Assembly: GCF_000017305.1 (NCBI RefSeq)
Contig: NC_009664.2
Span: 1,020,001-1,052,000, forward strand
Length of the DNA: 32,000 bases
Direction of reading: 5' to 3'
Origin: Kineococcus radiotolerans SRS30216 = ATCC BAA-149
Lineage (GTDB): Bacteria; Actinomycetota; Actinomycetes; Actinomycetales; Kineococcaceae
Shown here: piece by piece, positions 1 to 32,000 of the stretch
Layout of the letters: each line of letters begins with the position of its first letter
Numbering within the stretch: the stretch's first letter is position 1
Program-made: the position numbers and the translations under genes
Notes under the pieces: model-generated
What the model saw: the letters and a program-made list of their open reading frames with translations, nothing else
Told to the model about the DNA's origin: nothing
Databases searched by the model: none

Positions 1-50
1 TGGTGCTGCACAGCGGCTGGTACGACTGGCTGGGCGTCCCTCAGCCCTGA
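1..50 (+). CDS. 3' end of an unidentified CDS (partial, starts left of the window)
   Basis: The frame starting at nt 3 reads VLHSGWYDWLGVPQP, then TGA at 48-50. Third positions are almost all G/C. It is too short to identify. Confidence 0.25.
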   Translation, partial: VLHSGWYDWLGVPQP

Positions 51-66
51 CCGCGCTCCCGCCCGC

Positions 67-801
67 CTAGAGGACGTGGCGCCAGTACCGTCCCGGCGCG
101 TCGAGGAAGAAGCGCCAGTCGCGCACCAGGGCCAGGTCCTCCCACGCCACCGGGGTGATGCCCTGCTCGTCGACCTGCAGCACGCGGGCGCCGGGCAGGG
201 CCGTCAGCACCGGTGAGTGCGTCGCGCACAGCACCTGCCGGCCCTCCCGCGCCATCGCCGCGAACGTCGCCCCCAGGGCCAGCGAGTTGCGGAACGACAG
301 CGCCGACTCCGGCTCGTCGAGCAGCAGCAGCCCGACCGAGCGCATCCACGAGGCCCCCACGACGTCGAGGAACGACTCGCCGTGGCTCATCCGGTGCAGG
401 TCGGAGTGCGACGGCGACCCGGCGGCGTGCAGGTAGCTGTAGAAGTCGTGCATCGTCTCCGCCCGCAGGAAGAAGACGTCGCGAGCGCGGGCGACCCCGC
501 GCACGGCCTGCAGCCGCTCCCCCAGGCCCGAGGCGTCCACGGGGTCCCCGTCGCGGCCGGGCCCGCGGTGGCGGCGCGACCCGCCCCCGGCGGGCACGCC
601 GAGGGCCTCGGCGATCCCCTCGACGATCGTGGACTTCCCGGCGCCGTTCTCCCCCACGAGGAAGGTGACGCCCGGTGGCACGTCGAGGCCCTCGGTGAGC
701 AGCTGCGTCACCGCGGGTACGGAGTCCGGCCACGTCGCGGGGTCGACGACGGCGTCCGGGTGACGGTGGACGCGGCGCAGGAGCCGGGAGGGGTCGGTCA
801 T
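67..801 (-). CDS. Standalone ABC/SMC-like AAA family ATPase
   Basis: Walker A GENGAGKST, signature-like SHGES, Walker B LLLLDEPES and H-loop CATHSP. I trimmed the 315-aa track ORF to ATG at 801 (MTDPSRLL...) because the upstream 71 codons look like noise. Confidence 0.75.
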   Translation of the reverse strand: MTDPSRLLRRVHRHPDAVVDPATWPDSVPAVTQLLTEGLDVPPGVTFLVGENGAGKSTIVEGIAEALGVPAGGGSRRHRGPGRDGDPVDASGLGERLQAVRGVARARDVFFLRAETMHDFYSYLHAAGSPSHSDLHRMSHGESFLDVVGASWMRSVGLLLLDEPESALSFRNSLALGATFAAMAREGRQVLCATHSPVLTALPGARVLQVDEQGITPVAWEDLALVRDWRFFLDAPGRYWRHVL

Positions 802-2524
802 GGTCCAACATTGCCGGATGCCCTCCCTCCTCCTCGGTCCCCTCCTGCGCCACGTCGACGCCACCCGGGCGACCGTCTGGGTCGAGGTCGACGAGCCGGG
901 GACGGTGCGGGTGGAGGTGACCCTGCCCGACGGGTCCACCGCCACCGGCCGCGACGAGACGCTGACCCTGCACGGGCACCACTTCGCCCTCGTCGTCGTC
1001 GACGGCCTGCCCACCGGGGAGCGGCTGCCCTACGGGGTGCACTGGGAGGCGCGGGGCGGCGCGCAGGCGGACGGGGTGCGGCTGTGGCCGCCGCGGGAGT
1101 GGTCGTGGCCGGCCAGCGAGATCCGCACCCCCCGCGCCGGGGAGCCGCTGCGCCTGGCCTTCGGCTCCTGCCGGCGCGCCGGCGACGACGGCGAGGAGGC
1201 CACCCGGCGGGTCGGCGTGGACGCCCTCAGCGCGCTGGCGCACCGGATGGTCGAGGAACCCGTCGAGGGCCGCTGGCCGGACCTCATGCTCTTCGTCGGG
1301 GACCAGGTCTACGCCGACGACCCCAACCCCGGCATCGTCGAGCGGCTGCGCGAGCGCCACGCCGGCCGCGCCGACGACGCGGACGACGTGCGCGACGAGA
1401 TCGGCGACTTCGAGGAGTACACCTGGCTCTACCACGAGACGTGGGGCCACGACGCGGTCCGCTGGCTGCTGTCGACGACGCCGACGTGCATGCTGCTCGA
1501 CGACCACGACCTGCGCGACGACTGGAACACCTCCGACGTGTGGCGCGAGCAGGTCAGCGCCCTGCCGTGGTGGCGCGAGCGCGTCACCGGCGCCTTCGCC
1601 AGCTACTGGATCTACCAGCACCTGGGCAACCTCTCCCCCGACCAGCTCGCCGGCGACGACCTGCTGAACCGGTTGCGCGGGATCGAGGACGACGCCGAGC
1701 GCGACCGGGAGCTCGACGAGTTCGCCCGCGCCGCCGACGCGGACGCCAGGACGGCGCGCTGGAGCTTCTCCCGCGACCTGGGCACGACGCGGCTGGTGGC
1801 GATCGACTCCCGCTGCGCGCGCCGCCTGGACCCCGCCGACCGCCACATCACCGGCGAGGACGAGTGGGCCTGGGTGCGGTCCCTGGCCCTGGGCGAGGAC
1901 CGGGAGGAACCGGCCCGCCACCTGCTGCTGGCCACGACGCTGCCCGCGTTCCTGCTGCACGGCATCCACCACGCCGAGACCTTCGACGAGGCGCTGGCCA
2001 GCGGCCGCTTCGGGCGCCGGGTCGCGGGGTGGGGCGAGAAGCTGCGCCAGGCCGCCGACCTGGAGCACTGGGCGGCCTTCCACCGCTCCTTCCGCGAGCT
2101 GGTGGACCTGCTGGGCGCGGTGGGCCGCGGCGAGCACGCCCCGGCCAGCGTCCTGCTGCTGTCGGGGGACGTGCACTGCAGCTACACCGCCCAGGTGCAC
2201 CTGCCCGGCGTCGACCCGGCGGCGACGGTCGTGCACCAGCTGGTGATGTCGCCGTTCCGCAACCCGCTGCAGCGGGCCATGAAGGTCGCCAACCGCCTCT
2301 TCGACGCCCGCCCGGTGCGGGGGTTCATCCGCGGGCTGGCCCGGGCGGCGGGGGTGCGCGAACCGGCGGTGAACTGGGACGTGGAGCACGGGCCGTGGTT
2401 CGACAACGGGGTCATGACGGTGGTCCTGGACCCGGACGGGCGGGCGGTCCTGGAGGTGGACCACGCCCGGCGCGGGCCCCGTCCGCGGTTGCGCCGGACC
2501 CTGACCGAGCAGCTCACCGTGTGA
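800..2524 (+). CDS. PhoD-like (alkaline phosphatase D family) metallophosphatase, no signal peptide
   Basis: N-terminus LLGPLLRHVDATRATVWVE, then DDHDLRDDWN and LSGDVHCSY metallophosphatase motifs. GGGAGGGG (786-793) sits 6 nt before ATG 800. An alternative ATG lies at 818. Confidence 0.8.
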   Translation: MVQHCRMPSLLLGPLLRHVDATRATVWVEVDEPGTVRVEVTLPDGSTATGRDETLTLHGHHFALVVVDGLPTGERLPYGVHWEARGGAQADGVRLWPPREWSWPASEIRTPRAGEPLRLAFGSCRRAGDDGEEATRRVGVDALSALAHRMVEEPVEGRWPDLMLFVGDQVYADDPNPGIVERLRERHAGRADDADDVRDEIGDFEEYTWLYHETWGHDAVRWLLSTTPTCMLLDDHDLRDDWNTSDVWREQVSALPWWRERVTGAFASYWIYQHLGNLSPDQLAGDDLLNRLRGIEDDAERDRELDEFARAADADARTARWSFSRDLGTTRLVAIDSRCARRLDPADRHITGEDEWAWVRSLALGEDREEPARHLLLATTLPAFLLHGIHHAETFDEALASGRFGRRVAGWGEKLRQAADLEHWAAFHRSFRELVDLLGAVGRGEHAPASVLLLSGDVHCSYTAQVHLPGVDPAATVVHQLVMSPFRNPLQRAMKVANRLFDARPVRGFIRGLARAAGVREPAVNWDVEHGPWFDNGVMTVVLDPDGRAVLEVDHARRGPRPRLRRTLTEQLTV

Positions 2525-2624
2525 CGACCGCGTTACGAACTCCCCCCGGACCGGGCAGCGTGCACGATCTCGCCGCGGCTTGGTCCACACTGTGTCCGCT
2601 CCACACCCGTCACCGGAGGTTCCC

Positions 2625-3548
2625 GTGCTCGTTCGCCCCCCCGCCCGTCGCCCGTTCCTCGGCGCTCTCGGTGCCCTGGCCGTCCTCGGCTTGACCGCGG
2701 CCGGCTGCGGTTCGGACTCCCTGTCGGGGGGCACCTCGTCGGAGACCACCTCCGGCTCCGCGTCCGCCGCCCCCAGCGGCAGCGCCGACGCCGCGCTGCG
2801 GGCGATGCTGCCGCAGTCGGTGCAGGACTCCGGCAAGCTGCGGGTGGGCACCAACGCCGAGTACGCGCCGAACGAGTTCCTCGAGGGTTCGACGATCAAG
2901 GGCATGGACATCGACGTCATGAACGCCGTGGCCGCCAAGCTCGGGGTGACGGCGGAGTTCTCCAACGCCTCCTTCGACTCCCTCATCACCGGGGTGTCGG
3001 GCAACCGCTACGACGCGGCGATCTCCTCGTTCACCATCAACGACGAGCGCAAGCAGGCCGTCAACATGGTGCAGTACTACAACGCCGGCACGCAGTGGGC
3101 GACGAAGGCCGGCAACCCCGAGGGGATCGACCCCGAGGACGCCTGCGGCAAGACCGTCGCCGTGCAGTCCAGCACCACCCAGTCCGACGACGACCTCCCC
3201 GCCCGGCAGCAGGCCTGCACCGCGGCCGGGAAGCCGCAGATCCAGGTCCTGGCCTTCGAGTCCCAGCAGGACGCCACCAACGCCCTGCTGCAGGGCCGGG
3301 CGCAGGCGATGCTCGCCGACTCGCCCATCGCCGCCTACGCGGTGAAGCAGACCCAGGGCCTGGAGCTGGTCGGGGACATCTACGACGCCGCGCCCTACGG
3401 GATCGTCGTGCCCAAGGACCAGACCGCCACCGCCGAGGCCATCTCCAAGGCCCTCCAGGAGGTCGCCGACGACGGGTCCTACGCCGCCGCCCTCGGCACC
3501 TGGGGTGCGGAGGACGGTGCGGTGACCGAGTTCCCGGTCAACCCGTGA
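2625..3548 (+). CDS. Polar amino-acid ABC transporter substrate-binding lipoprotein (family 3 SBP)
   Basis: Signal peptide with lipobox LTAAGC, and an SBP_bac_3-like body ([21 protein letters not shown]). GTG 2625 lies 5 nt after GGAGG (2615-2619). The track ORF starts at TTG 2580. Confidence 0.85.
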
Positions 3549-4543
3549 GCTCCACCCCGGCCCCCGGTCCCGGCCGGGAGCGCGAGCAGCGGTTCGTCCC
3601 CGTCGACGCCGTCGAGGTCCGCCACCCCTGGCGGTGGGTGACGGTCGCGGTGATCGCGGTGCTGGCGCTCATGCTGGCGCACCTGCTGCTCACCAACCCC
3701 GCCTTCGACTGGGGCTTCACCTTCGAGGCGATGAACCAGAGCATCGTCATCCGCGGGTTCCTGCTGGGGACCCTGCTGACGACGGTGCTGGCGATGGTCA
3801 TCGGCATCGGCGGCGGGGTGCTGCTGGCGGTGCTGCGGCTGTCCGGCAACCCGGTGCTGCGGGCGGTGTCGTGGGCGTTCACCTGGTTCTTCCGGGCGAT
3901 CCCGCGCTACGTGCTGCTGACCTTCACCGGCGGGCTGGGGGCGCTGTTCGCGACCGGCTTCTCCCTCGGCGTCCCGTTCGACTTCCTGCTCTCGGACTGG
4001 CTGGGCACGCCGGAGCTGCGGTTGTTCACCGTGCCGCAGGGGACGATCTACGACGTCCTCGGCGGGGTCGTCGCGGGCGGGCTCATCGGTGGGGTCATCG
4101 GCCTGGGCATCTCCGAGGCCGCCTACATGGCCGAGATCGCCCGGGCGGGGCTGCTCAGCGTCGACCGCGGCCAGCACGAGGCCGCCGAGGCGCTGGGCAT
4201 GTCCAAGGGGCTGGCGATGCGCCGGGTGGTGCTCCCGCAGGCGATGCGGGTCATCGTGCCGCCCACCGGCAACGAGGTCATCGCGATGCTCAAGGACACC
4301 TCGCTGCTGGTGGCGATCCCGGTGAACATCGAGCTCTTCTACCAGCTCGGTCAGATCGGCCAGCGCACCTACCAGGTGGTGGCCACGAACATGGCGGCGA
4401 TGCTCTACTACCTGATCGCGACCTCGATCCTCATGGTGGGCCAGTACTTCCTGGAGAAGCGGTTCGGCCGCGGCTTCGGGACCGGCCCGGCCCGCCGCAC
4501 GGCGCCGGCCGGGGTGTCGATGGGCCCGGGGGGTGCCAAGTGA
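3545..4543 (+). CDS. Amino-acid ABC transporter permease
   Basis: Multi-TM protein with an EAA-type loop ([28 protein letters not shown]). GTG 3545 overlaps the SBP stop as GTGA. The upstream part of the 482-aa track ORF is out-of-frame read-through of the SBP gene. Confidence 0.9.
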
Positions 4544-5316
4544 GCGCCCTGGTGGAGGCCCGCGGCGTCCACAAGGCCTTCGGCCACGTCGAGGTCCTCA
4601 AGGGCATCGACCTCGACGTCGAGGCCGGCGAGGTCGTCTGCCTGCTGGGTCCGTCGGGTTCGGGCAAGACGACGTTCCTGCGCTGCATCAACTCCCTGGA
4701 ACGCATCGACGGCGGCCGCATCCGCGTCGACGGCGAGCTCGTCGGGCTGGAGGAGCGCGGGGGGCGGTTGCACCGCCTGACCGACAAGCGGATCGCCCAG
4801 CAGCGCCGCGACATCGGCATGGTGTTCCAGCGGTTCAACCTGTTCCCGCACATGAGCGCCCTGGAGAACGTCGTCGAGGCCCCGGTGCGGGTCCGGGGCG
4901 TGGCGAAGGCGGAGGCGAACCGCCGGGCGGTGGAGCTGCTCGAACGGGTCGGACTGGCCGACCGCGCGCACAACTACCCGGCGCAGTTGTCCGGCGGGCA
5001 GCAGCAGCGGGTCGCGATCGCGCGGGCGCTGGCCATGCAGCCCAAGCTCATGCTGTTCGACGAGCCGACCTCGGCGCTGGACCCCGAGCTCGTGGGCGAG
5101 GTGCTGGAGGTCATGCGCGAGCTGGCCGCGGACGGCACGACGATGGTCGTCGTGACCCACGAGGTCGCCTTCGCCCGCGACGTCGCCGACCAGGTCGTCT
5201 TCATGGACGGCGGGGTCGTCGTGGAGCGAGGGACCCCGGCGGAGGTCATCGGCGACCCCCGCGAGGAACGCACCCGGACCTTCCTGGCCCGGATGCGCAC
5301 CGGCCAGGACGGCTGA
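4540..5316 (+). CDS. Amino-acid ABC transporter ATP-binding protein (GlnQ-like)
   Basis: Walker [11 protein letters not shown]-loop, signature LSGGQQQR, Walker [13 protein letters not shown] and H-loop THE. GTG 4540 overlaps the permease stop (GTGA). Confidence 0.93.
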
Positions 5317-5380
5317 GCGGGACCTCGCGCGGGACGCTCGCGGGCTCGCCCGGGGGCGCGGGCCCTGGCACAGTCGGGCC

Positions 5381-6154
5381 GTGCTCCCCAGCGTGCCCCC
5401 CACCGCGTCCCGCACCGTGCTCCTCACCGGCGCCGCCGGCCGCGTCGCCGGCCAGCTGCTGCCCGGCCTGCAGGACTACGACCTGCGGCTGCTCGACCGC
5501 TCCGTCCCCTCCGCGCCCCCCGGGGCGGAGGTGGTCGAGGGGGAGCTCACCGACCGGGACCTGCTGGCCCGGGCCGTCACCGGCGTGGACACCGTCGTCC
5601 ACCTCGCCGGCGACCCCCGCCCCGACGCGACGTGGGACGACCTGCGCGGGCCCAACGTGGACGGTTTCGCCGCCCTGCTGGGCGCGGCCCGCGAGCACGG
5701 CGTGCGCCGGGTGGTCTACGCCAGCTCGGTGCACGCGATGGGCCGCTACGAGGCCCTGGGCCGGGTGCCGATCGACCCGGCCTGGGCCCCGGCGCCCTGC
5801 TGCCCCTACGGGGCGACGAAGGCGTTCGACGAGGCCGTGGCGGGCGTGTTCAGCCACCGGTGGGGTCTGAGCACCATCGGGCTGCGGCTGGGCGCCACCG
5901 TCCCCGAGCCCGCCCAGCGCAGCCAGCTCCGCGGCTGGCTGGGCCCGGCGGACCTGCGGCAGCTGGTCGTGCGGGCCGTCGAGACCACCACGCCCGCCGG
6001 CGTCTACCCCGGCGTCTCGGGCGCGCCGGGCTCGCACTGGGACCTCACCAGCGCGGCGAGCGACCTGGACTACCACCCCCGGCTGGACTCCGGCCGCTAC
6101 GCCGAGACCGTCGAGGACGACGGCACCGACGTCACCACCTGCCCCCACCCCTGA
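5381..6154 (+). CDS. NAD-dependent epimerase/dehydratase family (extended SDR) protein
   Basis: Rossmann motif [11 protein letters not shown], catalytic YGATK (YxxxK) and SSVHAMG. Confidence 0.8.
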
Positions 6155-6160
6155 CGGGCC

Positions 6161-6182
6161 GCCCGGCGGCTCCCGGCCGGGC
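6161..6182. terminator. Weak GC hairpin between convergent genes
   Basis: GCCCGGC (6161-6167) pairs with GCCGGGC (6176-6182) across an 8-nt loop. There is no U-tract. It lies in the 47-nt gap between the SDR and PDR stops. Confidence 0.25.
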
Positions 6183-6201
6183 CCGCGGGTCGCAGGTCGA
6201 G

Positions 6202-7167
6202 TCAGGGGCGGGCGGTCGTCGCCGGTGCCAGGACCAGCTCCCCGGACAGGCACCGGGACACGCAGGGCATGACGTAGCGCTCGCGCTCGTCGCCGGTGAG
6301 GACGAGGTCGCGGTGCTCGGCCTCGCCCGCGACCAGCCGCAGGCGGCAGGTGCCGCAGGTGCCGGACTCGCAGGAGGCGTCCACGTCCACGCCCCGCTCC
6401 CGCAGCGCGGTGAGCAGCGACCGGTCCGCGGGGACCTCGACCCGGGCCCCGGTGGGTTCCCAGACGGCGGTGAACGCCACCGGCCGGGCCCCGAGGGGGT
6501 CGACCCCGGCGAAGTCCTCCACGTGGACCCGGCTGGGGCGCCAGTGCGCGGTGAGGGCCAGGACCTCCTCGACGAGGGCGGTCGGCCCGCAGCAGTAGAC
6601 GCGGGTGTCGGTGCCGTCCCCGCCGTCGGGGTCGGCCAGGTGCGGCCACAGGTCCAGCCGGCCCCGGGCGGCGCTGTGGTGCAGCAGGGTCCCGTCGGAG
6701 CTGAACTCGTCGAGGAAGGCCGTCTCGTCGGGGCTGCGGCTGAGGTAGAGGACCTCGACCTGCGCCCCGCCGCGGGCGCGCAGCTCGGCGACCATCGCCC
6801 GGATCGGGGTGATGCCGATGCCGCCGGCGATGAACAGGTAGCGCCGGGCCCGCTTGAGGGCGAAGTTGTTGGCCGGCCAGGTGACCTCGAGGACGTCGCC
6901 GGGGTGCACGTCGTCGTGCATGCTCACCGACCCCCCGCGCCCGCCCGCGTCGCGGCGCACGCAGATCGCGTACTCCCGCGGGGCGCGGGAGCCGGCGTCG
7001 ACGAGGCTGTAGCTGCGCCGCGGCCCGGCGGGCGTGGTCACGGTGACGTGGGCGCCGCCGCGGTAGCCGGGCAGCGCCGCCCCGGCGGGGTCGCGCAGCA
7101 CGAAGCGCGTGACGGACGGGGTCAGCGCGTGGCGCTCGGCGACGACGAGGTGCAGGACGTCAGCCAA
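6202..7167 (-). CDS. PDR/VanB-family oxidoreductase (flavin + NAD(P)H + plant-type 2Fe-2S)
   Basis: RSYSL flavin motif, GGIGITP nucleotide-binding motif and C-terminal CESGTCGTC cluster. The only available start is TTG 7167, which overlaps the upstream MOSC gene by 8 nt. Confidence 0.88.
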   Translation of the reverse strand: MADVLHLVVAERHALTPSVTRFVLRDPAGAALPGYRGGAHVTVTTPAGPRRSYSLVDAGSRAPREYAICVRRDAGGRGGSVSMHDDVHPGDVLEVTWPANNFALKRARRYLFIAGGIGITPIRAMVAELRARGGAQVEVLYLSRSPDETAFLDEFSSDGTLLHHSAARGRLDLWPHLADPDGGDGTDTRVYCCGPTALVEEVLALTAHWRPSRVHVEDFAGVDPLGARPVAFTAVWEPTGARVEVPADRSLLTALRERGVDVDASCESGTCGTCRLRLVAGEAEHRDLVLTGDERERYVMPCVSRCLSGELVLAPATTARP

Positions 7168-7948
7168 CGAGACCGCCCGGGGTCAGCTCGGCACCGGCGT
7201 GCAGGGTCCCGCCGTCGAGGACCTCGGCGTAGACGCCCAGGAAGTCGTGGCCGTAGGTCCGCGCGAGCAGCTGCGGGACGGGCAGGTCGCGGCGCCCCGT
7301 CCCCGGTTCGACCTCCGTCGCGGCGCAGCGCCGGGTGGGTGTCGTACCGCGCAGGCGCACCCCGCCGAGGGTGAACTCGCGCCCGACCAGGGCGAACTCG
7401 TGCCAGGCGGGCAGGCCGTCGAGGTGGACGTTGCCGCGGAAGCGCAGCGGGTCGACCTCGTGGCCGACCCGGCCGGCGAGGTCGCGGACCGAGGCGAGGT
7501 TGACCAGCGAGACGAACTCCATCTCCCGGTCGGAGTCCTGCGCGGTGTCGGTGAACCGGCGCCCCTCGTCGCGGGCGACGACGGGTTCGGTGCCGGGCGG
7601 CAGGTCCAGGACGCGGGCGTAGAAGGCCCGCAGGGCGGCCAGCCCCTCCTCGGTCCCGAGGTCGGCGGTCAGCACGCGGTGGCCGCGGACGTCCACGGCG
7701 TAGGTGCCCGTCGCGGGGTCGAGGTGGGTGGTGAGCGCGGCGAGGCGGGCCTCGGCGACGAGGACGAAGAACTCCCGCTTGGAGATCCCGTGCCGCAGCC
7801 CGGGCTCGTAGGCGCCACCGGGGCGGGCCAGGGCGATCGTGCGGTCGAAGGGGAACCCGCGCCCCGCGCTCAGCTCGACCCGCGTCAGCGGCTGCGGGGT
7901 CATGCCCTTGACCGGGTAGACGTAGAGACCGTCCACGTGCGCTGCCAC
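7160..7948 (-). CDS. MOSC domain protein (MOSC_N beta-barrel + MOSC, YcbX/mARC-like)
   Basis: LYVYPVKGM N-terminal barrel motif and the conserved MOSC cysteine context TRRCAATEVEP. I trimmed the ORF to GTG 7948 (VAAHVDGLYVYPVKG). Confidence 0.85.
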   Translation of the reverse strand: MAAHVDGLYVYPVKGMTPQPLTRVELSAGRGFPFDRTIALARPGGAYEPGLRHGISKREFFVLVAEARLAALTTHLDPATGTYAVDVRGHRVLTADLGTEEGLAALRAFYARVLDLPPGTEPVVARDEGRRFTDTAQDSDREMEFVSLVNLASVRDLAGRVGHEVDPLRFRGNVHLDGLPAWHEFALVGREFTLGGVRLRGTTPTRRCAATEVEPGTGRRDLPVPQLLARTYGHDFLGVYAEVLDGGTLHAGAELTPGGLVG

Positions 7949-7967
7949 GGCGCTCAGGGTAGCGACC

Positions 7968-8012
7968 CCGCCCCGCGCTCCCGCCCCGCGCTCCCGCCCC
8001 GCGCTCCCGCCC
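7968..8012. repeat. 13-bp perfect tandem repeat CCGCCCCGCGCTC x3 plus a 6-nt partial copy
   Basis: Read directly: copies at 7968-7980, 7981-7993 and 7994-8006, then CCGCCC at 8007-8012. It sits in the divergent intergenic region between the MOSC and DinB genes. Confidence 0.95.
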
Positions 8013-8060
8013 GAGACCGGGCACACCGGGTCGCCGGTGGCCCACCCCCGGTGATCCCCG

Positions 8061-8066
8061 TAGATT
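8061..8066 (+). promoter_or_regulatory. Candidate -10 hexamer TAGATT for a leaderless DinB-family mRNA
   Basis: TAGATT fits the actinobacterial TANNNT -10 pattern and ends 7 nt before ATG 8074. No Shine-Dalgarno sequence lies between them. Confidence 0.3.
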
Positions 8067-8073
8067 CGCGGTC

Positions 8074-8592
8074 ATGACCCTCGTGCCCTACACCGCGGGA
8101 GAGAAGCCGAGCCTCGTGGCCAGCCTGCAGCGCCACCGCGAGGTGGTGCTGTGGAAGCTCGAGGACCTCGACGACGAGCAGCTGCGACGACCCGTGGTGG
8201 GCTCCGGCACCACCCTGCTGGGGACGGCGAAGCACCTCGCCAGCGTCGAGTACCGCTGGTTCTGCTCCGCCTTCGGGCGCCCCAGCGACGAGATCCCCGC
8301 CGAGGCCGTGGCCGAGGACCCGCAGGCCCACTGGCGGATCCACCCCTGGGAGACCACCGAGGGCGTCCTGGCCTACTACGAGCGCGCCCGCACCGCGGCC
8401 GACGAGGCCCTGCGCGAGCTGAAGGTCAGCGAGCGCGGGACGACGCCGGACGGGGCCGTGGTGACCCTGCGCTGGGCGCTGCTGCACGTGATCGAGGAGA
8501 CCGCCCGGCACGCCGGGCACCTCGACGTCCTGCGCGAGCTGGTCGACGGGCGCACCGGGGACCACCGGCCGGCCCCGTCCGCGGCGTCCTGA
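8074..8592 (+). CDS. DinB/DUF664 family protein (mycothiol-transferase-like)
   Basis: LWKLEDLDDEQLRRPVVGSGTTLLGTAKHLASVEYRWF and LLHVIEETARHAGHLDVLRE are typical DUF664/DinB four-helix-bundle signatures with a His triad. Confidence 0.8.
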   Translation: MTLVPYTAGEKPSLVASLQRHREVVLWKLEDLDDEQLRRPVVGSGTTLLGTAKHLASVEYRWFCSAFGRPSDEIPAEAVAEDPQAHWRIHPWETTEGVLAYYERARTAADEALRELKVSERGTTPDGAVVTLRWALLHVIEETARHAGHLDVLRELVDGRTGDHRPAPSAAS

Positions 8593-8627
8593 GACCGGGG
8601 CGCCGCGCGAGTCGTCGCGCTCCGCGG

Positions 8628-8655
8628 TGAAGTTCCGGCCCCCGGTGGCCGATCA
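8628..8655 (+). promoter_or_regulatory. Candidate FliA/sigma-28 (WhiG/SigD-type) promoter for the chemoreceptor gene
   Basis: TGAAGTTC-N12-GCCGATCA compared with the consensus TAAAGTTT-N11-GCCGATAA gives 6/8 and 7/8 matches. The -10 ends 6 nt before GTG 8662. Confidence 0.4.
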
Positions 8656-8661
8656 GAGGAC

Positions 8662-10794
8662 GTGGCCTTCTCCCTGCGTCCCCGCACGCTCCGCTCGCAG
8701 CTGCTGCTGCCCGGGGTCGGTGCCGTCGTCGTCACCGCCGGCCTGCTGAGCGCCCTCTCGGCGTGGCAGGTCGAGGACCTGTCCCAGGACACCTCCCAGG
8801 ACGTGCGGGCGATGTCCGAGCGCTCCCTGCACGACAGCGGGACCCAGGTCCAGACGACCGTGGCCACCCAGGCGTCGGCCGTGCAGGCCATGCTCGACTC
8901 CAACCTGCGGGTGACCACCGACCGCCTGGCGCAGTACGGCGGGCCGGCGCTCGACCCCGCCGAGACCGCCACCTGGACGGCGACCAACCAGGTCACCAAG
9001 GACAAGACCCCGGTGACGCTGCCGCGGCTGGAGTTCGGCGGCACCTGGCTGGGTCAGCAGGGCGACCCCGCCGCGACCGTGCCGGGCATGGACGAGGCGG
9101 CGCGCCTGACCGGGGCGGCGACCACGGTCTTCCAGCGCATGAACGCCTCCGGGGACATGCTGCGGGTGGCCACCACCGTCGTGGGCGCCAGCGGCACCCG
9201 CAACATCGGCACCTACATCCCGGCCACGAACGCCGAGGGCGCACCGAACGCGGTCGTGAAGGCCCTGCTGGCCGGGGAGACGTACCACGGCACCGCGATG
9301 GTCGCCGACCAGCCCTACGTCACCGTCTACGAACCGCTGAAGGTCGGTGACGAGGTCGTCGGCGCCGTGTTCGTCGGGCTGCCCCAGGCCGACGTCACCG
9401 CCGACCTGCGCCGCGCCCTGGCCGAGGCCACCGTCGGGACCTCCGGCTACTACGCGGTGTTCTCCGACGCCGCCGCGTCCGCCGGCACCGCGGTCGTGGC
9501 GCCGGAGGGCGCCGCCGACGGCGACGTCATGATCGACGCCACCGACGCCGACGGCGCCCCCTACGTCGCCGACCTCATCGCGGCCGCGAAGGAGCTGCCC
9601 GCCGGGGAGTTCACCACCCGCGACGTGACGCTGGCCGACGGCACGTATACCGTCGGGGTCTCCCGCTACCCCGCCTACAACTGGGTCGTCACCAGCTGGC
9701 TGCCCGACGCCGACACCGCCGCGGTCACCGACCGCATCGAGGCCGGCGGGAACAGCCTGGTCCGCAACACCGCGGTCCTCGGCCTGGTGATCGCCCTGGT
9801 GATGACCGGGGTCATCGCCGTGATGGCCGGCTCCATCGTCCGCCGCATCGGCCGGCTCACCGAGGTCCTGCGCCGGGTCGCCGGCCGCGACCTGTCCGCG
9901 AAGGTCCTCACCCCCGGCGGCCGGCACGCCGACGACGAGCTCGGCGCCATGGGCCGCGCCCTCGACGAGGCGACCGGCGCCGTGCGCGAGGCCCTCACGG
10001 CCATGAGCTCCGGCGCGGCCCGGGTCACCGACGCCGCCGACGCCCTGGACGGGGCCAGCAACCGCCTCGCCGGCGCCGCCGAGTCCACCGCCTCGGAGAT
10101 CGTGCAGGTCACCGGGGACGCGACGTCGGTCTCCGCCGGGGTCCACGAGGTGTCCGACGCCGTCGAGCAGCTGCGCGCGGCCGCCGACGAGGTGTCGGCG
10201 ACCACCAGCGACGTCACCGTCGTCGCCGCCGACGCGGTGCAGCTGGCGCACGCCGCCACCGGCACCGTCGAGCGGCTGGGGGCCAGCTCCCAGCAGATCG
10301 CCGACGTGCTGCGCACCATCACCGCGATCGCCGCACAGACGAACCTGCTCGCCCTCAACGCCACCATCGAGGCCGCCCGCGCCGGCGAGGCCGGGGCCGG
10401 GTTCGCCGTCGTGGCCGAGGAGGTCAAGGAGCTGGCCCGCCAGACCGCGCAGGCCACCGAGGAGATCGCCCCGACCCTCACCGCGGTGCAGTCCGAGGCC
10501 GCGGCCGTGCGCGCCGACATCTCCCGGATCTCCGAGACGATCGCGCACATCGACGAGCTGCAGTCGACCATCGCCGCCGCCGTCGCCCAGCAGCTGGCCA
10601 CGACGACCTCCGTCAGCGGCACCCTGCACGCCGCCGCGGGCCGCTCCTCCGGCATCGCCACCGCCCTGGAGGGCACCGCCGGCGCCGTCCAGGGCACGAC
10701 CGAGGAGGTCCGCTCGGTGCGGGCCTCGGTGGAGGACCTCGCCGCGGTGGCCGGGGCCCTGGACGCCGAGGTGCGCCAGTTCACCCTGCGCTGA
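8662..10794 (+). CDS. Methyl-accepting chemotaxis protein with periplasmic double Cache-like sensor and HAMP
   Basis: N-terminal TM segment, then a Cache-like ligand domain, a second TM, HAMP, and the conserved signalling hairpin [33 protein letters not shown]. Confidence 0.92.
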
Positions 10795-11700
10795 TCAGGG
10801 GCGGCGGTCCACCGGCGTGGCGCCGGCGCCGGGACGGGGCGCCCCGACCCGGTGCACGGCCCGGCGCCGCTGCAGCTCCAGGGTCACGGCGTAGCCGTAG
10901 ACGGTCAGAGCGGTGAAGACCCACAGCCACAGGCACACCGCGACCGCTCCCCCGACCTGGGTGTACCCGCCGAAGGGTGCGCCCAGGTCGACGGGGATGG
11001 CCAGGAACAGCACGAAGCCCTGCAGGAAGCCCGACACGAACGCCCCGGTCGCGTACCCGCCCCAGATCGCCGCCCACCAGCCCGGCCGCACCGGGCCCAG
11101 CACGCGGTAGACGTAGACGAGCACCGGGGAGACGACGAGCCAGTCGACGTTCAGGGCGATGTAGACCCCCAGGGCGGAGCCGGGCACGCCGCTGCCGAAC
11201 AGCCGGACCAGGAACGGCGCGACCTCCAGGACGGCGAGGAAGCCCGCGGGCGCCAGCAGCAGCAGCGGCAGCGCCTTGAGCCGCACCTTCCACGCCCCGA
11301 TCCGCCCGCGCACCGCGGGCGGGGCCGGCTCGGGGTGGCGGACGCTGACCCGGGCGAAGCCGCGCCGCAGCCCCTCCCCGTAGACGGTGGCCGGGACGAG
11401 CGCGACCAGGGCGGGGACCCAGCCGACGTCGACGGCCGTGGCGACCAGCCCCCGCACCACCTCCCCGGCCCCCTGGGCCGTGGGCAGGGCCCGGCCCACC
11501 GACCCGGCCAGGTCCAGGACCCGCTCGGGGCCGATGAGGGCGGCGAGCAGGCGCACGACGACGACCAGGGAGGGCACCAGCGCGATGGCCGCGTAGAACG
11601 TCACCCCCGCCGAGACGAGGAACAGGTCGTGCCCCTGCAGCCGGGTGCGGACGTCGGCGAACAGCGCCCGCAGCCAGGCGTGCGCGCGGTGACCCCTCAC
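10795..11700 (-). CDS. YihY/BrkB (virulence factor BrkB) family membrane protein
   Basis: Multi-TM protein (LFLVSAGVTFYAAIALVPSLVVV..., YATGAFVSGFLQGFVLFLAI). GTG 11700 overlaps the glxA-like stop (GTGA). The rest of the 589-aa track ORF is out-of-frame read-through. Confidence 0.75.
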   Translation of the reverse strand: MRGHRAHAWLRALFADVRTRLQGHDLFLVSAGVTFYAAIALVPSLVVVVRLLAALIGPERVLDLAGSVGRALPTAQGAGEVVRGLVATAVDVGWVPALVALVPATVYGEGLRRGFARVSVRHPEPAPPAVRGRIGAWKVRLKALPLLLLAPAGFLAVLEVAPFLVRLFGSGVPGSALGVYIALNVDWLVVSPVLVYVYRVLGPVRPGWWAAIWGGYATGAFVSGFLQGFVLFLAIPVDLGAPFGGYTQVGGAVAVCLWLWVFTALTVYGYAVTLELQRRRAVHRVGAPRPGAGATPVDRRP

Positions 11701-12701
11701 GCGCCCGCCGGCATCAGCCGGACCGCGACCGGGGCGCGGGCCCCGCGGTAGGTGCGCCGGTAGGCCGTGGGGGTCGTCCCGACCAGGCGGAGGAAGTGCT
11801 GGCGCAGCATGGCCGCCGAGCCGAACCCGCACCGGCGCGCGACCTCGTCGACGCTCTCGTCGCCGTCCTCCAGCAGGGCCCGCGCCGCGGCCACCCGCTG
11901 CTCCAGCAGCCACCGGTGCGGGGTCACCCCCGTCTCGGCGCGGAAGCGGCGGGCGAAGGTGCGCGGGGACACGGCCGCCCGCCGCGACCAGCCGGCGACG
12001 TCGATGTCCTCGTCGAGGTGCGCCACCGCCCAGGTGAGGGCGTCCTGCAGCGACGCGTCGGCGCAGGCCCGCACGGGGGCCTCGACGAACTGCGCCTGCC
12101 CGCCGTCGCGGTGCGGGGGGACGACCATCCGCCGGGCGATGGCGGTGGCGACGGCGCTGCCGTGGTGGCGGCGGACCAGGTGCAGGGAGAGGTCGATGCC
12201 GGCGGAGGTCCCCGCGCTGGTGGCGACGGGGCCGTCCTCGACGTAGAGGACGTCGGGGACCACCTCGACCAGCGGGAACCGCCGCGCCAGCTCCGCGGCG
12301 TGGCGGTAGTGGGTGGTGGCCCGCCGGCCGTCGAGCAGCCCGGCGTGGGCGAGGGTGAACGCGGCGCTGCAGAAGCTCGCCACCGTCGCCCCGCGCTCGA
12401 CCGCGGCGTGCAGCCGCTCCCGCAGCCGCTCCCCCGCGGCTCCGCGGTGCAGCTCCGTGGGGGTGACGATGACGAGGTCGGCGTCGTCGAGGCGGTCCAG
12501 GCGGTGCTCGGCGGTCAGGCTGAAGCCCTGCCGCGACCCGACGGGCCCGGCCTGCTCGGTGCACACGGCGAAGCGGAACGGCGGGACCCCGTCGTCGGTG
12601 CGGTCGATGCCGAACACCTCGCAGGCCACCGAGAACTCGAAGGCCGAGAAGCCCTCGCCGACCACGACGGCCACGTCGTGCAGGTCACCGGCCACCCCCA
12701 T
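11697..12701 (-). CDS. GlxA-family transcriptional regulator (DJ-1/PfpI domain + AraC-type HTH)
   Basis: DJ-1 elbow VASFCSAAFTLAHAGLLDGRRATTHY and C-terminal AraC HTH SPRTFARRFRAETGVTPHRWLLEQRV. I chose ATG 12701 as the start (MGVAGDLHDVAVVV). Confidence 0.88.
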   Translation of the reverse strand: MGVAGDLHDVAVVVGEGFSAFEFSVACEVFGIDRTDDGVPPFRFAVCTEQAGPVGSRQGFSLTAEHRLDRLDDADLVIVTPTELHRGAAGERLRERLHAAVERGATVASFCSAAFTLAHAGLLDGRRATTHYRHAAELARRFPLVEVVPDVLYVEDGPVATSAGTSAGIDLSLHLVRRHHGSAVATAIARRMVVPPHRDGGQAQFVEAPVRACADASLQDALTWAVAHLDEDIDVAGWSRRAAVSPRTFARRFRAETGVTPHRWLLEQRVAAARALLEDGDESVDEVARRCGFGSAAMLRQHFLRLVGTTPTAYRRTYRGARAPVAVRLMPAGA

Positions 12702-12710
12702 GGGGCGCAG

Positions 12711-12766
12711 TCTGCCAGCGATCAGCTCCCTTGGCAGGATCTGGACGAACGTCGGCAGATCTGCCA
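12711..12766. promoter_or_regulatory. Operator-like array: CTGCC/GGCAG half-sites phased 21 bp apart, including the 12-bp palindrome GGCAGATCTGCC
   Basis: CTGCC at 12712, GGCAG at 12733, GGCAG at 12754 and CTGCC at 12761. GGCAGGATCTGG (12733-12744) is a near copy of the palindrome GGCAGATCTGCC (12754-12765). The array lies just upstream of the glxA-like start. Confidence 0.4.
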
Positions 12767-12802
12767 CTCGGCGCCCGCCGGCCCGGCGACGACGCTGAGG
12801 AC

Positions 12803-12964
12803 GTGACCTCGGACCTGACCGCCCTGGCGGTCCTCCTCGTCCTCCTCGTCTTCGCCCTGGCCGCGCCGCGCTGGGGAGCCGACACCCGCGCCTCGCGCGA
12901 GTGGTCCCCGGGCGGTCCGGCGCCCCACCCCGCCCGCCGCGGGGAACCGCCGCGGGCCGGGTGA
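12803..12964 (+). CDS. Small hydrophobic protein (53 aa, single TM followed by RWGADTR motif)
   Basis: VTSDLTALAVLLVLLVFALAAPRWGADTRASREW... has strong GC3 bias (only 3 non-G/C third positions). From memory it resembles small actinobacterial TM-RWG(A/V)DSR peptides. GTG 12803 has poor SD spacing. Confidence 0.4.
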   Translation: MTSDLTALAVLLVLLVFALAAPRWGADTRASREWSPGGPAPHPARRGEPPRAG

Positions 12965-12968
12965 GCCC

Positions 12969-14159
<1,191 letters not shown>

Positions 14160-14247
14160 CCCTCACCCCGTGGGACCATGGACGGCGAACCGACGTCCGG
14201 GGGCTTCCCGCCCACCGGCGCACCGACCAGCGATGGAGGAGGAGCTC

Positions 14248-14322
14248 ATGAGCAAGCGAGGCCGCAAGCGCCGCTCGCGCAAGGGCAACGGCGCGAACCA
14301 CGGCAAGCGCCCCAACGCCTGA
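14248..14322 (+). CDS. 50S ribosomal protein bL37 (24 aa)
   Basis: MSKRGRKRRSRKGNGANHGKRPNA matches the actinobacterial bL37 micro-protein pattern (MxKRGRK...ANHGKRPNA). GGAGGAGG (14235-14242) sits 5 nt before ATG 14248. It is only the last 24 codons of a 94-aa track ORF. Confidence 0.8.
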   Translation: MSKRGRKRRSRKGNGANHGKRPNA

Positions 14323-14340
14323 GCGAGCCGCTCACGCACG

Positions 14341-14376
14341 ACGCAGGCCCCGGACCGATCGGTCCGGGGCCTGCGT
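14341..14376. terminator. Perfect 36-nt palindrome; bidirectional I-shaped terminator candidate
   Basis: ACGCAGGCCCCGGACC-GATC-GGTCCGGGGCCTGCGT forms a 16-bp GC-rich stem with a 4-nt loop. It lies between the convergent bL37 (stop 14322) and anti-sigma (stop 14398) genes. There is no U-tract on either strand. Confidence 0.7.
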
Positions 14377-14397
14377 CGCACGCGGTGGGCGCGGTGC

Positions 14398-14670
14398 TCA
14401 GCGCGAGGTGACGACGACCTCGGTCATCTGCACGAGGATGCGGGCGCGCAGCGTGGCCGGCGCCTCCTCGCAGGGGCAGCCGTCGCGGATGACCCGCTTG
14501 AGCTTCTCGTCCTCGGCCAACTGCTCCACGCAGCTCGCGCACTCCTCGAGGTGGGCCTTCAGCTGGACGCAGTCCAGGTCGGCCATCTCGCCGTCGAGGT
14601 ACTCGAAGGCGCGCTCCAGCACCTCCCGGCAGCGGCCCAGCTCCCCCGTGCTCGGTCCCGACGCGCTCAC
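14398..14670 (-). CDS. rsrA: Zinc-binding anti-sigma factor (ZAS), RsrA/RshA orthologue
   Basis: HxxxCxxC motif (HLEECASC) plus an upstream Cys (LGRCREVLE). GTG 14670 overlaps the sigma-factor stop (GTGA). Confidence 0.88.
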
Positions 14671-15290
14671 GACGCTCCCTCCGTCTCCGGTACGGCACCC
14701 GAGACCCCGCGGCCGACGGCGTAGTCGCGCAGCAGCTCGCGCAGCAGACGACGACCGCGGTGCAGCCGGGACATCACCGTCCCGATCGGGGTGCCCATGA
14801 TCTCGGCGATCTCCTTGTAGGCGAAGCCCTCGACGTCGGCGAGGTACACCGCCAGCCGGAAGTCCTCCGGCACCTGCTGCAGGGCCCGCTTCACGTCGGA
14901 GTCCGGCAGGTGCTCCAGCGCCTCGGTCTCGGCCGAGCGCAGCCCGGTGGACTGGTGCGACTCCGCCCGGGCCAGCTGCCAGTCCTCGATCTCGTCGGAG
15001 TGGGACTGCTGCGGCTCGCGCTGCTTCTTGCGGTACGTGTTGATGTACGTGTTCGTCAGGATCCGGTACAGCCACGCCTTGAGGTTGGTCCCCGGGGTGA
15101 ACTGGTGGAACGCGCCGTAGGCCTTGGCGAAGGCGTCCTGGACGAGGTCCTCGGCGTCGGCGGGGTTGCGCGTCATGCGCAGCGCGGCGGAGTACAGCTG
15201 GTCCAGGAAGGGCAGCGCGTCGCGCTCGAAGCGAGCGGCGCGCTCGTCGGCGCTCTCCTCGGAGGGGGCCCTGTCGGTCTGTTCGGTCAT
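14667..15290 (-). CDS. sigH: ECF sigma factor SigH/SigR (thiol-oxidative and heat stress)
   Basis: Region 2 [17 protein letters not shown]...[12 protein letters not shown] and region 4 [27 protein letters not shown]. The conserved start is ATG 15290 (MTEQTDR). An in-frame ATG at 15440 would add 50 aa (see findings). Confidence 0.92.
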
Positions 15291-15449
15291 CGCGTCCGAG
15301 GGTAGGCCCTGCGGGACGGCGCCGCGCGCGGCGCGGGGACCCCGGCCGTCGCGGCGACCCGGTGGACCGGCGGTCGTGCGCGGCTGTCCCCGGCGCGCGT
15401 CGACCCTGCGGGAGGGCTCGAGAGGTGGGGCGAACGACATGCCCTGGTC

Positions 15450-15475
15450 AACGCGGGCGTCCCGGTGACCATTCC
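15450..15475 (-). promoter_or_regulatory. SigH/SigR-dependent autoregulatory promoter (GGAAT-N18-GTT)
   Basis: The minus strand reads GGAAT (15475-15471), ggtcaccgggacgcccgc (18 nt), GTT (15452-15450). This is an exact match to the SigR/SigH consensus. It lies upstream of sigH and immediately after the SRAP-like stop. Confidence 0.75.
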
Positions 15476-15476
15476 G

Positions 15477-16244
15477 TCACGCCCGCGGCGGTTCCCCCGC
15501 GCCCGGGTCCGGCGCGCCCCCGCGGTCCGCCGGCGGGACGGGGCGCACCCGCAGGGCGCCGCTGCGGAGGAGGTCGTCCGGGACGGCGGCGAGGAGCGAG
15601 CGCACGTCGTCGGCGTCGTCGAGGGAGGGGTCCAGCCAGGCGTCGCGCAGGTCGCGGGGCACCACCAGCGGCACCCGCCCGGGCCGGGGCTCCGGCCCCG
15701 CGCCGGCCGCGGTGGTGACCACGGCGAAGCTGACCAGCCAGCGGGCGGGGTCCCCGGGTGCCCGGGCCGGGTCCTTCCAGAAGTCGTAGACCCCGGCCAG
15801 CGCCAGCACCGACCCGTCGGCGGGCTCGACGGCGACGTCCTGCCCGCCGGGGCCGCCGTCCGCGGTGGCACCGGCGCCGGAGCCGTACCAGGCGTCGGCG
15901 GGGACCAGGCACCGCCGCAGCAGGGCGGCCTCCGCGGTGGCCGGGTCCTCCAGGAGGGTCTCGGCCCGCACCTCGGCCGTCCGCGCACCGCCGGAGGCGT
16001 CCTGCGCCCGTGCGGGCACCAGCCCCCAGCGCAGCGCCCGCAGCGAGCGGGTCGGCGGGGCGTCCTCCTCGTCCTTGCGGAAGCGCTCCAGGACGACCGG
16101 CGCGGTCGTCGCGGGGACGACGTCGGCGGGGAGGGCGCCCGGCGCGCCCGTCCCGGCCGGGGCGGCGGCCAGGGTGTTGTCGTCGACCTCGAACTCCACG
16201 GCGAGCTCGTCGACGTCTCGACGCAGGGCGTAGCGGCTGGGCAC
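15477..16244 (-). CDS. SOS-response-associated peptidase (SRAP/YedK, DUF159)-like protein, apparently catalytically degenerate
   Basis: Family blocks LRWGLVPA, RRCLVPADAWY, FAVVTT and RVPLVV. The N-terminus reads (V)PSRYA instead of MCGRYA. Possible starts are GTG 16244 or GTG 16253. The rest of the 466-aa track ORF is antisense to doxX. Confidence 0.65.
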   Translation of the reverse strand: MPSRYALRRDVDELAVEFEVDDNTLAAAPAGTGAPGALPADVVPATTAPVVLERFRKDEEDAPPTRSLRALRWGLVPARAQDASGGARTAEVRAETLLEDPATAEAALLRRCLVPADAWYGSGAGATADGGPGGQDVAVEPADGSVLALAGVYDFWKDPARAPGDPARWLVSFAVVTTAAGAGPEPRPGRVPLVVPRDLRDAWLDPSLDDADDVRSLLAAVPDDLLRSGALRVRPVPPADRGGAPDPGAGEPPRA

Positions 16245-16331
16245 GGGGGCCACCCTGCCACCGGGCGGCGGCACCGGCCCCCCGTCGGCCCCGCGTTCGC
16301 GGTGATCACGCGGGTGCGGTAGGCAACTCCC

Positions 16332-16862
16332 ATGACTGCAGTGCGACGAGTCGCCCGCCCGATGCTCGCGGCGATCTTCATCAAGAACGGGATCGACCAG
16401 GTCCGCAACGCCCGCGACCTCGCCCCCTCGGCCGAGCCGCTCGTGCACGGCGTCTCCGGCGCGCTGCGGCTGCCCGACGACCCGGTCCTGCTGGTCCGGC
16501 TCAACGGGGCGGCCATGGCCGGGGCCGGGGTGCTGTTCGCCCTGGGCCGGGCCCCGCGGCTGGCCGCCACCGTGCTGGCCGTCACCGCCGCCCCCAGCGC
16601 CTACGTGAACCACCCCTTCTGGTCCGAGCGGGACAAGGCGGTGCGCGCGGAGGTCCTCCAGGACTTCCTCACCGACCTCGGCCTGCTCGGCGGGGCGCTG
16701 CTGGGCTCCGTCGACACCGCCGGCAAGCCCGGGGCCCTGTGGCGGGGCAAGCGCGCCGGCCGCGACGCCCAGCGGCTGGCCAAGCTCGCCGCCCGCGAGG
16801 CCGTGCACGCGGCCGAGGTGGGCAAGCGGGACGTCCAGCTGGCCGCGGCCAAGCTCTCCTGA
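16332..16862 (+). CDS. DoxX family membrane protein
   Basis: ARPMLAAIFIKNGIDQV..., hydrophobic helices and AYVNHPFW are typical of DoxX-family proteins. A basic C-terminal tail follows. Confidence 0.7.
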   Translation: MTAVRRVARPMLAAIFIKNGIDQVRNARDLAPSAEPLVHGVSGALRLPDDPVLLVRLNGAAMAGAGVLFALGRAPRLAATVLAVTAAPSAYVNHPFWSERDKAVRAEVLQDFLTDLGLLGGALLGSVDTAGKPGALWRGKRAGRDAQRLAKLAAREAVHAAEVGKRDVQLAAAKLS

Positions 16863-16918
16863 CCCCTCCGCCCCCACTGCCGTGACCGCGCCCGGGGGTC
16901 GGCTGCGAGGATGCTCCC

Positions 16919-18268
16919 GTGACTGAGGACGACCCCGCCCGCACCCCGGGCAGCGCAGGACCCACCGACCGGTTGTGGGCGGCCCCCACCGCCGCCGGCC
17001 CCCTGGACGCCGTGGTCGCCGTGCCCGGGTCGAAGTCGCTCACCAACCGCTACCTGGTGGTGGCGGCCCTGGCCGAGCGGCCCTCGCTGCTGCGCGGCCC
17101 GCTCGCCTCGCGCGACACGCTGCTCATGGTCGACGCCCTGCGCCTGCTCGGGGCCGACGTCGCCGAGGGCGGCCGCGACGCGCCGGGCGTGGACCCGGCG
17201 GACTGGGTGGTGCGACCGGGACCGGTCACCGGCGGCGCCCGGATCGACTGCGGCCTGGCCGGCACCGTGATGCGCTTCCTGCCCCCGGTGGCGGCCCTGG
17301 CCGAGGAGCCCGTCCACTTCGACGGCGACGACCGCGCCCGCGAGCGCCCGATGGGGGCGGTGCTCGACGGCCTGCGCCAGCTCGGCGCCCTCGTCGACGA
17401 CGGCGGCCGGGGGCTGCTGCCCTTCAGCGTCCAGGGCCCCGCGGGTGGCCTGCGCGGCGGGCCGGTCCGCATCGACGCCTCCGCCTCCAGCCAGTTCGTC
17501 TCCGCGCTGCTGCTGGTGGGGGCCCGGACCCGCGAGGGCCTGGAGCTGGTCCACGAGGGCCCGCCGGTGCCGAGCGAGCCGCACGTGCGGATGACGGTGG
17601 AAGTGCTGCGCGACGTCGGGGTCGTCGTGGACGACTCCACCCCCGGCCGGTGGTTCGTCGAGGCCGGGGAGATCAACCCCCTCGACGTGCAGGTCGAGCC
17701 GGACCTGTCCAACGCCGGTCCCTTCCTCGCCGCGGCCGCGGTCGCGGGCGGGCGGGTGCGCGTCCCGGGCTGGCCGCAGTCCACGACCCAGGCCGGGGAC
17801 CTGCTGCGCGACGTGCTGGACCAGATGGGCGCGGAGGTGAACCTGGACCGCGAGGGCCTCGTGGTCGAGGGCACCGGCGAGCTGTACGGCATCGACCTGG
17901 ACCTGCACGAGGCCGGTGAGCTGGCCCCGGTCATCACCGCCCTCGCCGCGCTGGCCTCCTCCCCGACCCGGCTGCGCGGCATCGCCCACCTGCGCGGGCA
18001 CGAGACCGACCGGCTGAAGGCGCTGGTCACCGAGGTCAACGCCCTGGGCGGTCAGGCCGAGGAGACGATCGACGGGCTGCTGGTGCGCCCGCGGCCGCTG
18101 CACGGCGGGGTGTTCCGCACCTACGCCGACCACCGGATGGCCACCGCCGGGGCGCTGCTGGGCCTCACCGTGCCCGGCGTCCTCGTGGAGGACGTCGCCA
18201 CCACCCGCAAGACGCTGCCGGACTTCCCCGGGATGTGGGCGTCCATGCTCGCCGGGACCCCGGCCTGA
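16919..18268 (+). CDS. aroA: 3-phosphoshikimate 1-carboxyvinyltransferase (EPSP synthase)
   Basis: VPGSKSLTNRYLVVAAL, LAGTVMRFL, SSQFVSALLL and DHRMATAGALL motifs. Length is 449 aa. Confidence 0.93.
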   Translation: MTEDDPARTPGSAGPTDRLWAAPTAAGPLDAVVAVPGSKSLTNRYLVVAALAERPSLLRGPLASRDTLLMVDALRLLGADVAEGGRDAPGVDPADWVVRPGPVTGGARIDCGLAGTVMRFLPPVAALAEEPVHFDGDDRARERPMGAVLDGLRQLGALVDDGGRGLLPFSVQGPAGGLRGGPVRIDASASSQFVSALLLVGARTREGLELVHEGPPVPSEPHVRMTVEVLRDVGVVVDDSTPGRWFVEAGEINPLDVQVEPDLSNAGPFLAAAAVAGGRVRVPGWPQSTTQAGDLLRDVLDQMGAEVNLDREGLVVEGTGELYGIDLDLHEAGELAPVITALAALASSPTRLRGIAHLRGHETDRLKALVTEVNALGGQAEETIDGLLVRPRPLHGGVFRTYADHRMATAGALLGLTVPGVLVEDVATTRKTLPDFPGMWASMLAGTPA

Positions 18269-19344
18269 GCCCGGGTCAGCGCGGTCCCCGCGCGCGCTGG
18301 GACGAGGACGACGTCCGGGTCCGGCCCAACCCGAAGGGGTCGCGGCCGCGGACCAAGGAACGCCCCGCGCACGCCGACGCCGTCGACGGGTTCGTCGTCG
18401 CCGTGGACCGCGGGCGCTCGTACTGCCTGGTCGGGGAGGGCACGCCGCAGCAGCGCGTCGTGCGGGCGATGCGCGCGCGCGAGCTGGGCCGGCAGGGCGT
18501 CGTCGTGGGCGACCGCGTCGGGCTCGTGGGCGACGTGTCGGGGACCCCGGACACCCTGGCCCGCATCGTCCGCATCGACGAGCGGCGCACCGCGCTGCGC
18601 CGCTCCGCCGACGACACCGACCCCATCGAGCGGGTCGTGGTCGCCAACGCCGACCAGCTCGTGGTCGTCACCGCCGTGGCGAACCCGGAGCCCCGGTCCC
18701 GGCTGGTGGACCGGTGCTTGGTCGCGGCCTACGTGTCGGGCATGCAGCCGCTGCTGTGCCTGACCAAGGGGGACCTGCGCCCGGCCGAGGAGGTGCTGGG
18801 GACGTGGGCCCCCTTCGGGCTGGACGCCGTGGTGACCTCGCGCGGGCCGGAGGGCCTGCTGGGGCTGGCGGAGGTCCGCGAGCGCCTGGAGGGGCGCACG
18901 AGCGTGCTCGTCGGGCACTCGGGGGTCGGGAAGTCGACCCTGGTGAACGCGCTGGTGCCCGACGCCGACCGCGCCACGGGCCACGTCAACGCCGTCACCG
19001 GCCGGGGGCGGCACACCTCGACGTCGATGGCGGCGCTGGCCCTGCCGGGCGGCGGGTGGGTGATCGACACCCCGGGCATCCGCGGCTTCGGGCTGGCCCA
19101 CGTCGACCCCGAGGCCGTGCTGCGCGCCTTCCCCGACCTGCTGCCCGGGGAGCGGGAGTGCCCGCGCGGCTGCACCCACGACGAACCCGACTGCGGCCTG
19201 GACGGGTGGGTCGCGCAGGGGCGCGCCGGGGCGGCGGGGGCGGTGCGGCTGGCCTCCTTCCGCCGGCTGCTGGCGGCCCGGCGGCCCGCGCGCGAGGACC
19301 AGGTCGGTCCCGACGAGCCGCCCGAGGTCCCTGTCGACGCCTGA
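18235..19344 (+). CDS. rsgA: Ribosome small-subunit-dependent GTPase A
   Basis: Circularly permuted GTPase: VVANADQLVVV, LTKGDL, GHSGVGKSTLVNAL, DTPGIRGF and a C-terminal Zn knuckle CPRGCTHDEPDC. ATG 18235 overlaps aroA by 34 nt. No better in-frame start is seen. Confidence 0.88.
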   Translation: MGVHARRDPGLSPGQRGPRARWDEDDVRVRPNPKGSRPRTKERPAHADAVDGFVVAVDRGRSYCLVGEGTPQQRVVRAMRARELGRQGVVVGDRVGLVGDVSGTPDTLARIVRIDERRTALRRSADDTDPIERVVVANADQLVVVTAVANPEPRSRLVDRCLVAAYVSGMQPLLCLTKGDLRPAEEVLGTWAPFGLDAVVTSRGPEGLLGLAEVRERLEGRTSVLVGHSGVGKSTLVNALVPDADRATGHVNAVTGRGRHTSTSMAALALPGGGWVIDTPGIRGFGLAHVDPEAVLRAFPDLLPGERECPRGCTHDEPDCGLDGWVAQGRAGAAGAVRLASFRRLLAARRPAREDQVGPDEPPEVPVDA

Positions 19345-19359
19345 CGCGGGTCGCGCGGG

Positions 19360-20022
19360 TCAGAGCAGGGTCGACCAGTAGGACCAGAACTTCGTGGCCA
19401 CCATGGCCAGCACGGCGGCGTAGCTGAGGACGACGAGCAGGCCGCGGTAGTCGACGACGGTGCGCGCCGCCCCGCGCAGGGCGGCGGGCACCGGCACCAG
19501 CCCGCGGTCGAGGCCGTCGGCGAGGTGGGTCCAGAAGGTCGGGATCACCACCGCCCACACGACCACGCAGTACGGGCACAGGGCGTGGATGGAGTACAGG
19601 CTCTGCACGACGAGCCAGCCGACGAAGACCATCCCGAGGGTGATCCCCAGCAGGTAGCCGCGCTCGACCCAGCGGGGCAGGGCGGTGCGCGAGAGCACGA
19701 GGACGCCGAGCGTCACCGAGACCGCGAAGGCCGCGATGCCGAGGAGCGGGTTGGGGAACCCGAACACGGCCGCCTGCTCCGTCTGCATGACGCTGCCGCA
19801 GGACAGGACGGGGTTGAAGCTGCAGCTGGGGACGTAGGCGGGGTCCTGGAGGAGCCTGATCCGCTCGACGGTGAGGGTGAAGGCCGCGACGAACCCCAGG
19901 ACGCCGCCGAGGACCAGCAGCAGCCCGCGGGTGCGCGGGGACACCGGCAGCGCGGACAGGTGCCCCTCGGGGGCGAGGTCGGAGCCCTCCTCGACGTCGG
20001 TCCGGTCCGTCGTGTCGGCCAT
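19360..20022 (-). CDS. Vitamin K epoxide reductase (VKOR) family disulfide-bond-forming membrane protein
   Basis: Loop cysteines [14 protein letters not shown] and active-site CPYC in a TM helix, with 4-5 TM segments. The start is ATG 20022 (MADTTDRT). Confidence 0.85.
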
Positions 20023-20157
20023 GGGTCCCCTCCACCTCGCGTCCCGGGGTGGCGCCCACCCCGCTCCCAGCATCCTCGACGTGCCTGGGCGGCACCTGAA
20101 CGGGTCGCCGGGGCCGCGTCCGCGGCCGCGCGGGGCCCGGGCGGTAGGTTCGCGGGC

Positions 20158-20985
20158 GTGCCCGCCCCCACGACCGCCCCCGCCGGCCAGCGCCCCCGCT
20201 ACGACGACGACCTGCGCCTGGCCCACGTCATCGCCGACCAGGTCGACGGGGTGACCACCGACCGCTTCAAGGCCCAGGACCTGCGGGTGGACACCAAGCC
20301 CGACCTGACCCCCGTCAGCGACGCGGACCAGAGCGCCGAGGAGCTCATCCGCTCCCAGCTCCGGCGGACCCGCCCGCGCGACGCGGTGCTGGGCGAGGAG
20401 TTCGGCCTCGTCGGGCACGGGGCCCGGCAGTGGGTCGTGGACCCCATCGACGGGACGAAGAACTTCGTGCGGGGGGTGCCGGTGTGGGCGACGCTCATCG
20501 CCCTGCTCGACGACGGCGAGCCGGTGGTCGGGCTGGTCTCGGCGCCCGCGCTGGGCCGGCGGTGGTGGGCGGCGACGGGCTCGGGCGCCTGGACGGGACG
20601 CAGCCTGTCCGCGGCCTCGCGGATGTCGGTGAGCGCGGTGGCCGACCTGTCCGACGCGTCCTTCGCGTACTCCTCCCTCTCCGGCTGGGAGGAGTCGGGT
20701 TCGCTGGAGGGGTTCCTCGGCCTCTCCCGCGCGGTGTGGCGGACCCGCGGGTTCGGGGACTTCTGGTCCTACATGCTGCTGGCCGAGGGCGCGGTCGACA
20801 TCGCCGCCGAGCCGGAGCTGGCGCTGCACGACATGGCCGCCCTGGTGCCGATCGTCACCGAGGCCGGGGGGCGGTTCACCTCCCGCGCAGGGGTCGACGG
20901 CCCGCACGGCGGGAACGCCGTCGCCACCAACGGGTTGCTGCACGAGGCCGCGCTGGGCTTCCTGGGGACCCCCGCGCAGCCGTGA
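20158..20985 (+). CDS. hisN: Histidinol-phosphatase, inositol-monophosphatase family
   Basis: IMPase motifs [16 protein letters not shown] and WATLIALL, with an actinobacterial HisN-like N-terminus ([14 protein letters not shown]). The start is GTG 20158. Confidence 0.82.
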
Positions 20986-21758
20986 ACCCCGCCGTCGTCG
21001 TCGACCCCCGCGCCCGGCGGCTGCTGGTCTGGGAGGTCCTCGCCGTCTTCGCCGTCTCGCTGGGGATGAGCGGGGTCCGGGCGCTGGTGCGGTTCGTGGG
21101 GATCCTCACCGCGCCGGAGGCGATCAACGCCCAGACCTCCACGGTGCTCGGCAGCTACGCCCCGGACCGGCCGTGGCTGGACCTCGCCCTGCAGCTGGTG
21201 GCGATCGCGTCGGGGCTGGCCCCGGTGTTCCTCGTCGGGTACCTCATGGCCCGCGGCGGGGAGTCGCTGCGGACGCTGGGCTTCGACGGGCGCCGGCTGG
21301 GGCGGAACGTGCTGGCGGGGCTGGGGCTGGCCGCGGTCATCGGCGGCTGCGGCCTCGCGCTCTACCTCGGCGCCGTCGCCGCGGGGATCAACACGAACGT
21401 CGCCGCGTCCACCCTGCCCGACGTGTGGTGGGCGGTGCCGGTCTCGGTGATGGCGGCCGCGGAGAACGGGGTCCTGGAGGAGGTCCTCGTCGCCGGGTAC
21501 CTGCTGCACCGGCTGTCGCAGCTGGGGTTCCGCTGGTTCCCCGCGCTGGCGGTGAGCGCGCTGCTGCGCGGTTCCTACCACCTGTACCAGGGCCTGGGCG
21601 GGTTCATCGGCAACGTCGCGATGGGCTTCGTGTTCGGGTGGGTGTACCAACGCTGGGGCCGCACGACCCCGCTGGTCGTGGCGCACACCGCCATCGACGT
21701 CGTCGCGTTCGTCGGGTACGCGGCCCTGGTCGGGAAGGTGGGCTGGCTACCCGGGTAG
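20982..21758 (+). CDS. CPBP (CAAX) family intramembrane glutamic endopeptidase
   Basis: Multi-TM protein with [12 protein letters not shown] (EExxxR-type motif 1), RGSYHLYQG (motif 2 His) and AHTAIDV (motif 3 His). GTG 20982 overlaps the hisN stop (GTGA). Confidence 0.78.
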
Positions 21759-22628
21759 GACGACCACCGGCACCGGCGCGTGGCGCAGGATCCTCGTGGC
21801 GCGCGAGCCGAGGAACACCCGGGCCACCGGGCCGTGGGGCCGCGACCCGACGACGAGCAGCTCCCCCGGCTCCCAGTCGACGGCGTCGAGGGCCTCCCGC
21901 CAGCCCTGCCCGGCGCCGACGGCGGTCTCGGCCTCCGGCGGCAGCGCCCCCTCCTCGCTCAGCACCCGCAGGCTGCGGTGGGCCTGCTCGGTCCAGGCGT
22001 CGAGGACCTCCTCCTCGGCGCGCGGGCCCAGCACGGAGACCGCGGGCGCCCACGGCGCCGGGCCGCGCACGGCGAGGGTCAGCACCCGCAGCCGCGCCCC
22101 GACCCGGTCGGCGAACCGGCGGGCGCGGGCCACGACCTCCCCGTCCTCCCCCGCCGCGGCGCAGGTGACGCGCGGGGTCCCCGCTCCCCCGCCGCGGTGG
22201 CCGCGGGGGGCGAGGGCCACCGACAGCGGCGAGGAGTGCAGGAGGCGGCCGGCGGTGGAGCCCACGACGACCTGACCGGGCCGGCCCCGCGGGGAGGACC
22301 CCAGGACCAGCGCGGCGGCCCCGGTGCCGGCGGCGAGGTCGACGAGGGTCGCCGGGACGGAGCGGCCGGGGCGGGCCAGGAAGCGCACCTCCGCCCCGGG
22401 GGCGGTCCGGGCGAGGTGGGCGCGCGCGGAGGACTCGGCCGAGGCGGCCAGCACCGCGGACCACCCCTCGAGCTGCGCGTCGACGGTCGCGGGCGTGGTC
22501 GCGTCCCACGGCCCGGGCAGCACGGTCGCCACCGACAGCGGGACCCCGAGGCCCCGGGCCAGCTGCGCGGCGAGGTCGAGCGTCGCGCGCCCGCCCTTCC
22601 CGGGCAGGTAGGCGGCGAGGACGGTCAC
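21747..22628 (-). CDS. Universal stress protein, tandem Usp domains
   Basis: Two Usp-like halves end in ALVLGSSPRGRPGQVVVGSTAGRLLHSSPLSVALAP and [36 protein letters not shown]. The start is uncertain (GTG 22628 or GTG 22721). It overlaps the CPBP gene end convergently by 12 nt. Confidence 0.75.
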   Translation of the reverse strand: MTVLAAYLPGKGGRATLDLAAQLARGLGVPLSVATVLPGPWDATTPATVDAQLEGWSAVLAASAESSARAHLARTAPGAEVRFLARPGRSVPATLVDLAAGTGAAALVLGSSPRGRPGQVVVGSTAGRLLHSSPLSVALAPRGHRGGGAGTPRVTCAAAGEDGEVVARARRFADRVGARLRVLTLAVRGPAPWAPAVSVLGPRAEEEVLDAWTEQAHRSLRVLSEEGALPPEAETAVGAGQGWREALDAVDWEPGELLVVGSRPHGPVARVFLGSRATRILRHAPVPVVVLPG

Positions 22629-22748
22629 GGGGGTGATCGTGCCCGTGGCGGCGGGAGGTGCGCACCTCGGGGAGGACGTGTGCGCGCGCCCTCCCGGCGT
22701 GACCAGCCCCTGCGGCGTCACCTACGGTGGCCGGGTCCCGGGACGTCG

Positions 22749-23867
22749 ATGTCCGTTCTCGATCCCCTGAGGAGCCGCTCCCCCGTGAACATCAGCACCT
22801 CCGTCTGGCTCACCCTGGCCGTCGCCGCGGTCTCGGCCGCGCTGGCCGCCCTGCTCGGTGAGGCCGTCGCCCTCGGCGTGCGCCGGCTGGGCCGCAAGCG
22901 CGAGATCCTCGCGACGCTGGCCCAGCGCGGTCGCCGTCCGCTGGCGGGTTTCCTCGCGACGCTGGCGGCCCGGACCTCCCTCGGCGTCTACACCCGGGCG
23001 GCCGACTGGCGGGACCCGACGTTCTCCGTCCTCAACCTGCTGACGGTCGCCTTCGCCGCCTGGCTGGCCGTCGTCGCCGTGAACGTCGTGCAGGACGTGG
23101 CCCTGCTGCGCTACCGCATCGACGTCGCCGACAACCGCCGCGCCCGCCAGCGCCGGACCCAGGTCACCCTGGTGCGGCGCGTGGTGGTGGCGCTGATCGT
23201 GGTGGTCGCCGTGGCCTCCGTGCTGCTGACGATCCCCGGCGCGCGCGGGGTCGGGACGAGCGTGCTGGCCTCGGCGGGGCTGCTGTCGGTGGTGGCCGGC
23301 CTCGCCGCGCAGACGTCGCTGGCCAACATCTTCGCGGGGTTGCAGATCGCGTTCACCGACGCCATCCGCGTCGACGACGTCGTCGTCGTCGAGGAGGAAT
23401 GGGGGAACATCGAGGACATCACCCTCACCTACGTCGTGGTCCGGTTGTGGGACCAGCGCCGGCTCATCCTGCCCTCGACGTACTTCACGACGACCCCGTT
23501 CGCGAACTGGACGCGGAACTCCTCCGACATCGTGGGTGCCGTCGAGCTCGACGTCGACTGGAACGTCCCGGTGGAGCGGTTGCGTTCGCACGCAGAAGCT
23601 TTCGTGAAGGACCACCCGTTGTGGAACGGCCAGACGTACGTCCTGCAGGTGACCGAGGCGAGGAACTCGTTCGTCACCCTGCGGGTGCTGGTCAGCGCGG
23701 ACTCCGGCGGGGAACTGTTCGACCTGCGCTGCGCGGTGCGCGAGGAGCTCGTCGGGTTCCTGCGCCGGGAGCACCCCGACGCGCTGCCGAGGCTCAGGGT
23801 CGCGACCCCGCCGCCGGTGCACCTGCCGCAGCAGCACGACGGGCGGCGGTCCCCGCACGGGGTGTGA
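22749..23867 (+). CDS. Mechanosensitive ion channel (MscS) family protein
   Basis: TM helices followed by the MscS pore/beta-domain signature AGLAAQTSLANIFAGLQIAFTDAIRVDDVVVV and GNIEDITLTYVVVRLWDQRRLILPSTYF. The start is ATG 22749. Confidence 0.88.
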   Translation: MSVLDPLRSRSPVNISTSVWLTLAVAAVSAALAALLGEAVALGVRRLGRKREILATLAQRGRRPLAGFLATLAARTSLGVYTRAADWRDPTFSVLNLLTVAFAAWLAVVAVNVVQDVALLRYRIDVADNRRARQRRTQVTLVRRVVVALIVVVAVASVLLTIPGARGVGTSVLASAGLLSVVAGLAAQTSLANIFAGLQIAFTDAIRVDDVVVVEEEWGNIEDITLTYVVVRLWDQRRLILPSTYFTTTPFANWTRNSSDIVGAVELDVDWNVPVERLRSHAEAFVKDHPLWNGQTYVLQVTEARNSFVTLRVLVSADSGGELFDLRCAVREELVGFLRREHPDALPRLRVATPPPVHLPQQHDGRRSPHGV

Positions 23868-23937
23868 CCCAGGTCTCAGTGCCGTTCCGGGACCGGGTGC
23901 TCAAGGAGGGGCGGGGCGGGCGACGACACACAGGCAC

Positions 23938-24624
23938 GTGCCTGCTCCCGCCCTCGTCCCCGCCCTCGGCCTCGTGGCCGCCGCCATCGGCATCCTCACC
24001 GGTGTCCCGCAGGTCCTGCGCCTGCTGAGGAACCCCGACGCCAGCGGGCTGTCGTACTCCTCGGCGATCCTGGGCGTGCTGTCCTCGGCGACGTGGCTCA
24101 CCTACGGCACGCTGCTCCTGGACCCCGCGCAGCTGGTCGCCAACGTGCCCGGCCTGGGCTGCGCGGTCGTCACCGTGGTGCTGGCCGCGCGGCGGCTGGG
24201 GGTGGCGCTGACCCCGGCGCTGGCCGCGACGCTGGCCTGGGTGCCGGTCGTCGTCGGCGCCCACGTGGCCGGCGGGGCCGCGGCGGTCGGGGCGGTCGCC
24301 ACCGCCGTGTCGCTGGTGCGGATGCTCCCGCAGGTCCGCACCGTCCTGCGCCGCGAACCCCTGCACGGCCTGGCGCCGGCCGGGTTCGTCCTCACCCAGG
24401 TCTCGGCCGCGCTGTGGACGGTCTACGGCTGCGCGACCGGGCAGGTCTCGGTGGTCGTCTGCTCCGCGGTCTCCGCGGTCCTCGCCGGGATCGTGCTCTC
24501 CCGCTGCTGCCCGCCGCTGGCGGTGGCCCGCGCCCTGCACTCCGGGCGCTTCGGCCTCCCCGGGCGGCTGCTGGTGCGGCCGCTGGTCCTGCTCCGCCGC
24601 GCCACCCTCACCCTGGCCGCCTGA
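23938..24624 (+). CDS. Double PQ-loop (SWEET/SemiSWEET-related) 7-TM membrane protein
   Basis: Two internal repeats each carry a PQ motif (GVPQVLRLLRN, MLPQVRTVLRR) and LW/WLxYG (WLTYG, LWTVYG), joined by one linker helix. This gives a 3+1+3 TM layout. Confidence 0.7.
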   Translation: MPAPALVPALGLVAAAIGILTGVPQVLRLLRNPDASGLSYSSAILGVLSSATWLTYGTLLLDPAQLVANVPGLGCAVVTVVLAARRLGVALTPALAATLAWVPVVVGAHVAGGAAAVGAVATAVSLVRMLPQVRTVLRREPLHGLAPAGFVLTQVSAALWTVYGCATGQVSVVVCSAVSAVLAGIVLSRCCPPLAVARALHSGRFGLPGRLLVRPLVLLRRATLTLAA

Positions 24625-24660
24625 CCGCCTCCCCCGGCCCCGCCGGGACCCTCCGCGCGT

Positions 24661-25140
24661 TCACGGCCGGTGGGCCGGCGCTCGGCGCCGGAGGGTCTTG
24701 GCCAGGTGCACGAGGGGGACGCCGCGGTCGTCGGCGCTCTCCGCCGTGCGGGTGTACCCGGCCCGCTCGTAGCGGGCGACGTTCTCCGCCGACCCGCCCC
24801 CGGTGAACAGCCGGAACTCCGAGACCGACTGCGGCGCAGCGTCCTCCGCCGCCCGCAGCAGTTCCGTCCCCAGTCCCCGCCGCTGCTGGTCGGGGGCGAC
24901 GGCGAGCCGGCCCACGTGGCCGGTCGCCCCCTCCACCCGCACCCGCACCGACCCCACGACCCGACTGCCGCGCAGCGCGACCAGCACGACCTGGTCCGCG
25001 ATCGCCGCCCGCACCGCGTCGAGGTCCTCGCGCAGCGGGGGCAGGAACGGGTCGCCGTAGCGCTGGGCCTCGGCGACGAAGGCCGCGCGCTGGACGGTGA
25101 GCAGTTCCCCCGCGTCCTCGTCCAGCGCGCGACGGATCAC
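24661..25140 (-). CDS. GNAT family N-acetyltransferase
   Basis: Acetyl-CoA motif A RLAVAPDQQRRGLGTELL, with beta-strands before and ERAGY after. GTG 25140 overlaps the upstream zwf-like stop (GTGA). Confidence 0.82.
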   Translation of the reverse strand: MIRRALDEDAGELLTVQRAAFVAEAQRYGDPFLPPLREDLDAVRAAIADQVVLVALRGSRVVGSVRVRVEGATGHVGRLAVAPDQQRRGLGTELLRAAEDAAPQSVSEFRLFTGGGSAENVARYERAGYTRTAESADDRGVPLVHLAKTLRRRAPAHRP

Positions 25141-26579
25141 GACCTCAGGAACCACTGCCCCGGTTCCGCGAGCGCGTCGGCGGCTTCCGGGCCCCAGGTG
25201 CCCGGCGCGTAGGGCAGCACCGCGGGGCGGTCGTTCGAGAACCGCTCGATGCAGGTCCACGCCGCGCGCAGGCCCTCGACCCCGGTGAACAGCGACCGGT
25301 CGCCGGTGAGGACGTGCTCGATGAGGTGGACGTAGGGCAGGGCGGGTTCGCCCAGCCCGGCCAGCGGCAGCGTCGCCGTCCCCTGCGTCGTGCCCCCGGC
25401 CACGCCCGGCTCGCGCACGGTCAGCGCCACGTCGACCGCGCCGCCCTCGAGCAGCGAGAAGCTGATGGTCGAGGGCGCCGTCGCGGACCCGGCGTAGGGA
25501 CCGTCCTCGGGGGTCCTCAGGACGAGGGTGACCCGCTGCTCGTCGGCGGTCATCCTCTTGCCCGAGCGCAGCAGGAACGGCACCCCGCGCCAGCGGTCGT
25601 TGTCGATCCACACCCGCGCCGCGGCGAGGGTGTCGGTCGTGGAGTCGTCGGGGACGCCGTCGATGTCGGTGTAGCCCTCGAACTGCCCCAGCACCACCTC
25701 GGCCGGGTCCAGCTCGCGGAAGTCCTGCAGCGCGGCGTCGCGCGCGGCCTGCAGGGCCCCGGGGCCGAGGTCGGCGGGGGGTTCCATGGCGACCGTGGCG
25801 GCCATCTGGAACAGGTGGGTCACGATCATGTCCAGGAACGCGCCGGTCGCGTCGTAGAAGCTTGCGCGCTGGGCGACGTCGAGGGTCTCGGCGACGTCGA
25901 CCTGGACCTGCGCGACGTGCTCGCGGTTCCAGATCGAGGCCAGCCACGGGTTGGCGAACCGGGCGTGCATGACGTCCTGCTGCGCCTCGAAGGCCAGGAA
26001 GTGGTCGATGCGGAAGACCTGGGACTCGTCGAACACCCGCTGGACCTCGGCGTCGAGCTCCTCGAAGCTCGCCAGCGAGGTGCCGTAGGGCTTCTCGTAG
26101 ACGACGCGGGAACCCTCGACGAGACCGTGCGCCTCGAAGCCCTTCGTGGTGTCCAGGAAGGCCCCCGGCGGGATGGCCAGGTAGTGCACCAGCTCCGCCT
26201 CGCCCCCCAGCGCCTCGCGGGCCTGCGCCAGGACCCCGGGCAGCTCGCCCGAGTCGGCCTCGGTGAACCCGCCCCCGGCGAACAGCAGGTTCGCGGCGAA
26301 CTCGTCCCAGGGGCCGTCGGCGGGCTGCGGGCCGAACTCCTCCAGCGCCTCGCGGATGAAGTCGCGGAACTCCTCGTGGGTCTTCTCCCCCCGCCCGCAC
26401 CCGATCAGGCGCCACTGCCGGGGCAGCCGGCCCAGGCGGGCGAGCTCGAAGAAGGCCGGGGAGACCAGCCGGCGGGAGAGGTCGCCGGTGGCGCCGTACA
26501 TCACGAAGATCGTGGGCTGCTCCGGGCCGGACCCGTCGGCCGGGCTGCCGGACTGCGCTGTCTGCGGTGCGGTGGTCAC
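25137..26579 (-). CDS. zwf: Glucose-6-phosphate dehydrogenase family protein (divergent paralogue)
   Basis: GATGDLSRR dinucleotide motif, EKPYG, RIDHFLAFE (canonical RIDHYLGKE), THLFQMAATVAMEPP and RWRGVPFLLRSGKR. The start is GTG 26579 (VTTAPQTAQ...). No opcA follows. Confidence 0.8.
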   Translation of the reverse strand: MTTAPQTAQSGSPADGSGPEQPTIFVMYGATGDLSRRLVSPAFFELARLGRLPRQWRLIGCGRGEKTHEEFRDFIREALEEFGPQPADGPWDEFAANLLFAGGGFTEADSGELPGVLAQAREALGGEAELVHYLAIPPGAFLDTTKGFEAHGLVEGSRVVYEKPYGTSLASFEELDAEVQRVFDESQVFRIDHFLAFEAQQDVMHARFANPWLASIWNREHVAQVQVDVAETLDVAQRASFYDATGAFLDMIVTHLFQMAATVAMEPPADLGPGALQAARDAALQDFRELDPAEVVLGQFEGYTDIDGVPDDSTTDTLAAARVWIDNDRWRGVPFLLRSGKRMTADEQRVTLVLRTPEDGPYAGSATAPSTISFSLLEGGAVDVALTVREPGVAGGTTQGTATLPLAGLGEPALPYVHLIEHVLTGDRSLFTGVEGLRAAWTCIERFSNDRPAVLPYAPGTWGPEAADALAEPGQWFLRS

Positions 26580-26665
26580 CCGCGCACCGTATTGCCTCCG
26601 GGCCGGGGCCGCGCCCCTGCCCGCGCCCTTGCCCGCGCCCGGCCGGCGCGGTCTAAGGTGTCCCC

Positions 26666-26758
26666 GTGACCACCACCGCCCCCCTCCGGGGAGCCTCCGC
26701 CGCCGGCGCGCCCGCGCCGCGCCGCGGTGCGTGGTGGTGGGTGTCGGCGGTCGCCTGA
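26666..26758 (+). CDS. Candidate tryptophan-rich leader peptide (30 aa, WWW)
   Basis: GTG 26666 comes after an in-frame TAA (26654) and AAGG (26655-26658). The peptide is MTTTAPLRGASAAGAPAPRRGAWWWVSAVA, ending at TGA 26756-26758. TGG TGG TGG lies at 26732-26740. 27 of 29 codons end in G/C. It sits 95 nt upstream of the fused trpE/G-like gene. Confidence 0.55.
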   Translation: MTTTAPLRGASAAGAPAPRRGAWWWVSAVA

Positions 26759-26774
26759 CGCTCGTTCGTCCCGG

Positions 26775-26797
26775 TGGCCGCCTCGTCGAGGAGGCCG
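26775..26797 (+). promoter_or_regulatory. GC-rich hairpin candidate in the leader (possible attenuator element)
   Basis: GGCCGCCTC (26776-26784) pairs with GAGGAGGCC (26788-26796) with one mismatch and a 3-nt loop. There is no U-tract. It has not been folded computationally. Confidence 0.2.
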
Positions 26798-26853
26798 ACC
26801 CCGTGGACGCCCCCTCGCCGGGCGGCTCCCCCAGCCCCTCCGAGGAGAACCCG

Positions 26854-28845
26854 ATGACACCCCCGCAGACCCCCGCGGACCCCGAGACCACCGCGGACGA
26901 GCTCGTCGCCGAGCTGCTGGCCCCCGGCGCCGGTCCCTTCGCGCTGCTGCGCCGCCTCGACCCGCGCACCGGGGTCCCTGGCCCGGTCGAGGTGCTGCGC
27001 GGTCCCGTCGAGGTCGTGGAGCACCTCGCCGACGTCCCGCTGCGCGAGCGCACCGCCCGCGACGCGCTGGCCCTGGTCCCCTTCCGGCAGCTGCGCGAAC
27101 GCGGGTTCGAGGTCCACGACGACGGCACCCCGCTGCAGGTGCTGCGCATCGACTCCGCCCGCGACCTCTCCCTCGAGGACGCGCTGCGCGCCCTGCCCGA
27201 CGCCGAGGTCGCCCTGCGCGACGTCGCCCCCGACCTCTCCGACGACGACTACGCCGCGGTGGTGCGGCGCATCGTCGACGAGGAGATCGCCCAGGGCTCG
27301 GGCGCGAACTTCGTCGTGCGCCGCGACGTCGACGGGGTGATCGACGGGTTCTCCGCGACGACGGCGCTGAGCCTGTTCCGCCGCCTCCTCGTCGCCGAGC
27401 AGGGCGCGTACTGGACCTTCGTCGTCCACGTGCCGGGGGACGCCGGAGCCGGTCGCAGCACGTCCCGCACGCTCGTGGGGGCCAGCCCCGAGGTGCACGT
27501 GCGGATGGCCCGCGGCGAGGTCGTCATGAACCCCATCTCGGGCACGTACCGCTACCCCGCCACCGGCCCCGACCCCGACGGCCTCGTCGAGTTCCTCACC
27601 GACCCCAAGGAGGTCGAGGAGCTCTTCATGGTGGTCGACGAGGAGCTGAAGATGATGTGCTCGGTCGGCGACCTCGGCGGGGTCGTCCACGGGCCGTACC
27701 TGCGCGAGATGGCCAACCTCGCCCACACCGAGTTCGAGCTGCGCGGGCAGACCACCCTGGACGCCCGGGAGGTGCTGCGCCAGACCATGTTCGCCGCCAC
27801 CGTGACGGGCAGCCCGCTGCAGAGCGCGTGCCGGGTCATCAAGCGCTTCGAGCCGTCCGGGCGCGGGTACTACGCCGGGGCGCTGGCCCTGCTGGGCACC
27901 GACGCCGACGGCGCCCAGACGCTGGACTCCCCCATCCTCATCCGCACCGCCGACGTGCGCGCCGACGGCCCCACCGCGCGGGTCCGGGTGTCGGTGGGCG
28001 CGACCCTGGTGCGCGGGTCCACCCCCGAGGGCGAGGTCGCCGAGACCCACGCGAAGTCCGCCGGGGTCCTGCGCGCGCTGGGGGCGCTGCCCCCGCTGCC
28101 GGCCCGCACCGGCGCCGACGGCGCCCCGGTGCGGCGCGTGCCGCTGCTGGCCGACCCCCGGGTCGCCACCCTGCTGGCCTCCCGGCGCGACCGGCTGGCC
28201 CCGTTCTGGCTCGAACCGCAGGCCCAGCCGGCGGGTTCGCCCCTGGGGCGGGCGCTGGTGGTCGACGCCGAGGACACCTTCACCGCGATGCTCGTGCACC
28301 TGCTGGCCTCCGCGGGGCTGCGGGCCCGGGTCCTGCGCCACGACGACCCCGCCCTGGACGCCGCGCTGGCCGCGCACGAGGGGCTGGTGCTGCTGGGCCC
28401 CGGCCCCGGCGACCCCGAGGACGCCTCGGACCCCCGCATCGCCCGTCTGCAGGACCTCGCCGCGCGCCTGTCCGACGCCGCGCGCTCGGGCGGCAACCCG
28501 CTGCTGGGGGTCTGCCTGGGCCACCAGCTGCTGTCGGGAACGCTGGGTCTGCCGTTGCGACGCAAGGACTCCCCCCACCAGGGCACCCAGCTCGACGTGG
28601 ACCTGTTCGGCACCACCGCGCGGGTGGGGTTCTACAACTCCTTCACCGCCCGCGTCGACGGGGCCGCGATCGCCCGCCTCGGCGCGGACGGCGTCGAGGT
28701 CGCGACCGGACCGGCCGACGAGGTCGTGGCGGTGCGGGGGCGGGGTTTCGCGGGCATCCAGTTCCACCCCGAGTCGGTCCTCACCCAGGACGGGCCCCGG
28801 GTGCTGCGCTCGCTGGTGGAGCCCCTGCTCACCGGCCGGGGCTGA
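26854..28845 (+). CDS. Fused anthranilate synthase family protein (chorismate-utilising TrpE-like domain + TrpG-type glutamine amidotransferase; PhzE architecture)
   Basis: MST-domain motifs GASPEVHVRM, NPISGTY and GRGYYAGAL. C-terminal GATase-1 triad context GVCLGHQLL and IQFHPES. ATG 26854 lies 6 nt after GAGGAG. Confidence 0.88.
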   Translation: MTPPQTPADPETTADELVAELLAPGAGPFALLRRLDPRTGVPGPVEVLRGPVEVVEHLADVPLRERTARDALALVPFRQLRERGFEVHDDGTPLQVLRIDSARDLSLEDALRALPDAEVALRDVAPDLSDDDYAAVVRRIVDEEIAQGSGANFVVRRDVDGVIDGFSATTALSLFRRLLVAEQGAYWTFVVHVPGDAGAGRSTSRTLVGASPEVHVRMARGEVVMNPISGTYRYPATGPDPDGLVEFLTDPKEVEELFMVVDEELKMMCSVGDLGGVVHGPYLREMANLAHTEFELRGQTTLDAREVLRQTMFAATVTGSPLQSACRVIKRFEPSGRGYYAGALALLGTDADGAQTLDSPILIRTADVRADGPTARVRVSVGATLVRGSTPEGEVAETHAKSAGVLRALGALPPLPARTGADGAPVRRVPLLADPRVATLLASRRDRLAPFWLEPQAQPAGSPLGRALVVDAEDTFTAMLVHLLASAGLRARVLRHDDPALDAALAAHEGLVLLGPGPGDPEDASDPRIARLQDLAARLSDAARSGGNPLLGVCLGHQLLSGTLGLPLRRKDSPHQGTQLDVDLFGTTARVGFYNSFTARVDGAAIARLGADGVEVATGPADEVVAVRGRGFAGIQFHPESVLTQDGPRVLRSLVEPLLTGRG

Positions 28846-29506
28846 CCAGCCCGATCTCGTAGCCGAGCACGACGGCCTGGACGCGGTCGCGCAGCCCCAG
28901 CTTGGTGAGGACGCGGCTGACGTGCGTCTTGGTCGTCTGCTCGGCGATGAACAGCTCCGCGGCGATCTCCTGGTTGGACAGCCCGCGGGCGATGCAGACC
29001 AGGACCTCGCGCTCGCGCGGGGTGAGGTCGGCCAGGGCGGCGGGGACGTCCACCGCGCGCCGGCGGGTCGAGACGAAGTGCTCGATGAGGCGCCGGGTGA
29101 TCCCCGGGGCGAGCAGCGAGTCGCCCCGGGCGACGGCGCGGACGGAGTCGACCAGGACCTCCGGGGTCGCGTCCTTGAGCAGGAACCCGCTGGCCCCGGC
29201 CTGCAGGGCGGAGAACACGTAGTCGTCGACGTCGAAGGTCGTCAGCACCAGCACCCGCGGGGCCGGGTCGAGCCCGGCGGCGAGGATCCGCCGGGTCGCC
29301 TCCAGCCCGTCGAGGACGGGCATCCGGACGTCCATGAGCACGACGTCGGGGGTGGTCGCGGTGACGACCTCGACGGCCTCCTCCCCGTCGGCGGCCTGCC
29401 CGACGACCTCGACGCCGGGCTGGGCGTCCAGCAGCGCCGAGAACCCGGCCCGGATCATCGCCTGGTCGTCGACGACCACGGCCCGGACGGCTGGTGCGGA
29501 GCTCAC
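28829..29506 (-). CDS. NarL/LuxR-family two-component response regulator
   Basis: Receiver domain VVVDDQAMIR...VLMDVRMP...LKD and LuxR HTH LTPREREVLVCIARGLSNQEIAAELFIAEQTTKTHVSRVLTKLG. GTG 29506 overlaps the kinase stop (GTGA). Confidence 0.92.
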   Translation of the reverse strand: MSSAPAVRAVVVDDQAMIRAGFSALLDAQPGVEVVGQAADGEEAVEVVTATTPDVVLMDVRMPVLDGLEATRRILAAGLDPAPRVLVLTTFDVDDYVFSALQAGASGFLLKDATPEVLVDSVRAVARGDSLLAPGITRRLIEHFVSTRRRAVDVPAALADLTPREREVLVCIARGLSNQEIAAELFIAEQTTKTHVSRVLTKLGLRDRVQAVVLGYEIGLVSPGR

Positions 29507-30720
29507 GCCCCAGGCTCCCACGGCAGGGCGGCGCGCAGGAGGAACCCGCCGTCCGCGGTGGGGGCGGCGGAGACGGAGCCCCCGAGCAGCGCGGCCCGTT
29601 CCCGGACCCCCACCAGCCCGTGCCCGCCGGCGTCGGCGGCCGGGGCGGGACCCTCCGGCGCGGGGCCGTTGCGGACCTCCACGACGATCCCCGGGTCCGC
29701 GCGCCGGACAACGACCTCCACGTCCGCCCCCGTGGCGTGCCGGACGACGTTCGCCAGCCCCTCCTGGACGATGCGGTGCACGACGATCCCCGCCGACGGG
29801 GGCAGCGCGTTCTCGCCCAGCGCGGGGTCGACGTGCAGGCGGACGGTGGACCCGGCGCGCCGGGCCCCCTCGGCGAGCTCCCCCAGCCCGTCCAGCCCGG
29901 CCCGCGGGACGAGGTCCCCGCCGTCGCCCCGGCTGCGCAGGACGCCCAGCAGCGTGCGCATCTCCGCGAGCGCGGTCCGCGCCTGCGCGGCGATGTCGTC
30001 GAACTCCGCCTGCGCCGCGGGCGGGAGGTCGGGGATGCGGTAGCGGGCGGTGGTGGCCTGCACGCCGATGACGGACATGCTGTGGGCGACGACGTCGTGC
30101 AGGTCGCGGGCGATCCGGTTGCGCTCCTCCAGGACAACCCGGCGGGCCTGCTCGGCCTCGGTGTCGCGCCGGGAGCGGGCCAGTTCCTCCCGCACCCGGC
30201 GGCGGGCGCCGACGACGCTGCCCGCGCCGAGCAGCAGCGCCGAGTTCGAGCCGTAGACGACGAGGTCGGTCCAGGCGTCGTCGACCCACGTCACCGCCCA
30301 GGAGTCGACGGTGAGGAGGTCGGCGACGGCGACCAGGGCGGTGGTCAGGGCGAGGCTGAGCGCCCACGCCGCCAGCCCCAGCCGCCACTGCCGGCGGACG
30401 CCGAGGACGGTGAGCAGGCAGCCGTAGGTCAGCAGGGCGGGCACGGTCCACGGCCAGGGGCCGGCCTGCGGGTCGGCGGCGAGGGCGACGAGCAGGACCC
30501 CGGCCAGCGCGCTGGCCACGGCGAGCCGAGCCCGGACGAGGGCGAGGACGAGCCCGGCGCACTGCAGGAGCACCGCGCCCGTCGCCACCCCGGCGGGCAC
30601 CCCGTGCACGCCGGCGGTGACCGGGGCGCCCACGGCGTACAGGGTCAGGGCCAGCAGCACCACGACCGCGCGCGGGGTGGCCAGCGGCCGCAGCCGCGCC
30701 CGCACCGACGACGGCAGCAC
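29503..30720 (-). CDS. Sensor histidine kinase (HisKA_3 / NarX-DesK type), multi-TM sensor
   Basis: H-box RNRIARDLHDVVAHSMSVI, N-box VHRIVQEGLANVVRHA and G-box GHGLVGVRERA, with 4-5 N-terminal TM helices. I preferred GTG 30720 as the start because the track start, ATG 30846, would overlap the DedA gene by 50 nt. Confidence 0.85.
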   Translation of the reverse strand: MLPSSVRARLRPLATPRAVVVLLALTLYAVGAPVTAGVHGVPAGVATGAVLLQCAGLVLALVRARLAVASALAGVLLVALAADPQAGPWPWTVPALLTYGCLLTVLGVRRQWRLGLAAWALSLALTTALVAVADLLTVDSWAVTWVDDAWTDLVVYGSNSALLLGAGSVVGARRRVREELARSRRDTEAEQARRVVLEERNRIARDLHDVVAHSMSVIGVQATTARYRIPDLPPAAQAEFDDIAAQARTALAEMRTLLGVLRSRGDGGDLVPRAGLDGLGELAEGARRAGSTVRLHVDPALGENALPPSAGIVVHRIVQEGLANVVRHATGADVEVVVRRADPGIVVEVRNGPAPEGPAPAADAGGHGLVGVRERAALLGGSVSAAPTADGGFLLRAALPWEPGA

Positions 30721-30796
30721 CGGGCGCGGGAGCCGGCGCGGGCGCCGACGCAGGAGCCGGCGCGGACGCGGCGGCCGGGGCGGACGGGGGGCGGTC

Positions 30797-31462
30797 TCAG
30801 ACCGGGGACGACGCCGCACGGAGCCCACCCCCCGGACGGACCGCACGCAGGGCCGCCCCCGCGAGGGCCTTCGCGCCCAGCAGGACCGCGGCGAGCGCGA
30901 GCCCGCCGAGCACCGCCAGCCCGGGCCGGTCCAGGACCTCCTCGACCCGGCTCGCGAGGCGCTGCCCGGTGAGCACGCCGAGCCCGACGAGCACGCTGAC
31001 CCGCAGCGCGGTCAGCAGCGCCGTCCAGCCCAGGAAGCGCCGGTAGCCCACCCCGGCGTAGCCGGCGGCGAGGAAGGCGGGCACCGCGCCCACGTCGACG
31101 AGCTTGGCCCCGGCCACGACCGACCCGAGGCGGTCGGAGACCCGGCGGCACCACGTCGCGCGCCGTCGCGCGGTGAGCCCCAGCCGAGCGGTGAGCCGCG
31201 CGGCCCGGGGGTGGCGCTCGGCCCGGCGCCCGGCCCGGCCCAGCAGGTAGAGGGCGCTGTCGAGCACCAGGTCCGTGCCGAAGGCCAGCAGCCACACCAG
31301 GACCAGCGCGGCGTGCCCGGCCCCGACGAGGGCCCCTCCGGCGAACGTCGCCACCGGTCCCTCCAGGGCCATCGCCGGGGCCAGCACCGCGTAGGGCCCG
31401 CCCGTCCCCGCTCCCACGTCCACCACGTCCACCCGGTTCCCCTCGCCCGACCCGCCCCTCAC
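30797..31462 (-). CDS. DedA/VTT-domain family membrane protein
   Basis: PYAVLAPAMALEGPVATFAGGALVG resembles the DedA re-entrant loop motif, and hydrophobic helices run throughout. Several in-frame GTG starts lie between 31462 and about 31410. Confidence 0.6.
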   Translation of the reverse strand: MRGGSGEGNRVDVVDVGAGTGGPYAVLAPAMALEGPVATFAGGALVGAGHAALVLVWLLAFGTDLVLDSALYLLGRAGRRAERHPRAARLTARLGLTARRRATWCRRVSDRLGSVVAGAKLVDVGAVPAFLAAGYAGVGYRRFLGWTALLTALRVSVLVGLGVLTGQRLASRVEEVLDRPGLAVLGGLALAAVLLGAKALAGAALRAVRPGGGLRAASSPV

Positions 31463-31543
31463 CGGGCAGTCAACCGCCGCCGGGTCCGGGGTGTCGTCCC
31501 CCGCCGGAGCCGTTCCCGCGTGGGACCCCGGTAGGGGGTGGGG

Positions 31544-32000
31544 TCAGAGGCGGGGGTCGACCGGTTCGGACTCCAGGGCCAGGACGGCGAAGACGCACTC
31601 GTGCACCCGGTGCAGCGGTTCGGCGCGCGCGACCCGTTCCAGCCCCTCCAGGCCCAGGGCGTACTCGCGCAGGGCGAGCGACCGCTTGCGCCCCAGGGTG
31701 CGCTGCCGGAGCCGCTCCAGGTTGGCCGGCTCGGTGTAGGAGGGGCCGTAGACGATCCGCAGGTACTCCCGCCCCCGCACCTTCAGCGCCGGCTGGACCA
31801 GCCCGCGCCGGGTGCGGACCCGGTTGGCGAGGGGCTTGACGACCATCCCCTCCCCGCCGGCGCCGGTGAGCTCCTCCCACCAGGCGACCCCGGCCGCGGT
31901 GGAGGTCGCGTCGGCGGTGTCGACGACGAGCCGGCGGGTCGGGCGGAGCCGGTCGGAGCCGGCGGCGCGGGCGGTGCCCACGAGCCGGTCGGCCAGGTCC
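31544..32000 (-). CDS. Polynucleotide kinase-phosphatase (bacterial Pnkp), C-terminal ligase-like domain (partial, continues right of window)
   Basis: EGMVVKP nucleotidyltransferase motif, KVRGREYLRIVYGPSYT and RSLALREYALGLEGLERV resemble the Pnkp C-terminus as I remember it. The frame stays open to nt 32000. Confidence 0.6.
   Translation of the reverse strand, partial: DLADRLVGTARAAGSDRLRPTRRLVVDTADATSTAAGVAWWEELTGAGGEGMVVKPLANRVRTRRGLVQPALKVRGREYLRIVYGPSYTEPANLERLRQRTLGRKRSLALREYALGLEGLERVARAEPLHRVHECVFAVLALESEPVDPRL

Follow-up and report, generated by a model that had tools for sequence, protein, structure and literature searches.

The closest described counterpart of the locus analysed here is the trpL1-trpE(G) attenuator of Streptomyces, whose trpL leader (MFAHSTRNWWWTAHPAAH) has been studied experimentally (Lin et al. 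1998, as cited in PMC1262725; PMC8079986). The studied species was S. venezuelae (Lin et al. 1998, as cited in PMC1262725), S. coelicolor and S. avermitilis have predicted attenuators of this type (PMC1262725), and mapping of the trpL1 transcription start site in S. lividans TK24 revealed a leaderless transcript (PMC8079986). In a comparative survey of 2005, whose genomes included that of Kineococcus radiotolerans, Corynebacterium and Streptomyces were the only genera with reported trp attenuators (PMC1262725). Other parallels are the enterobacterial trp leader (RF00513), as in E. coli, the trpL-trpE(G) element of Sinorhizobium meliloti (PMC6614838) and the leaderless short-ORF translational attenuators that exist in mycobacteria (bioRxiv 10.1101/834739).

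We analysed a 32-kb stretch of K. radiotolerans DNA (hereafter the window) that contains the gene trpEG. Comparison of orthologues and RNA folding indicate that the leader before this gene is very probably a Trp-sensing leader-peptide attenuator. It represents no new principle and would be an attenuator of a known kind. Our overall reading, only slightly less certain, is that of a trpL-type ribosome-mediated Trp attenuator of trpEG that has the Streptomyces trpL1-trpE(G) architecture (table 1); its most likely output is a relay to the Shine-Dalgarno (SD) sequence of the gene. A preliminary description of the window had proposed a candidate ribosome-mediated attenuator at this place, a proposal now supported by a conserved ORF, mutually exclusive helices and the attenuator of the orthologous Streptomyces gene.

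Table 1. Features of the putative attenuator and of the gene that it precedes (positions within the window).
Feature	Position	Strand	Remark
-35-like TTGCCC, weak, 19 nt upstream of the -10	26629..26634	+	same spacing in 9/14 Kineococcus leaders
-10 hexamer TAAGGT (TANNNT type), 6 nt from the leader GTG	26654..26659	+	conserved spacing
trpL-type leader peptide ORF, MTTTAPLRGASAAGAPAPRRGAWWWVSAVA and stop	26666..26758	+	frame kept in 16/16 Kineococcus loci
Predicted hairpin 0:1 over the leader ORF, codons 2-5 (CCACCACCGC) with the Trp-codon region (GCGUGGUGGUGG)	26670..26741	+	MFE
Three tandem Trp codons, TGG TGG TGG, putative sensor	26732..26740	+	invariant across all Kineococcus loci
Segment 2, GGCGGUCGCC, final leader codons	26746..26755	+	pairs with segment 3 (predicted)
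Segment 3, GGUGGCCGCCUC, common to helices 2:3 and 3:4	26773..26784	+	folding and alignment
Segment 4, GAGGAGGCC, SD-like	26788..26796	+	pairs with segment 3 (predicted)
Segment 5, CCCCCUCGCCGG	26810..26821	+	holds the conserved CCUCG block 26813-26817
SD sequence of trpEG, GAGGAG, 6 nt before ATG 26854	26842..26847	+	CGAGGAG invariant in Kineococcus
trpEG, fused TrpE-TrpG anthranilate synthase, 663 aa, putative regulated gene	26854..28845	+	Pfam PF00425 and PF00117

The product of trpEG is identical to the K. radiotolerans protein WP_049821417.1 and carries fused Chorismate_bind and GATase domains. The gene is monocistronic, the following gene being on the opposite strand, and its divergent neighbour is zwf. 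Its closest solved structure is PhzE (3R74, E 9e-155), and the protein is the orthologue of the Streptomyces fused TrpEG (~60% identity), whose S. venezuelae member is reportedly a genuine anthranilate synthase (Ashenafi et al. 2008, as cited in PMC3111181). A Trp leader peptide also precedes a single fused trpE(G) gene in Sinorhizobium meliloti (PMC6614838), but that fusion is of a different type, since its model TIGR01815 gives the K. radiotolerans protein 120 bits against a cut-off of 739 bits.

Upstream of trpEG, the program-made ORF list contains a frame of 30 codons that begins with GTG and ends with TGA; its product can also be written (M/V)TTTAPLRGASAAGAPAPRRGAWWWVSAVA and stop, with the alternative first residue shown. 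This leader ORF of K. radiotolerans is real and is not annotated. The frame, its translation (MTTTAPLRGASAAGAPAPRRGAWWWVSAVA), its three TGG codons and the 95 nt between its stop and the start codon of trpEG are all located where the preliminary description had placed them. The last Trp codon lies five codons before the stop, and the third-position G/C bias that had been pointed out holds for 28 of the 30 codons. The warning that WWW alone may arise by chance was also justified: the window contains three copies of TGGTGGTGG where 0.51 would be expected, and among 100 shuffles 3 have as many. By itself the nonamer is not significant; the significance of the leader ORF rests on its conservation.

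Alignment of the upstream regions recovers the WWW ORF in frame before the trpEG orthologue in 16/16 Kineococcus loci with readable upstream DNA, which is the conservation that the preliminary description had asked for. These ORFs have 25-30 codons and finish at the same place, with (G/R)AWWW, five or six further codons and TGA. Their N-terminal part varies in sequence and length, and their C-terminal part is invariant at the nucleotide level. Outside the genus, the orthologue has a WW/WWW leader before it in Actinopolyspora and at about 70 (nearly all of 74) Streptomyces/Kitasatospora loci, the latter leaders being the known trpL1-trpE(G) attenuator. A common order is found in all four genera: TANNNT, 6-8 nt, start codon, WW(W), hairpin, anti-SD, SD. 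Two marks of a trpL1-trpE(G)-type leader, an ORF with tandem Trp codons and its conservation in frame, are thus present. It is extremely improbable that the frame is open by chance in GC-rich DNA and that the sequence conservation reflects a promoter or operator used jointly with the divergent gene zwf. The three copies of the nonamer, the ordinary fold of the whole region (see below) and the frequency of long spurious ORFs at 76% GC would agree with such an explanation, but the TANNNT-start-WWW-TGA frame is kept in 16/16 species despite indels that change it from 25 to 30 codons, a WW/WWW ORF stands before the orthologue in three other genera in which the neighbouring genes differ, and a PhzE-like homologue beside an isochorismatase gene has no such ORF.

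A covariance model built from the Kineococcus leaders gave a held-out Kineococcus locus 131 bits, retrieved none of the Streptomyces leaders and gave the Actinopolyspora leader 24.9 bits, which is not above the negative controls (23.9). Because the model does not detect them, the homology of the Kineococcus and Streptomyces leaders rests on synteny and architecture. Rfam 15 at gathering thresholds, including Trp_leader (RF00513), gave no match in the window, and at E <= 10 there was none in 26500-26950. A pattern scan of metagenomes with GCGTGGTGGTGGGN{5,20}GCCTGA returned at least 120 matches; all those listed were rejected as leaders because they are due to chance.

The sequence before the leader ORF resembles a promoter. 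In the 14 Kineococcus loci scanned, TANNNT (TAAGGT, TAGGGT or TATGGT) stands 6-8 nt before the start codon, and loci L211 and L212 have TAAGGT at the same place. In every Kineococcus locus the T and A that open the hexamer and the T that closes it are unchanged. A TTGCC(C/T) motif is found 19 nt from the -10 in 9 of the 14 leaders. TANNNT also precedes the leader start in 58 of 68 Streptomyces/Kitasatospora leaders and in Actinopolyspora. The preliminary description had read the K. radiotolerans hexamer as an in-frame TAA followed by AAGG. The stop is indeed in frame (26654-26656), leaving the frame open from 26657, but AAGG is better read as part of a -10 box, given the invariant T, A and T and the spacing of 6-8 nt. 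AAGG was rejected as an SD sequence of the leader, since only the T, A and T never vary and TATGGT takes the place of TAAGGT in four species. A sigma-70 consensus scan made no promoter call in the region, this consensus being unsuited to K. radiotolerans. A -10 box at such a distance from the start codon implies a leaderless mRNA for the leader peptide, and transcription probably starts at or near G26666.

Downstream of the Trp codons, two alternative helices share segment 3. Segment 2 starts 6 nt past the last Trp codon and extends to 1 nt from the stop, a placing that would let a ribosome at the stop codon cover it. The hairpin of helix 2:3 (26744-26784) has a predicted dG of -24.8 kcal/mol (z -4.11) and that of helix 3:4 (26766-26810) one of -26.2 kcal/mol (z -2.81), and 0/200 shuffles match in either case. 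The two are nearly isoenergetic and mutually exclusive, with an overlap at 26773-26784. The GC-rich pairing proposed earlier within 3:4, between 26776-26784 (GGCCGCCUC) and 26788-26796 (GAGGAGGCC), forms at 8 of 9 positions, and an extended 3:4 hairpin adds the outer arms 26768-26774 and 26801-26808 to segments 3 and 4. Helices 2:3 and 3:4 fit 85-95% of the alignment cells (94.6% are paired in segment 2) compared with 29-63% for slid controls. Compensating changes occur in K. gynurae (L081), where a G>A change in segment 2 accompanies a C>U change in segment 3, and segment 4 has an A facing the U. For the 14 Kineococcus leaders, the covariation score was matched by shuffles 199 times in 500 (ON structure) and 68 times in 500 (OFF structure), weak statistics that are explained by the close similarity of these leaders to each other. 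The fold of the whole region (26640-26870, 231 nt) is unremarkable (z -1.05) and uninformative at 76% GC. The alternative helices foreseen by the preliminary description were therefore found, and they are mutually exclusive and beat shuffles, but the fold of the whole region is ordinary.

The leader shares several elements with Streptomyces trpL1-trpE(G). In both, the leader stands before an orthologous monocistronic fused trpEG, has a TANNNT -10 box 6-8 nt from the start and three Trp codons, and is followed by a predicted anti-SD/SD helix ahead of the gene, the overall length being 150-188 nt. The G-rich last codons of both leaders can pair with a GGCCGCC core, which alternatively pairs with a downstream arm. 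This core of segment 3 is also present in Actinopolyspora leaders, and a GGCGGCC-like segment inside the end of the ORF, with a GGCCGCC hairpin after it, recurs in Streptomyces/Kitasatospora and Actinopolyspora. The enterobacterial trp leader is alike in its short ORF, its tandem Trp codons and the role of ribosome position in selecting 2:3 or 3:4. In contrast to it, the K. radiotolerans leader is probably leaderless, has no U-tract and precedes a single fused trpEG and not an operon. Moreover, no 1:2 pairing is evident in K. radiotolerans; the Trp codons are predicted to pair with codons 2-5, forming hairpin 0:1, which is the MFE structure of 26666-26745 (-51.0 kcal/mol, z -2.76). All 13 Kineococcus leaders that were folded share its closing stem, and 9 of them reach z <= -1.95; hairpin 0:1 is possibly a pause or synchronising hairpin.

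Helix 3:4 is not a canonical terminator, because no U-tract stands behind its stem. Only 0-2 T are found in the 12 nt after the stem in 14/14 Kineococcus leaders, compared with 3-8 (mean 5.6) after the equivalent stem in 73 Streptomyces/Kitasatospora loci, and the longest T run anywhere in the Kineococcus spacer is 1-2. A terminator scan of 26450-26950 found no terminator-like site. The terminator/antiterminator pair expected by the preliminary description thus holds as a pair of alternative helices and fails as a canonical terminator. Classical transcription attenuation, in which 3:4 (26768-26808) would terminate without a U-tract in a non-canonical or factor-assisted way and the anti-SD would be incidental or a second layer, appears rather unlikely. 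It would fit with 2:3 and 3:4 being the best-supported helices in the window and with the homologous Streptomyces hairpin, which has a U-rich tail and is regarded as a terminator. Furthermore, a consensus scan found no canonical terminators in the whole window, so the organism must often end transcripts in other ways, and the missing U-tract may simply reflect how the K. radiotolerans genome terminates transcription. Against it stand the 0-2 T in every Kineococcus leader and the finding that mycobacterial RNA polymerase, the sole actinobacterial enzyme tested, needs a U-tract in vitro, where NusG aids only suboptimal U-tracts (PMC3993855). It also leaves unexplained an invariant CCUCG(A)CG block and the SD-like segment 4. 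The Sinorhizobium element is described as attenuating transcription and giving off an attenuator sRNA (PMC6614838), in contrast to the K. radiotolerans leader with its missing U-tract. As 3:4 is without a U-tract in any Kineococcus species, the relay to the SD is a likelier output than intrinsic termination.

Evidence for this relay comes mainly from the other Kineococcus species. CCTCG is invariant within their otherwise variable spacer. The block is complementary to CGAGG in segment 4 and to CGAGG in the SD of trpEG; the RNAalifold consensus pairs it with the SD, and the 5:SD pairing is always CCUCG:CGAGG. Among 10 other orthologues, z is <= -2 for hairpin 4:5 in 9 and <= -1.9 for helix 5:SD in 5, but in the window neither is better than shuffles (z +0.12 and -0.66, respectively). 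Because the spacer is C-rich, no more than 7 of 14 Kineococcus leaders have an anti-SD duplex that is better than shuffles at p <= 0.05; the equivalent helix in Streptomyces beats them in 61% of 71 loci. Ribosome states were folded using only the RNA 3' of the ribosome, as spurious long-range pairs to the 5' part dominate the full-leader equilibrium fold with a masked ribosome footprint. With a ribosome at the first Trp codon, 2:3 together with 4:5 is the MFE structure in most orthologues, and accessibility of the SD rises ~2-fold in 8/14 leaders and does not increase in 6/14; in the window it is alike between the ribosome states (0.37 vs 0.41). The missing U-tract and a CCUCG block able to pair with either segment 4 or the SD point to attenuation at the level of translation, perhaps with polarity through Rho, moderately so overall and weakly so in the window. 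A mainly translational output is put forward with some reserve, as slightly less than an even prospect.

In the mechanism that we propose, transcription would start ~7 nt past TAAGGT and the mRNA would begin at the leader GUG. With plentiful Trp-tRNA, the ribosome would reach UGA 26756-26758 and cover segment 2, leaving segment 3 to pair with segment 4 in the extended hairpin. Segment 5 would then bind the SD of trpEG through CCUCG and keep ribosomes from initiating, and as a second effect Rho might terminate on the C-rich RNA left untranslated. Under Trp-tRNA shortage, the ribosome would stall at the first Trp codons (26732 onwards), and the free segment 2 would pair with segment 3 and displace helix 3:4; the freed segment 4 would take segment 5 and the SD would be open. 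Termination by Rho may instead be the main output: after release of the leader ribosome at UGA, Rho would load on the spacer 26797-26853, which is rich in C and poor in G, and a ribosome stalled at the Trp codons would give rise to 2:3 and 4:5, with the loading site hidden or trpEG translated, and so block Rho. We consider this unlikely. Each of the 14 leaders has a spacer C/G ratio within 1.19-1.72. Measured against the window, the spacer stands at the 92nd-95th percentile, which makes its C-richness only moderately unusual, and the folds predict base-pairing for much of this C-rich RNA in either ribosome state. Conditional termination in M. tuberculosis is reported to be mostly Rho-dependent and tied to translated uORFs (bioRxiv 10.1101/2022.06.01.494293), and by way of polarity a Rho model would agree with the translational relay.

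The relay has its nearest likeness in mycobacterial polycysteine short ORFs. These are also actinobacterial and leaderless (a property predicted here from sequence), with a run of codons for the end product and no intrinsic terminator, and in both cases the proposed output is sequestration of the SD that stalling relieves, with possible Rho polarity (bioRxiv 10.1101/834739). They sense Cys, while the codons of the Kineococcus leader point to Trp. In mycobacterial Ms5788A it is the Cys codons that form pairs with the SD region. The Kineococcus Trp codons have codons 2-5 as partners and do not pair with the SD region, whose partner is 26813-26817; the SD is predicted to be reached by the chain of helices 2:3, 3:4, 4:5 and 5:SD. 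Compared with Streptomyces, Kineococcus has lost the U-rich tail after 3:4, and its segment 4 mimics the SD so that CCUCG can pair with either. A more speculative view, somewhat less probable than a mainly translational output, is that the leaders of Kineococcus, and perhaps Actinopolyspora, are a terminator-less derivative of trpL that works as a pure 'domino' (2:3/3:4/4:5/5:SD) on a leaderless mRNA. If this is true, stalling at the Trp codons would be relayed over ~100 nt to the trpEG SD, the leader would be the first Trp-sensing leader-peptide-based translational attenuator, and it would represent a natural intermediate between transcriptional and translational attenuation within one homologous family.

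It is very unlikely that the peptide itself is functional, as a trans-acting small protein like Sinorhizobium peTrpL, possibly besides a role in cis. A trp leader peptide of this kind has a precedent, as reported in PMC7298713, and the C-terminal (G/R)AWWW motif is conserved, but the N-terminal two-thirds are free in sequence and length, and the 18-codon Streptomyces and 25-30-codon Kineococcus peptides have only WWW in common. In addition, conservation of the C-terminal codons extends to synonymous positions and falls on RNA segment 2, which argues for selection on the RNA.

With this attenuator, K. radiotolerans and its whole genus would gain an unannotated regulatory gene and an RNA switch, and at least two further actinobacterial lineages would share the leaderless start, the WWW and the GGCCGCC core that make up the trpL1-trpE(G) architecture of Streptomyces. 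The loss of the U-tract, the SD-mimicking segment 4 and the invariant anti-SD make the leader a convenient natural test case of how stalling is converted into gene control in terminator-poor, high-GC actinobacteria, by translation, Rho or non-canonical termination. The leader also accounts for the over-extension of an early trpEG gene model. The older GenBank product, ABS02687.1, has 704 aa compared with 663 aa at present, a difference in length that points to a start at GTG 26731. As this start overlapped the Trp codons, the leader would have been hidden in the older annotation.

The window has a G+C content of 75.8%, and the leader occupies a 274-nt divergent region with zwf on one side and trpEG on the other. 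The trpEG product, which begins at ATG 26854 in the current RefSeq annotation, is 100% identical to K. radiotolerans WP_049821417.1, while the older GenBank model, ABS02687.1, has 704 aa. The difference of 41 codons would put the ABS02687.1 start codon at GTG 26731, a single base ahead of the Trp codons and out of frame with them, so that this over-extended model covered them and the leader ORF stayed hidden. The ORF is real, its product is MTTTAPLRGASAAGAPAPRRGAWWWVSAVA, and re-checking the sequence confirmed every coordinate in the preliminary description, those of the ORF and of its three Trp codons among them. The caution that the tandem-Trp nonamer alone may arise by chance was also borne out: three copies were found in the window against 0.51 expected, a count not beyond chance. 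The ORF is distinguished from chance by its conservation across orthologous loci, not by the nonamer.

Features of the zwf-trpEG region (window positions; z, fold stability versus shuffled sequences)
Feature	Position	Strand	Energy (kcal/mol)	z	Remarks
zwf, glucose-6-phosphate dehydrogenase	25137-26579	-			Pfam G6PD_N, G6PD_C
Leader ORF (trpL)	26666-26758	+			GTG start, TGA stop
Trp codons, TGGTGGTGG	26732-26740	+			In the leader ORF
Hairpin across the whole leader ORF	26670-26741		-51	-2.8	
Helix 2:3	26746-26755 with 26773-26782		-24.8	-4.1	Segment 2 (last leader codons) with segment 3
Helix 3:4	26776-26784 with 26788-26796		-26.2	-2.8	Segment 3 with segment 4; outer arms 26768-26774 and 26801-26808
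Conserved spacer element	26810-26821				CCCCUCG(A)CGG
trpEG Shine-Dalgarno (SD)	26841-26847				CGAGGAG
trpEG	26854-28845	+			663 aa; Pfam Chorismate_bind and GATase, fused

Within Kineococcus, orthologues of the trpEG product are 75-98% identical to it; those of Streptomyces, Kitasatospora and Actinopolyspora are about 60% identical. The leader ORF, whose conservation the preliminary description had left to be checked, is present in all 16 Kineococcus loci whose upstream DNA could be read (the window, L001-L004, L006, L081-L088, L211 and L212), and zwf is the divergent upstream gene in 15 of them; in K. endophyticus, zwf and the leader are separated by an unannotated 86-aa ORF. These leaders run in frame for 25-30 codons, through (G/R)AWWW and VSAVA (variants VPATA, ATPSAA and ATPAAA) to TGA. 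The N-terminal two-thirds vary in sequence and length with the frame kept constant, while the final 13 or so codons are almost unchanged, synonymous sites included, which indicates selection for translating the Trp codons and for the RNA itself rather than for the peptide. Counterparts exist in other genera. The Streptomyces/Kitasatospora orthologues (L007-L080) almost always have MFAHSTQNWWWTAHPAAH or a variant upstream, and the leader of Actinopolyspora saharensis, MQPQ...STAWWPPTAACCLRV*, has only two Trp codons. The MFAHSTQNWWWTAHPAAH-type leader is trpL1 of S. lividans (PMC8079986) and, in the trpEG attenuator of S. venezuelae, the trpL already described (Lin et al. 1998, as cited in PMC1262725). 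No such Trp-codon ORF was found upstream of a PhzE-like homologue (57.6% G+C) adjoining an isochorismatase gene.

The actinobacterial -10 consensus is TANNNT. In the 16 Kineococcus loci the leader start, GTG or ATG, lies 6-8 nt 3' of such a hexamer, in the form TAAGGT, TAGGGT or TATGGT. The TAA at 26654 and the AAGG after it are present as first described; their reading as a stop codon and ribosome-binding site gives way to that of a -10 hexamer. AAGG was rejected as a leader Shine-Dalgarno because only T1, A2 and T6 of the hexamer are invariant in Kineococcus. A -35-like TTGCC(C/T) occurs 19 nt upstream of the -10 in 9 of 14 Kineococcus leaders. The arrangement TAGGGT-N7-ATG is found in 58 of 68 Streptomyces/Kitasatospora leaders, the Actinopolyspora leader has the same hexamer-to-start arrangement, and the S. 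lividans trpL1 transcript is leaderless by experimental mapping (PMC8079986). From the conserved TANNNT spacing and the S. lividans mapping, we infer a leaderless trpL-trpEG mRNA, beginning at G26666 or an adjacent nucleotide, as the template for translation of the leader peptide. On the opposite strand, TACGGT lies 6 nt upstream of the zwf start, GTG 26579 (26579-26600), so the zwf mRNA may be leaderless too. The two -10 candidates are about 60 nt apart on opposite strands, and the divergent promoter region is very compact.

Rfam gave no match to the leader region, and the fold of the whole region is unremarkable (z -1.05); its sub-regions were informative. Segments 2 to 5 denote pairing stretches of the leader RNA, numbered 5' to 3'. 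The search for mutually exclusive helices proposed in the preliminary description returned 2:3 and 3:4, each equalled in stability by 0 of 200 shuffles. They exclude each other at nearly equal energies, and mutually exclusive, nearly isoenergetic helices are the hallmark of an attenuator. The ribosome footprint is assumed to extend some 12-13 nt past the A site on the 3' side. A ribosome whose A site holds the first Trp codon would then have its leading edge near 26745 and leave segment 2 unoccupied, and one at the leader stop codon would cover it wholly, a predicted geometry that fits the attenuator helices. In an alignment of 14 sequences, helices 2:3 and 3:4 fit 85-95% of cells, compared with 29-63% for slid controls. 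Their covariation among the 14 Kineococcus leaders is not significant, because these leaders are too similar; the sole clear compensating event is in K. gynurae, with G>A in segment 2, C>U in segment 3 and an A opposite the U in segment 4. Leader codons 2-5 (CCACCACCGC, ACC ACC ACC GCC) and the Trp codons (GGUGGUGG) are complementary; the two regions pair in the MFE of 13 of 13 Kineococcus leaders folded, and the hairpin spanning the ORF has z <= -1.95 in nine of 13. It may be a pause or synchronising hairpin, functionally analogous to E. coli 1:2, or a by-product of composition.

By its sequence, the K. radiotolerans leader is a predicted functional and architectural member of the actinobacterial trpL1-trpE(G) attenuators. 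Unlike the Streptomyces members, it has no U-tract after the hairpin, and a covariance model of the Kineococcus leaders detected no similarity to Streptomyces leaders; homology therefore rests on what the two groups have in common, namely the position before an orthologous trpEG, the -10 spacing, the WWW codons and a GGCCGCC core. A 2005 survey that included K. radiotolerans reported trp attenuators in Corynebacterium and Streptomyces alone (PMC1262725), and no description of a Kineococcus trp leader was found in the literature searched. The kind of attenuator is already known, and the Kineococcus leader adds a new member. In Streptomyces and Kitasatospora a GGCCGCC...GGCGGCC hairpin is followed by a U-rich tail in 73 of 73 cases (3-8 T in 12 nt, mean 5.6), whereas Kineococcus has 0-2 T at the matching place and no T run longer than two throughout the 91-100-nt spacer (14 leaders scanned). 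No terminator-like site was called in the leader region, and a U-tract is required by the only actinobacterial RNA polymerase tested (PMC3993855). A consensus scan for a hairpin plus T run gave one weak site in the 32-kb window, the level expected by chance, and canonical intrinsic terminators appear rare in this genome. Because the entire window is without them, the missing U-tract is suggestive, not decisive, against intrinsic termination at the leader. Actinopolyspora saharensis (L210:1300-1506) has a 3:4 hairpin, GGGCCGCCUCGUCGAGGUGGCCC, of nearly Kineococcus sequence with no U-tract directly 3' of the stem, so the U-tract-less form is not limited to Kineococcus.

CCCCUCG(A)CGG is the most conserved element of the spacer, and its CCUCG has two complementary partners, the invariant SD and segment 4, an SD mimic (UCGUCGAGGAGG). 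Helices 2:3, 3:4, 4:5 and 5:SD form a chain in which each is incompatible with its neighbour; the state {2:3, 4:5} would free the SD and {3:4, 5:SD} would sequester it. Folding was restricted to the RNA downstream of the ribosome, with the ribosome set either at the first Trp codon or at the stop codon. The two states were the MFE in most orthologues, and in 8 of 14 the predicted SD accessibility was about 2-fold higher with the ribosome stalled. Among ten other orthologues, the 4:5 hairpin has z <= -2 in nine and 5:SD z <= -1.9 in five. For the K. radiotolerans leader, 4:5 is weakened by an A>C change in segment 5 (z +0.12), 5:SD is no better than shuffles (z -0.66), and predicted SD accessibility does not switch between ribosome states. 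Streptomyces and Kitasatospora leaders have a conserved anti-SD block, CCGUUCCUC (GGCCCUCC in Kitasatospora), 3' of the terminator and about 60-150 nt after the trpL stop. It is complementary to the trpE SD (GGAAGGAAC/GAGGAAC), and the pairing often continues into covarying flanks. In 61% of 71 loci the duplex of CCGUUCCUC with GGAAGGAAC outperforms shuffles at p <= 0.05, and no mention of this helix in Streptomyces trpL1-trpE leaders was found in the literature searched. Since an equivalent helix is conserved in Streptomyces, SD sequestration is apparently ancestral in the leader family. That the Kineococcus leader is a terminator-less, relay-type translational attenuator is a tentative reading, which we hold to be possible rather than probable. 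Rho could reinforce the OFF state, as the spacer is C-rich (C/G 1.2-1.7 in all orthologues; 92nd-95th percentile of the window); this would resemble the uORF-linked conditional termination proposed in M. tuberculosis and the polarity considered for the leaderless Cys attenuators of mycobacteria.

Among solved structures the trpEG product is closest to PhzE (3R74, E 9e-155); its scores with canonical TrpE chains are about 50 bits, and it reaches no equivalog cut-off in NCBIfam. The S. venezuelae orthologue is reported, in the title of Ashenafi et al. 2008 as cited in PMC3111181, to be a true anthranilate synthase, and the Trp-codon leader is itself evidence that trpEG serves tryptophan supply. 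Nine kb upstream of trpEG, at 16886-18268, lies aroA, which encodes the EPSP synthase of the shikimate pathway. The copy of TGGTGGTGG at 17055 has no connection with Trp sensing, because it is out of frame within aroA and read as Val codons.
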